This document shows, one piece after another, positions 1 to 61,131 of a stretch of DNA of 61,131 nucleotides. The notes beneath the pieces are model-generated. The model did not search any database, had not been told where the DNA came from, and saw only the letters and a program-made list of their open reading frames with translations. Within the stretch, counting starts at the first letter, position 1, and each line of letters starts with the position of its first letter. Position numbers and translations under genes: made by a program. This DNA comes from a virus (Duplodnaviria > Caudoviricetes), in the IMG/VR virus record IMGVR_UViG_3300050343_000196, positions 1-61,131 of that record; one strand, 5' to 3'.

Positions 1-75
1 GGTCGGGACGGGGACCGTGGGAGCGGAGCAACACCAGCTCAACGCTCTCCAAATAACCCCGGATCCTATTTGCTA

Positions 76-106
76 TACGTCTTTAATACGATTCTTTATG
101 ATAATA
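76..106 (+). promoter_or_regulatory. Repeated early-promoter-like motif, copy 1 (TACGT-N6-TACGA-N8-GATAATA)
   Basis: tacgt ctttaa tacga ttctttat gataata directly upstream of ORF 132. Confidence 0.75.
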
Positions 107-131
107 TATATGAACTTTAAAAATAATTACA

Positions 132-356
132 ATGCAAAAAATTAAATATAATAAATCAAAACAAACTTATACAATTTCAACTTTATCAAAAAATAAACAA
201 ATAATTCAACTTGAAATTCTTACTAAATTAAATAATAAAACTCAAAAATTACTTAACTTATCTAATAAATTTCATACAACTTCATTCTTACCAAACTTTG
301 TAAAAATAAATAATCTTTATTACAAACAAGAATTTGACTTTGACTATGTTGATTAA
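132..356 (+). CDS. Hypothetical early protein (Lys/Asn-rich, very G-poor)
   Basis: ORF after motif copy 1 with A-rich leader. Confidence 0.6.
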   Translation: MQKIKYNKSKQTYTISTLSKNKQIIQLEILTKLNNKTQKLLNLSNKFHTTSFLPNFVKINNLYYKQEFDFDYVD

Positions 357-380
357 TTAAAGTTCGGTTCATGAACAACA

Positions 381-430
381 GCGCGTGCTACGGTACTAAG
401 GTGCGGGTTCGACTCCCGCCACGCGTTCTA
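381..430 (+). ncRNA. Truncated tRNA-like element (acceptor stem + T-arm, no D-arm); possible tRNA-Arg(ACG) remnant
   Basis: GCGCGTG(381-387)/CACGCGT(420-426) 7-bp stem; GCGGG-TTCGACT-CCCGC T-arm (403-419); CTACGGT anticodon-like loop; ends in CTA like the tRNA-Met gene. Confidence 0.55.
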
Positions 431-448
431 ATCTTAAAAACAATTATT

Positions 449-646
449 ATGACTAAACTAGAAAAATTACGCAAGAAAGTAAAACTACAGAATACGTGGA
501 CTAACAAGAGGATCACGTTCGGAACTACGGACAGAATGAAATCCAGTACTAAACCAAGCTATAGCAGAAGCGCACTGTGGACATATCACAATAATAACAA
601 GTACTACTCACACAGTAAGTGGGAAGGTTTAAAAGCTGACGTATAA
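449..646 (+). CDS. Hypothetical basic protein
   Basis: ORF 371..646; ATG at 449 has an A-rich leader and avoids the tRNA-like element. Confidence 0.55.
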   Translation: MTKLEKLRKKVKLQNTWTNKRITFGTTDRMKSSTKPSYSRSALWTYHNNNKYYSHSKWEGLKADV

Positions 647-696
647 TGGAAGCTCTGATCTTTCTGCTCCCAGGAGTGGCGTTCATAATTTTGCTA

Positions 697-728
697 TACG
701 TCTTAGCTACGATTGAATAATGATAATA
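697..728 (+). promoter_or_regulatory. Repeated motif copy 2
   Basis: tacgt cttagc tacga ttgaataat gataata, upstream of short ORF 749..862. Confidence 0.75.
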
Positions 729-1055
729 TAAATGTAAAAACAATAACAATGAAACATATACCTAAAAAAGAATTTAATAGATTCTATACAATAATGAAAA
801 ACAATCCAGGAAAATCAGTACTGGAAGTACATAATCTTTATATGAACAAAAAAAAGATATAGCTTTAGAAGCTAATAACCTAATGCCAAAAGAATTACTA
901 ACTAATAAAATAAAATAACTATGGAAATGAATAAACCACAAATGGTATGATTACGATAATTTAATGTACTAAGATAAAGACGATTTAGCAAGCTATAATT
1001 GAAATGCAAGAAAAATGATTGCAATATGTCAGTTGACTGAAGTGATAAATACACA

Positions 1056-1301
1056 ATGCTAACAATGATTAAAATAAATAATATGAAATCAGAATTTAAT
1101 TACTGGGTCGAAGTCAGATGTAATGTTGGCTGGCCCGAAGGAAACTACACAGAAGAACACTACGAGTTTGACACTAAAAAGAAAGCTCTAACCTTTGCTA
1201 GGCAAATGGATAATCAAGCAGATACATATGTACATAATGTGTATGATTACGAAACGGTACAAAGAACATACGACCCGATCGATATAACTCATGAGATGTA
1301 A
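1056..1301 (+). CDS. Hypothetical early protein
   Basis: ORF, coding-like composition. Confidence 0.6.
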   Translation: MLTMIKINNMKSEFNYWVEVRCNVGWPEGNYTEEHYEFDTKKKALTFARQMDNQADTYVHNVYDYETVQRTYDPIDITHEM

Positions 1302-1307
1302 ATGCTA

Positions 1308-1339
1308 TACGTCACGAATACGATTAACTAACGATAATA
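1308..1339 (+). promoter_or_regulatory. Repeated motif copy 3
   Basis: tacgt cacgaa tacga ttaactaac gataata. Confidence 0.75.
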
Positions 1340-1374
1340 AATACGATTAATAATAATAACTAAAAACAATAACT

Positions 1375-1948
1375 ATGAATAAAATAACATTAAAAGAATT
1401 TTACAACCGCGCTACTGCAAAAAACATTAAAACAATGCGTGGACACGATGGACCATCACAAGAATGGGATGTATACTTTGATAATAAAAAGATATGTAAC
1501 TGTTGGGATGATTCATACGGAGGTGATTTACAAGTCACAAACTATGACGGTAAAAGTATCGAAGATATATGGAATACAATAGATAAAGACTCAACATGGG
1601 ATCCAGATTATGAATGGCATACTCAATAGAGATATTGTACTTGAAGAAGTTAAGTCAAGAACTAGATGGCTTAAAGATCAAAAGAAGGGTGTACTAATAG
1701 GATTTAATAAATCCAACTACGATATAATAGGTTACAAATCTAGTATATTAGATATGCTTAGAAAATCCTTAGAATACCAAAAAGAATATATTAAAATATT
1801 CACTGAAGAAACAAATACAAAAACTGATGGCTTTGTACTTAACTGGCAATATCTTGAGGGATGTGGAATTGATGTCCCTGAGAAATACAGATGGTCAAGA
1901 GCTAAATATGTTAAGCAGGTTCGCGGTGGTGGACCAGTAAATAAATAA
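1375..1948 (+). CDS. Hypothetical early protein(s); ORFs 1375..1629 and 1610..1948, possibly one frameshifted gene
   Basis: Overlapping ORFs with continuous coding-like composition. Confidence 0.55.
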
Positions 1949-1968
1949 TAGTTAGTTTTTAAGTTCAT

Positions 1969-2044
1969 TAATTAGGATAACCCTTAGTAACCCAGAAACA
2001 GTATCTCAATGAGATATGTAGTCACGGGTGAATGGGCCTAATTA
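1969..2044 (+). ncRNA. Putative structured RNA hairpin with loop-E (AGUA/GAA) module
   Basis: TAATTAGG/CCTAATTA outer stem; CCC-TTAGTA-ACCC ... GGGT-GAA-TGGG; inner GTATCTC-AAT-GAGATAT; intergenic. Confidence 0.5.
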
Positions 2045-2063
2045 TGTATAGCATGTATAGCAA

Positions 2064-2095
2064 AACGTAGGAAATACGGACCCATCCTGATAATA
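2064..2095 (+). promoter_or_regulatory. Repeated motif, degenerate copy 4
   Basis: aacgt aggaaa tacgg acccatcct gataata; same spacing. Confidence 0.55.
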
Positions 2096-2132
2096 TAACT
2101 AAGGCTCCTCGCTTCGCTCGGAATTAAAAAGA

Positions 2133-2166
2133 TACGTAGAACGAATACGAATGGACTAGGATAATA
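2133..2166 (+). promoter_or_regulatory. Repeated motif copy 5 (N8 first spacer)
   Basis: tacgt agaacgaa tacga atggactag gataata. Confidence 0.7.
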
Positions 2167-2180
2167 TATATGTAAAAAGT

Positions 2181-2230
2181 ATGACAATAGAAACTTACTT
2201 ATTAATATTATATAGTTACCTAATTTGTCA
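2181..2230. repeat. Imperfect palindrome TGACAATAG..TATTATATA..CTAATTTGTCA, related to 60843-60891
   Basis: Shared ATGACAATAG arm and TATTATATA core with the right-end element. Confidence 0.5.
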
Positions 2231-2317
2231 CATTTTTGTGTAAACACAACTTGAGACCTTGATGGTTAAGAAATGAAATAATAAGAACCTTAGACACAAT
2301 GTTAAACCTAGATTAAA

Positions 2318-2491
2318 ATGAAACAACTAACAAAACAACAACTAGAATACTTTTATAGGCTTTATGAATTAAATCCTATGAGCTCAATAATGAGTAGGCT
2401 AATGGATATGACCAACAGTAAAAACCATGCTATACAACTCATGGAACAAGTCGAAGAATATATAACTAAAAAAGATTTAAACGAAATATAA
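2318..2491 (+). CDS. Small hypothetical protein (57 aa)
   Basis: Manually read ORF MKQLTKQQLEYFY...; stop overlaps the next start (TAATG). Confidence 0.6.
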   Translation: MKQLTKQQLEYFYRLYELNPMSSIMSRLMDMTNSKNHAIQLMEQVEEYITKKDLNEI

Positions 2492-2637
2492 TGACACAAC
2501 CAGAATTTATAGACGTTTGTACACGTCACGGAGTAGACCAATGGATAGTAATGGATGATTTACTATTGAATGGTAAACAACACCCTCATGATTTAACAGT
2601 TAATGACTTAAATGAATTTATGTGGAGTACGTATTAA
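2491..2637 (+). CDS. Small hypothetical protein (48 aa)
   Basis: Manually read ORF MTQPEFIDVC... Confidence 0.55.
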   Translation: MTQPEFIDVCTRHGVDQWIVMDDLLLNGKQHPHDLTVNDLNEFMWSTY

Positions 2638-2659
2638 ATACGATGACAATAGGATAATA
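2628..2659 (+). promoter_or_regulatory. Repeated motif copy 6
   Basis: tacgt attaaa tacga tgacaatag gataata. Confidence 0.75.
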
Positions 2660-2676
2660 ATATAAAATAAATAACA

Positions 2677-2841
2677 ATGAAATATACATTTGAAATACAA
2701 TTTAATAAAACAAATACAAAAGTAACAAGTAAACAACCAATAACATTTAGTAATAATTCTAACTCATATGAATTCAAAACTAAAAATGAATTAATTGAAT
2801 TCTTTTCTGAAATCTTTTATTACAATGTTAACCACGACTAA
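2677..2841 (+). CDS. Small hypothetical protein (54 aa, G-poor)
   Basis: Manually read ORF MKYTFEIQFNK... after the motif. Confidence 0.55.
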   Translation: MKYTFEIQFNKTNTKVTSKQPITFSNNSNSYEFKTKNELIEFFSEIFYYNVNHD

Positions 2842-2998
2842 AATAAAAACTAATGAATATAAAAGCAATTATATGGAAAGACAAAACTATAACATATAAA
2901 ATAAATAATAAAATAATAACAACTAAAATAAAAAAAACAAAAAAAAAGAAACAAGTAGACATTGGACCGTTGAATTAAACGTCGGTTCAAAAAGAAAC

Positions 2999-3478
2999 AT
3001 GGGCAAGCTCAGACACTCTAAAACTTCTGGATATAGATATGCTTACCATGATTTAAACCACGTCAGAGAAAAAATTAAAAACAGATTTGATGGCGGAAGT
3101 GGTAACATAGTTAAAGCTATGTTTGAATTTGATGGTACATACAATGATGAAATCGAAAAATCATTTTATATTGCATTTAGCTTTTATGGTAATATTGAAA
3201 CCTTTAAAGATGAAGATGGAATTGAGGTTGAACATATGCCTTTATCCGATCGAAAAATACTTGAAGATAAATTGACTATACTATGTATGGAACTCGAACA
3301 AGAATGTATTGGTTACAACATTAAAGAGTGGACATCATCAACATTTTATCCAACAGGTAAACAGGATTTAATATACCATCCTAATTATGAAGGTGAGCAA
3401 ATGATATTTGAAGATGAGTACTTTATGACCTTTGGGTATCACAAGCTATCATCTTTTGAAAAATTACATACTGTATAA
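2999..3478 (+). CDS. Hypothetical protein
   Basis: 159-aa ORF. Confidence 0.7.
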   Translation: MGKLRHSKTSGYRYAYHDLNHVREKIKNRFDGGSGNIVKAMFEFDGTYNDEIEKSFYIAFSFYGNIETFKDEDGIEVEHMPLSDRKILEDKLTILCMELEQECIGYNIKEWTSSTFYPTGKQDLIYHPNYEGEQMIFEDEYFMTFGYHKLSSFEKLHTV

Positions 3479-3480
3479 AC

Positions 3481-3699
3481 ATGGATAAAGAATTAATACA
3501 AATAGAAAAAAATGAGTTGATTGAAACGATCGGTCAACTCATGGCTGAATATACAGTTGATGAATACAGAGACTATACAGGCTCAGTACAAAGTGCTATA
3601 CATTCTATAATTGATGACAGTATTGAAAAACATATCCAGAGAATTGGCGATGAGATTTTATGCAAATATCAATTAGGATACTATAAAGATAATACGTAA
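3481..3699 (+). CDS. Hypothetical acidic protein
   Basis: ORF in a tight operon. Confidence 0.7.
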   Translation: MDKELIQIEKNELIETIGQLMAEYTVDEYRDYTGSVQSAIHSIIDDSIEKHIQRIGDEILCKYQLGYYKDNT

Positions 3700-3724
3700 C
3701 AAATACGACAGTAGACCGATAATA
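3693..3724 (+). promoter_or_regulatory. Repeated motif copy 7
   Basis: tacgt aacaaa tacga cagtagacc gataata; overlaps upstream stop. Confidence 0.8.
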
Positions 3725-3753
3725 TAATAAATTAATAACTAAAATAAATAAAT

Positions 3754-3936
3754 ATGAAACAAATAGATTTTGAAGATTGCGTCAGTAGTCTTATAGATAT
3801 GATTGAAATGGAAATCTTAGATACAATAGATTTTTATAGAGAATCAAAAGGTTTAGACCTTACAGAAGAAAAACAAATTGAATATACTGAAACTGTATAT
3901 GAAATGATTAGACAACAATTAAAAGAAAAAATATAA
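3754..3936 (+). CDS. Hypothetical acidic protein
   Basis: ORF after the motif. Confidence 0.7.
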   Translation: MKQIDFEDCVSSLIDMIEMEILDTIDFYRESKGLDLTEEKQIEYTETVYEMIRQQLKEKI

Positions 3937-3938
3937 TT

Positions 3939-4211
3939 ATGACTAAATATTCACAACAATACGATAACAAATTGCTTGAAGGTATACTAGACCATATGGC
4001 AAATGAACTAAAATCTGAATTTGGTTTTAGTACTCTTGATGAGGAAGATACATTAGATGTAATTTCATTATTCGTTGATAATCCAGATAAGTATGAAACT
4101 GCTTATTTACATTCAATTGAAACTGAAGATACTGAAGTTGTACCAGCTAAAGAAATGTCTAACGTAGAGATTTTAAAAAATCTTGTAGATTATAATAGAT
4201 ACGATGGATGA
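3939..4211 (+). CDS. Hypothetical acidic protein
   Basis: ORF in operon. Confidence 0.7.
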   Translation: MTKYSQQYDNKLLEGILDHMANELKSEFGFSTLDEEDTLDVISLFVDNPDKYETAYLHSIETEDTEVVPAKEMSNVEILKNLVDYNRYDG

Positions 4212-4584
4212 AGCTAAATACAGATACTGGACAAAAGAGTACTCCGATCATTTAATTGAAGATGTATCAGATGAAATGGTACTTGAATATGAGGAAGGTG
4301 TAGCGGGTGAAGTTGTAAATGAATTTGTAGTTGAGGAAGATTACGTCATGCAATTAATTGAATACTGGGTTGACAATTATACAATGGGCAATAACAAGTG
4401 CAAAGAAATTGTTGACAACCTTGACTATGATATATTTGAAATAGATATGGAATTTGGTACAAGACCTGACTCTTGGAAACAAGCAGGAGTCTGGGCACTT
4501 GACCATGCTATACATACTGACGATAATATACAAGCTATATATAAATTAACTAACGAAAAATTACAAGAGCTATGGAAAAAGTAA
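4204..4584 (+). CDS. Hypothetical acidic protein
   Basis: ORF in operon. Confidence 0.7.
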   Translation: MDEAKYRYWTKEYSDHLIEDVSDEMVLEYEEGVAGEVVNEFVVEEDYVMQLIEYWVDNYTMGNNKCKEIVDNLDYDIFEIDMEFGTRPDSWKQAGVWALDHAIHTDDNIQAIYKLTNEKLQELWKK

Positions 4585-4829
4585 ATCCTGAAATGGAAGG
4601 CGAAAACTGGAGTGTAAAAAAACACCCAGTACATAAAGATAAATATGTTGCAAGACATATAAATATATGGGGTAGTGAAGCTCATACAGTAGACTCATTA
4701 ATTGAAGCTATGGAGATAATAGATAAATTTAAAAACCAAGAAGATTGGATTTTACAAAAGCGTGAGGAATTTGGTGATTATATGTGGAATAATGATGATT
4801 TCAGAAAAGATATAACCAAAGGTACGTAA
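4572..4829 (+). CDS. Hypothetical protein
   Basis: ORF in operon. Confidence 0.7.
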   Translation: MEKVNPEMEGENWSVKKHPVHKDKYVARHINIWGSEAHTVDSLIEAMEIIDKFKNQEDWILQKREEFGDYMWNNDDFRKDITKGT

Positions 4830-4854
4830 CAAATACGATAACAAATAGATAATA
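4823..4854 (+). promoter_or_regulatory. Repeated motif copy 8
   Basis: tacgt aacaaa tacga taacaaata gataata. Confidence 0.8.
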
Positions 4855-4870
4855 TAATAAACAAAACAAC

Positions 4871-5087
4871 ATGAGAAAAATTAAATACGATTTTATAACA
4901 GTAGACTCAACAGCAATACAATCTATGAGATACTACAAAACAAAGAAATTTATTAGTTAAATTTCAAAACGATACAAATTACTTATACAAAGATATACCA
5001 GTTAGATTGTTTCAAAAAATGAGAAACAGTTATTCGATCGGTAAATTCTTTAACAAACATATTAAAAATAACTTTATTTTAGGTTAG
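4871..5087 (+). CDS. KTSC-domain protein (one frameshift near 4945)
   Basis: Joined read: VDSTAIQSMRY...LLVKFQNDTNYLYKDIP...FQKMRNSYSIGKFFNKHIK, matching the KTSC pattern (S-S-I...Y...L.V.F...Y.Y..VP...S.G..FN..I). Confidence 0.7.
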
Positions 5088-5102
5088 TTATTTATTTTAG
5101 AT

Positions 5103-5179
5103 GAGCGGGATTTGTCTGGCGGTTTGATTACAAAACGGTGCAATAAAAAGGTAATGCCAGAAGCACCCACATCCTGCTC
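5103..5179 (+). ncRNA. Putative structured RNA (nested stems, possible pseudoknot)
   Basis: GAGCGGGAT/ATCCTGCTC; TCTGGC/GCCAGA; ATTAC/GTAAT; GGTGC(5137-41) complementary to GCACC(5163-67). Confidence 0.5.
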
Positions 5180-5189
5180 TAATAATATT

Positions 5190-5277
5190 AGGGTGTAAGT
5201 CCAATGGGCAATCCTTAGAGCGAGCAAGTTTAGCACGGTGGTTCAAACCAAGTACGGTACAATTCCGTTACGCTCTT
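5190..5277 (+). ncRNA. Degenerate tRNA-like element
   Basis: AGGGTGT/ACGCTCT acceptor-like stem; GTCC-AAT-GGGC; TGGT-TCAA-ACCA; T-arm-like ACGG-TACAATT-CCGT; no clear anticodon arm. Confidence 0.35.
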
Positions 5278-5285
5278 AAACCTAT

Positions 5286-5357
<72 letters not shown>

Positions 5358-5371
5358 CTAAATTATAAATT

Positions 5372-5557
5372 ATGATGATGTTTTTAAATACAAATGGAAG
5401 GCAAGGTGTAAGTTCATTCAACTTAAACTTTGAATTTACTGATGAGCAAATCAAATTGCTTAAAAAGTATGGCGATCAAATTACAGCTATATATTACAGT
5501 GAAAAAAATAATAAAGGTAAACTAAAAATACAAAAAATTGAATATCCCGAAATTTAA
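5372..5557 (+). CDS. Hypothetical protein
   Basis: ORF. Confidence 0.55.
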   Translation: MMMFLNTNGRQGVSSFNLNFEFTDEQIKLLKKYGDQITAIYYSEKNNKGKLKIQKIEYPEI

Positions 5558-5777
5558 TATAACAACAGATGGAGATCTTATTATATATAATTTACATAAT
5601 CAAAACAATAATACTAACCCTAATAATTACTACAGTATGGAATCACTCATGACATATCAAGAGCAAAGAATCAAAGCAATGGAGGAACATATTCAAATGC
5701 TTGAAGATGAATGCAAAGCTTTATATGACCAAATGGATAATTGCAATGGTCAATGTAAATTAACAGTATCAGATTAA
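5538..5777 (+). CDS. Hypothetical coiled-coil protein
   Basis: ORF with heptad-like C-terminus. Confidence 0.55.
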   Translation: MNIPKFNITTDGDLIIYNLHNQNNNTNPNNYYSMESLMTYQEQRIKAMEEHIQMLEDECKALYDQMDNCNGQCKLTVSD

Positions 5778-5778
5778 G

Positions 5779-5810
5779 TACGTACCAAATACGAATAACC
5801 TTAGATAATA
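5779..5810 (+). promoter_or_regulatory. Repeated motif copy 9
   Basis: tacgt accaaa tacga ataacctta gataata; precedes short ORF 5818..5967. Confidence 0.8.
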
Positions 5811-5966
5811 ATAACCTATGAAATTAACAATACTAAATTTTACAACTGGTCATATACATATACATAATGTATCAAGCCAAACAGAAGTTATGAATCATGT
5901 TGATAGTCATTCAGATAAAACATGGATGTTATCAAATGATAAAGAATTTAAAATAATAAACCACTA

Positions 5967-6461
5967 ATGAATATATTTTACTTACACCCAGACCCAGTAA
6001 AAGCTGCTGAATATCATTACAACAGACATGTTGTTAAAATGCCGTTGGAAGCTGCCCAAATGCTTTGTACTGCACATCATGTGATCGGAGAAGATTATGA
6101 GTATGATACTAGTTATGTTCCTTATAAGAAAGCGCATGTAAACCACCCGTCAACAATATGGGTGCGTTCAGGCTTAGACAATTACAATTGGACATATCAG
6201 TACATGATGGCGCTGGGTGATGAGTATACTAACAGATACGGTAGAACGCATCTTACTATTGAAAAGTGTAGAGACGTGCTATACACACCACCTTTATATA
6301 TTGATAATACACCTTTCACACAACCACCTCAATGTATGCCTGATGAATATAAAGTTGAAAATCATTCATCTAAAGCATACTGGAATTATTATATTAACGA
6401 TAAAAAACAAGTAACAATAAAAGATGAGCAACCGCATTTACAAGCACCTAGTTTCATATAA
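5967..6461 (+). CDS. Pyrimidine-dimer DNA glycosylase-like protein
   Basis: MNIFYLHPDP...HVVKMPLEAAQML...HVNHPSTIWVR...PPQCMPDEYK family motifs. Confidence 0.8.
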   Translation: MNIFYLHPDPVKAAEYHYNRHVVKMPLEAAQMLCTAHHVIGEDYEYDTSYVPYKKAHVNHPSTIWVRSGLDNYNWTYQYMMALGDEYTNRYGRTHLTIEKCRDVLYTPPLYIDNTPFTQPPQCMPDEYKVENHSSKAYWNYYINDKKQVTIKDEQPHLQAPSFI

Positions 6462-6624
6462 TATATTTGGAATTAGAGATAAAATAAAAAAACAACAGCA
6501 GAGTAGCAAACCGAATAAACGATATGCAAAAAAGAGAGTTAAATAGAGTTTTAATTTATATTGGTGTACCCCTTTGGATTATAGCTATATCGTTTATTGC
6601 TCTCTGTATTATAATAAATAATTT

Positions 6625-6870
6625 ATGGTTTTAGAATTTATACATAACATAAGAGATAAACACGATCTTTATTCAAGGAAGCAAAAACATTTAAGATTTG
6701 TTGGTCAAAGATTATATGATTTGCATTCTGAAATTACAAATGAGTCTATGGAATTACATAAACTTAAAGGAATAAAATTAAACAACAAAGTAAATAGATT
6801 AGTTTTATTATCATCTAATATAGAAAGATATAAAAAATATTTAAAGCTAATCACTTTTATGAAAAAATAA
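6625..6870 (+). CDS. Hypothetical protein
   Basis: ORF abutting the next gene. Confidence 0.6.
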   Translation: MVLEFIHNIRDKHDLYSRKQKHLRFVGQRLYDLHSEITNESMELHKLKGIKLNNKVNRLVLLSSNIERYKKYLKLITFMKK

Positions 6871-7491
6871 ATGTTTGAAAGAAATTTGAAATATTTAAAC
6901 GACAATAGAATATTATATAGACGTGATCCAGTTGATGATATACCTACAAAACAATACAATTGGGGTTGGTATTATGAACATGGAACGTTTGAATGTTATG
7001 CTCTATTTCGTAGCAAAGCTAAGATAACTACATATAAATCTTTGAAGTGGCACTTAATTGTACTGTATTACTTGAATCAAGAAATGACACACTTACAATT
7101 TAACACGCTAGCAAGATTTGTAGCAAACAAAAGCAATGGCTATGTAACATTCAATTGTCCTACAGATATTATTGATAAAATGATTAATGAAGTTTCATTA
7201 ATAGATTTCGATAATGACAGACCTAAAAATAAAGCTAGAAAAGTTATTTTTAGAGATAATTCAGGATTAAATACAAAACAAAAACAACAAATAATAGGTA
7301 AGTTAATTGGTAAACAGAAAAAAGCTACACCAGAAGATATATATGAAGCTATGTTAACAATTAATGATGACAAACAAAAGATAACAATAAAAAAGATAGC
7401 AACTATTTTAAACGTCTCGACGAGAACTATTTATAGAAATATAAGTAATGGATTAGTTAGAGAAAAAACACTTTTAAATGAAAAGATATAA
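6871..7491 (+). CDS. DNA-binding protein with C-terminal HTH
   Basis: ITIKKIATILNVSTRTIYRN HTH signature. Confidence 0.7.
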   Translation: MFERNLKYLNDNRILYRRDPVDDIPTKQYNWGWYYEHGTFECYALFRSKAKITTYKSLKWHLIVLYYLNQEMTHLQFNTLARFVANKSNGYVTFNCPTDIIDKMINEVSLIDFDNDRPKNKARKVIFRDNSGLNTKQKQQIIGKLIGKQKKATPEDIYEAMLTINDDKQKITIKKIATILNVSTRTIYRNISNGLVREKTLLNEKI

Positions 7492-8233
7492 CGTCCAAAA
7501 CTATGTCAGGTGGAAACTTGATTTAGAAGACAGTTTAAATTTAGCCTCAAAGGGTAAATACTCAGAGAGAGATAACATTATAATTGAAAATTTAGAATTA
7601 GTCGAGTCCGTAGCGCGCTCGTTTTCTACTTCAGACCAAGCTTCCGGCGTTCTAAGTATAAATGATTTATTGCAATCAGGAGCAGAAGGTTTAATTTACG
7701 CAGTCGATCGAATAGATTGGAGTGTTGTTAATGAATCTGAGCACCCTGAGAAAACGCTTAAATCGTTTTTGTCGAAACGTATAAGAGGATCAATAAGAAG
7801 AGAGATTGATATTAATCGAGGTAACATGAGGATCCCCGAATACAAGCTTAATGAAATTAGAAAATCAGACGGTGGAGATAAGATGATAGTGCAAATGTTT
7901 TTTAACAGTATATTTTCTAGTATAGATATTGAATATGAAAATGATGAAGACAACTCTGTAATGCAGATTGAGGATAAATCAGAGAAATACAATATAGATA
8001 TAATTAATAAATATCTATTGGGTCTTATGAAGACAAATCTATTAGAAAGAGAATATGATGTACTACGTATGAGCTATGGGCTCGACTGTGATAAAATGAC
8101 TGCTAAACAAATAGCAGCTGAACTTAATATAGAAGGCACCGCTAATTATGTTCGAGTCTCACAAATTAAAAGAGACGCAATAGATAAATTGGTGCAAAAC
8201 GTTGACAAATCACAAGTCTTAGATTTTTTATGA
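7478..8233 (+). CDS. Sigma-70 family RNA polymerase sigma factor
   Basis: Region 2 (NLELVESVA..DLLQSGAEGLIYAVDR..RIRGSI) and region 4 (REYDVLRMSYGL..AKQIA..RVSQIKRDAIDKL). Confidence 0.85.
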   Translation: MKRYNVQNYVRWKLDLEDSLNLASKGKYSERDNIIIENLELVESVARSFSTSDQASGVLSINDLLQSGAEGLIYAVDRIDWSVVNESEHPEKTLKSFLSKRIRGSIRREIDINRGNMRIPEYKLNEIRKSDGGDKMIVQMFFNSIFSSIDIEYENDEDNSVMQIEDKSEKYNIDIINKYLLGLMKTNLLEREYDVLRMSYGLDCDKMTAKQIAAELNIEGTANYVRVSQIKRDAIDKLVQNVDKSQVLDFL

Positions 8234-8553
8234 GAAAATTAATAATTACATTTTTGATGGCAACTAGCTTTTGCTATACGCAATCAAATTCAATTCCGCC
8301 AGAATTATATGGCAATTGGTATAACCTAGATCAAGAACTTTTAATAATTCAACCTAATGATACATTCACTAGGAGAAGTACAGAAGGGATATTAGCTCAA
8401 GGTAAACTAGAAATAGTTGATGGTGAGTTAAGAGTAATCAGAACAGATGTAAACGATGAGTATGACTTATTGTTTCACATTGGGAACACAAGTTTAGTAG
8501 TAACAAAGCCAAGATCACAACAAGCTTGGTTATTCTATAAGCTTGGAAATTAA
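8230..8553 (+). CDS. Secreted beta-rich protein (lipocalin-like)
   Basis: Signal peptide MRKLIITFLM..., LYGNW motif. Confidence 0.55.
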   Translation: MRKLIITFLMATSFCYTQSNSIPPELYGNWYNLDQELLIIQPNDTFTRRSTEGILAQGKLEIVDGELRVIRTDVNDEYDLLFHIGNTSLVVTKPRSQQAWLFYKLGN

Positions 8554-8588
8554 CATTTTAACAAAACACGTAATAATATATATAGACA

Positions 8589-9122
8589 ATGACAATATAT
8601 CAAAAATTAAGTTTAATACAAAAAGAGTTCAAAAGTAAGAAATCACGTTACAACTCCTTCGGCAAGTACAACTTCAGATCCGCCGAAGATATTCTTGAAG
8701 CATTAAAACCGTACAATGAAAAGTATAAAGTATACTTTGTTGTTCACGAGCAATTTCAAATGTCAAATTTGACTGTTCCTGTAATAGAAACAAGAGCACA
8801 AATTCACGACACTGAAAGCGAAGCATTTATATCAGCAACAGCTATTGTAGGTGTGGATCTTAATCAGAAAGGTATGCAAACACCACAGCAATTTGGCTCC
8901 GCATCATCTTATGGTAAGAAATATGCTTTAGGTAATTTATTGCTAATTGATGACACTGCAGATTCCGATGCTACAAATACACACGGTGCTTCGGCTACTA
9001 CTATGACATCAGCTCAATTAAAACAAGCTCAAGAATATGTTAAGTCAGGAGGCAAAGTTGCTCAAATTAAAAAGAAGTATACTATGACACCTGAACAAGA
9101 AAAATCATTAACAACACTATAA
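8589..9122 (+). CDS. ERF-family ssDNA annealing protein
   Basis: NSFGKYNFRSAEDILEALKP; QQFGSASSYGKKYALGNLLLID. Confidence 0.88.
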   Translation: MTIYQKLSLIQKEFKSKKSRYNSFGKYNFRSAEDILEALKPYNEKYKVYFVVHEQFQMSNLTVPVIETRAQIHDTESEAFISATAIVGVDLNQKGMQTPQQFGSASSYGKKYALGNLLLIDDTADSDATNTHGASATTMTSAQLKQAQEYVKSGGKVAQIKKKYTMTPEQEKSLTTL

Positions 9123-9866
9123 ATGACAAAAGACGAAGTCTTAGAAAAACTTAAATCAGACGACCATTATTATGGTAAGTTTGGCAAGCAATATTTAAGT
9201 AACTCAGACATATCCGCGTTATTAAAAGACCCACTAAGCTTTAAAGCACCCTCACCTATGAGCTCTGCTTTTTTAGTTGGGGGTTATTTCCATACTAGTA
9301 TACTTGAACCAGATAAGATTGATAATTTTAAAATCATCGAATCTTCTACAAGAAATACAAAAAAGTATAAGGAAATTTCCGAGGGTGAATTATGTTTACT
9401 TCAGCATGAAGCAGACAAAATTGAATTAATGCGAGAAAAGTTGCTAAAGAACAATGTATGTAAAGATTATATACGAGGTTCAAGAAAAGGCGCACGTGTC
9501 AAATACGAACAACCCGGGATAGTAAGATTGTTCGGTAACATGTGGAAAGGAAAAGCCGATATAATAAATGAGGACGAGCAACTTATTATAGACCTCAAGA
9601 CCAGTGCTGATGTAAGTAAATTTAAATGGTCAGCAAATAAATACAATTATGACAGTCAGGCTTATATCTATAAAGAGATGTTTGGTTATGATATGTTATT
9701 TATCGTAATGGATAAGACAACACATCAGATAGGAATATTTGATTGTTCGGATGAATTCTATGAATCAGGTAGAGATAAAGTTCTTAGAGCTACTGAATCA
9801 TATGAACTATTCTTTAAAACAGATGGCTTTGATCCATCGCAATTTTTTTTAACTAAAACACTTTAA
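9123..9866 (+). CDS. PD-(D/E)XK exonuclease (RecE/ExoVIII-like)
   Basis: LSNSDI, GGYFH..ILEP, KGKADI..IIDLKT, Y..QAYIY. Confidence 0.85.
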   Translation: MTKDEVLEKLKSDDHYYGKFGKQYLSNSDISALLKDPLSFKAPSPMSSAFLVGGYFHTSILEPDKIDNFKIIESSTRNTKKYKEISEGELCLLQHEADKIELMREKLLKNNVCKDYIRGSRKGARVKYEQPGIVRLFGNMWKGKADIINEDEQLIIDLKTSADVSKFKWSANKYNYDSQAYIYKEMFGYDMLFIVMDKTTHQIGIFDCSDEFYESGRDKVLRATESYELFFKTDGFDPSQFFLTKTL

Positions 9867-9875
9867 TTTAATATT

Positions 9876-10043
9876 ATGGCAAGAACAAAGAAAAGAACTT
9901 GTAGCGTTACAGGAGTAACAACAAGTGAGAAAAACTTTTACAGCAATCAAACGCATGTAAAAGCTGTTGACAATTTAAGACGCGCAACTGGCGCTAATAG
10001 AAGTCAATTACAAAGAATGTTTTCACAATTACAAACATATTAA
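9876..10043 (+). CDS. Small basic hypothetical protein (55 aa)
   Basis: Manually read ORF MARTKKRTCSVTG... Confidence 0.6.
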   Translation: MARTKKRTCSVTGVTTSEKNFYSNQTHVKAVDNLRRATGANRSQLQRMFSQLQTY

Positions 10044-10046
10044 GAA

Positions 10047-10358
10047 ATGGCTGGAATTATTAAAACAAGTATAAACCTTACTGCTATAGATAAGTCAAGA
10101 ATTATTCAAGGTAAAAAGGGTCAGTATCTACCGATCACTATTACTGTAAATAATGATGTTGATGCCTATGGTAATCACGGACCAGTAGCTATTGCTCAGT
10201 CTAAGGAAGAGCGAGAAGCTAAGGAGCCTAGAACGTTTCTAGGTAATGCTACTATTGTATGGACTGATGGAGAATTTCCACAGCCTGTACCAAGGGATAA
10301 TCAGCAACAAGCAGCGGCGCCAAAGCAGCAAGTTGCACAAGATGATTTACCATTTTAA
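10047..10358 (+). CDS. Probable ssDNA-binding protein
   Basis: Small beta-rich core with Q/A linker and DDLPF C-terminal tip. Confidence 0.7.
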   Translation: MAGIIKTSINLTAIDKSRIIQGKKGQYLPITITVNNDVDAYGNHGPVAIAQSKEEREAKEPRTFLGNATIVWTDGEFPQPVPRDNQQQAAAPKQQVAQDDLPF

Positions 10359-10382
10359 GAACCACAACAAGAAATAAACTAT

Positions 10383-12104
10383 ATGCAAGTAAATAATTCG
10401 GAAATCAATGGTTTCCAGATCGACCAATTTAATCAACACGACTTAAAAGTAGGTGCACCTGAAGGTACATGCCCTCTATGTTCACACACAAGAAAGTCTG
10501 AGAATAAAAAGAAAAAGTGTGCTTCTTATGATTGGGAGAGAGGATTAGGTACTTGTCATAATTGTAATACATCATTTCAGCTACATACTTTTAAAAGAAA
10601 AGGAACAAGCGATAAGGTTTATGTTCGCCCCGACTTTTCTGCTAAAACCCACAAACCAGTAGGTTCAAAAGTTGTAGAGTGGTTTAATAGTAGAGGTATA
10701 TCTCAGAAGACTCTTGAAGACTTAAATGTTTCCGAGGGTCCTGAGTTTATGCCACAATCTTCTAAAGAGGAGAACACAATTAAATTTAATTATATGATGG
10801 GTGGTGAGCTCATCAACATTAAGTATAGAGATGGCCGCAAGAACTTCAAGCTTTATAAAGGTGCTGAAAAAGTATTTTATAATATTGATGCTATTGTAGG
10901 CCATTCTTTTTGTGTTATAACTGAAGGTGAAATTGATGTACTAGCTTTACATGAAGCAGGTATACCAAATGCTATTTCAGTTCCAAACGGCGCAACCTTA
11001 GGCACAAACAACTTAGATTACTTAGATAACTGTATAGATTACTTTACAAACATTGAAAAGATAATCATAGCTGTTGATAACGATGAGCCAGGCGTAGCTT
11101 TAAAGAACGAGCTTATAAGAAGATTAGGTGCTGAGGTTTGCTATACAACTTCTTTTAAAGATTGTAAAGACGCAAATGAATATTTAATTAAATATGGAGT
11201 TGATTCTTTAAAACAGGTTATAGATAAATCTAGTCCTGTGCCACTTGAAAATGTTACAACCTTTAAAGATATTGAAGGCGATGTTGTAGACTTTGTTGAA
11301 AACGGTTTTAAACCAGGATTTCAAATAGGTTTACGTAACTTTGATGATATATTTTCTACATATACAGGACAGTTTATAACTGTTACAGGTATACCATCTT
11401 CTGGTAAATCAGATTTTGTAGATCAAATGGTAATAGGTTATAATCAACAATACAGTTGGAAGACAGCTTTTGCATCACCAGAAAATGCACCCACTTATTT
11501 ACACGCCCATAAACTAATGAGAAAAGCTTGGCAAGGTATGCCATCTAAATCTGATATTGGTAAAGACAAATGGGAACAAACAACAGAATATATAAACGAT
11601 AACTTTTATTTTATCGATATGGAACGTTATACATTAGATTCAGTATTAAAGAAAGGTGCTGAGCTTGTAAAACGTAAAGGTATTAAATGCCTTGTGATTG
11701 ATCCATTTAATAAAGTTAGAGATTTAGATTCTAACAATGGTGATGTTAATGTATACACATTAGAATACTTAACTAAGATTGAAATGTTTGCTAAAAAATA
11801 TGATGTACTAGTTATAATAGTTGCTCACCCAACTAAAATGTATAAAGATTCTAATGGTAAAATTGAAGAGCCTACGATGTATAACATTAAAGGTGGAGGT
11901 GAATGGTATGATGCTAGTTATCACGGTTTGTTAGTTCATAGAGATTATGAAAAGAAAACAACAAAGATAAAAGTATTAAAAGTTAAGTTTCAAAATTTAG
12001 GTGAAAACGGAGGAGAAGCATTCTTTACTTGGGAACCTAAATCTGGTTGTTATATACCACATTCAGAACCTATACCAGAAAATACTATAATGCCTTGGGA
12101 ATGA
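10383..12104 (+). CDS. Primase-helicase (T7 gp4/Twinkle type)
   Basis: Zn finger CPLC..CHNC; TOPRIM EGEID, DND, KDANE; Walker A GIPSSGKS; VAHP. Confidence 0.93.
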   Translation: MQVNNSEINGFQIDQFNQHDLKVGAPEGTCPLCSHTRKSENKKKKCASYDWERGLGTCHNCNTSFQLHTFKRKGTSDKVYVRPDFSAKTHKPVGSKVVEWFNSRGISQKTLEDLNVSEGPEFMPQSSKEENTIKFNYMMGGELINIKYRDGRKNFKLYKGAEKVFYNIDAIVGHSFCVITEGEIDVLALHEAGIPNAISVPNGATLGTNNLDYLDNCIDYFTNIEKIIIAVDNDEPGVALKNELIRRLGAEVCYTTSFKDCKDANEYLIKYGVDSLKQVIDKSSPVPLENVTTFKDIEGDVVDFVENGFKPGFQIGLRNFDDIFSTYTGQFITVTGIPSSGKSDFVDQMVIGYNQQYSWKTAFASPENAPTYLHAHKLMRKAWQGMPSKSDIGKDKWEQTTEYINDNFYFIDMERYTLDSVLKKGAELVKRKGIKCLVIDPFNKVRDLDSNNGDVNVYTLEYLTKIEMFAKKYDVLVIIVAHPTKMYKDSNGKIEEPTMYNIKGGGEWYDASYHGLLVHRDYEKKTTKIKVLKVKFQNLGENGGEAFFTWEPKSGCYIPHSEPIPENTIMPWE

Positions 12105-12136
12105 TACGTAACAAATACGAACTAAATAAGATAATA
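12105..12136 (+). promoter_or_regulatory. Repeated motif copy 10, heading the nucleotide-metabolism operon
   Basis: tacgt aacaaa tacga actaaataa gataata. Confidence 0.8.
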
Positions 12137-12438
12137 TGGCAGGAACAGTAAATGCAATGGACGTTGGTAGAAAACGTAAAAAGTCTATTATGGGCAGTTA
12201 CTTTCCTACAACAGAAGAAAGAGCAGCTCATGATTTCTGTATTAGAAATAATATTAGAATATCTTACCAGCCTATATCAACAGGTGCTGCACCAAAAGAA
12301 TGGTATATAACCGTAATTATTGGCCCTTATAAAAAAGGAGAAAAAGTAAATGTATCTCCAGAGTCCTACAAGGCTGTGGAATGCAAACAAATGATGTATA
12401 AAACATGTATGTACTATTATGAGAAATATAGAAGATGA
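12136..12438 (+). CDS. Hypothetical protein
   Basis: ORF. Confidence 0.65.
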   Translation: MAGTVNAMDVGRKRKKSIMGSYFPTTEERAAHDFCIRNNIRISYQPISTGAAPKEWYITVIIGPYKKGEKVNVSPESYKAVECKQMMYKTCMYYYEKYRR

Positions 12439-13252
12439 ATACACAGGTTTAATGTCCGGTATATTACACGGAGGTAAACCTAAAGAAGATAGGACTGGAA
12501 CAGGAACAAGAGCTGTATTTGGTAGAATGTTATACCACGATATGAAGCTTGGGTTTCCTTTACTAACAAAAAAGAAAATTATATTTAATCATGCAAAAAC
12601 AGAATTATTTTGGATTGTCGAAGGCAGAAGCGACTTGGACTATCTTATTGATAACGGTGTCAAGTATTGGATTCCTGATTACCAAAGATCTGGTAGGACT
12701 GATAGAAAACTTGGTCCCGTATACGGTCACCAGTGGCGTCATGCTAATGGCATCGATCAATTACAAGTGGTGCTTCAGGAGCTTAGGGAAAATCCCACCA
12801 GTAGACGACTCATGGTATCAGCTTGGAACGTTTCTGATCTTCACGATATGGTACTCCCTCCTTGTCATTATAACTTCCAGTTATTTTATAACGATGGTAA
12901 ACTGGACTTAATGTGGCAACAAAGAAGTGCAGATGTATTTCTAGGATTACCATATGATATAGCTATGTATGGCTTGTTATTAGAAATGATAGCAGATGGT
13001 GCAGGTTATGAAGCTGGAACTCTTATTGCTAGCTTAGGCGATTGTCATTTATATAACAATCATTTAAAACAAGCGGAAGAGTATATTGCTGCAAAGCAAT
13101 ACGATTTACCCAAACTTAAAATGGAATGGGGCGGTATCAAATTAAGAGAAGGTGCAAATGATTTTGTATTCCTTCCTAATAAAGATACTATAACATTAGA
13201 AGGATATAATCACAGTCCTGCTATTAAAGCAGAATTATCTGTAGGAAAATAA
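12419..13252 (+). CDS. thyA: Thymidylate synthase-family protein with N177D-type specificity change (candidate dCMP methylase)
   Basis: DRTGTGT, GPVYGHQWR, SRR, LPPCH, QRSADVFLGLPYDIA, DCHLYNNH. Confidence 0.9.
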   Translation: MRNIEDEYTGLMSGILHGGKPKEDRTGTGTRAVFGRMLYHDMKLGFPLLTKKKIIFNHAKTELFWIVEGRSDLDYLIDNGVKYWIPDYQRSGRTDRKLGPVYGHQWRHANGIDQLQVVLQELRENPTSRRLMVSAWNVSDLHDMVLPPCHYNFQLFYNDGKLDLMWQQRSADVFLGLPYDIAMYGLLLEMIADGAGYEAGTLIASLGDCHLYNNHLKQAEEYIAAKQYDLPKLKMEWGGIKLREGANDFVFLPNKDTITLEGYNHSPAIKAELSVGK

Positions 13253-13259
13253 AAAAAAT

Positions 13260-14018
13260 ATGGAAGAAATATATTATATTTATCATATACCTAATAAAAA
13301 AATCGGTGTAACACGTGATTTAAATAATAGAGTTACGCTTGTGCAGGGCTATAAGCCTGGGGAATATGAAGTTCTAGATTCTTCGTCTGATATTAATTAT
13401 ATATCAAAGCGAGAAATAGAGCTTCAAAAGTTTTATGGGTACAAAGTAGATAGAACATTATATAAAAATTTAGTAAATAAAAAAATGAAAATAAATGCAA
13501 CAGAGCAAACCTCAACATTCCCATGCAAAAAGAAAGGGCTTAAAGATATGCTCGAAAAAAACATAGGGTTAAGTTGGCAAACGCCATTAGGTGATTTTAA
13601 AATACAGAAAGAGCAAATTCAATGGATACTAGCTAATTCATATAAGTCTATGTATGACAAAGACAGAACTTATATTTATAACAAAGCTTTTTATGAAGCA
13701 TTCAAAGCTAAACCAGAACATGGTAAAGTTGAGTTATTTGATCTTATAAGGCAATGGGCCAAAGAAAAAGGTATCTTAGATAAAGGAGATGCTAAAACAC
13801 AATTAATAAAATTATATGAAGAAACAGGGGAATTATCGCAATCCCTTCTTAACAATGATAAAGAAGGTGTTATCGATGCTATTGGTGATAGCGTTGTTGT
13901 TCTTACTAATCTTGCCGAACTCAACGGTGTTTCAATTGAAACTTGTATGCAGTCTGCTTATGATGAGATTTCTGGTAGAACTGGGAGAATGGTAAACGGA
14001 ACATTTGTAAAAGACTAA
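13260..14018 (+). CDS. GIY-YIG-like N-terminal domain fused to MazG-like NTP pyrophosphohydrolase
   Basis: YYIYHIP..KIGVT..LNNR...REIELQ; C-terminal QLIKLYEETGEL..DAIGDSVVVL. Confidence 0.75.
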   Translation: MEEIYYIYHIPNKKIGVTRDLNNRVTLVQGYKPGEYEVLDSSSDINYISKREIELQKFYGYKVDRTLYKNLVNKKMKINATEQTSTFPCKKKGLKDMLEKNIGLSWQTPLGDFKIQKEQIQWILANSYKSMYDKDRTYIYNKAFYEAFKAKPEHGKVELFDLIRQWAKEKGILDKGDAKTQLIKLYEETGELSQSLLNNDKEGVIDAIGDSVVVLTNLAELNGVSIETCMQSAYDEISGRTGRMVNGTFVKD

Positions 14019-14019
14019 T

Positions 14020-14256
14020 ATGGAAATAAGAGATAAGATTATAGAATCAGTAGTAAAAAAGTTTATTAACAGATCTGATGTAGGTTATAAAAAGTACGGC
14101 GTTACTTTACATAAAGATGACCAACCACTAGATACATGGCTTCAACACATACAAGAAGAGTTAATGGATGCTGTCAACTATATAGAAAAAACAAGACAAG
14201 CATTAAAAAGTGAAATTGAAGAATGTTATTTAAGAGATCTTAAAGCAAAAGAATAA
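14020..14256 (+). CDS. Small all-alpha (MazG-like) nucleotide pyrophosphohydrolase-like protein
   Basis: RSDVGYKKYGVTL..WLQHIQEELMDAVNY. Confidence 0.55.
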   Translation: MEIRDKIIESVVKKFINRSDVGYKKYGVTLHKDDQPLDTWLQHIQEELMDAVNYIEKTRQALKSEIEECYLRDLKAKE

Positions 14257-14714
14257 TGTTTTATAAAAGGAAGAAGGCCCCTAAGAAAAAAAGAGGGCCA
14301 GTACAATCTAGGAAAATTAGTTATGATGGACATAATTTTGCCTCAGGATTGGAAAAGTATATGTATATGGCTTTACAAAAAGCAAAAATTAAAGCTAAGT
14401 ACGAGGGTGAAACTTTTGTTTTATTAAATGGATTTCATTTTGAAAATGAAGTTTATGAAAGACAGGCAAACTCAAAGGGCGAATTTATGAACAGAGGTGA
14501 AAAAAGAATATTACCTATAAAGTACACACCAGATTTTATTGGTGAAAACTTTATAATAGAAACTAAAGGTAGACCTAATGAATCATTTCCTATTAGATGG
14601 AAGTTGTTTAAGAAATTAGTTACCGAGCAGTTTCCTAGTTATACTCTTTTTAAACCACAAAACCAAAAAGAATGCGACAGGGTTATAGAAATACTGAGAA
14701 ACAAAAGAAAATAG
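14256..14714 (+). CDS. T7 endonuclease I-like Holliday junction resolvase
   Basis: FASGLE, YTPDF, IIETKG. Confidence 0.82.
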   Translation: MFYKRKKAPKKKRGPVQSRKISYDGHNFASGLEKYMYMALQKAKIKAKYEGETFVLLNGFHFENEVYERQANSKGEFMNRGEKRILPIKYTPDFIGENFIIETKGRPNESFPIRWKLFKKLVTEQFPSYTLFKPQNQKECDRVIEILRNKRK

Positions 14715-14839
14715 CAAGATTAAAATACAAAGAAAGACAAGTTGAAAAACATATTAAGTGGGCTATTAACAGGGGCTTTCTTAGGTGGAATGAGCTTATA
14801 GAGATTCACAAAAAATATAATATAGAAGTTTATGGCTAG
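14672..14839 (+). CDS. Small basic hypothetical protein
   Basis: Manually read 55-aa ORF filling the gap. Confidence 0.45.
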   Translation: MRQGYRNTEKQKKIARLKYKERQVEKHIKWAINRGFLRWNELIEIHKKYNIEVYG

Positions 14840-14972
14840 AAATGGAATGATGTCTGTACTCCAAGAAAGAAAAAAGATTAGGAGAAAAGGTATACACGCA
14901 AAAACAAAAACAAGTAATGTTAAGTCAAGTAGGAATTACAAAAAGGCTTATAAGGGTCAAGGCAGAATATGA
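14832..14972 (+). CDS. Small basic protein (46 aa)
   Basis: RKKIRRKGIHAKTKTS..KKAYKGQGR. Confidence 0.65.
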   Translation: MARNGMMSVLQERKKIRRKGIHAKTKTSNVKSSRNYKKAYKGQGRI

Positions 14973-15118
14973 AAGTATGGAGAATATCTATAGGCTTATA
15001 TCCAGGAATACTTATAGGAATTAGATCGTATGATTTAGATGAGGTAGTGTCACACGTGCTTTATCTACCGTTTGTAGATATAGCTTTAGAAATAATTAAA
15101 CACGATAAAGAAGATTAA
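14969..15118 (+). CDS. Small hypothetical protein (49 aa)
   Basis: ATGA overlap; SIGLYPGILIGIR..VLYLPFVDIAL. Confidence 0.6.
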   Translation: MKVWRISIGLYPGILIGIRSYDLDEVVSHVLYLPFVDIALEIIKHDKED

Positions 15119-15119
15119 T

Positions 15120-16088
15120 ATGGGATTATTTGATGAAAGAGTAGCATACAAACCTTTTGATTATCCAGAATACTATAACGAAGGTTGGTTACCACAAGCG
15201 CAAGCTTTTTGGTTGCACACAGAAATTAGTATGTCTGGAGATGTAAAAGATTGGAATGAAAGATTAACTGAATCTGAAAAGCATTTAGTTGGTAATATAT
15301 TATTAGGATTTGCACAAACAGAATGTGCTGTATCAGATTACTGGACACAAAATGTAGTAAACTGGTTTCCTAAACATGAAATAAAACAAATGGCCATGAT
15401 ATTTGGCTCACAAGAAACCGTACACGCGGTTGCGTATTCATATTTGAATGAAACTTTAGGTCTTGAAGACTTTGAAGCATTCTTACATGAACCAGCTACA
15501 GCGGACAGGTTTGATAATTTAGTTGCTTATGAAGGAAAAGATAAAATTGGTATTGCCAAAAGTTTGGCAGTCTTTAGCGCTTTTGCTGAAGGTGTTTCGT
15601 TATACTCTGCTTTTGCTGTTTTATATAGCTTTCAGCTTAGAAACTTACTTAAAGGTATTGGCCAGCAAATGAAATGGTCAGTAAGAGATGAATCATTACA
15701 TTCAAAAATGGGTTGTCAATTGTTTAGACATATGTGTGAAGAAACACCAAACCTAAAAGAAGATTGTAAAGATCATGTTCTTGAAGCTGCGGATATAATG
15801 GTAGACCTTGAATTAAAATATATCGATAAAATGTTTGAACAAGGTGATATAGAAAATTTAAAGAAAGAAGATTTAAAAAACTTTATAAAGAAAAGAGCAA
15901 ATGAAAAAATCGTTGAACTCGGTTACACAGACGAAGCAAATCATTTTGGATTTGATGCAACCAGCGCTAGTACTTTGGATTGGTTTTATCATCTTACTGG
16001 GGGTGTTACTCACACCGATTTTTTTGCTATCAGGCCTACTGACTATTCTAAAGCAAACGAAGGAGAAGATTTTGAGGATATTTGGTAG
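15120..16088 (+). CDS. nrdB: Ribonucleotide reductase class I beta subunit
   Basis: AFWLHTEI, ETVHAVAY, EGVSLYSAF, RDESLH, HTDFF. Confidence 0.93.
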   Translation: MGLFDERVAYKPFDYPEYYNEGWLPQAQAFWLHTEISMSGDVKDWNERLTESEKHLVGNILLGFAQTECAVSDYWTQNVVNWFPKHEIKQMAMIFGSQETVHAVAYSYLNETLGLEDFEAFLHEPATADRFDNLVAYEGKDKIGIAKSLAVFSAFAEGVSLYSAFAVLYSFQLRNLLKGIGQQMKWSVRDESLHSKMGCQLFRHMCEETPNLKEDCKDHVLEAADIMVDLELKYIDKMFEQGDIENLKKEDLKNFIKKRANEKIVELGYTDEANHFGFDATSASTLDWFYHLTGGVTHTDFFAIRPTDYSKANEGEDFEDIW

Positions 16089-16251
16089 TCTATTACTATT
16101 AGCTTTAATAAGCTGTAGTAAAACAGAAGTTGAATGTGATTTAAAAACAATTGAAACATACGCTGTTGAAAAATGCAATAGATATGTGGATAACGAAGAG
16201 TGCGTAAATGAAGTAGTTCACTTAATAACTACGTCTTGTGGAATTAAATAA
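15901..16251 (+). CDS. Putative lipoprotein overlapping the nrdB 3' end (true start uncertain)
   Basis: LLLLALISC lipobox-like; fills the 16088-16257 gap. Confidence 0.5.
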   Translation: MKKSLNSVTQTKQIILDLMQPALVLWIGFIILLGVLLTPIFLLSGLLTILKQTKEKILRIFGSLLLLALISCSKTEVECDLKTIETYAVEKCNRYVDNEECVNEVVHLITTSCGIK

Positions 16252-16256
16252 TAAAT

Positions 16257-16457
16257 ATGAAAGAATCAGAACTAATAATAATGAGAAAAAAAATAGAACA
16301 GCTTGGCGCTTTAATGCAGGGTGTTCTACAGGAATTAACTAATCTTAGAGATTTGTCGGTTGGCACTTTACAAACTATTAAAAATATGCCAGATTATGAT
16401 GAAGCTATTAAGAAATTAGAAGAACAAATGAAAGAAAAACAAGAAGATGTGGAATAA
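16257..16457 (+). CDS. Hypothetical coiled-coil protein
   Basis: ORF. Confidence 0.65.
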   Translation: MKESELIIMRKKIEQLGALMQGVLQELTNLRDLSVGTLQTIKNMPDYDEAIKKLEEQMKEKQEDVE

Positions 16458-18191
16458 CGATTGGAAGAAAGGTGTAGACTACCCCTCCTGGGGCGATACG
16501 GACGTGTATAAGAAGACTATAGCTGGTGGTTATCTATTACAAGGTGAATCACCTAAAGACGCTTACAGGAGAGTTTCTAACGCGGTCGCTAGAAGATTGT
16601 ATAAACCTGAACTTGCAGATAAGTTTTTTGATTATATATGGAAAGGGTGGCTTTGTTTAGCTTCACCTGTATTATCAAATACTGGAACTGATAGAGGTTT
16701 ACCTATAAGTTGTTTTGGTATCGATGTTGCTGATAGCATTATGGATATAGGTAATAAGAATCTTGAAATGATGTTGCTTGCAAAACACGGTGGTGGTGTA
16801 GGTCTTGGTGTAAATATGATTAGACCAGCTGGTGCTACTATAGCGGGGAATGGCACTTCAGATGGTGTTGTACCATTCTGTAAGATATATGATTCAACTA
16901 TACTTGCTACAAATCAAGGATCAGTTAGAAGAGGTGCTGCATCTGTTAATATAAACATTGATCACCCAGACTTTTTAGATTGGTTAGAAATTAGAGAACC
17001 TAAAGGTGATGTTAATAGACAATCATTAAATTTACATCAATGCGCAATTATCGGTGATAAGTTTATGAGAAGACTTGAAGAGGGACAGCCTGATGCTAGA
17101 GCTAAATGGAGTAAGTTGTTACAGAAAAGAAAAGCTACAGGTGAACCTTATATAATGTTTAAAGGTAATACTAATAAAGCAAATCCTAAAGCATATAAAG
17201 CTAATAGTTTAAAAGTTCATATGACTAATATATGTTCTGAGATTACACTACACACAGATGAGTCACATTCTTTTGTTTGTTGTTTATCTTCTGTTAATTT
17301 AGCTAAGTATGATGAATGGAAAAATAGTGATCTTATATATGATGCTACTTGGTTTTTAGATGGAGTGTTATCTGAATTTATACAAAGAGCTAAAAATATG
17401 AAAGGCTTTGATAATGCTGTTAGATCTGCTGAAAAAGGTAGAGCATTAGGATTAGGTGTGCTTGGATGGCATACACTATTACAACAAAAAGGTATTGCTT
17501 TTGAAGGATTGCTTGCGCAGTTTAAAACAAGAGAAATATTTTCCCAGTTAAAATTAGAAACTGAGAGGGCTAGTAGAGACTTAGCCGATATTTATGGTGA
17601 ACCATTATGGTGTGTAGGTACAGGAATGAGAAACACACACTTAAGAGCGGTGGCACCAACAGTATCAAATAGTAAATTGTCTGGTAATGTATCACCAGGA
17701 ATTGAACCTTGGGCTGCTAATGTATTTACAGAGCAATCTGCTAAAGGAACGTTTATAAGAAAAATAAAGAACTTGAAAAAGTATTTAAAAAATTAAATAT
17801 AAACACCCAAAAGACTTGGGATAAAGTTCTTAAAGATAAAGGATCTATACAAGGAATAAAAGAATTAGATGGTTACTATTACGATACTACTGGCAAGCTT
17901 ACTCAGGAAAAAAGTGGCGAGCCGGTTAAAAATGTTTTCAAAACGTTTAAGGAAATAAATCAACTAGAATTAGTTAATCAGGCAGGTATAAGACAAACTT
18001 ATGTCGATCAATCTGTAAGTTTAAATCTTGCGTTTCCATCACAGGCTGAACCTAGATGGATTAATAAAGTTCATATGGAAGCTTGGAAGCGAGGAATTAA
18101 AACTTTATATTATATGAGAACTGAAAGTGTTCTTAGAGGCGATATTGCAGCGGAGGCAATGAATCCAGATTGCTTAAGTTGCGATGGTTAG
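16447..18191 (+). CDS. nrdA: Ribonucleotide reductase class I alpha subunit (frameshift near 17760-17795)
   Basis: SPVLSN, PISCF, GGGVG, TNICSEI, VCCLSS, APTVS; continues in another frame through DQSVSLNL, KTLYYMR to CLSCDG*. Confidence 0.92.
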
Positions 18192-18378
18192 TTTTGTTTT
18201 GTTTATTAATATGAAGGGAATCTAAATTCTGGTTCCCTTTGTATTTTATAGTGTTCCAAGGCCAAGTCTTGTCTAACTTATTTACAACTGTAGATTTTAT
18301 ACTGTAACAAGACGTAAACACCATAAGCACTAAAACAATTACAATCTTTTTATATAATGCTATACGTTGCTCTTCCAT
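18133..18378 (-). CDS. Putative lipoprotein next to the endolysin (spanin candidate; 3' end uncertain)
   Basis: KKIVIVLVLMVFTSC lipobox-like. Confidence 0.5.
   Translation of the reverse strand: MEEQRIALYKKIVIVLVLMVFTSCYSIKSTVVNKLDKTWPWNTIKYKGNQNLDSLHINKQNKTNHRNLSNLDSLPPLQYRL
18213..18240. terminator. Hairpin at the convergence of the two transcription arms
   Basis: GAAGGGAATC/GGTTCCCTTT stem, T-rich downstream on +. Confidence 0.55.
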
Positions 18379-18811
18379 TAATCCTTGTAGCTTTTAAGCA
18401 TCTATTTCTATTCTGCTCTTCAGATACATAACTTATATGTACCCAATCCGGGTTATCATCTGTACCAAACTCCCAAATCATTTGATCAAAGTTTAAATTT
18501 TCTTTAATATATTCATACATCTCAGCATTGGTTTTATGACCAAATGTATCATCTATATCTATAGCCCTACCATCACAGTGTTGTGATCTAGAACTTCCAC
18601 CTATAGCTTTATTCAAATCTATTGATCTATAAAAAGAATTAATTTTTATTGGTCCACCAACCCATTCACGTAAAGGTTCAAATATATTATTTGCAACACC
18701 AGCCATATTTCCTAAATGATATTCTCCTGGAGAATTATCAATGTTCAATCTCATAGCTGTGTTTGATTTAACACCTTCCTTATATGATATATGCTTACTT
18801 ATCCTTTCCAT
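18350..18811 (-). CDS. Peptidase M15 family endolysin
   Basis: INSFYRS..LNKAIGGSSRSQHCDGRAID..FDQMIWE..WVHISY. Confidence 0.9.
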   Translation of the reverse strand: MERISKHISYKEGVKSNTAMRLNIDNSPGEYHLGNMAGVANNIFEPLREWVGGPIKINSFYRSIDLNKAIGGSSRSQHCDGRAIDIDDTFGHKTNAEMYEYIKENLNFDQMIWEFGTDDNPDWVHISYVSEEQNRNRCLKATRINGRATYSII

Positions 18812-18812
18812 A

Positions 18813-19088
18813 CTACTTTCTTCTTTTAGTGTTTGATACTCTTCTAGGTTTACCAGCTGGTTGGCCTAACCTTTTCTTCTCTCTTATTTTTTTAGCTTTT
18901 TCAGATGAACTCATTTCAGATGCAGTCTTTACTGTTTTACTGGATACACGTTTACTAGGCCTACAATAAGGCGTACCTCTTTTTTCACCCTTTGTTCTAC
19001 CGCAAGGTTTACCTGTACGCACATCAACCCACTTTTCTTTAAACCAGCGTTTAAGATTAGCTCCTGATTTTGTTTTTCTTACAGCCAT
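18813..19088 (-). CDS. Conserved small basic phage protein
   Basis: LKRWFKEKWVDV..KPCGR..PYCRPSKRVS. Confidence 0.75.
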   Translation of the reverse strand: MAVRKTKSGANLKRWFKEKWVDVRTGKPCGRTKGEKRGTPYCRPSKRVSSKTVKTASEMSSSEKAKKIREKKRLGQPAGKPRRVSNTKRRK

Positions 19089-19219
19089 TACTTTTTTGAT
19101 TTGTTGCCCCAGTTGGCAGCACCAACCTTACGGCATTTTGCTATTGCTCCACTTGCATAAGCAGATGGGAATACTCTATATTTTGCTTTTACTTTTTTAT
19201 AACACGCGTCTTTTGGCAT
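19088..19219 (-). CDS. Small basic protein (43 aa)
   Basis: Manually read MPKDACYKKVKAKYRVFPSAYASGAIAKCRK. Confidence 0.7.
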   Translation of the reverse strand: MPKDACYKKVKAKYRVFPSAYASGAIAKCRKVGAANWGNKSKK

Positions 19220-19221
19220 AA

Positions 19222-22200
19222 TTATTTTAGTTTATATCTTTTAGTTCTTATCTTTTAATTCAATATCTTTTAATTCAATATCTTTTAACCCAAATGTATT
19301 AGGTTTTGTTTTATCATTAGGCCCTCAACCTAAGCTCCATTCATTCCAACCTAATGATAATGCAACAGCTTGCCATAATTCAGTTTCATCTTCCATAGCC
19401 ATTCTTAAATTGTTTATTTTATATAGCTCTATCAGCTGGTAAGTTACCTAAAGCAGATAATACTTCAGCCCCAGCAAGTACAGCTGGATTTTTGTATCAA
19501 CACCTAATTCTTTCATTTTTTCTAGTTCTTGTTTATATGTAAACTTTCTACCCGCACTTCTTTTTTCTAAATTTAGAGTTAATAGGCGGTGATAATGATG
19601 ATAGTTTGTATTACGGCTTGTGTAAAATCTTTTTCTTTTTATTTTCATCAATTATTTAAATATTGTATTTTTAGTAGTTGCTGCAATTGCACCAAATACC
19701 CCTGACCTCTTAATATAGAATCAGCCATACCATTTACAAGATTAGAATATCTTTCTTTTTCTTCTTCCTCTTCTTCTTCATCAAACGCTAAAGCAAATAA
19801 ATCCTTGTTGCATTGCATAGAATAAAGCATTTTGCACTGCTCCATAATACATTATTTTACTTACATTAGTTTTCCAATCACCTACCGTTTGATAAATCCA
19901 ATATAGCTTTTTTCATTAATCTATTATATTGCATTGGTGTATTTTGAAATGCTAATATAATTCTTCCTAAAAAACTAGCTTGCTCCATAGAAACTTTATC
20001 AGGTCTTGAAGATTGTTGTGCTTCTTCTGATAGCTCTCTCCATTCTTTAAAAGCTTTTGTTTCTGCTTCTTTTTGAGTAAACCCTTTTTCTTTATAAGAG
20101 TTTAATCTATTTCTATAAAAACTCGCACCACCAATTGATATTGCAAAACTATCTGCCATTTGTGTAGGTAAAAACCTTTTTTAAGTATAGCTGAAATTGC
20201 GGCCTAACTTTATTTGTTGACCCTTCTGCTGCATTAGCAATTTCATCCGCGTTTATATCTGTTCTAAGACCACTTCTTCTTTGCTTTAAGTAATCAGAGT
20301 TAAACAAAAATGTAAAGTCATTCCAAATTGTTTTTGATTAGCGAATGCTTCCGCTTGTTTTAATGGATTATTATCCGTCCAGTTGGTATAGTTAATAGCA
20401 GATATAGTTTGTAGTATTGCTGATCTTGTATTAAAGAACATTATAGTACCTACAGAATCATTTAACCAATCTAAAAAATTATTTGTTACTTTATCAGGAC
20501 CAGTGGGTCTATTTCTACCACTTCTTATTCTAGTTAATATATTTTCAAGAGCGTCAATATAATTTTGACCCATTGCGGCTCTTAATTTGTTTAAATTATC
20601 ACCTTGTAATTTTCCTCCTTTACCAAATTTTCCAAATGCTTGTTCAACATTTTCAAAAAATGGGGCTAAGTATTCTTTCCTAGTGGTGTTATTAACATGC
20701 TCTAGTATATCTGTTAACATACCACCTGCTAACCAATCATTATCTTTCCTGGCTCTGGATATATTTTTTCTTGAAATATATTATCAAGTTTTTCCATAAG
20801 CTGCATAGAATCAAAATCTTGTCTTACAGAATCACTTAAAATTTTTGCTTCTTTTTTATTTAATCCTGGTATATCATATCCCCTTTTTTAACCACATACG
20901 AACTCTTAAGGCTTGTTCTTTTGTATAACCAGGAACTGATGATTCTGCACTTAAATCTATGCCAGATGCTTTTATTGATTTTTTAACTGTTGTCCAGTTT
21001 TGTAAAGCTTTTTGCTTAGCACCATCAAAAGCCATTAAGCCTTCTGATAAGGGAGTATAAAACTTTTCTTTAAACCACGATGCATTTGTATCCCCAACTG
21101 TACCTTTACCATATAATGGGTACATTAAACCCTCAAAATCCTCCGCTGAGTATGGAACAAACGGTCTAAATTTATCTTTCTTTTTTTCCTCTTTGTTTTG
21201 AAGCAATAAATGATGGAACATCTTCCATTGCTATACCTTTTGTTTCTTCAAGTATACTCGCAAATTCAGTTTTTGCTGTTTTAATTGATTTAGATGCAAA
21301 AGCATTTTTTGTCGCCAGCTATCCATTCAAGATTATCTAAATTAATTTCATTTTTTATAATATCATATCTTGCTGTCCAACTGTCTTTATTAATATCCCA
21401 CCCTTTAGGCATACCTATTTTTGTAACAAGGTTGTTTATTTTAAACGCATCAGCTTCAGTAAATGCTACTTGTTTGTAATTTTTTTTAACAAGATTAAAT
21501 GTATCACTAAAATTTATATCAGAATTAAATGCAGCCTCTATTAAAATTTCAGCAGCATACCCCACAGGAACAGCATGTTCATATTCTAATATTTCATTAC
21601 CAGCTTTTTTATCATAAGCCACAACCTCAGCCCAAAGTGCATGAGGGTGCTCTCTTCTATCTTGGCTAACATAAACTAAGTTTTCTAATGTTTTTCTATA
21701 CTGAGGAAATTTTTGTGCTGCCTCTTTAAATGAAAACCAAAAGTCGGTTCCTATTTTTTCGGTTTTTGCATTATATTTAGCTAATCTTTGAGGGTCTTTT
21801 TTTAATCTTTTTAATATTCCAGATAAATTTTGCTTACCAGTGACAGGGTCCTTCATGTGTACCCCTACTTTTGTTTTTCCATAAATAGAATTTTTACCCG
21901 TACTTAATACCTTTTTTTAATTTTCCTAAAAATTTATTTACAGCGCTATCTTCAATTTGCCTACCTGCTGGTTTTACTACATTATAGCCTAATAACCCTG
22001 GAGCAAAAACTCCTGAGTCAATAATTTCTTTAAGTTCGTTAAAGTATTGTTTTGCGTCGTCTACAGTTTCTATAGTAATTTTTTTACTAGCTAATGCTGA
22101 AGATTTACCGTCTGCTAATACAATAGCAACTTTAGGTTCAACTAATTTTCTAACCTCACTGTTAGTCATCAGCTCTACCTATTTCTGTTATTAACCCACC

Positions 22201-25200
22201 TACTCTTCTATTAAAAGTTTCTCCTCTTTCACCTGGTTTTCTAGTAAATACTTCTTCCCATTTTTTTTCATCAAATGGTAATTTGGTTTGGACCGGTAAA
22301 GCGGCCGCTGTACCTTTTTTCATATCAGGTCTTGTGCCTTTTTCATAAAAGTTTTTAAGAATTCCTGACACTATACCTGTCGAAGTTTTTAAACCCGTGG
22401 CGCCATATGATTGTTTCATAGCCCCCTCAGGTAGTAAAGCATGCAATGCCCTTGCATTTTGTTTTTTTGTAATAAATCCAGGAGATGAAGTAAATATTTT
22501 CTTAGTTATATCAGGAGCAACATCTTTTAATGTTTTATAGTTTAATAAATCTATTTCATTGTTTTCTACAAACTCTTTAACTTTTGTTTCATATTGTTGT
22601 TTTAACTCGGGCTTACCTACTGTAAATCTTCCTAAAGGATTAATTTGCTTTCCTCTTTTTTCCGGTGTAGTTGTTTCAACCGGTGCAGATTCATCTGCTA
22701 TTTGTACTGTTGATCTTTCAGCGGCTTCACTTTCATCAACGTTAACTTCTTTTTTTGTTCTTTCCCCTTCTTCAAATAAAGCTTTTTTAGCATCTAATTT
22801 AGCAAACCTTGTGTCCGACATTATTCTTTCAACAAAACCTTGCATTCCAATTAAAGAGCCATCAGCTCTTTTAGATTCAGGATTAAACTTCAATACTCTT
22901 TCTATAGTACCATCAATTACCTTTTCTGATTCAATCTTAGAAACTGATCTATTCTTTATATAATTACTAATAGGACCAGTATATATAGACTCAAATATTT
23001 TTCTACCGCCAGGTGAACGAGTAAACGCATCATATTCTGCTTTGGTTTTAATATCTTTTGGTACAAGGCCATCTATTTCTTCAAACAAAGCTTTAGACCC
23101 TTGTGCGTCACCTGTTACAGTTTCTAGTTTGTTTCTTTGTTTTAGTGCTTTATATATTTTGGGTGATAATGAACCTTCCTTAATACTAGAAGAGTACTCT
23201 CTCATAAAATTGTACACATCTCTACCTGTTTCAAATTTTATATTTGAAAACCCTAAAGGTTTTAATACATAATCTACAATAAAATTACCTATGGTATTAA
23301 ATATACTGTCGTTGTATTGAATTTCACCTTTAGCAACAGCATCAGAAAATTGAGATAAATATTCTTTATTAAAAGCTAAACTACCATCTTTCACTTTATA
23401 ATTCTTAACTATTCTTTCTGTAATAAGAGTATCGCTTTTTGAGGAAATAGTTTTTCTAAACTTTGTTACTAAGTCAGCAGTTTCATCACCAAAGTATTGT
23501 TCTAGTATACCATGCAAAACTTCATGACCCCCTACATTTACCATTTGCTCTTTAGCAGCGGCTATTTGGTCTATATGTATTACCCCATCTGAATAAAAAC
23601 CTATATCCGCGTCAATGCCTGCTGCTTCTGCGGCTTTAGCAAAATCATTAGAATTGTTATAAGTTACTGTTTTTAAGTCTAATATATCACTGCCTTCAAA
23701 GCTTTTAGCAAACGCAATTGTGGACAAAACATTTTGAGACGTTAAGTTGTCTATTATTTGTTTATTTTTACCTTCTAGCTCAATTGTTGCTTTTGATTTT
23801 CTACCTGTTGAACTATAATTAGTAGCTATTTCCTTGAGTTCAGATCTAATTTCAGCTAATTCTATTTTTGCAGCTTCAGTATCATTACCTTCTAAAGCTT
23901 TTTTCTGTTTTTCAAGCTCAACCATTCTATTAATATCAGCTTCATCAGTTACTCTTGTGTTTTTTAAATTAGCTTTTATATTTATACTTTCAAATCTATC
24001 ATCAATTTGTTTTTGTAAATTAGGGTCGTTTGTAACATCAAATGATACTCCAGCTATATCAACATCTTCCCCTTTTAATTGATTTAAAATATCAGCTTTA
24101 GTAGCTTTTTTACCTTTTATTTTATATGTAGGTTGATTTATCATACCTATTGCGACATTTACAGGAGCTGTTGCTGTTCCTGCTATTGCTTCAAAACCAA
24201 TTTCAGCTACATCCATTTCTTGATTAGCTGCTAGTCTACCTGCTACCTCACCTGTCCCACCACCTACTGCTTCTACACCAACACCCGCTGCCACAGCGGC
24301 TAATGGTCTTCCTGCTCTACGCAGTGTTCCCGCAGCTCTACCAGCTAATCCACCTGATAAACTTTCAATTGCGCCAATTGCTAATCCTCTTCCTACGGCT
24401 CTTCTTTTTACTAAGTTATATTTTTCTTCATCTGCTAAAAATTCTTTAACATTATCTAGCGAAAAGTCTTTACCCTCTTTCTTTAATTCCTCTTGCAGTA
24501 ATTCACCAAATGTTAAGCCAGCTTCCATTGCACCACCTAAGCCACCAAAAAAACCTGCAGCCCCTCCAGCAAAAGCACCTAAAGGCGCCCCCGCACCAAA
24601 TGTAGCACCCCCCGCAATAGCACCACCAGCCAATGCTCCGGTACCAGCCGACGCTATAGCGCTTCCAGCTACTTCAGGTGCATCGAAAAACGAACCAGCT
24701 AATGTAGCCATAGAACTTGTAAATACTTGCGGTATAATAGTAGGATTGTTAATTACACCTTTTATGAATCCCCATACACCTTTACCTTCTTCTTCATATA
24801 TTCTTGAAAAGTCACGCATTTCGTCTGACATACCAGCACCCATTGCTTTTCTATTTGCTTCAATAGCTTTTAATATAGTTTCATCATCTGCGTCTACACC
24901 TTGATTAAATAAATCTAAGTTTTCACCCACAGCTTGTGCTGCCGCAAATCCTTGTTCTGCAGATCTATATATATCGCCAAAAAAGTCTGTGATAATATTT
25001 TTACCTAAAGCTCTTTCAATAAATGTATCATCTTCTTGTGATTCCAACGAAGTGCTTCCCAAGCTGGATCCCATATTGAGTGCTGTTCCTGGCTCCGCAA
25101 ACGCACTCTGATTTACGGGTGATGTCTTTGCTTGTATACTAGGGATTTTTTTCTAACAATTCTTCAAAAGTATAACCTTTTGTATTTGCTATAGATTGTA
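19222..25200 (-). CDS. Very large internal virion/ejection-type protein, multiply frameshifted; contains HExxH
   Basis: Collinear fragments 22162..25074, 21894..22169, 21290..21856, 20874..21221, 20286..20720, 19878..20159 and others; Gly/Ala-rich helices; GGHEVLHGIL; start not resolvable. Confidence 0.7.
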
Positions 25201-25202
25201 AA

Positions 25203-26960
25203 CTATCTTTTGTGTATTTTACCAGAAAACTTAATCCACTTATAAATTTCAAAATCTTTAGTAGTTAATTCTTGCACTGGTTTACCTAAAGCAGCAGCGG
25301 CAGCTTTTGCATTACCCCCTTTATATTCAAAATTACGTCTTTGGGTAGAGCTGGTTGACGCCGATGTTTTATTCATAGCTATATTGAACATGGCATCAGC
25401 CGTCATATTTTTGTCTCTATTGCTTTCTAAGTCTGCATTAAAATCGTTTCTTGACTTAAAAGTTGTAGTTGATATTCCAAGATCAAAATATGCTTTATAA
25501 ATATTTTTTTCAGTCATTCTTAAATTTTCTTCTTTAAGATAATTTTCAACTTTAACTGGTGGCCAGGTCATTGCAAATTTAGACTCTGGATGTATTTTAT
25601 TTTGTATATCTTTTAATTCCTTTTTATTCGCTTGTATGCCGCTTAATCCTTCAAATGTTTTTGGATAATCTGAATCATTTATAGCAACCTCTGGTATTGT
25701 TGTTGTATTTTGGGTAGAGCTTGATTCTTTAGGCTGATTATATGAATTATTAAATAAAGATATTGATTCTCCTTTCACAGACTGGGAACCTGGTGCTTGA
25801 CTTAATATAATTTCACCAACTTGTTTAAAGCCGTTTGTCGTATTTAAGTCTATAGTTTTAAGTGCTGGCACTCCAAATCCTTCTTTATCTTCTGTTGTTA
25901 TAGAAAGTTTTCCATTAGAAAAAGTAGCATCCACTATTTGTTGACCAGCAAATTTAGCGTTTTTACTCATTAAAAAACTAAAGTTACCAGAGGCCATTGC
26001 ATCTTGTATTATAAACTTTGCATCTTTAGCCATAAGCTCTGCTGTAGATGGTTGAATTATTGGGGGTGTTTTTGCTATAAATGTTAATTTTGCTTTATCT
26101 AATCCTAGTTTATAAATTTCTTCTTGCATCTTTACAAGATCAAATTCACCATTTGTTTTAAATCTATTTTCATTTGAATCTAAATATAGTTCACTAGGGT
26201 CAACACCCATAGTTGCTAAAGCTTCCGCTGCATCCCTAGTATTACTTGCTGACATAGCTAAAGTCCTAGACCCCGACTCTACTTTTTTCATATCATCGGT
26301 TGCCATCCCTAAAGCGGCAAACTGACTAGAATATTTTTCAGCCGTAGCATTATTTTCTGGTAAATATAATTGTTTAAGTCTATTAGTATCTACGTTAGAA
26401 TCTTTTAAACCTTCAATAATATACTTATCTCCTTGAATTTTATAATTACCACTAGATAAAGCTTTGCCAATTATATAATCATCCCCTTTCATGTTTATTG
26501 CTTGGCTAAAAGCACCCTTAGCATATTGCCCTGTAACTCCCGCTATAATCTTTTGATCACTACTGTATTTTGAAACTTGTTTATTAAACTTGTCTACCGC
26601 GTCTTTGTACTTAGCCGCTTTTTCATACTGGCTTAATGATTCGTCTTTAGCAATATCATTTAATGTGTTTTTTGTTGTTTGAGCTAACCCTGTAACAATA
26701 GGTTCATAATCTCCTAATAAACCAGAAGTATCAGCCATCATGTTCATTTGATCAATGGCTAACCTTTGGTCGTCTTTTAATTGATTTTCTCTTTCTTTTT
26801 TTTCATTAGCAACACCCATTAAATAACCTTGTAAAGGTTTTAGACCTTGCTCTAGCCCTATTGATAATGCGTTAGATTCAAGCTCTTGTGCTTTTGCTAA
26901 TTCTTGGTTTGTTTGTAGTAAACCGGAATACATTGATCCTCCTGTTGTTTTTGTTGCCAT
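25203..26960 (-). CDS. Putative internal virion protein
   Basis: 585-aa helical ORF in the structural arm. Confidence 0.65.
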   Translation of the reverse strand: MATKTTGGSMYSGLLQTNQELAKAQELESNALSIGLEQGLKPLQGYLMGVANEKKERENQLKDDQRLAIDQMNMMADTSGLLGDYEPIVTGLAQTTKNTLNDIAKDESLSQYEKAAKYKDAVDKFNKQVSKYSSDQKIIAGVTGQYAKGAFSQAINMKGDDYIIGKALSSGNYKIQGDKYIIEGLKDSNVDTNRLKQLYLPENNATAEKYSSQFAALGMATDDMKKVESGSRTLAMSASNTRDAAEALATMGVDPSELYLDSNENRFKTNGEFDLVKMQEEIYKLGLDKAKLTFIAKTPPIIQPSTAELMAKDAKFIIQDAMASGNFSFLMSKNAKFAGQQIVDATFSNGKLSITTEDKEGFGVPALKTIDLNTTNGFKQVGEIILSQAPGSQSVKGESISLFNNSYNQPKESSSTQNTTTIPEVAINDSDYPKTFEGLSGIQANKKELKDIQNKIHPESKFAMTWPPVKVENYLKEENLRMTEKNIYKAYFDLGISTTTFKSRNDFNADLESNRDKNMTADAMFNIAMNKTSASTSSTQRRNFEYKGGNAKAAAAALGKPVQELTTKDFEIYKWIKFSGKIHKR

Positions 26961-26962
26961 AA

Positions 26963-27919
26963 TTATCCTCCTATTTTAGGTAACTTCATATCAGTAAAAT
27001 ATGAAAATTGATTACGTGGTGCGGGATTATCTACTCCTGAAAAGTTTTGTTTATTAAATGCTGTTTGCATAAAACTATCATAAGCTAAAGTTGGTGCCTG
27101 AGCTGCTCCCGCGGCCGCCGTATTAGCTAGTAAGCTACTACTATAATCAGGAGCAAAAGTACCTAATGAAGCTGTATCACCACCAGCAGCACTTCCGTTA
27201 CCTATTTTACTTCCAAATGCTGAAAATGCTGCTCCAGCGGCAGAACCAATACCGCCTATTAAATCAGCTTTTGCTTGTGCTCTTGCTCTTGTGGCTGCTG
27301 CTAAATCTTGATTAGCCATTCCAAGTAAAGCAGATTGTTTACCCATTTCTAATTGTTGTCTTTGAGACTCACCAGCGGCTTGTAATTGCTGCGCTTTCAT
27401 TGCTCCTGATGCTTGCAACTCCTGTTGCTTCATTGCTCCTTGTGCAGATAATCTTTCATTCATTGCTTCTTGTTTTGCAATATCAGCGCTTATACCTTGT
27501 AATCCTTTTGCTTGCTGTTGTGATAATGCTTGTGCAATTGCAGCTGCGCCAGAACCACCTGCCCCTGATCTAAAAGAATCTAAAGCTGAAGCTAATCCTT
27601 GTTGTTGTTGCTGAGCTTGAAAATCAGCAGCTTCTGTTGAAACTCTTAAATCTTCAAATTTTCCATGTTTTCAAATTCATTTCTAACGTTTTCATAAGGA
27701 TTTGTAAATTCAGTAGCTTCAAATGCAGCTCATTTGTTGGTCCCTTCTACCTTGTGCGGCTTTTCGCTCTCTTCTTCTTCTTTTTCTTCCGCCAAACAAA
27801 CTACCTATACCTTTTGCAATACCAGGAATTGCAGATGCTATACCCGCTATAGCCATTGCTGGCAGTGGGCCCTTTGTAACTGTATCTGCTACTTCTATTA
27901 TTGTTGTTAGTTCTTCCAT
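26963..27919 (-). CDS. Putative internal virion protein (Ala/Gln-rich), frameshifted
   Basis: Fragments 27719..27919 and 26963..27463 with a coding-like linker. Confidence 0.65.
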
Positions 27920-27921
27920 GA

Positions 27922-28254
27922 TTAATTACTGCTTATAAATATTTCTGAGTTAACTGCGAATAGTTCCGCATGATCTTTTGAATTGTTTTTAAATTTACTT
28001 CAGCATAATACCCGATTATGCCTGATGTATTCTTACTATTATCTTTTCCAAAAAATATATAACTTGCATTGGGCTAACCCTGATAAATTACCAGTTAGCA
28101 TTCACAAACTATATAATTATCAGCAATAGTTTGTACGGGCCCTATTTTTTTTACCACTTTCAGGACTAGTTGATTTATCTAAATAATAAATTATATCATC
28201 TACTTGCAGTGAAGCGTTTTTTGTAAATGTTGTTTGCAGTGTTATTAAACTCAT
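27922..28254 (-). CDS. Small structural protein, frameshifted
   Basis: MSLITLQ..NASLQVDDIIYY ... GIIGYYAEV..AELFAVNSEIFISSN*. Confidence 0.6.
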
Positions 28255-28289
28255 ATTTTTATTATTACATGTTATTTTATGGACAGTTA

Positions 28290-31200
28290 ATGAGTTATAA
28301 GGGCACTTGCCAGTGAATAACCATTCCAAATATGATAATACGTTGAATTCATCTGTTGAATAATATTTTGTTCCTGACATTAACGTTCCACAACCTGATT
28401 GCTGTATATACTTGCGTTGTAGTTTCCAAGAGTTAGTTCCATTTATATATAAAGCCTCTTGCGCTTCCATCCTGCCACATAAGTCATTCGCTGCTGCATC
28501 TTCATCTAGTAGCAGGATTACTATTTGTATAATAAGGCTTGATACACTATTACAAGTTGATTGAGGTATTGTTACTGTGAGCTGTATCTCCTGTACAAGG
28601 CATCTGAACTACTTAATTGTTCCTGTTAAAGTTACACCCCCTGAAAGAGTTAATGCAACGCCGCTTATGTAATTGTGATTTTGTTGCACTTGTTGGGCTA
28701 ACTGTTCCTGAGCTTACACTAAACCCTATTGACGACTGTGCCGGTGTGGCCTGATCCAAATGTACCAGTTACAACTTGTGTTCCTGTTCCATTTGAACTA
28801 TTATAACTACCTTGAAGAACTTAAGTGAAAAAGAACAATCTAGCTGCATTTGCATTTTGACAAGCTGTACAACTATTATGGAATGTTTGTATTTCAGAAT
28901 CCATTGTTGAATCCCCACTGCTACTAGTCCCAGTTATTCTCATAACATGTTACTACTGGTAGAACCTAATTCAAATACTGTACCATTTGATAAAGTACAG
29001 GTCCACACTTGTATATCTTACAGTAATTACTTCATCATCATCTGAACAATTTGATTGGTAAGATTGCTTGCTGCATTATAAAATCTTTCTACAGATACGT
29101 TATGCTAGCCAAACCAGCTTATAGACATGAGAAACTTGATGTTTGAGTAATACCTGAAGCTGTTGCAACTAACTTTATAATAAACTATAACCTGCTGATG
29201 ACTTCATGTTACACTGGACAGACTTGCCGAAGTTGCACCCGATATATTTGTAAAACTACTGAATTATTAGTTGATTTACTGACCACTGATAACCTGTTGC
29301 TGTAAATCCAGATGCTGATGCTGTTAATGTTGTAGTTTGGTATTAATTGGTTTTGTACCCACACCACTTACTAGAAACAGAACAACCTGTACAATCTACA
29401 ACAAGATGATGATGGTTGGTAATGGGATAAGATCCTGCAACTTGAGCACTGTAAAACACTATCACTTCCAGTATAATTAGCATTAGTTATTTTGTAACAG
29501 CCATCTGTAAAACCACTACCTGTTAAATTAATAACTTGGCCATTTGTGATAACCAGCTACTATTTGTAATATTAAAATTATGATGTTGTAGCTTGCTGGA
29601 CAAAGCTTGTGCTGTTAGCTTTTTGTGTTGGCACTGGCCCACGTTACTGTTTTTTGCTGCAGGGTTTGTAATTCCACTTCCAGGAGTTGATCCCCCTGAA
29701 ACAGTACAAGCTATATGTAACATTTCCTGAAAAAGTATTTGCATACTGTTGCTGTATAAGTATTGCTTGAGCCACCTGATTGAACTTGAGAACCATCCTG
29801 CTGTCCAAACAAATGTGAGTCTCCAGCTAAAACCTGATTGTGCGATGCTGTTAAAACAACAGAGGCAAAAGAACTATGCTGTACCGTCACCACCTGTTAT
29901 TGACATAAGCATTACAACCTAACCATCCAACTGCTACCGCAAGAGTTCCCCCTGTATTATTTACGTAAGCTCTGATTACACCTGATACTAGAATATGTAC
30001 CAGCCGCTTATGCTACTTGTTGATCCATGATGTATTACTATAAAACTGTGTAGTTGTTCCTATGCTTGTTAAAGTATTACCGTATAATGTTACTTGATTA
30101 CTAGTATCTGTACAAGCTGATGTTGTTGGTGCTTGAAGCTGAACCAGAACCAACATAATTTAAAGTATATTGATGGAAAATTATCCCAAACTTATAGTAG
30201 CATTATTTGAATCTACTGCTGTTTTAGTATTACCGCTTTCAGTATAAGTAACAACACAATTATAATATGTTGTTTGACCAGCTGAATTACTAACTGTATT
30301 AAAGTTAACAGTTAATGTTTCGCTAGTTGCGCCTGATATATTACTTAAACTATTAGCTGCTGTTCCTCCTTGCCATTGGAATGTAGGTGTTACTCCTTGT
30401 GGTTCATTAGCTCTTGATGCTGCAGATAAAGTTACTGTTTGTAATTGGTTTTGGAAATCGTATATATAGGAATTAGTTGCGGATGCTGTAACATCAACTG
30501 TTGGCGTTAACATTAAAGTACAACTATTATGTGTACTTGCTAATGTAGGTGAAGCATCAAACTACTGCCTGAATATGATGCATCTTCTACTTTCCAATAA
30601 TCATTACTTTCTAATTGCGTTGTAAAACTAATTACATTACCATTAACTAATGTATTACCTCCATCTAAATCTACATTAAAATATCTATCAAAACTTGAAT
30701 TATTACATTTAGAAGCCCTTATACCTTGATTACCGGATAAACAAGAAACCGCAGATGAAGGTACACCTCCTGAGCTTATAAATCTGTGGTGATTGTTTGA
30801 CCCATTAGTTGAATTAGAATATGTTCCTTCTGAAAATCCAGATGTATTTCCTTGTATATTTGCATAAAATTCTGTTGCGCTTGTAAAAGAAGCGTTGTTA
30901 GCAAATATTGTTTTAGTTGTACCTGAGCTACATGCTCCTTGCGTTATAGAACTGCCTGCTGTAAATTTTAATGTAAATGAAGGTCTGTTGCTATACACAA
31001 CCGCATGCGCTGCAGAGTCCGTAGACCCATTTATTTTTACTTTATAATATTTAGTAGCAGCGGTTGTTTCTTGCGTGGTTAAAGTTACGCCTGTAGCACC
31101 GGCTATTAAATTGCTTGTGCCAGGAGTGAAATTAGAACTAGTGCCTTTGTACCACTGACGGGCTGTTACGGTTCCTGTTGTACTTGCTGTTAAAACTACA

Positions 31201-34200
31201 TTATCATAAGTAAATGCAGTTCCAGGGCCATTTATAACGACTGTTGCTGCTTGTGGGGCAGTTGCTGTTGCTTGTGTTGGAGGGGTTGTATTACATAATC
31301 CGCTTGTTATAGTAGCTGTTATTGTAACACCTTCGCTTAAAGTAACCGCTAATCCACCAGCTAATGCTGATTTTGTGGTTGTTGTTGGTGATATTGTTCC
31401 ACTATTAACTGTTAAGGCTATAGCATCAGAATTTGTATAATTAGTACCACTAAATGCTCCTGTTATTTGTGTACCACCTGATGAATATGTATTATTTGTT
31501 GTTAACGTAAATGCACAACTAGCCGCTGATCCCACTGCTGTATCTGTACACGATATAGTACCTGAATTTGAATAACCTGATGGTATATTTATTACAGCTG
31601 TGTATGTTTGAGTTCCTGCTGTATATGTAGTCGGGCTATAAGAAGCAATTGTTCCTAAACTAACAGTACCGCTAACTGCCTCACCAACTGTTCCGTTTGC
31701 AATTTGTAAATTAGCATTTTGAACAAGCAAACCCACCAGCAGTTGCTCCAGCGCTAGCTGAACAAGTAATCGTACTACCTGAATTATCAAAACCAGATGG
31801 TGCTAATATCGTTGCTGTATAAGCATTTGTTCCTGTTTGATATGTTGAAGGTAATATAGATTGTATTGTCCCTGATGAAACTGTCCCTGTTACTAAATCA
31901 CCTATTGTGCCGGCATTTATACTTAATCCAGTATTAGCACACCCAAATGTCACTGTTCCACTATGTGATGATATATTACCTAACCCTTGTACTGAAAAAT
32001 CTTTAATTATATCTTCCTGCTCAGCAGAAGATACACTATCAATATCTTCTTTAATACCTGATATTAATCCAAAATATTTACCTTCTTTTTCTTTAAATTC
32101 TAAAATTTGTCCTTTTTGTTGATCTGTAATTATTTCTTCAGAGCCTACAGTCCAACCAGTAGTTCCTTCATAACTTAAATTTTTAAAGTTTTTAATTGCA
32201 GAAGCTTCTTGATTAAATATTAATTTTATACCAGAAGTTTTTTCAAGACCATAAAATATATTTCTGCTTACATTTGCGTGATGCCTATATAATTCTCCTA
32301 AATAACAAGTATAATAATTGCCATTTAAAGAAACTCCACCATCTGGAATAAAATCTAATCTAGACACCCAACCATCTACATCTTCTTTAAAACTAATTGA
32401 AGTGTTTTCTGTAGGCAAAGTTAATATATATTGGTCTGAATAAATGTCATAACTTCCAATAATATCGTTATTTTCTGCTAATAGCTTTTCTCTAAAATAT
32501 GAAGACATACCTTTATCAGATATAACTGTTAGCCCATCTTTTGAAAGTCTTATTACAGCTCCCCTTGCCTTATCTGTAAAATATGATCTGTATCCATGAT
32601 TTGCAAATGATTCTGGATTTTTTGATATTCCATAATCACCATTATAAGCTACAGATTGCCCTAATACATTTTCAGTTGCGGTTAAATTAACATTTCCATC
32701 AGCATTAAATAGAGCGTCTTTGTTTGCTAATATTCTTAATATTTTATCCTCACATAAAGCTATTAAATCTGTATTTCTTGTATGTAGTTTTTGTATACTA
32801 CCATATTCTGGATTTAATTCTTTTGTTATTTTTAATCCTGTATTAAATTCATTTAATTTATTTACATCAGTTTCATCATTAAATATACCAGAATATATTA
32901 AAGAAGACTCTTTAGTTCTTTCTGTGTATTCTTTATCTATAATTGTTGAAACTTTTACACCGTTACCAATTTTATCTTCATTGAAATCATCTGCTATTAT
33001 ACTTGATTCAACACCATTTTGCATTATAAAAGCATTGAAAAAATCTAAATCAAAACCTTGAGAATTACTCCATTCAGTTATATCGTAAGCATTTGGTGTT
33101 TCATAATAAATATCTAAAGAATCATCATCAGGTATTGTTTCAAAAACTGCGGGTGATGAATCAGCTGTTACACCTGTATTTTGTGATGAATATGTAAATT
33201 TAAAATCAGTTGGAAAACCAGATGTGTTAAATTTAACTTCTACTTTTGTAATTTCACCAGATGAATCTAAATGAGGCTGTGTTCCTAAAGTTAATTGGCC
33301 TGCTTGGGCAGGAACAGTAGCGGAATTTGTGTACGTGCTACTACTGCCTATTAGCTCTGCGTAAGTTGTTGCATGATTCACTGACCCACTAAAATGAGAA
33401 GAATTAAAAACATCAACAACATTGTAACCATCAGGTATACTTCTTCTAACCTCTTTTACTTCTCCATCTTTAAAATAATATTGATAAAAGTCATCTTCAT
33501 GTGGTTCCTGTACTTCTCCTAAAAATAAAGCATTTGCTGGTACAGATCTTACTTGTGTAAAATCAGCATCATTAATTTCACCATTTGATCCCGCTAGCCC
33601 TTGATTATTATACACTTCATTTAAAACATAATAATTCTTTTTTATTTTAATAAAAAATTTACCATCAAAAGTTTCTGAAGCGTCTATGTTTTCTGGTTTA
33701 CTCTCTGATATATCTAAAGCTTTTATTTTAAAATCAGATTCAACATATAATGTATTTGTTGGAATATTTTCATTACTAGCCAAAGGTGTATTGCTGTTTA
33801 AAGCTTTTTTAAACATCATAAATTGCCCTTCTTTTATTTTATTTATTTCATAAGAAGGAACTACCAGCCAAAGTGTGTTTGCGTCTTCTAAATCTTTTTT
33901 AACATCTTGTACTATTATATTATTATAATTATTAGATGAAGACTTTATATAATATCTAAATTTTTTAATTCTACCGCTTCCTATTGCTTTAGTTGTATCT
34001 TCATTTTCATACGCGGCTAATGGAACACTGTTTGTGTTTTTAACATTAAACTTTTTACCGTAATCAGAATCAGGTGTTTCTAATAATGTTCCTGTATGGA
34101 AAAATACCTTTTTATATCCTGTTTCATTTGTTAATACAGGGGATTTTCTACCCTGCTTGTCTTGAAATACTACCCCTATTTGATATTCTCTACCGCTTTT

Positions 34201-35427
34201 TATAGTAGCTGTATCTTTTATACCAGTTGTTGTTGTTGCCCCTATAGCAGTTGTACCCGCCGCGTTTAAATATTCTCTAGTGCTTTCTGCGTTAATATTA
34301 CCTCTATCTTTTAATGCAATATCAAATTCAGGATTGTAATCATCTAAATTTAATCCATCTACATAATTACCAAATATTAATCTATTGCCAACAACATCTA
34401 CAGCTTTAGCTTTGTAAGGCACATTATCATACGCTCTTAATAATTGATCTTCAGATATAACCCCTTTCTTACTTGTTTTTGATATATCAACTCCTGTTTC
34501 AAATTTAGTTTTTATATCATCATATTTAATTCTTTTATATAAATAAACATTAGTATTATTTGATTCTTTATATAATATATCTACAGATTTTATATTGTTT
34601 ACAGTTTCTGTTTTATTGTTTAAATTAGCACCATATTCTATATTAACTAAAGAAGCCCCGGTTAAGTTATTAAACATAGATTCGTTATATCCTTCATCAA
34701 TATCATACTCTTGAGCCGCGCTTGGTAAAAATACAGGATTACTAAAAGGTGAATATGTTGAATATTGACCATTACTAAATTTCCATCTATAAGCAAACCT
34801 TACAAATTTATCTCTATGTATTGCATCTACTTCATTAGCCTTATTTGCAGCCCAAGTAATATCATATTTTATTTTTGGTGCATTTAAAGGAGCTTTTCTT
34901 ATAACCGTTACATCTGACTCAATAAAGTTTACACCATTAATTTGTGTTGTTGTTGTGTAATTAGTAGATCCAGCTATAAATATTGAATCATCAGAAATAT
35001 CAATAATTTTAGGTTCAGAATTATTATCTGTAAATATTAAAAAATCTTCTAATATAGTTATACCTGTTAATTTTTCATCAGTAAAATTTAATACAGCGTC
35101 TGGTCTTGATTTATTTTCTATTAATACAGGCTTAGACGTTCTATCTGCTTCATTATACTCAATAACAGCATCAACATTTGTTCCTCTAATAAATAAATAT
35201 ATTTTTTCAGTTTCAGTATTTTCTACAATACCAATACATTTTCCTCCTAATTCATAAATAGACTCTTTATAATTACCTAATATATTTTGTACTGTTCCAG
35301 CGTCACTACCTTCTGTGCTAGATATTTGTATATTTGAAGCATCTCTATACTCACCGTCTGGGATTAATCTCTCATCGAGGTCCTGATTCATCTTTCCACG
35401 AAGGAAAACCTTTTTTATTTCTGGCAT
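28290..35427 (-). CDS. Tail stabilisation/nozzle-type protein with long Thr/Ser/Gly/Cys-rich C-terminal extension (multiply frameshifted)
   Basis: GKMNQDLDERLIPDGEYRDASNI, RFAYRWK, GNRLIFGNY, YGISKNPESF, KEKEGKYF; reading continues into fragments 30540..31790, 30181..30513 and others; 3' end approximate. Confidence 0.7.
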
Positions 35428-35430
35428 GTA

Positions 35431-36517
35431 TTAATGTTTAATCTGCTTAGACTTGCCTCTCATTACTTGAGTAAGCTCTTTTAATTTAAGGTTAGATAAT
35501 CTTAATTTAGCATTACGCATTGCTGCTCTTCTATCTCTTCTAAATCTATTTACTATGTACTCTGGGATGTTTGCTTTTGCAGATAATACCGCATGAGCTA
35601 TGTATTTATATATTGCTTCTTCTGCTAATTTATGTATTTGCATTTCATTATCAGTACCAAGTCCGTCTGAAACATATTTTAATGTTATGACTTTCCCTGC
35701 TAAATTGCTGCTGAAACCAAACTGCCCGTTTGCTTCATCTATTATAAATACACCGTTTATTTGTGTAGTTTCTGGATCTATACCAAATCTTTTACCTTCA
35801 CCCAGCATTGCATTTCTGTCATTGTCTGAATAAAAGTAATCATCATTTAATTCTGTAGTTGGTACATTTTTAAATCTTTCTGTGGTTAAGGATGTAGCTG
35901 TTAATAATGTTTCGTCATTATCATATAAGTATTCAGCTGTATCATCTTGTAAGTATTGCTTGTGATGGTCTTGAAGTTATCTTTGAAGGATATATTACTC
36001 TTTCTAATCCATCTCCGTCTATCCATGCTAATTGTGTATAATTAACATAATCTTGCGGCATTGGTATTGTAAGTGATGCTCCTACTTCTATTTCCTGTAT
36101 TTTTTCAACTCTTGATACATCATAGCTAAATTCCTGTATTGCTCTTTTAGTATGAAACAATACATCAAGTTTTCTTGCATTATCAATAATTTTACCATCT
36201 CCTACATATGAAACCATAAAGTTATTTACAATATCATTTAAAGCAATATATCTGTAGCTACCATGCTTTATGTTTTTTAACTTAACTTGTATTGCTGTTC
36301 CATTAGCCGGAGCGGTTGTAAATGTTATTACACCTGTATTAGCAACATAAGTATATTGATCATCATCAATTTCATTTCCCGCTTGATATACTATAAAATC
36401 ATTTTCTACAGCTGGTAATGGGTCAAATGTAACAGTAAAATTTTTGTTAGAACCGTCACCAGTAAAATTATTCGCTACTGTGTAGTATTCTTTAGCTGTT
36501 TGTGTTATTAGTCCCAT
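35431..36517 (-). CDS. Head-tail adaptor/ring-type structural protein (frameshift near 35945)
   Basis: Fragments 35942..36517 and 35431..35808; HTKRAIQEFSYD, MPQDYVNY, YVSDGL. Confidence 0.7.
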
Positions 36518-36520
36518 TTA

Positions 36521-37225
36521 TTAAGATTTTTCTTGTGTTAGTTTTTTTGTTTCTTTTGCATCTGCTAATTGAGCTATATTAGGATCTTTAATACTTACTC
36601 CTGCATATAACAATATTTTTAATACAAGATTTGTTTCTTCAGATTCGTGTAGTTCAAAATCAGTAGAGGCACTAGCATTATATAAAGCATTACCCACAAC
36701 AGTTTGAGAACTCCATGTGACTTCATTTGGTTTTCTAACATATGTTATTGATATGTTTGCATTTATAGTAGTTGGATAAACTATTAGCCCCCAGTGATTA
36801 GAAGTATTTCCTATGTTTTGGATATATACGGGATTACTAGTTGTAGGCGCTGTAAGTTTTGATAATTGATATTCTAATAAATTTTTCTTATCAATTTGTT
36901 CAACAGGTGTTGTATTATTATATATTACAGTTCCTAATTTATGTAAATCGGATGGTAAATGAAAATGGTCCGTCATGTATGATACACTTGCGGACTTTTT
37001 AAATTTACTTAATTTTTCGTTTATTAATTTTGGCAAATCAGAGTACTCAGTATCATTTTTTGGTAATCTGTTATATTGATTTAAGTCAAAGAAATACTGT
37101 TCGAATACTTCAAGCTGTGCTTGATTTGCAAACAAATTAAATTCTTGTGGCGTTACATACCCACGGTTTTCTTTATTAAGAATAGCTAATACTCTTTGAT
37201 ATACTGTATCTATACTAACTGCCAT
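36521..37225 (-). CDS. Head-tail connector/ring-type structural protein
   Basis: VSIDTVYQRVLAILNKENRGYVTPQEFNLFANQAQ; DFELHESEE. Confidence 0.7.
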   Translation of the reverse strand: MAVSIDTVYQRVLAILNKENRGYVTPQEFNLFANQAQLEVFEQYFFDLNQYNRLPKNDTEYSDLPKLINEKLSKFKKSASVSYMTDHFHLPSDLHKLGTVIYNNTTPVEQIDKKNLLEYQLSKLTAPTTSNPVYIQNIGNTSNHWGLIVYPTTINANISITYVRKPNEVTWSSQTVVGNALYNASASTDFELHESEETNLVLKILLYAGVSIKDPNIAQLADAKETKKLTQEKS

Positions 37226-37245
37226 ATTTTTTATTTATTATAATA

Positions 37246-37268
37246 ATAGCCACCATTACAGTGGCTAT
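37246..37268 (-). terminator. Stem-loop ATAGCCAC/GTGGCTAT
   Basis: 8-bp perfect inverted repeat, intergenic. Confidence 0.5.
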
Positions 37269-37283
37269 CACTATAATGAGACT

Positions 37284-38030
37284 TTATTTTAGTCTTTTTT
37301 CAATTGATTTATAAACTTCTAAGCCTTCATCTGTTTTTAAGAAAGCTGTAAAAGCGGAATAAGGATGTTCATCAAATGGAACTGTCATAATTTTCTTATC
37401 AGTTTTTGCCCACTTAAATGTTCTTTGATCTTCAGATAATCTTAATATTCCAAGTTCAGAGGCTTTTAAAGCCATATTCCTAATATTAATATCATCGTCA
37501 TTAGCTAGTTCTAAGAAGAGTTGTGGCTCATTCTTAGCAAATAGTAATAGATCTCTTTTAATCTCCTTAGAAGTCATCTTAGATACCTCAGATCCAACCT
37601 CAGACCTTATAACAGCTTCTGCTTGATCAATATCCATTGATTTTGCCACCATTAAAGCTTCTATTTCTAATTCAAGTATATCTAAATCATCTTCTGCTTC
37701 CTGTTCTGCATCAAATTCTGCAAATATTTGACCCCTTTGAGGGTGAAATAATGACATTAATTTTTGCAAAGTTTGTTTTTCTTTTGGTACATTTAATATA
37801 CCGTCTTCAAAAACTATATGACCAAGTCTTGCGTCGCCTTTAAATTCGTCTACGAAACAAGTTTTTTGGTTTACCGTGTATTTTAGTTCTCTTTCAAAGC
37901 CTTTTTCTTTGTCAAACCAAAATATACTTTTACTTTTAATTGTGTATGTAAGTGGTGATTTTCCACTTAAAAGATAGTATGTTCTATCTTTAATCTCCCA
38001 TTTAGGGGCTGTTGTTACTTTTGTTGCCAT
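37284..38030 (-). CDS. Conserved hypothetical protein downstream of the capsid gene
   Basis: 248-aa ORF. Confidence 0.75.
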   Translation of the reverse strand: MATKVTTAPKWEIKDRTYYLLSGKSPLTYTIKSKSIFWFDKEKGFERELKYTVNQKTCFVDEFKGDARLGHIVFEDGILNVPKEKQTLQKLMSLFHPQRGQIFAEFDAEQEAEDDLDILELEIEALMVAKSMDIDQAEAVIRSEVGSEVSKMTSKEIKRDLLLFAKNEPQLFLELANDDDINIRNMALKASELGILRLSEDQRTFKWAKTDKKIMTVPFDEHPYSAFTAFLKTDEGLEVYKSIEKRLK

Positions 38031-38066
38031 AATATAATAAGATTAAATAATAAAAAAATATAAGAA

Positions 38067-38086
38067 TCCCCAGCCGAAGCCAGGGA
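38067..38086 (-). terminator. Rho-independent terminator after the capsid gene
   Basis: TCCCTGGC-TTCG-GCTGGGGA followed by a T-rich tract. Confidence 0.8.
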
Positions 38087-38106
38087 AATCTCATATTAAA
38101 TAAGGA

Positions 38107-39510
38107 TTAGTTTAATAACATAAAGTTATTAGCACCTTGTACTACTAAACATCTTTCAGATAAATAGTGTACCTCCATTGCGTCTAGATCAGAAGTAGTC
38201 GCACCACCTACAGAACCTGTAGTCCAAGATTTCATCTTTCTGTCATCAGCTTCAGAAGCTCTATATCTGACGTGAAGGAATGGTCTTTTGATGTTCTTAC
38301 CTAATGTTTGATCGTAAACTGTTGATGTTCCAGCAGGTACCACTACACCTCTAATGTTAGTGAATGCACCACCTGTTGTAATATCATTTAAGTATTTCCA
38401 GTCTGTTTTGTAGAAGTCATAAGAACCTCTTCTGAAACCAGAGAAACCTAAATTAAGTGCCATATCTTCGCTGTTTGAGAAAACACCGTAAGATGTACCA
38501 CCTGTACCATAAGAATTTTGAGCCGCTAGCATGTCGTCAATGTTTAATGCAACATCTCTGTTTACAAATAACATGTTTTCTTCAATTGCACCTTGCGTAT
38601 CTAATTTCTTAAGAATTTCATCAAAGTCAGCTAAATCTTCAGTTGCTGTGTTACCATCAACACCTGCAGTTACGTGACCTCTATCTTCGATTGCTGCGAA
38701 TAAACCTTCAGTACCACCTATTCCAGTTACAGTAGATGCACCTGAGTTAGCTACTGCTAATTCACCTTCTACCATAGACATTTCTAAGTAATCCTCGAAT
38801 CTAGTTCTTGTATCACCTTCTGCCTTTAAGTACCATAAGTAACCTGATTGTCCGTTTTCGCCTGTAATTTCAACCCAACCTACTTGAGAAGCATCAGATC
38901 CTGAAATCTCATACTTATCTTTTAATATGATTGGCTTGTTTGTAAACGACTTGAAAGATGGCGTTACTGCACCTGTCATACCGTTCGTAGCTTTTGCAAA
39001 TTCAGAACCGATAACAAAGATTGTTACTGTTTCAGAGTTTGTAAATGCTGGAGCTGTACTAAATAATGCTTTATCGTATCTCTTAAGCGTTAAAGTAGTG
39101 TTGTCTGCTGCGATTGCTGATACGTATGCGTTAGCAACTTTACCAGATGAACCACCTTTTAATTTTACTGTTTGACCTACTCTTATTGCGTGTGTACCTG
39201 AGTTTGCAATAGTTACAACACCTGATGTTGTATTTAATGCACCTGTGTACGTTAAGTGTAGTCTACCTTGCTCAGACCAAATGATTTGATCAGAAGTCAT
39301 AGGCATTTCTGCACCTACCATTCTTAAGAAGCTAGCGATAGATCTGTCTCCATATCTTTCAACTTCTGCTTCGTATAAATCTGGTAAGTACTGCTGTGAC
39401 CAATCGTTAGCACCACCTGTAAATGATAGGTAGTTTGTTGCTAGCGTTTGTTTAACTGGAGCTGGTACCGCGTTTAGATTGGTACCGCCCGTTGGAGTTA
39501 TTACTGCCAT
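38107..39510 (-). CDS. Major capsid protein
   Basis: 467 aa; position after scaffold; highly-expressed codon bias; QQYLPDLYEAEVERYG, WSEQGRLH, GFSGFRRGSYDF. Confidence 0.85.
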   Translation of the reverse strand: MAVITPTGGTNLNAVPAPVKQTLATNYLSFTGGANDWSQQYLPDLYEAEVERYGDRSIASFLRMVGAEMPMTSDQIIWSEQGRLHLTYTGALNTTSGVVTIANSGTHAIRVGQTVKLKGGSSGKVANAYVSAIAADNTTLTLKRYDKALFSTAPAFTNSETVTIFVIGSEFAKATNGMTGAVTPSFKSFTNKPIILKDKYEISGSDASQVGWVEITGENGQSGYLWYLKAEGDTRTRFEDYLEMSMVEGELAVANSGASTVTGIGGTEGLFAAIEDRGHVTAGVDGNTATEDLADFDEILKKLDTQGAIEENMLFVNRDVALNIDDMLAAQNSYGTGGTSYGVFSNSEDMALNLGFSGFRRGSYDFYKTDWKYLNDITTGGAFTNIRGVVVPAGTSTVYDQTLGKNIKRPFLHVRYRASEADDRKMKSWTTGSVGGATTSDLDAMEVHYLSERCLVVQGANNFMLLN

Positions 39511-39530
39511 TTTTATTTATTTTTTTAAAG

Positions 39531-40688
39531 TTATTTTCTAAGTTTAATTTTTAACTTTGAACTATCATCCCCAGAAATTGCTCTTATTTTTACTCCCCCA
39601 GTTTCAACTGTGCCAGCTTTACGCGGATCCATATTTATATTTTTTGAATCTGCATTTAACTGTTTTATAGCATCAGCTTTACCTTGTTCGTAAAAATGAT
39701 TTGCAACTGCATCTGCATTGTCTGCAACGAAGAGTGCTTTATGATAACCTTTAGCGTCTTGTAACATATTATCTTTACTGATATACTTATCTAGTACGTT
39801 TAATATATTTGCTTGCTTATCTAAAACTTTTTGTTTATCATTAACATTGTATCTATACTTTTTGTCTCCTACTTCAAATTCAAAACCTTTGAATTCATCG
39901 TTAAAAACTTTTTTAGATTCATTATTAAAATGACTTACTTGCTCTTCTTGTAGCTTTGCTTGTTCTGATTGTTCAGAGTTGTAGGTATTGAAAAACTCGA
40001 TAGCTTGTTGCTGATCTCCGGTTAACTTAGAACCCAACTTGACTTCTTTGTAATATTTGTCCTTTAATCCTTCCAAATAGCTTTTAGCTTTTGCAATCTC
40101 TTCTTTATAAGCGAGTTTTTTTCGCTTAATATCTCTAGGCTCATCAACTTCATCATCAAATGAAAAATTATCATCAATTAAAAAATCAATTTCATCTTTT
40201 GATAAATGTGATTTAGTCTGATTATAATATTCATATAATAAGGTTGAGTCTTCTATGTTAGTATAATCTTGATTAATTTTAACATAATCCTCGAGTGTTC
40301 CACCAGTTTCATTCATGAAGTCTACAACTTTTTGAATGTTTTCTGGTAATTCTGTTGCTGTGTCCTGTGAGGTTTGTACAGCTTCTTCTACTTTGTCTTG
40401 CAGTTCCTGTACTTCTTCTTTTACCTCTTCTTTAGGTTCTTCTTTTGTTTCTTCTTCAATTACTTCTTCTAAAGTTAATTGACTATCTTCTTGAACCTCT
40501 TCAGTAACCTCTTCTTTTTGTTCTTCCTGAACAGGCTCTGTTTTTTGTTCTACCGGTTTGCTTAAATCAACTTTATACATACCGTCTTCGGTTTTACCCG
40601 TGTCTTGTCCTGCTGCTTCAAGTACTTTTTCTTCCTTTTCTGCGGCAGTTGGTGTTTCGTCAACTACGACGTCTTTGTTTTCTTCCAT
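39531..40688 (-). CDS. Scaffolding protein
   Basis: Very acidic N-terminus; lies between portal and capsid genes. Confidence 0.72.
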   Translation of the reverse strand: MEENKDVVVDETPTAAEKEEKVLEAAGQDTGKTEDGMYKVDLSKPVEQKTEPVQEEQKEEVTEEVQEDSQLTLEEVIEEETKEEPKEEVKEEVQELQDKVEEAVQTSQDTATELPENIQKVVDFMNETGGTLEDYVKINQDYTNIEDSTLLYEYYNQTKSHLSKDEIDFLIDDNFSFDDEVDEPRDIKRKKLAYKEEIAKAKSYLEGLKDKYYKEVKLGSKLTGDQQQAIEFFNTYNSEQSEQAKLQEEQVSHFNNESKKVFNDEFKGFEFEVGDKKYRYNVNDKQKVLDKQANILNVLDKYISKDNMLQDAKGYHKALFVADNADAVANHFYEQGKADAIKQLNADSKNINMDPRKAGTVETGGVKIRAISGDDSSKLKIKLRK

Positions 40689-40720
40689 GATAAAATATTA
40701 TAAAAATGTGTTTGCAGTTT

Positions 40721-43138
40721 TTATTTAGGCTCAAACTGCTCTAAGCCAAATCCTCCTAAGTTGTCAAATCCTGCTGATTCAAACTTTTTTGGTGGTTTAT
40801 TATTTTTTCTTTGATCTATTAATTCAGATTGCTGAGAAGCCTGTATTTTAGTTCTTTCATCTTTCCTATCTTCTTTACTTCTCTTTATCTTTAATTACAT
40901 TTAAATCAGCGTCTTTAAGTTGCATGTTCATTTCAAATTCTTTTTGCATTAACATCATTTTAATTTCAGCTTCTTTTTCTAGTTTTTGTGTATCTAATTG
41001 CGCTTGTACTTGTGCTAACTGAGCTTTACTCTGAGTTATTGCTTGTTGTTTTTGAATATCAGCTTGTGCTGCTGCTTGAGCTGCTTGCGCATTAGATTGA
41101 GTTTGCATTTGAATATTTCCTTGCTGCTTAGCTCTATCTTGTTCAAACTTTTTGTTTTCTTCTTAATTTTAATAATTGATTAGCAAGTTTTAAATTTCTT
41201 ATTTCTCTAATATCAATAGCATCTTCTAAATTAATTTGTTCTTTTTGAAGAGACACTTGTATATTATTTTCAAGTAATTGTTTTTCTTCTTCATCTGGAG
41301 TTAATTCTAAAAATATACCAAAATCATGAAGCTGTAATTTACTTATTTCTTCTAATGTGGCAACATTTGATTTACCAATAGCTTGTATAAAAGATTTTCG
41401 TGTTGGGCTAAATTCTAATACATCTGATATTCTAAGTGATATTGCCTCAGCTGTTTTTAACGTAAGGTATAATCCCCCTTGTAATATATGCCTTGTTGCT
41501 GTATTTGAATTTGCAGCTGCGATTTTTTGTAATCCTACTAAAGCATTTTTATCTGGCGTTGAACCATCTCTTGCTTCGTTTAATCCGGTCACATCTCTTA
41601 TCATTTGTAAATAATAATTATATGAATTAATTAAACTTGATATTTTAGCATTAGACCCAGATGATTGTAATTCTTGTACAGGAACTTTACCGTTGTTAAA
41701 TTCACCATCTTGTGTCATTGATCTACCAATAACAGAACCTGTTTGGAAATACATATTTAATGCTTCTTGCGCATTATAATTAGTTCCATTACCTAAATCT
41801 ATTTCAGCAATACCGTCTGCATCTAAGTAAACACCATCAGGAACCATTCTTGATAATACCTGTTGTAACTTTAAATGTGTTAATTGAATCATATCTGCAA
41901 ACGTAGTCATTCTACTAACAAGAGATTCAACTCTACCTTTATATATTCTTGGTGCTACAATATTATAACTAAACTGGGCTTTAACTGTATCTGACTTTGG
42001 TCTTGTCATGTTTTCAGCTAATTGCCATTTTAATAATTTATTAGTACCAACTATCTTAGCACCCTCATAAATTACCTCTATTGTTCTTGATTCTTTAGTA
42101 AATCTACTTCTGGAATCTTTTGGAGGATTAAAGCCGTCATCTTTTTTAATAGCTTTCGATGCCCCTGATGAAGTTTCTTTTATTTTATGTACTTGATCTT
42201 TATATGTTTTATATTCAAAATACAATACATATACATGAGAATTATCCTCACTGTCATTACCTGCATAAGATTTATTATATAGTTTAGCATTTGTTCCTTG
42301 CCCCTCTACATCTCTTCTTATATCTTCATCTGTTAATTCAGGATATTGCTTTTTTAAATCAACTACAGATACTTTTCTTATTTCACCTACATAATATATA
42401 TCATCAAAGTGTGGTGACTCTGTGTATGAATAAACTAAATCAGCTGGATCTACATACTTTATATTTATTCCCTCTGATGTTGTATATTCGTTTTTAACAG
42501 CACCCATACCAATAACAGCTATATCATAATCTAATCTTTTCTTTATTAATTCATATTTATTATGATCAAATACATTGTTAATAGCTTCTTCTTCTGCTAT
42601 TTCAACAGAATCTTTATAATCTAAGTTGCATATGCAATTGCAACTCTTCTTCGTTTCAGGTAATTTATCTTTATCATGTTTCATATAAATTAATACCAAA
42701 TTCTTTTTAAAACAGAATCAGAAAAGTTTTTAGTACGCATATCTTTTAATAAAGACTCTACATAATCTGTTCTTTTTTTACTGATGCTGGATCTTGTGAA
42801 TACGCTTTTATATCATATGTTCTTTCTGCAATACCATTTACTACAATATCTACAAACTTAGGTATAATAGGAACAGGTTTCCAATCTATGTTTAAATATG
42901 ATAAATCACCATTAATAGATAATTCGTCTTTATATTTCTGTATTGACTGTTCACCTCTAGCATATAATCTTAAACGGTGAAAATTGTCTCTATTAGCGTA
43001 GTACCTAGCTGTACCAGAATCTCTTTTAAACCATTCTGATTCAACTGCCCTTGCAATCTCTAAACCATATTTTTCACTTGCTTTCTCAGCATTTGAAACT
43101 GCTTGGCTTGGGAATACACCCTTTGGTAATATATTCAT
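40721..43138 (-). CDS. Portal protein (frameshifted)
   Basis: Fragments 42758..43138, 41143..42699, 40875..41108; DWKPVPIIPKFVDIVVNG; RDVTGLNEARDG; Gln-rich C-terminal barrel. Confidence 0.82.
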
Positions 43139-45358
43139 CTATTTTATTATTTTTGAAATACTTCCTTTGTTATTATATTTTTTTAATCCAAAATCTAAAA
43201 CTTTTGTTTGTTTTAATTGTTTTGGTTGGTACAAATGTCTGTTACAAGCCATTATAGCAAGACCAGAACTTATTGCGGCATCATGTTTTGTTCTATTATT
43301 TATGTTAAATTTAGACCAATCGTTTAACGTTGCATTGAAATATATATTACCGTAATCTCCATTTTCCTGTAATCCTACATATTTATCTATATATGATTCA
43401 ATTGCTGCAGCGTGAATTTGTTTCATATCTTCAGATGAATTAGGTATACCTCCTATTTCTTTTTCAGCTGTTGATAATTTACTTATTGTTTTATCTGGAC
43501 GATTCATAGAGTAACCTCTGTAACCTCTTCTTTTTAAATAATACAATAATCTTGGTTTGTTGTTCTCCGCAAGTATTGGCATTCCATAAAACACTAATGC
43601 CATAAGCACATCTTCAAAAAACATTTCAGCGGTTTGTGGTCGAGCTATATACTCTAAAAAGAATGAATTAACAGGTGCTTCTTCCATGCTAAATACTGTT
43701 AACCCGTGTAGCGCTCCTTTAGATCCTCTTCCATCTGTTGTTCCTGATATATCATAAGAGTCACAACCAAATGCACCTATATGCTCGTTACCTGGATGCT
43801 TGCGCCCATTTTTTACTATTACGCGGTTTTGAAGATTATAACTAGGAACCCAAGATATATTAAATCTTCCTTTTGGATCTGGTGTAAATATTACTCTTGA
43901 ATCTTTAATACCATTTTCCCATTGGAAGTTACCTTTAGATACAGCACCAGACGTTACTGTCCCATCATTGTAATCTATTTGCTCATATATTTTTTGTAAA
44001 TTAAATATACTATTTTTTGTTTCATCTCTAAACGCGTGTTCTTCTGTTCTTGGAAACTGTCTATAAAATTCGTTTAATCCGTCTTGATCATTTCTTAACC
44101 CATCTGCTTCATTCTCCCAGTGTTCAATTACTCCAACATCGATTTTATCACCTTGGGGTCCTTCGACAGCAGCTCCGGGTGTATCGAATACAGGTAATCC
44201 AAAAGAATCAATGAATCCCTCGTAGTTCCACTCCATAGGTATGAACAAACTATATAGTCCGCTGCTAGTCTGTCCGTTGCGGTTTCTTTTTGTAACATCT
44301 GAGTCATTGTATAATTTTTTAAAGTTATCACCACCTTTGTCTAAGGCATTTGAAGTAGATCCCATCATACACTTACCAATTATTCTACTTCCTAATCTCA
44401 GCGTTGTTTTAGTTACTCGCCAGTTGTTTAATATATTATCTGGTCTTTCCCATTTACCAGATTCATCGTGAACAAGTAATCTTAACTTTTCACCATCATA
44501 AGAGTTATCACCTGTGTTTTTCCAGTCTATCGTTGTATCGAGCCCGTCGAGGTCTTTCCTCCCTGCGGAGCCGGTTGTACTGGTGATGGACTTCCTTGTG
44601 AGTTTGGATGCTGGGACACGGTAGGCAAGCTCTGTCTTGGGGCGGTCCATTCCATCTTGTATTGGTTTGAAGAAGAATGGATAGTGCGATGAAATTGGGA
44701 CGACCTTGTCGGTAAACATCTTCTTTGCATCGCTACCAGTCTTCGATAAGATTCCGAATCTAGCATCTGAAGTGAGTGTAGCTTGATTAACTGTCTCGCT
44801 GCTTGACATGAAGCTAAATCCAGACCGTCTGTTCTTAAGGTAGCATATTCCATAACATCTTTGATCTGCCTTGCATGCCTCCCAGAATATGAAGAATAAT
44901 CTGTTTGCTTCTCGAAAGTCTGGCTTCCCAACATCAATCTTGGACCACTGCAGGTAATTGTAATGAGAGCCAGTGATATAAGTATCAATCCCTTTATTGC
45001 GGAACCAATACCCCTCTTCTCTTCTAGTAAACTCTTTATCAATGTACCCATACCAATCTTTTTTAAATTCTTCTGGGTATGTTTGCCAGTCGAATATAGT
45101 TCTTATGTTTTTTAACTCTTTAGGGTATTCTGTTGCAACCCATTTGTTATCCTTGCTATACACATCTTCAGCTAATGGTAAAGCAATCTTTAGGTTTTGT
45201 ATTTCGTATACATCACCAATCTTACCTGTTTTACTTATAACAACTACATCATGTTCTTTGTTATATCCGTATTCCCAGTATTTCTTTTTATTCAGTCTAT
45301 GTATCGTTGTACGCTTAATAGGTTCAATGATTTTGTATAATGTTTGCTGATATGACAT
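43139..45358 (-). CDS. terL: Terminase large subunit
   Basis: KNRRSGFS Walker A, LLVHDESGKW Walker B, GSTSN, FGCDSYD and HDAAIS nuclease motifs. Confidence 0.9.
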   Translation of the reverse strand: MSYQQTLYKIIEPIKRTTIHRLNKKKYWEYGYNKEHDVVVISKTGKIGDVYEIQNLKIALPLAEDVYSKDNKWVATEYPKELKNIRTIFDWQTYPEEFKKDWYGYIDKEFTRREEGYWFRNKGIDTYITGSHYNYLQWSKIDVGKPDFREANRLFFIFWEACKADQRCYGICYLKNRRSGFSFMSSSETVNQATLTSDARFGILSKTGSDAKKMFTDKVVPISSHYPFFFKPIQDGMDRPKTELAYRVPASKLTRKSITSTTGSAGRKDLDGLDTTIDWKNTGDNSYDGEKLRLLVHDESGKWERPDNILNNWRVTKTTLRLGSRIIGKCMMGSTSNALDKGGDNFKKLYNDSDVTKRNRNGQTSSGLYSLFIPMEWNYEGFIDSFGLPVFDTPGAAVEGPQGDKIDVGVIEHWENEADGLRNDQDGLNEFYRQFPRTEEHAFRDETKNSIFNLQKIYEQIDYNDGTVTSGAVSKGNFQWENGIKDSRVIFTPDPKGRFNISWVPSYNLQNRVIVKNGRKHPGNEHIGAFGCDSYDISGTTDGRGSKGALHGLTVFSMEEAPVNSFFLEYIARPQTAEMFFEDVLMALVFYGMPILAENNKPRLLYYLKRRGYRGYSMNRPDKTISKLSTAEKEIGGIPNSSEDMKQIHAAAIESYIDKYVGLQENGDYGNIYFNATLNDWSKFNINNRTKHDAAISSGLAIMACNRHLYQPKQLKQTKVLDFGLKKYNNKGSISKIIK
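44527..45051 (-). CDS. Candidate overprinted lipoprotein inside terL (+1 frame)
   Basis: 174 stop-free codons; KGLILISLALITITC lipobox-like; Pro/Ser/Gln tail; visibly GC-enriched segment. Confidence 0.45.
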   Translation of the reverse strand: MGTLIKSLLEEKRGIGSAIKGLILISLALITITCSGPRLMLGSQTFEKQTDYSSYSGRHARQIKDVMEYATLRTDGLDLASCQAARQLIKLHSLQMLDSESYRRLVAMQRRCLPTRSSQFHRTIHSSSNQYKMEWTAPRQSLPTVSQHPNSQGSPSPVQPAPQGGKTSTGSIQR

Positions 45359-45633
45359 TATTTAGACCTTTTTTCTGCAAATCCACTAAAAGCTTTTTGT
45401 TTATCTTGTGGTTTGTTTTCCAGCATTGCTTTTTCAGATTCAATCCTATTTAGTATTTCAAAAGCATCAAAGATAGCTAACTTTTTAGTTGCTGCTGCAT
45501 TCTTTAGTCTATCTGCTGCTAATTCATCTGCTGCATCTTCCACTATGATTTCTTCTTCAGCGACTTTGATTAACTCCTTTACAGCTTTATAACCAGCTCG
45601 TATTATAGAGTTTTTCTGTTCCTTTGTGTTCAT
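45358..45633 (-). CDS. Probable terminase small subunit
   Basis: Small helical protein directly upstream of terL. Confidence 0.5.
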   Translation of the reverse strand: MNTKEQKNSIIRAGYKAVKELIKVAEEEIIVEDAADELAADRLKNAAATKKLAIFDAFEILNRIESEKAMLENKPQDKQKAFSGFAEKRSK

Positions 45634-46171
45634 ACTTTATTGAAATATCATTTAATTTTATTCTATACAATCTTTTATCACCGACTATAAATTCAAATTC
45701 AGAGTACGGTGTAAATCCAACAAGCTCACCTTCGTTTACAAAATCAGAGCCGTCTGTATAAACCACAATACCTTTTAAAGGTTCTTCTTTGTTTTCCCAT
45801 TTATCTTCTGATTGTATGGGATTTACAAAACAGTAACCTGGCATTGCTACCCAGTTTTCATTTCTTTTATACATGTACACTTGATCTAAATAACAAAAGT
45901 ACATATCTTCTTTGAAATAATTACCACTATTTTTTTCAATTCCTCTAACATCGTAGTACCTTCTAAATATATTATGATGCACCATTACTTCATCAGACTC
46001 TTGTAGAGGCGTTTTAAACGCACCTGGGAGCGCTTTTACTATTGCTTCTTTACTTACATACCTATGGTCACTAATCGACGTGTTTAGGATTAAGTTTTTA
46101 TCAGATACTTTTTTAGTGTTTTTGTAGCGGTTTTCTTTTGGTTGTATTATTAAAGCGTATGGATTATTCAT
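45587..46171 (-). CDS. GroES-like fold protein (apparent tandem domain)
   Basis: IIQP..LILNT..AIVKALP..DEVMVHHN and FVNPI..GIVVY..EGELVGF..F.V...RLYRIK..DI. Confidence 0.5.
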   Translation of the reverse strand: MNNPYALIIQPKENRYKNTKKVSDKNLILNTSISDHRYVSKEAIVKALPGAFKTPLQESDEVMVHHNIFRRYYDVRGIEKNSGNYFKEDMYFCYLDQVYMYKRNENWVAMPGYCFVNPIQSEDKWENKEEPLKGIVVYTDGSDFVNEGELVGFTPYSEFEFIVGDKRLYRIKLNDISIKYEHKGTEKLYNTSWL

Positions 46172-46394
46172 AATCTAAATTATACTCAATACTTATTCCC
46201 ATGTTTTTATTAAAAGATTTCCAAAGTAACACTTCTTTATTCTTTTCTATATATATTTGGTAATCGTGATCTTTCTCAAGTATATTTGTTATAATGTGGT
46301 TTCCATAAACCGCTTGTCCTATTTGATAGTGCATTGCATTATCTTTATAGTCTCTTCCTACACTAATCTTCCTTATTAGTTTCATTTGATTCAA
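46164..46394 (-). CDS. Hypothetical protein
   Basis: LIRKISVGRDYKDNAMHY. Confidence 0.7.
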   Translation of the reverse strand: MNQMKLIRKISVGRDYKDNAMHYQIGQAVYGNHIITNILEKDHDYQIYIEKNKEVLLWKSFNKNMGISIEYNLDYE

Positions 46395-46608
46395 TTTTAT
46401 CTATCTCACCTGTTTCAACATTTATGTTAATTTTACCATAAGTGTTTTCAAGATCAGACTTCATTGTATTTAATTGCATTTCTAATTGTGAGAAATTATG
46501 GGCTAGCTTGTGTCCATTGATTGTGTTTAACCCTATTTCATTTTGAGTTGTAGCAACTCTTTCTATTAAAGATTTTAAATCTTTGTGCTCTTTTTCTGTT
46601 AATTTCAT
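46363..46608 (-). CDS. Hypothetical coiled-coil protein
   Basis: LENTYGKININVETGEI. Confidence 0.7.
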   Translation of the reverse strand: MKLTEKEHKDLKSLIERVATTQNEIGLNTINGHKLAHNFSQLEMQLNTMKSDLENTYGKININVETGEIDKIESNETNKED

Positions 46609-46661
46609 AAACTATTGAATTTGATTAAATTATATTATTATGTATATTACACGCTTTTAGT

Positions 46662-48651
46662 TTATTTTGAATGCCAGGTGCTGTATCGTATATATAGCGT
46701 CTTAATATAATTTTCCCCGTTATTATTATAATTATGCGTTGAGTTATCTAATGTAAAACCGTCAGCGTCAAAAGATTTAACCCCTCTAGACTCTTGAGCG
46801 GCAGTATCACTTGATGATAATTCTTTATTTAATCCTCTAACTACATCAGACCATATATGCTCTCTTGATTGAGTTCTTGTTTTTATCCAAACTAAATCAG
46901 GTTGAAATCCTACTCCTGTAATTGCTAATGGGTCATTTCCTGTACCAGTATATGCTTTTGTATTGAAACTATCCGCAAGTGTTGGGCTTGTTGCGGTAGG
47001 GTCATCTGCAAATGCCATATAGAAATACGTTCTATTAGAAGCGTGGTAATCGTTATAAATGTTTGCGGTTACTGATTTTTTTAACATAAACCCATTTGAT
47101 AGAAATCTAACAGGTGTATCGTTAAATCCTGCATCTGCAGAAGTATCATTTGCTCTCATTCTTACCGCAGACTCATTTGAAACCAACCCTGGCGACCTTG
47201 AAGAATCTAAAATTTCCCAATGCGTACTTCCGTGAGAAGTACATTTAATCATTACAAATTTTGGTTTAAAACCTGTTTCTACAAATGTGTCTCCTCCTCC
47301 TGATGGCACTGTATATTTACCTATTTTTGAAAACCCTGATTTATTTGCAAAAGAATAAGTAATCCAATCAGCCCCCGCTGATGAAGTTACAGTTCTAAAT
47401 GTTGTGCTAGTTCCGTAGGTAGCAGAATAATCAACCTTCCCGTCCTGAGCATTTAATGTTAATTCGTCCCAACTTCCATCTATTACGTTAGTGTATATAA
47501 ACCAAGAGCCAGTTGAGCTGTACTTTTTATAAAGTATAGCAGAAGGGGTAGTGTCCAGCCCATGCCCAATTGTATGTGAACTACTACTTGATGATTCCCA
47601 CTTAGCTATAGAAAAACCTAAATTATTATTAACTTGAACCGTAGATGTAATATCACCATCAGTATTACTACTTAAAGTTCCTCCGTTTGCTTTAAAACAC
47701 CAAGCTACATAAGTAGAACCATTGTCGTTTATTTCATTATCGCTTCCTAATGTAAATCCATTTGTGTTGAAAGATGTTAATCTACTGCCTCCTGAACTTT
47801 CTGCATTAGTATTATTTGTACTTAAAAATTTTGTTACACCCCTTGATGAATCATACCAGTTGTGGTTTTCAGCATTTGGTCCTCTTTCTTTTATCCACAC
47901 AAGATCAGGTTTGAATCCAACAGTAATATTTTGTGTTGAACTATTTCCTGAATAAGTAACTGCTTTAAACATGCTTGATGGAAGAATTTTTGTAATTGTA
48001 ATGGTAAATGCCCTAGCAGTTGATTGGTTTTCATTATCAGTAGCAGTTATCGTAAAACTACTAGTAGTGTCTGCTGATACAGAAGGAGCAGTACCTGTGA
48101 TTGCCCCTGTTGATGTATTTAAGGACGCTCCTGAAGGCAAAGACCCAGAGGTTATTGCATAAGTTATTGCTCCGCCATCTGGTTCAGTTGCTGCTACAGT
48201 TAAATTGATTGTTTCGCCTTCTGATATAGATCCTAAACTTCCTGCAGAGGTTGTCCAAGCAGGTACACCATTGTAAGATACATTTGTATTAGCACTTCCT
48301 CCATCGGTGTTAGTTATTACTAAAATTTGTGATCCTGCGCTTTTAGCAGGTGTAGTTACTGTTAACTGTGTAGAACTATTTCTTGTTATAGACGAGCAAG
48401 TTGTACCACCTATAGTTACAGTTACATTAACATTGAAACCTCCACCGTTTATAACTAAACTTTGGTTTCCTGCTGGGTCTAAAGCTGTATCATCTCCTGG
48501 ATAATCAAAAGAAGAAAACGTAGGGTTTATTGTAATCAATAGTACCCCATTCCATTGTACCATCACCTTTTGATTTAAGTACATTACCATCACTTCCGTT
48601 ATCTCCTCCTACCATATGAAGGTTACCTGATTTTAATCTAGTTTGTGCCAT
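46662..48651 (-). CDS. Tail fibre/adhesin paralogue B (IPT/TIG + Ig-like + GFxPDLVWIK modules), frameshifted
   Basis: Start MAQTRLKSG at 48651; repeated YTG..GFKPDLVWIK modules. Confidence 0.72.
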
Positions 48652-48662
48652 TTATTATTTAT

Positions 48663-49571
48663 TTACACTGTATAGCTTCCGCTTCCTGTAAATTTAATTA
48701 TAGTATTACTACCGCTTGTTGTAACTGTTGGACTTCCTGTTGTTGTGCCTGAATAATTTTCGGTAGGCACTTTTATAACAACAATTCCAGATCCCCCAGC
48801 TCCCCCATAAGAATTCGAGCCTTGAGAAGAGCTAGCTCCTGCTCCACCCCCAGTTCCTGTATTAGTATTACCAGTATTCCCGTAATATTGTGACACAGTG
48901 CCGCTTGAATGAGGATGATTTCCATTACCTCCTGATGCTCCTGTATTTCCTCCATACCCAGATCCAGCTCCTCCCCCAGCTGCATATACAACAGCTGATC
49001 CTGTTATTGAATTACTAACTCCGTCACCTCCATCAGGATATGGTACACTAGAGCCATTTCTACCTTGTTTACCGCTTCCACCGGCTCCACCACCACCTCC
49101 ACCTTCGTCGGCGTAATTTGACATTCCTATACCTCCATCATTTCCAGTTCCATTACCATTAGCACTTCCACTGCTTATTGAACCTCCCCCTCTAAATCCT
49201 GAACCACCACCACCAGAACCACCGTTATTTCCACCCCTACCACCATGATAAGCGGGAAAAACAGATACACAGCTTCCTCCAAAACCACCACCTGACGTTA
49301 ATACATCAACACCTGTGCCTTGAATACGCGAAAGCCCCCCATTTGTGGCATTATTATTTCCTGATGTAGCGCCAGAACCACCCGCACCTACTGTTACAGT
49401 TATTACAGTATCTGTATCCATTTCTCCAGAAGTACCAGCTGTATATCCACCGGCTCCACCGCCACCTCCAAACCAAGCACCTCCACCTGCACCTCCTCCA
49501 ACAACTAAATAATCAAGAGTGTATGCTGTTGCAACCGTTAATGAACCAAAATTTATACCTTGCCCAAACAT
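48663..49571 (-). CDS. Glycine-rich tail-associated protein
   Basis: YLVVGGGAGGG..GGGGAGG..GGSGIVVI. Confidence 0.75.
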   Translation of the reverse strand: MFGQGINFGSLTVATAYTLDYLVVGGGAGGGAWFGGGGGAGGYTAGTSGEMDTDTVITVTVGAGGSGATSGNNNATNGGLSRIQGTGVDVLTSGGGFGGSCVSVFPAYHGGRGGNNGGSGGGGSGFRGGGSISSGSANGNGTGNDGGIGMSNYADEGGGGGGAGGSGKQGRNGSSVPYPDGGDGVSNSITGSAVVYAAGGGAGSGYGGNTGASGGNGNHPHSSGTVSQYYGNTGNTNTGTGGGAGASSSQGSNSYGGAGGSGIVVIKVPTENYSGTTTGSPTVTTSGSNTIIKFTGSGSYTV

Positions 49572-49816
49572 TAACTTGCTATTTGATTAATTGCATACCA
49601 AAATTCAGTAGCTGCTACACATGTAATCTGAATTAAATTTTTTGTATTACTTGCTGTATCAGCTATTTTACCCGCTGTTACTGCATTATCTGCAATTGAA
49701 GCGGCTACGACTGCATTTGAAGCTAATTCAGCTGCACCTACTGCGTCGTCTGCTAATTTAGCTTGGGTTACAGAATTATCTGCTAATACGTTTGCTGTTA
49801 CTTTTGTTATTGCCAT
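49571..49816 (-). CDS. Short tail-associated repeat protein (possibly internally deleted)
   Basis: ADNSVTQAKL-type 10-aa repeats. Confidence 0.55.
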   Translation of the reverse strand: MAITKVTANVLADNSVTQAKLADDAVGAAELASNAVVAASIADNAVTAGKIADTASNTKNLIQITCVAATEFWYAINQIAS

Positions 49817-49829
49817 TTTTGTTTATTTA

Positions 49830-52114
49830 TTAATTTATTTTGAATGCCATGTATATATATGTTTCCCCATTTTGATTTAAACTAAATCCGTTACTATCAA
49901 ATGCTGTTAAAGAATCACTTGCAGTAGATTCTGCATTAGTTAAATCAGGAAATAATCTTTTAGTTGCGGTTCTTGCACTATCAAACAATCTCCAAGATTC
50001 TGCAGCTGTTGTTTCTTTAAGTAAAACAAAATCAGGTTGAAATCCAAGTCCTGTAATACTCTGTGTGCCCCCATTACCACTATAACTTCCAAACTTGCTA
50101 TATCCTGAAACTGAATGGAAACAATAAGCAATATATTCATCTCCACTTCCTGATAAACTTGTTCCAATATTAAATATTGTTGATGTTGGAGGTGTTGAAT
50201 TAAATAAACTACCTCCTGATGAACCATTACTTGTTTCAGCAGCAGTTGTATTTAAATTAACAAAATAATGAGCAGGATTTGTTCCTCCGTTTAGATAAGC
50301 ATTATATGTGTACCAAGGACTTGTTCCAGTTAATCTTTTTGTAATTATCATTTCAGGAGCAGCATTTAAACCGTGTCCTATTGTTGCTGCTGAACCATTA
50401 CCAGCCCATTTAACAATACTAAATCCTGCATTAGCATTTGCACTAACTATAGAATTTATAGATCCATTTGTGTTAATAGTATTTTGATTATTACTTGTTT
50501 TCCAGTTGTAAGTAACGTATGTGGTGCCGTTTACTTTACCGTATATTTGGTGAGTTGGCCCAAATGTCATACCGTCTGAATCAAAACTTATTAAGTCTTT
50601 ATCAGCACCAGACCCTGCGTTATTAGCAGTAGTACTGTTAGGTATTAAACTACTATTTCTTCCTCTTAAAGAGTCTATAATAAAGTGACTATAAGTACTA
50701 CTTCTAGCTTTTTGCCAAACAAAATCTGGTTTAAAACCAACGCCTGTTATAGATTGAGTAGTACTGCTATTACCTGTATATGTTGCTATATTAAAACTAT
50801 CAGCAAGTGTTGGAGTAGTAGTGCTTCCATTAGCAGCAATTGCTAAATATAAATACGTGCCATTATTAGCATTCATACCTTGATGAGTAGTTTTTATCTG
50901 AAAACCATTAGATAAAAAATCTACTGTTCTATTAGAAGAGTCAGCTTCTTCTTGGCCATCTTCATCCCATTTTAATGAATTATTTCTTGGGTTTGCTGTA
51001 TCTCTTTTATTATCAAGAATTATCCAACTATCATTACTATCAGTTCTTTTTACCATTAAAAAAGCAGGTTCAAATCCTGTAGCCACAAGTGGCCCTGATG
51101 TAGAGCCATTACCTGTATATGAGTCTATTTTTTGCATTCCGGCAACATCGGCAAAACAATAAGCAACAGAATCTCCCCCGTAATATGAATGGTACTGGCC
51201 CCATGAGCTACCCATGTTTATTACTGTGCTACTAGGTGCCGTATTATTCCAGTATCCAGTTGTAGCTGAGCTAAAAGCGCCAGCATTATCTAAAGTAAGT
51301 TCTTTTGCGGGATTATTTGGATATACCATATTGGAAGTACTTCCTGATTGCTCTAAAGAAAAGAATAATATTAGTTTAGACCTTAGTAACTGTAATACTG
51401 TAAGCTCTTGCGGTTGATTGATTTTCATTATCATGTAGCTGTGATAGTAAAATTTGCTAGTTGTAGATGCACTTACACTTGGAGCTGTTCCTGTGATTGC
51501 TCCTGTAGAAGTATTTAACTCGCCCCTGATGGAAGCGATCCAGAAGTTATAGCATATGTAATAGCTCCCCCGTCTGGCTCTGTTGCTGCGCTGACAAATT
51601 CATTGTATCCTCCTTCTAGTACACTACCTAAACTTCCTGCTGCGTTTGTAAACGCTGGCACTCCATTATATGAAACCGCATTAGAAGCTGTTGCTGTTCC
51701 ACCATCTGTGTTTTCAATTACAATAGTATATGTTCCCGCTGCTTTAGCCGGGGTATTTACAGTTATTTGTGTTGCTGAATTTCTTGTTATGCTAGATGGT
51801 GTTGTTCCACCTATTGTTACTGTTACATTTGTATTAAATACAGTCCCATTAATTACAAGTGATTGATCACCTGCTGGGTCTAATGCTGTATCGTTTCCTG
51901 GGTAATCTACTGAGGTAAATGTAGGAGGGGTTGTTCCCATTCTTGTCCAAGCTGTTCCATTATATACCTCCGCATCATTTATAGTTGTATTAAACCTAAA
52001 CTGTCCAGCAGCCGGAGAACCTGGTCTTTGTGATGTTGTGCCTGAAGGTAATTTTATAAAATCAGTATCGTCACTGAATCCTAAAAGGTTTTTATCTAAT
52101 TTAGTTAATGCCAT
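49830..52114 (-). CDS. Tail fibre/adhesin paralogue A, frameshifted
   Basis: Fragments 51515..52114 and 49830..51434; same architecture as paralogue B. Confidence 0.72.
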
Positions 52115-52171
52115 TCCAAAATTCCTGCTGCCTCCACCGCCTGCTGAAAAAAATCTGTAAAGTTACTCATA

Positions 52172-54501
52172 TTATTGTCCTATTATTACCCACCCTTGGG
52201 CTGTTCCTGAAAATATTAATTCAAAACTTGCTGTTGCTGTATTTAATGTCATAGTAGTATTACTACCCATTATTTTATCTGTTCCATTAGGAAGTATTGT
52301 ACAGGTTGTGTTGCTGATCTATTACTAATTTTAATTGAATTACCAACTACACCTGCTGGTAATGTTAAAGCGGCACTTCCTGTAAATACATATAAAGTAT
52401 TTTTAACAGCTGTTGTTGCTGAATTTATTACTGATACACTATAATCAGTAGAAAGTGTATTTGTAATAACAAAATTACCCTCTGATGGATTTGCAACACT
52501 TATACCTGTTCCTGCTGTTACACTTGATGGTGTAACTACTGATGTTGCATTTATACCACCTATACTTCTTATTTCAATTGATGCTCCACTTGGTGGTGCT
52601 GTGCTAAATGTTAAAGTATTACCCGATAAACTTAAAGTACTATTATCTTGTCTTAATCCAGATATATAAGCATTTACCGCATGTAAACTAGCAGGCGTAA
52701 CACCTAATGTGTATGCTGTTGTTGAACCATTACCTGTAAAACTATTTGTTACTAAAGCATTTGCTGTTACAGATACATTACCTAACTTCATTACTTCAAT
52801 ACCATAACCATTTTGTGGGGCTGTTGAAAATGTAAGTGTAGTTCCTGAAATGCTATACACACTCTTATCCTGATATACACCGTTTATAAATACCCATGTA
52901 TTATTTTCATCTGTTACTTCAGCTCCTAAAGTAAATGCTGTAGCACTTCCATTTCCAGTAAATGTATCATTACTCATACCAGATAAAGAAAGCTCCTTAA
53001 AATGCACTAATTCAATATCTGAACCGTTTGGCGGTGCAGTTGAAAATGTTACAGTGCTACCTGATGTAGAATAATTACTTTTTGATTGATAAACACCATC
53101 AATGTATATTTGAGTATTGTTTTCATCATTAATACTCATGCTACCTGCAAAAGCAGTTGTACTACCATTACCTGTAAATGTATCAACTTTTGATAATCCC
53201 CCTGCTAATGTTGTAAAATGTATTATTTCAATTGCAGCTGTATTTGGAGGCGCTGTACTAAAAGTTAATGTTGTACCGCTTGTTGAATATGTATCTTTAC
53301 TTTGATAAACACCATCTATATAAACCTGTGTTCTTGCTTCATCTGCAATTGTTGATGATAATGTGTAAGCTGTTGCACTTCCATTACCTGTAAATGTATT
53401 TTTTTGCGCTACTAATTGTGATGACCCACCAGATGATGCAATTGTAATTGTATCTGTGCTAGCATTAGTAGTTAAAGTAATATTATCACCTGCTACTAAT
53501 GTTAATGTATCAGTAGCACTATCTGCAACAACACTTGTTTGACCTGCTATTGCTATTGTTTCAAATGAATTACTAGCGCCTGCTCCTGCTGAATCTGTTC
53601 CAGGGGCCCATTGGCTTCCATCCCATTTTAATACTTGCCCTGATGATGGAGATGAGCTAGAAACATTAGTTAAATTTTCTATTGCAGCGTTTAAAGCAAA
53701 AGTTGTACCTGCCAAACTAATCCCCGTTCCTGCAGTATATGTTGTGTTTGTATCTGTTGATGCAAAAGTTATAGTATCAGATCCTGCTGTTGTTGTAATT
53801 GTAACATTTGATCCTGCTGCTAAAGTTAATGTATCTGTTGCGCTATCTGCGACTACATCACTTTGTCCTGATACAGAAATTGTTTTAAAAGCTTCAGTTA
53901 CGCTGCCAGATGCTGTTGAAGCTATAGTTATAGTATCGCCAGTTTCTGATATAGTTATATTATTTCCAGCTTCTAATGTTACATCATCTGTTGATGAATC
54001 ACTACCCGTTAATCTTATTATTGCATCACTACCACTTGTAACACTATTTATCGTATATGTTGTATTTGAACCAGCTGCTGTAGCTGTACCAAATTTAACA
54101 TAACTACCCATTAAACTGTGAGCGCTACATTGATAAAATAAAACAGGAGGTGTTGATGTAGTTGGTATAATTTGAGTGTATGCCCCTGAGCTACCCGCTG
54201 TACCACTTGTTGTTACTCCTGTTGTGTATGCTGTTGTTTTAGCAGCATCCGTATAAAATCTTAATGGATGATTACTATTTGAGTTATCAGACTGATCAAA
54301 TTTATAAGTATTACCTGGTGTAAACTCTAAATAAGCCCCTTCAACACCGTCTATTGTATATCCACTTGAACTACCGTTACCTTGCTCTGGATGTGCTGTG
54401 GTTTTTGAAATAACCTTAACAACCAAAGTCTGAGCAGCGTCTGTATGTAATATAGATCGATGCCCCGATAGCTCTAGTGGTGACTTAAATTTTACACCCA
54501 T
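52172..54501 (-). CDS. Modular tail fibre protein with internal repeats (frameshift near 52290)
   Basis: 4x FTGNGS..Y/FI.G..Q..TFSTAP; repeated VVADSATDTLTL modules. Confidence 0.75.
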
Positions 54502-54511
54502 GAGTTATATT

Positions 54512-55567
54512 TTAAATTTTTCTAATTAGAACTCTAATATCGTTTGATGCAGGAGCAACTGTAAATGCTACTGTTACAACACTTGTAGAAGTTCTTGTTA
54601 CATCAGCTATAACTGTTTCATAACTTGAAGCATCATAAAGTTCAACTAATACATCCCTTGTACCTAAGTTATGCGTTACTGTATATGATGTAGCTGATCC
54701 ATCTCCTATTGATCCTTTAAATGAATCTGCTGTGGTTGCAATATCATAATATGTTGAGCCGTCATTTGTTAATTCCCAATTATCATTTGTTTCATTCCAT
54801 CTAAGAACTACATTTGTAGATGAGCCTCTTTCAATTTCAATACCAGCATTTTCTGATGGTGTACCTGTTGCATTACTATTAAGAGTAATTATGTTGTCAG
54901 CTAAAAGTATTGTTTCAGTATTTACTGTAGTTACTGTACCTGAAACTGTTAAATTACCAGTTACTATTAAGTTTCCTCCGATTGTAACATTGTCTGGAAG
55001 AGCTACTGTAATTGTATCACCTGATACAGATGTTACAATCTCATTAGCTGTACCTGCTACTGTTAATGTGTCTGTTCCTAAAACAACACCGTTATCTGTT
55101 CCTGAATCTGCTGCAATATCTAATGTTGTTGTTATTGAAGCTGTACCAGCTGCTGTTAAACGACCATCAGCATCTACTGTGAATGTTGGTATTGCAGATG
55201 AAGAACCATAAGATCCCGCTGTTACAGATGTAGCTGCTAATTGTGTAGATCCAATTCCTCCATCTTTTACTTTTAGTGCATCAGAAGCAATAGCTATTGT
55301 GCTATCATCTACTGCTACATTTAATGTTACAGAACCATCAGTCCCCCCACCAGTTAAAGCATTACCTGCTACAACCGCTGATATATCACCAGATATATTA
55401 GTCCATGCTGACCCGTCATATATATATACTTTTTTATTTCCACCTGTGGAATTGTAATATATTTGACCTTCAACTGGACCAGAAGGCGCAGTACCCAAAG
55501 GATGAATTACCGCGTTCTGTAATTGATTTTTATTTAAATCTATATGTGTTAAATATTTTAAAGCCAT
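54512..55567 (-). CDS. Tail fibre-like structural protein
   Basis: DLNKNQLQNA, VTAGSYGS, AGIEIERG, THNLGTRDV. Confidence 0.72.
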   Translation of the reverse strand: MALKYLTHIDLNKNQLQNAVIHPLGTAPSGPVEGQIYYNSTGGNKKVYIYDGSAWTNISGDISAVVAGNALTGGGTDGSVTLNVAVDDSTIAIASDALKVKDGGIGSTQLAATSVTAGSYGSSSAIPTFTVDADGRLTAAGTASITTTLDIAADSGTDNGVVLGTDTLTVAGTANEIVTSVSGDTITVALPDNVTIGGNLIVTGNLTVSGTVTTVNTETILLADNIITLNSNATGTPSENAGIEIERGSSTNVVLRWNETNDNWELTNDGSTYYDIATTADSFKGSIGDGSATSYTVTHNLGTRDVLVELYDASSYETVIADVTRTSTSVVTVAFTVAPASNDIRVLIRKI

Positions 55568-55574
55568 TATTTGG

Positions 55575-56276
55575 TTAGTTTATATATGCTTTTCCTGAAA
55601 ATGATGAGGAAAAACTTACTGTTAATGAGTTAGTGTTTGTATATGTTATGTGCCCTATAACAACATTATTAGCGGAATCAACCACTGTTACTGCAGGGAA
55701 TTTTTCTAAATTATGTGCTATTGTCCATGTATTAGCTGCAGATCCCTGTGTAAACACAAAGTTTTTATCTACATCGCTTGGCCCTTGAACAATACCATAC
55801 GTTTTTCCAGTTGTTAAACTTCCGTTTCCTTCTGAAAATATTAAGGTAGCATCAAAAAACGTTGTTTCTCCAGATCTATCCGCTAATGCTGTTAAAGAAT
55901 ATTTACCAAATTTATTTACATCATCTAATTGATAAATAAAAATAACATTATCTTCTAAATATTGTAAATACTCTGTTACAACAGTTCCACCATTAGTTGT
56001 TTTACTTAATACTAAATTAGTTATAGCAGAAAACGCAGTATCATTACCGCCTCCTGCTGCAAAAGTCATAGTACCAACATTTCTACTAGGAGCTCCTTGT
56101 GTACTGAACACATACGGTATTTGACCACCTATACCTATTTTACCAGTGTCATTGAAATTAGTAGCTAATCCCTGGGGTGTAAAATTTCTTGTTTTACCAC
56201 TCTGAGAATCAGTTCCAATCCACTTGTCACCGTCTTGAATTACGGTGTCAGTTAAATAGGTGTTTAATCTAGCCAT
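55575..56276 (-). CDS. Tail structural protein
   Basis: DKWIGTDS; WTIAHNLEKFPAVTVVDS. Confidence 0.68.
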   Translation of the reverse strand: MARLNTYLTDTVIQDGDKWIGTDSQSGKTRNFTPQGLATNFNDTGKIGIGGQIPYVFSTQGAPSRNVGTMTFAAGGGNDTAFSAITNLVLSKTTNGGTVVTEYLQYLEDNVIFIYQLDDVNKFGKYSLTALADRSGETTFFDATLIFSEGNGSLTTGKTYGIVQGPSDVDKNFVFTQGSAANTWTIAHNLEKFPAVTVVDSANNVVIGHITYTNTNSLTVSFSSSFSGKAYIN

Positions 56277-56310
56277 TATCTACAAATACAAATTTCACAG
56301 TTACACATAA

Positions 56311-56766
56311 TTATTTACTTATTGTTTTAAATTTCTCAGCTCCACGAGATCCAAAATATGCTACATAAACAGTAATAAGAAGAGATTTTAATAAATCTAC
56401 CCACCCACCATCTACACTAAAATCTAACCCGGTAGAGTCTATAAATATTAATAAGACCATAGCTACTGTTAAAAAAATCAGTGTCATTGGTCTTGTATTT
56501 TTCGAAAGCCATGAATCAGATTGCATATCCGCCTTCCATCGCTTAGATACTTCTTGCATTTCAATAGTATCTTGATTTAGCAGTGCTAAAGCCTTTTCTT
56601 TATCTTCTGCAGGTAGCACAGGGTCTTTTTTAATTAAGTTTTTAACTAATCCAAAAACACCGTTATCTGGCAAGACGTCGCCAAGACTACCTATTATATC
56701 AGAACCAGCACCTGCTAAAAATTTACCAACCGCTGTATCTTTTAATTTCTTTTTATTTTTTGACAT
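56311..56766 (-). CDS. Holin-like membrane protein
   Basis: RWKADMQSDSWLSKNTRP, two TM segments, YFGSRGAEK. Confidence 0.72.
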   Translation of the reverse strand: MSKNKKKLKDTAVGKFLAGAGSDIIGSLGDVLPDNGVFGLVKNLIKKDPVLPAEDKEKALALLNQDTIEMQEVSKRWKADMQSDSWLSKNTRPMTLIFLTVAMVLLIFIDSTGLDFSVDGGWVDLLKSLLITVYVAYFGSRGAEKFKTISK

Positions 56767-57034
56767 TTGCTTTTCTTCCGGCTCTTTTGCCTTTAAGTGA
56801 TTTTGGTAAATCTTCTAATTGATTCCCAACCTCTTTTATAGAAGTAGCTACGTCTTTTAATTCAGCTTTTAATCTATTTAATTTATTTACAGCATTAACT
56901 TGAATTTCTTCAACTTTTGCTTCTACTGAATCAGCGATAAAATCGCCATCAGCATCTTTTATTTTTCCTGTGTGGAGCATAATTAAATAAGCTATAATTA
57001 TTGCTTCAATTACTGCTATTGCTATTAATATCAT
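56753..57034 (-). CDS. Membrane-anchored coiled-coil protein
   Basis: N-terminal TM, DADGDFIAD, coiled coil. Confidence 0.62.
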   Translation of the reverse strand: MILIAIAVIEAIIIAYLIMLHTGKIKDADGDFIADSVEAKVEEIQVNAVNKLNRLKAELKDVATSIKEVGNQLEDLPKSLKGKRAGRKANVKK

Positions 57035-57039
57035 TTTTA

Positions 57040-57195
57040 TTATTTTTTATATGGGAATATTTTATTTAAGGCGTCTTTTCTGCCTTGGCATCCGCATGGT
57101 ATATTTAATCCTTCTGATATAGTGTCAACCATGTGTTTAATCCCTGTTTTTTTTGTGATTTTTTCTATAGAATCACCCAACCCTTTTGATTTCAT
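57040..57195 (-). CDS. Small protein with CGC motif (51 aa)
   Basis: Manually read MKSKGLGDSIEKITKKTGIK..PCGCQGRKDALN. Confidence 0.7.
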   Translation of the reverse strand: MKSKGLGDSIEKITKKTGIKHMVDTISEGLNIPCGCQGRKDALNKIFPYKK

Positions 57196-57199
57196 ATTA

Positions 57200-57514
57200 T
57201 TAATTGTTTCTGTCTACAAGCTCTTGAATGTTTTCAAGTCTTGCTTCTATTTTCATGCTTAACCCCGCTTCTATTCTAGCGACTGGTTTACCGTTTCTAA
57301 AAATAATTATTACTGGAACAGATTTAATACTGTTTTTTAAATCTTCACCTTGTTCTTCAACAAATGCTTTTGAAACACTAGCTCTTTTAATAGATTTAAG
57401 TTTTGAATAATCATTTTTTTGGTTCCATTTGTAATTAAAATGAACAACCGTAACGTCCTGAGAATATGCAAATGAACTTAAGAATAAAAATAAAATAGTA
57501 ATTAATTTTTTCAT
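57200..57514 (-). CDS. Secreted thioredoxin-fold protein lacking CxxC
   Basis: Signal peptide; VVHFNYKWN; IKSVPVIIIFRNGK. Confidence 0.65.
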   Translation of the reverse strand: MKKLITILFLFLSSFAYSQDVTVVHFNYKWNQKNDYSKLKSIKRASVSKAFVEEQGEDLKNSIKSVPVIIIFRNGKPVARIEAGLSMKIEARLENIQELVDRNN

Positions 57515-57516
57515 AA

Positions 57517-57807
57517 TTATTTTTTAATTATTTCATAAAGCTTTTCATCAATTTTGTCAAGCTTTTCTGAATTAGCATCTACTTTTTCTTCAGTAGATAT
57601 AATAGTTTCTCTAATTAATTGATCTTTTAAATCGTATTCCGTTCTTGAAACTGGTGGTTCAGGTAATTCCTTTGCCAGTTCTATATCAGCTTGTAGCGAG
57701 TACCACATACCAACTACCGTAACTACTACAGCGCCTATAGTAACTAAGTTTTCTATACTGATATTGAATTTTTGTTTTTTGATCTTGTCTAAGTCAAGTT
57801 CTGCCAT
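57517..57807 (-). CDS. Hypothetical membrane protein
   Basis: One TM plus coiled coil. Confidence 0.65.
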   Translation of the reverse strand: MAELDLDKIKKQKFNISIENLVTIGAVVVTVVGMWYSLQADIELAKELPEPPVSRTEYDLKDQLIRETIISTEEKVDANSEKLDKIDEKLYEIIKK

Positions 57808-57935
57808 TGTTTATTTATTTCTTTTTAGTTTTCTTTTTTTTCTTTTTAGCTCTTAACACTGCGAAATCAGCTTTTGTTAGCTTATCGTACGGTGGTGCAA
57901 GCTTTGCGGTTTTACTAGTAAATTTATTTTTCATA

Positions 57936-58217
57936 TTAACAATTCCATTTTCTTAAAGCTAATGCTTTTCTTGTTGGTCTTCCTTTACTGTCTTTCATCG
58001 GTCCTTTAACGCCTGACATTCTAGCACAAAAAGATTTACGTCTTTTCGCAGCTTTACTACCCTTCTTTAATTTAGATGGTTTTGTTGTAACAGCTGTTTT
58101 TAATTTACTACCTGGGTTATCTTTTCTATATTTAGCAACACCTTTTTTAGTCATGCCACCTTTTTTACTATAGTAACCTTTAGATTTTTTTCTTGAAGGT
58201 GCTCCTTTACTTGCCAT
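57936..58217 (-). CDS. Conserved small basic phage protein
   Basis: GGMTKKGVAKYR..RRKSFCARM..LALRKWNC. Confidence 0.75.
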   Translation of the reverse strand: MASKGAPSRKKSKGYYSKKGGMTKKGVAKYRKDNPGSKLKTAVTTKPSKLKKGSKAAKRRKSFCARMSGVKGPMKDSKGRPTRKALALRKWNC

Positions 58218-58310
58218 AACTGCTTCTTCTTTTGTTTACTTTTTTAGCTTTACCCTTTACAATTTTTTTGTAAGGTTTCTTTTTACCTGTTTTGTAATCT
58301 TTTGGCATAA

Positions 58311-58751
58311 TTATCTATTTTTATCTTTTATCATATCGTCTATAGCTTTATTAAAAACTTTATCAGTATATGATTTGTTTTTGTAAAATACATTTTGTTC
58401 TGATACAGGTATGTCTTCTTTACCTAGCAGAATATTATAAATGCGTGTAATTAATCTTTTTGATTTGAATGAAGTTTGGAATATAGAATATTTAATTGTA
58501 GTACGATTACGGTGTCTCCATACGTCTATCCAGCCATTTTTGCGAAGTTTTTCCCATCTAGCTTTGTCCCAACTCATGAGGTAAGTACCGTTAATGTAAT
58601 CATTACGTGTAAATCGCCCAATGCAATCAAAATATATTAGCAATTCTAAGTCCGCATCGGTTAAACTATTTGATTTACAAGCCCATTTACGAACTAGCCT
58701 GTAGTATTTAAAAAGTTGCATTTCCCGAAGGTCTGCTGCTTCTATTCTCAT
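58311..58751 (-). CDS. Hypothetical protein (possible winged-helix)
   Basis: LTDADLELLIY..WEKLRKNGWI. Confidence 0.7.
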   Translation of the reverse strand: MRIEAADLREMQLFKYYRLVRKWACKSNSLTDADLELLIYFDCIGRFTRNDYINGTYLMSWDKARWEKLRKNGWIDVWRHRNRTTIKYSIFQTSFKSKRLITRIYNILLGKEDIPVSEQNVFYKNKSYTDKVFNKAIDDMIKDKNR

Positions 58752-59002
58752 TCTACTATAACAACGTCTTGCTGTTTAATTACGATGTATGTTTGGTTGT
58801 CAAATATTATTTCGTGCCCAGCGTTTCTATCATAATGTATAATATCACAACATTTAATAGCTTCTGTTTTCTCTCCAATTGAAACAACCTCACCTTTCAA
58901 ATACCTAAACTCAGCTTTATCATCTTTCATAATAAAACCAGAGTCGGTTTTCTTTTCTTCTTTTATACCTTTTATTATTATGTAATTATTTACCGCTTTC
59001 AT
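58748..59002 (-). CDS. groES: Co-chaperonin GroES
   Basis: KKTDSGFIM mobile loop, GEVVSIG, position after groEL. Confidence 0.85.
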   Translation of the reverse strand: MKAVNNYIIIKGIKEEKKTDSGFIMKDDKAEFRYLKGEVVSIGEKTEAIKCCDIIHYDRNAGHEIIFDNQTYIVIKQQDVVIVE

Positions 59003-60548
59003 TTATTCTTATATTTGAAATTACACAATCTGCTGATAATATAGTTGTCGCTACACTTATTGCATTTATTAATGCTGTTTTAGTAACTAACACTGGATCT
59101 ATAATACCTTCTTTAATTAGGTTAACAGATTTACCTGTTACAACGTTTACCCCGTGGCCTTCTTTCATATTTGGTCCGTACGCTATATGAGCATTTGCCA
59201 GTATGGTCTTATATGGAGCTTTTACAGCGTCTAATAATATTCTTTCAGTAACAACATCTGTCTTTACTGTATCGGCTGCGTTATGGAGCGCTATACCAGC
59301 TCCGGGAACTATTCCTTCTCTTAGGGCTGCTTTCGTCGCATATATTGCATCTTCCACCCTGTCTTTCTTTTCCTTTAGCTCTACTTTACTATTAGCACCA
59401 ACTTTTATAACACCAACAGCTCCTGATAACATTGCGAGTCGTTGTTCAAGCTTCTTTTTAATAAACCCGTTCTTTTCCTCTGCGATCTTCTTTTTAACTG
59501 CATCGATTCTATCATATGCCGCTTGCGGCATTTTTTTTATAGTGATGACTGTATTGTTGTCATCTGTAACCGACTTTATTGCTTCACCTAAACAACTAGG
59601 ATCTATTAAATCCATATCATCTCCGAGATCTTCGGAAATTATTTTTGCTCCGGTTATTGTCGCTAAATCTTCTATCGTATCTTGCTTGGTCGCGCCAAAC
59701 CCGGGCACATCCACTACATTCACTTTAATGTTACCCTTTACTTTATTCATTATAAGAGCAGATAAAGGTTGCTGATCGAGCTGTGCTACTATAAGCAGGC
59801 TTCTCTTCTCTTTTATAACGTGTTCTAGTATTGCTTGTATCTTTCTTACATTCGGTACCTCTGAGGCTACTATAAGCACATATGGATTATCAAGTTCCGC
59901 TTTACTCTTTTCTTTGTCAGTAATAAGGTGCTGCGATTTGAGTCCTGAATCGAATTGTACTCCATCTACGATTTCAACGTACGTGGTCTCGTCGTCAGAT
60001 TCCTCCATCAGTACAACACCATCTTTACCGACTTTTTTATAAGCGTCAGCTATTATATCTCCAAGATCGGTGTCGTTATTTGCAGAGATCGCTGCGACGC
60101 TGTTTAACATTTCATCTGATACCTCTATTTTGATCTTCTCTAAATAGTCTAGTATCTTACTCTTTGACTTCGCTATACCTTGTTTAATGTATCTTAAATC
60201 TACATCAGCATGCTTGTCACATTCTTTTAAGATGGCTGAAGCTAGGACAGTCGAGGTAGTGGTTCCATCTCCAGCTTCTTTTACTGTTTTCTGTGCTGCT
60301 TCTTTAATAAGCGTAGCCCCTATGTTTTCCACGGGATCTAATAGTACAACAGAGTTTGCAACAGTTACACCATCTTTGGTGATTACGGGTTTACCTAACG
60401 CATCTTCATATATGACACATTTTCCCGATGCACCTAAAGTTGATTCTACGGCATCCGTCAGTTTGAGGACACCTTTCATTATTTTTTCCCTTGCATCCGT
60501 TCCGAATGACAGGTTCTTTACTATCTCACTTGGGTTATTGAATTCCAT
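58986..60548 (-). CDS. groEL: Chaperonin GroEL
   Basis: ITKDGVTVA, GDGTTT, ISAN, EKKDRVEDA, GIVPG, GIIDP. Confidence 0.95.
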   Translation of the reverse strand: MEFNNPSEIVKNLSFGTDAREKIMKGVLKLTDAVESTLGASGKCVIYEDALGKPVITKDGVTVANSVVLLDPVENIGATLIKEAAQKTVKEAGDGTTTSTVLASAILKECDKHADVDLRYIKQGIAKSKSKILDYLEKIKIEVSDEMLNSVAAISANNDTDLGDIIADAYKKVGKDGVVLMEESDDETTYVEIVDGVQFDSGLKSQHLITDKEKSKAELDNPYVLIVASEVPNVRKIQAILEHVIKEKRSLLIVAQLDQQPLSALIMNKVKGNIKVNVVDVPGFGATKQDTIEDLATITGAKIISEDLGDDMDLIDPSCLGEAIKSVTDDNNTVITIKKMPQAAYDRIDAVKKKIAEEKNGFIKKKLEQRLAMLSGAVGVIKVGANSKVELKEKKDRVEDAIYATKAALREGIVPGAGIALHNAADTVKTDVVTERILLDAVKAPYKTILANAHIAYGPNMKEGHGVNVVTGKSVNLIKEGIIDPVLVTKTALINAISVATTILSADCVISNIRINESGK

Positions 60549-60578
60549 TTAATTAAATTTATATATTACTATAAAGAC

Positions 60579-60809
60579 TTACATCGTGTTGTTTGTCGTC
60601 TTTGTTTTTGATCTGTTCTTTTTTACAGATATGAAACGTTTAGTGTTATGATCGTAATCTTTACCCTTAATATTCTTACCTGCTTTAATCGCTGCTCTCC
60701 TCTTTCTCTGGTTCTCCGCTTTCATTTTTCTTCTTCTAGGAGTTAGAGCATAAGCTAGATCTCTCTTGCGTTTAGCGAGCAAGGCCTTCTTACTAAGTTT
60801 CTGTTTCAT
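60579..60809 (-). CDS. Small basic protein (HNH-like DYDH..NR tail)
   Basis: GKDYDHNTKRFISVKKNRS. Confidence 0.65.
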   Translation of the reverse strand: MKQKLSKKALLAKRKRDLAYALTPRRRKMKAENQRKRRAAIKAGKNIKGKDYDHNTKRFISVKKNRSKTKTTNNTM

Positions 60810-60842
60810 AATATATTAATTACGCCGTAAAATTTTTTTTTA

Positions 60843-60891
60843 ATATGACAATAGATTCCTATTTAATATATTATATAAGCTAATGTCGTAT
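60843..60891. repeat. Imperfect palindrome ATATGACAATAG..TATTATATA..CTAATGTCGTAT
   Basis: 10/12 inverted match; related to 2181-2230. Confidence 0.55.
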
Positions 60892-60929
60892 AAGATGTAT
60901 AGGAGTTAAATGTTATATATACATTTTAC

Positions 60930-61131
60930 GTGACACCGCCTCATACCGGAACGACTTTTTTTACCCCCACGGGGCCCTGTTTTACCCTGGTTTTGCCCGG
61001 ATGTTTTGCCTTTTGCTGTGTGTACTATGGCCGGGACTGTATACTAAGGCTTCGTAGCGTTTCGTGTTTACGTGTTACGTGTCTGGTTGTGTGTCTGGTG
61101 TGGTCTGGCCCTGGTGTATCGTGTAGCGTGT
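60930..61131. other. Non-coding, GC-elevated, G/T-skewed terminal region with short repeats
   Basis: Clustered GTCTGG/CTGG and CGTGT units; no ORF. Confidence 0.55.

Follow-up and report, generated by a model that had tools for sequence, protein, structure and literature searches.

The window, by which we mean the whole 61,131-nucleotide stretch of viral DNA analyzed here, encodes a terminase large subunit (TerL) whose profile match to the PHROGs family phrog_6681 (“terminase large subunit”) covers residues 26–736 at E = 1.1e-162 and is thus full-length. Pfam returned no family for TerL at E ≤ 0.01, and tblastn with TerL matched 87 phage records. A preceding sequence-only reading had placed a second, same-strand ORF of 174 amino acids inside terL in the +1 frame, with a basic, hydrophobic, Cys-terminated N-terminus. 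Its coordinates, frame and ATG were all confirmed (Table 1). The ORF opens 307 nt into terL, and its N-terminus reads ...AIK-GLILISLALITIT-C34, as claimed.

Table 1. Positions in the window of terL, the nested ORF and its parts, the endolysin gene and the gene next to it.
Feature	Position	Strand	Evidence or remark
terL (terminase large subunit, 739 aa)	43139..45358	-	Older host frame; phrog_6681 profile
Overprinted +1-frame ORF, 174 aa plus stop	44527..45051	-	Lies over TerL residues 103–278
ATG start of the nested ORF (window-type)	45049..45051	-	ATG kept in ORF-bearing relatives
Positively charged n-region, residues 1–20, the last being K20	44992..45051	-	Net charge
Uncharged hydrophobic stretch, 13 residues (21–33, GLILISLALITIT)	44953..44991	-	Hydropathy; fixed T at terL third positions
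Invariant Cys34, end of the hydrophobic stretch	44950..44952	-	Third base of terL Leu index 135
Conserved juxtamembrane motif, residues 34–58	44878..44952	-	Synonymous-codon entropy
Hydrophilic basic tail, fast-evolving, residues 59–174	44530..44877	-	Stop avoidance, composition, low-confidence model
TerL low-complexity stretch TSTTGSAGRK (TerL residues 259–268)	44555..44584	-	Overlies the Pro/Ser-rich C-terminus of the nested ORF
Endolysin	18350..18811		~26 kb from the nested ORF
81-aa gene with canonical lipobox	18133..18378		Directly after the endolysin

The juxtamembrane motif can be written C-S-G-P-[RK]-L-[MT]-L-G ... E-K-Q-T-D-Y-S-x-Y-S-G-[KR]. The part after the Cys had been described as rich in Pro, Ser and Gln, which holds for Ser (14.9%) and Gln (10.6%), while Pro (6.4%) is mainly concentrated near the end; the last 60 residues contain 12 Ser, 8 Gln and 7 Pro. 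The alignment columns of the TerL stretch TSTTGSAGRK hold residues in only a few homologues and are variable and indel-bearing; this region is an indel-variable TerL linker. A turn toward C- and G-ending terL codons in the ORF region, also read from the sequence earlier, was borne out by local GC, which is 0.48–0.51 at positions 44475–44699 and about 0.25–0.40 around them, and by GC3. In 25-codon bins of the window's terL, GC3 is 0.36–0.68 for bins 100–275 and 0.08–0.40 outside them (0.08–0.32 in all but 3 of 23 bins).

Openness of the +1 frame was compared over 82 terL sequences, comprising the window, 80 IMG/VR relatives (74–94% TerL identity, sampled from more than 600 matching IMG/VR stretches) and one GenBank phage. 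Sequences with at least 150 open +1 codons were designated “ORF-bearing” (41 of 82), 31 were designated “ORF-less” and 10 were intermediate. An open frame of at least 150 codons is kept down to 74–75% TerL identity. With no pre-selection, 39 of the 82 sequences have zero +1 stops over terL codons 108–255, where the number of stop-free sequences expected is 0.007 using the codon usage of the rest of the gene and 0.205 when the region's own synonymous codons are permuted. The histogram of stops is bimodal, with these 39 at zero and a second mode at 4–6. Within the window, terL carries 46 +1 stops gene-wide and none from codon index 84 to 276. Synonymous resampling from the rest of the gene gave 10.8 expected stops for the window's ORF (0 of 3000 draws were as low), and synonymous permutation inside the ORF region gave 3.7 (P = 0.002); across the set, the permutation null expects 2.5–5.9 stops per sequence, with P values that are not independent because the sequences are related. 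When 174-codon segments were slid along the window's terL, P ≤ 0.01 was reached in the +1 frame only where they overlapped the ORF, and never in the +2 frame. Half of the homologues keep the frame open.

We considered whether the ORF might be open by chance, simply because these terL genes descend from one ancestor in which this patch was locally GC-rich and poor in stops. Local GC is indeed raised, stop codons are AT-rich, the sequences share ancestry, and the +2 frame is also somewhat depleted of stops in the region (9.3 versus 13.3 per 100 codons). However, the permutation that expects 0.2 stop-free sequences, against 39 observed, was made at fixed GC and codon usage. In ORF-bearing sequences there are 0.03 stops per 100 codons in the +1 frame, compared with 9.3 in the +2 frame and 3.4–9.8 in the three antisense frames. 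GC3 rises only in sequences whose +1 frame is open, and related ORF-less lineages carry 4–10 stops. Synonymous sites are nearly saturated when lineages are compared: among ORF-bearing tails the median identity at 4-fold sites is 0.378, versus 0.278 for unrelated draws, and eight ORF-bearing lineages are mutually below 0.45. A chance origin is therefore highly improbable. Note that the permutation null is slightly generous, in that ORF-less sequences also fall below expectation (172 versus 219.0 stops; 6 of 31 at P ≤ 0.05). The 10 intermediates have 103–146 open +1 codons and 23 stops versus 49.8 expected, and in six of them the open stretch starts past the signal-like part (120–144 codons in five, 103 in L064). 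Either these sequences represent recent decay, or openness of the tail comes partly from another cause.

Synonymous constraint was compared at TerL residues identical between ORF-bearing and ORF-less sequences (at index 130, Thr or Ser in both groups). The terL Leu at index 135 has G as its third base in 41/41 ORF-bearing sequences, which yields the +1 Cys34; the same Leu in ORF-less sequences ends in A (16), G (8), T (5) or C (2), and its codon entropy is 0.71 bits in the former group versus 2.39 bits in the latter. Tyr at index 134 ends in C in 40/41 ORF-bearing sequences and in T (18) or C (13) in ORF-less ones. Third-base T occupies index 130 in 40/41 and index 140 in 38/41 ORF-bearing sequences. 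Over terL indices 121–159, synonymous-codon entropy relative to the outside baseline is lower in ORF-bearing sequences (MWU P = 1.1e-4, with no phylogenetic correction), and five of the six outlier entropy columns fall at indices 125–152. Synonymous-codon identity among ORF-bearing sequences is 0.496 inside the overlap versus 0.541 outside, being raised only at codons 125–150. Conservation at synonymous sites is therefore seen in the signal-like N-terminal segment and not across the whole overlap. Taken with the absence of stops, it upholds the earlier claim that a second frame constrains this part of terL; the outcome that the sequence-only reading had named as refuting, frequent +1 stops in homologues with normal synonymous variability, did not come about.

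The N-terminus of the ORF-bearing sequences has a positively charged n-region and a short h-region of the bacterial lipoprotein kind. Across the 41, net charge of the n-region has a median of +2 (range 0 to +5), and the Cys is preceded by 13 uncharged residues in 35 sequences, by 12 in four and by 11 in two. Mean Kyte-Doolittle (KD) hydropathy of the hydrophobic stretch is 2.43, versus 1.31 for the same frame in ORF-less sequences. At 13 residues plus Cys, the predicted stretch is short for a stable TM helix.

The tail behaves differently. Synonymous entropy over terL indices 160–275 is higher than in ORF-less sequences (P = 3.9e-4, with no phylogenetic correction), and there is no site-specific constraint. 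Wherever a synonymous choice could create a +1 stop, ORF-bearing sequences avoid the stop-making codons (TTA, ATA, GTA etc.), which ORF-less sequences prefer. Third-base frequencies in ORF-bearing sequences shift from T to C/G, with C at 0.235 and G at 0.19 inside the region versus 0.135 and 0.14 outside; ORF-less sequences have no such rise. The tail has a mean KD of −0.52, versus +0.35 for an unconstrained frame, and a median pI of 10. In these codon comparisons, selection on the predicted tail is shown to act on openness and hydrophilicity, not on sequence. The AF2 model (40 rows) has a mean pLDDT of 46.9, with helix 4–34 as its sole confident part and values <50 over most of residues 59–174, on which basis the tail is apparently unstructured. 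Invariant C112 and W135 of the nested protein were dropped as candidates for constraint; both are forced by TerL Met codons and so provide no evidence of it.

In some phages the packaging site is located within a terminase gene, namely that of the small subunit, and the site-specific synonymous conservation seen here spans only about 40 codons, a typical size for a cis element. Synonymous sites might be fixed, and GC raised, by a constraint unrelated to coding (an RNA structure, a pac or DNA-binding site or a translation-speed signal), leaving the open frame as a side effect. We judge this improbable, as it leaves unexplained the avoidance of stops over ~115 further codons of free sequence, the restriction to one of five alternative frames, the placement of T exactly at the hydrophobic run and of C/G at the hydrophilic tail, and the conserved ATG.

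An ATG occurs in +1 codons 94–109 in 40/41 ORF-bearing sequences versus 21/31 ORF-less sequences. The start ATG lies 28–40 codons upstream of the Cys in 39 of 40 homologues, and in many relatives an ATG 4–5 codons downstream takes the place of the window-type start. The 61-nt segment at the ATG is weakly structured (median MFE −3.1 versus −5.0 kcal/mol; one-sided MWU P = 0.012, uncorrected for phylogeny). Retention of the ATG bears on the alternative of programmed frameshifting, in which ribosomes translating terL would slip into the +1 frame and fuse the TerL N-terminus to the +1 sequence without internal initiation. Consistent with slippage, 21 of the 41 ORF-bearing sequences have no +1 stop between about codon 80–85 and the ATG. 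In 20 of the 41, however, a +1 stop at codon index 105 directly precedes the ATG at 106/107, and this, together with an ATG kept in all but one sequence, makes frameshifting very improbable.

TAnnTTTG is a Bacteroidetes-type promoter motif. It was found upstream in 17/41 ORF-bearing versus 23/31 ORF-less sequences and is not ORF-specific. The stretch is present in 20 sequencing runs (12 recorded as RNA; 9 studies), and contigs near-identical to it from RNA libraries (4 runs, 4 studies) attest its presence only, not transcription, strand or frame. None of the 11 variants listed inside the ORF is a +1 stop, a number too small to carry meaning.

A tree was built from TerL columns outside the overlap. 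It contains a group of 50 rows, made up of 39 ORF-bearing sequences and scattered ORF-less rows, and a clade of 28 rows without any ORF. Five cultured or GenBank relatives have 11–14 +1 stops and lack the nested ORF. A literature search of limited coverage on the related elemo phages was uninformative. ORF-less rows nested among ORF-bearing ones are nearest to one another within the region; because recombination or compositional convergence could explain this closeness, the number of independent losses is uncertain. A free-standing copy was sought in five records of ORF-less phages (59–75% complete), and all five match only the in-terL remnant, with 5–13 stops. The best reading is that the nested gene is lineage-restricted and probably dispensable, with outgroups that lack it and several lineages in which it would have been lost or replaced.

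No family emerged when the nested protein was searched against Pfam, PHROGs, NCBIfam, PADLOC and PDB sequence profiles, the sole PDB match having E = 0.98; the best ESM Atlas score (0.76) was below the lead threshold. The lack of a known family fits a de novo origin. A word-index protein search returned 21 unnamed proteins without Pfam domains, and in a profile search 81 of the 150 clusters listed were at E ≤ 1e-30. Most likely, both sets of matches, whose genomic context was not seen, are the same nested ORF as called by gene finders. A literature search of limited coverage found no overlapping gene inside a terminase gene.

Two earlier proposals about the product found no support in the form given. 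It had been proposed to be a lipoprotein, and a scan with a PROSITE-like pattern found a canonical lipobox in 0/41 sequences, position −1 being Thr in 40 and Ile in one. Residues −4 to +1 are ITCTC in 13 sequences, TLCTC in 12, IICTC in nine, ITITC in three, ILCTC in two, and TICTC and ITCIC in one each; the consensus in the available excerpt of Kongari et al. (PMC6139136) is [LVI][ASTVI][GAS]C. Because the hydrophobic stretch is short and the lipobox non-canonical, the targeting route is ambiguous. It had also been suggested to be a spanin. The ORF lies neither in nor beside an i-spanin gene or a lysis cassette, and the gene setting of an o-spanin, which belongs to the lysis region and lies within, across or next to the gene of an i-spanin, is not found, the host gene being terL. 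Nor is the u-spanin architecture (T1 gp11 type) present, as there is only one hydrophobic segment (residues 14–41) and no C-terminal TM segment. The predicted protein is not a canonical o-spanin, and neither the lipoprotein nor the spanin reading is established.

The sequence-only reading was also weighed as a whole, namely as an Rz1-like outer-membrane lipoprotein (o-spanin or unimolecular spanin) hidden in terL that would carry a lipid on Cys34 and, at lysis, break up the outer membrane. The ORF is, like Rz1, a nested +1-frame gene, and it has a positive n-region, a short hydrophobic stretch, an invariant Cys and an apparently unstructured tail rich in Ser, Pro and Gln. A role in lysis would also agree with late expression alongside terL. 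The 81-aa gene after the window's endolysin, which the same scan flags as having a canonical lipobox, was found in 0/10 related records and was also not beside the endolysin of three ORF-bearing relatives, so the spanin role is not visibly filled there. O-spanins also tolerate deviant lipoboxes, as stated in the same excerpt (PMC6139136), but the deviations named in it (AWAC, LNGC and FVGC) all keep A or G at −1. Against this reading stand the Thr or Ile at −1 in every sequence, the distance of the endolysin, the lack of an i-spanin-like gene around or adjoining the ORF and of the C-terminal TM segment of a u-spanin, a segment of about 140 aa after the Cys with so little Pro, and the loss of the gene in many close lineages. 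We consider it unlikely. The endolysin type was present in 4/5 ORF-bearing records versus 0/5 ORF-less records, from which no link between the ORF and the lysis cassette is drawn because the records are mostly incomplete (59–82%, except G006 at 100%) and the two groups are different clades.

Our preferred interpretation, to which we assign a probability of roughly 0.75, is that the +1 frame is a real overprinted protein-coding gene on the conserved N-terminal ATPase part of terL, restricted to a single group of marine phages, uncultured and related to the Flavobacterium/Cellulophaga podophages, in which it is dispensable. The best reading of its product is an envelope-targeted protein. The nested gene would be transcribed with the late terL message, and ribosomes would start at the internal +1-frame ATG, as its conservation and the weakly structured start region suggest. 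The N-terminus, in which the K/R-rich n-region, the 13 uncharged residues and the invariant Cys are under demonstrable constraint, would serve as a Sec-type signal or membrane anchor, so that the conserved 25-residue motif would lie outside the cytoplasm together with the ~115-residue basic tail, which is apparently unstructured. The protein might then act, with low confidence, as an accessory factor at the host envelope late in infection. In rough odds for its role, something else comes first, superinfection exclusion or receptor masking is a tentative second candidate, and modulation of lysis is a more doubtful third. A more specific proposal is possible though doubtful: that the gene arose de novo in the ATPase region of terL and encodes a secreted or lipid-anchored envelope protein with a Thr-Cys lipobox, acting as a late outer-membrane disruptor or as an exclusion or receptor-masking factor in Flavobacteriia-type marine phages without recognizable spanins. 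Were this true, the losses, each with a return to AT-rich, stop-rich codons, would form a series of gene birth, maintenance and death.

No gene serves more often as a phage marker than terL, the one that the overprinted gene would occupy. Gene finders pass over long nested ORFs, which makes such genes invisible in phage annotation. The comparison is an unusually clean one, in that roughly half of the lineages sampled have kept the ORF, the others have not, and the same TerL residues serve as an internal control for synonymous choices imposed by the second frame. The new protein would have been built with only the middle base of each of its codons free, T giving the hydrophobic signal and C/G the hydrophilic tail. 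If the product is made, an envelope-acting accessory protein would be added to a widespread group of marine phages. The locus would also provide a case in tailed phages on which the de novo birth of a gene, and its loss, can be tested.

Several known systems may be compared with the nested gene. In phiX174, a tiny ssDNA phage, the only lysis gene is that of protein E, which lies within gene D in the +1 frame. Gene E resembles the present ORF in being overprinted, in that its conserved functional part would be the N-terminal hydrophobic segment, and in its basic, change-tolerant C-terminal part; the phage studied here, however, has a dsDNA genome of 61 kb and encodes an endolysin, and there is no homology. 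T5 Llp and the Cor proteins of T1/phi80 are phage exclusion lipoproteins that block receptors at the outer envelope, and are encoded by free-standing genes with canonical lipoboxes. Like the predicted nested product, they are envelope proteins of small size that are dispensable, vary between lineages and carry a signal with Cys at its end, but the present ORF is nested in terL, has a non-canonical lipobox and shows no similarity to them in PHROGs, Pfam, NCBIfam or PADLOC.

Lambda Rz1, as described in the excerpt of PMC6139136, lies wholly inside another phage gene, out of frame and on the same strand, is expressed late (as the nested terL gene would be), and has an N-terminal export signal that ends in Cys and is followed by an unstructured, disorder-promoting region. 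It differs in that its host gene encodes the partner i-spanin, whereas terL encodes an ATPase/nuclease; in that the terL ORF has a non-canonical lipobox and sits outside the lysis cassette; in the length that follows the Cys, 40 aa in Rz1 versus about 140 aa here; and in having no sequence similarity to the nested ORF (Pfam, PHROGs). De novo overprinted viral genes encode disordered proteins, according to the portions available of Pavesi (PMC8227390) and of Willis and Masel (10.1101/229690). As in the genes described there, a taxonomically restricted frame lies over an older, conserved one, disorder-promoting residues are enriched, and composition is shaped by the host frame. Most cases on record come from small RNA or ssDNA viruses, whereas the present one overlaps the conserved ATPase region of terL in a tailed phage, and the many lineages that lost it naturally supply internal controls.

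The window is a complete virus record (61,131 bases) whose early genes occupy the plus strand and whose minus strand holds a long run of late genes. Its terminase large subunit gene (terL) contains an open reading frame (the nested ORF) that starts 307 nt into the gene and is therefore in the +1 frame. Position and length were exactly as reported in the sequence-only reading, which had proposed a hidden outer-membrane lipoprotein (a spanin or a superinfection exclusion protein). Of all same-strand nested ORFs in the window it is the longest, and it covers TerL residues 103–278, including KNRRSGFS, which we take to be Walker-A-like. Codon numbers below are 0-based indices; the TerL residue number is the index plus one.

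Coordinates of terL, the nested ORF and other features in the window
Feature	Coordinates	Strand	Remarks
terL	43139..45358	minus	739 aa; phrog_6681 ‘terminase large subunit’, E=1.1e-162; no Pfam family at E≤0.01
Nested ORF	44527..45051	minus	174 aa; ATG start
Portal ORF, first part	42758..43138	minus	126 aa; portal phrog_6547
Portal ORF, second part	41143..42699	minus	518 aa; portal phrog_6547
Endolysin	18350..18811	minus	phrog_894, E=5e-27; ∼26 kb from nested ORF
81-aa ORF	within 18133–19088 (lysis region)	minus	canonical lipobox FTSC; immediately after endolysin, 29-nt overlap
91-aa protein	within 18133–19088 (lysis region)	minus	very basic; precedes endolysin; phrog_23735, unknown function
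Antisense ORF	59203–59775	plus	190 aa; inside 520-aa late gene 58986–60548 (minus); three hydrophobic segments
Same-strand nested ORF	12591–12911	plus	106 aa; inside 12419–13252; two hydrophobic segments

The antisense ORF at 59203–59775 may well be a chance product of an AT-rich genome. The two portal ORFs lie in different frames; a single continuous portal ORF crosses the split point in close relatives (L001, L002, L003 and L005; 4/4), and the split is a frameshift, caused either by a sequencing or assembly error or by a real defect in the record.

A tblastn search of GenBank phages with TerL matched 87 records, the top match being MW202828 (62% identity), with further matches to Flavobacterium ‘elemo’ phages (45.6%) and to Cellulophaga, Tenacibaculum and Maribacter phages. 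IMG/VR yielded over 600 matching stretches, of which the best 80 (TerL identity 74–94%) were aligned by codon with the window and MW202828, giving 82 terL sequences. Sequences were classed, using arbitrary thresholds, by their longest open +1 stretch as ORF-bearing (≥150 codons; 41 sequences), ORF-less (<100 codons; 31) or intermediate (10).

The terL gene of the window has 46 +1 stops, none of them between codons 84 and 276. Drawing synonymous codons according to usage in the rest of the gene gave an expectation of 10.8 stops in the nested ORF (0 of 3000 draws as low), and permuting those inside the ORF region, so that its GC content and codon usage were preserved, gave 3.7 (P=0.002); these per-sequence nulls were run on 20/82 sequences, the window among them. 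When 174-codon windows (n=20) were slid along the window's terL, +1 P values were ≤0.01 in the two holding nearly the whole ORF, 0.026–0.034 in two overlapping it partially and 0.06–0.84 in the others; P values for the +2 frame were 0.49–0.98 throughout. An open +1 frame across terL homologues, as overprinting would predict, was recovered: without pre-selection, 39/82 sequences are stop-free in codons 108–255, versus 0.007 (rest-of-gene usage) or 0.205 (permutation) expected, although the sequences are related and so are not independent trials. The distribution of +1 stops is bimodal, with 39 sequences at zero and a second mode at 4–6. Stops per 100 codons in ORF-bearing sequences were 0.03 in the +1 frame, versus 9.3 in the +2 frame and 3.4–9.8 in the three antisense frames. 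Four-fold sites in the ORF-bearing tails (the part beyond the conserved motif) are near saturation (median pairwise identity 0.378 versus 0.278 for unrelated draws; 820 pairs), and eight ORF-bearing lineages have mutual four-fold identities below 0.45. Note that the permutation null is slightly generous, given that ORF-less sequences also show a deficit (172 +1 stops versus 219.0 expected). Intermediate sequences contain 23 +1 stops versus 49.8 expected, and in 6/10 the open stretch starts past the signal-like part, with 120–144 open codons kept in five of them and 103 in L064. The pattern points to recent decay, although part of the openness of the tail could have another cause.

TerL is highly conserved in the overlap (mean pairwise identity 0.86–0.88 versus 0.76–0.77 elsewhere in the protein), so ORF-less lineages serve as a control with the same TerL residues. 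With a +1 offset, third bases of terL codons serve as middle bases of the nested codons.

Third bases of terL codons at four positions in the N-terminal part
terL residue (index)	ORF-bearing	ORF-less	Nested residue
Leu 135	G 41/41	A16, G8, T5, C2	Cys, invariant
Tyr 134	C 40/41	T18, C13	Thr
Ile 140	T38, C3	A16, T12, C3	Leu
Val 142	T31, C7, G3	A22, T8, G1	Leu

Synonymous conservation, expected in the sequence-only reading, held for part of the overlap. At indices 121–159 (24 conserved degenerate columns), ORF-bearing sequences have lower codon entropy than ORF-less ones when 289 columns outside are taken as the reference (Mann–Whitney U, P=1.1e-4), with 5/6 outlier columns at indices 125–152. 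In the tail (indices 160–275) the direction is opposite, ORF-bearing sequences being the more variable (P=3.9e-4), and synonymous identity over the whole overlap is not raised (0.496 versus 0.541 outside). ORF-bearing tails avoid the stop-making synonymous codon at every risky codon (e.g. Leu 173, Val 189, Leu 243 and Leu 272), the very codons preferred by ORF-less relatives. The C/G-ending codons noticed earlier are present in ORF-bearing sequences (third-base frequencies inside the region of 0.235 for C and 0.19 for G, versus 0.135 and 0.14 outside), with no such rise in ORF-less sequences, and are attributable to the demands of a second frame with an open, hydrophilic tail. Kyte–Doolittle values were 2.43 for the hydrophobic stretch and −0.52 for the tail, versus 1.31 and +0.35 for the same frame unconstrained. 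C112 and W135, though invariant in the nested protein, were rejected as evidence, being imposed by TerL Met codons. The comparative evidence thus strongly supports a second-frame constraint on terL, and we put the probability that the nested ORF is a functional coding frame at roughly 0.85.

On a tree built from the 533 TerL columns that lie outside the overlap, ORF-bearing rows are missing from a 28-row clade (support 99) and number 39 in a 50-row group (with 7 ORF-less and 4 intermediate rows); two more fall outside both. The ORF-bearing state requires 11 changes, at least 9 forced by well-supported branches. The number of losses may be inflated by recombination of this segment or compositional convergence, because ORF-less rows among ORF-bearing ones resemble other ORF-less rows within the overlap. 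Five such rows (L042, L065, L058, L071 and L048) are nearest to other ORF-less rows there (0.82–0.84 nucleotide identity), whereas outside it their nearest neighbours are mostly ORF-bearing (ORF-less for L071 and L048), a pattern suggestive of exchange of segments within terL or of a convergent shift back to AT-rich codons. The named relatives elemoC, phi46:3, phi38:1, Gundel_1 and MW202828 each have 11–14 +1 stops in the homologous stretch, so the nested ORF is restricted to this uncultured group.

The 41 predicted nested proteins (142–192 aa, median pI 10) have an n-region of median net charge +2, an uncharged stretch of 11–13 residues (13 in 35/41) ending at the invariant Cys (Cys34), then S/N-G-x-[RK]-L/S and a conserved E-K-Q-T-D-Y-S-x-Y-S-G-K; beyond the Cys, net charge ranges from +2 to +19. 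AlphaFold2, run on a 40-row alignment (L023, identical to L022, was omitted), was confident only for a helix at 4–34, with pLDDT <50 in 134/174 residues, which fits an unstructured tail but is not proof of one. An ATG lies 28–40 codons upstream of the Cys in 39/40 homologues. RNA structure around the start is weak, with a median folding energy of −3.1 kcal/mol in ORF-bearing sequences and −5.0 kcal/mol in ORF-less ones (one-sided P=0.012, with no correction for relatedness), and no ORF-specific promoter motif was seen upstream. Because no matching family was found in Pfam, PHROGs, NCBIfam, PADLOC or PDB, a de novo origin would fit.

A 13-residue stretch matches the usual core of a signal peptide and would be short as a stable transmembrane helix, so export of the nested protein is plausible, whether via SPII, SPI or as an uncleaved anchor. 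The lipoprotein label found no support: the consensus lipobox [LVI][ASTVI][GAS]C (PMC6139136) occurs in 0/41 nested proteins, and the Cys is preceded by Thr (40/41) or Ile (1/41), whereas the deviant lipoboxes named in the available text of that source retain A or G at that position. The spanin label is likewise unsupported by the tests here. The role is not clearly filled by another gene, since the 81-aa lipoprotein gene is not conserved (0/10 related records, and absent beside the endolysin of 3 ORF-bearing relatives), which leaves a spanin function conceivable though unlikely. Against such a function, the nested gene lies in terL, far from the endolysin, no C-terminal transmembrane segment was found in its product, and in the window a gene with a canonical lipobox directly follows the endolysin. 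A functional frame whose product is targeted to the envelope is probable.

The ten related records (G001–G010) are those of L056, L076, L078, L077, L039 and L019, L022, L054, L063, L005. The window's endolysin type occurs in 4/5 ORF-bearing and 0/5 ORF-less records, which may be a mere clade or coverage effect (the two sets are different clades, and completeness is 59–82% except for G006, at 100%).

Contigs from marine RNA libraries of four separate studies are near-identical to window 43100–45700, including the ORF (0–4 differences per piece), and 20 runs from 9 studies contain part of this region. They carry no information on transcription, strand or frame; their recurrence across separate studies indicates that this phage or close strains seem widespread in seawater samples.

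The literature covered by our search contained no report of an overlapping gene within a gene for a terminase large subunit. The nested ORF belongs to an already known class, overprinted phage genes; what takes it beyond the routine is the host gene, terL, and the built-in loss controls that ORF-less lineages provide. In phiX174, E is a same-strand gene nested in D, encoding a small envelope protein with a tolerant C-terminal part. The nested ORF, with its probable small envelope product, resembles this arrangement and likewise that of lambda Rz1 in Rz, where the C-terminal part of the small envelope protein is unstructured. Points of difference are that the signal of the nested ORF is non-canonical, that its size is different and it lies far from the lysis genes, and that the gene hosting it encodes a conserved enzyme, not a functional partner.
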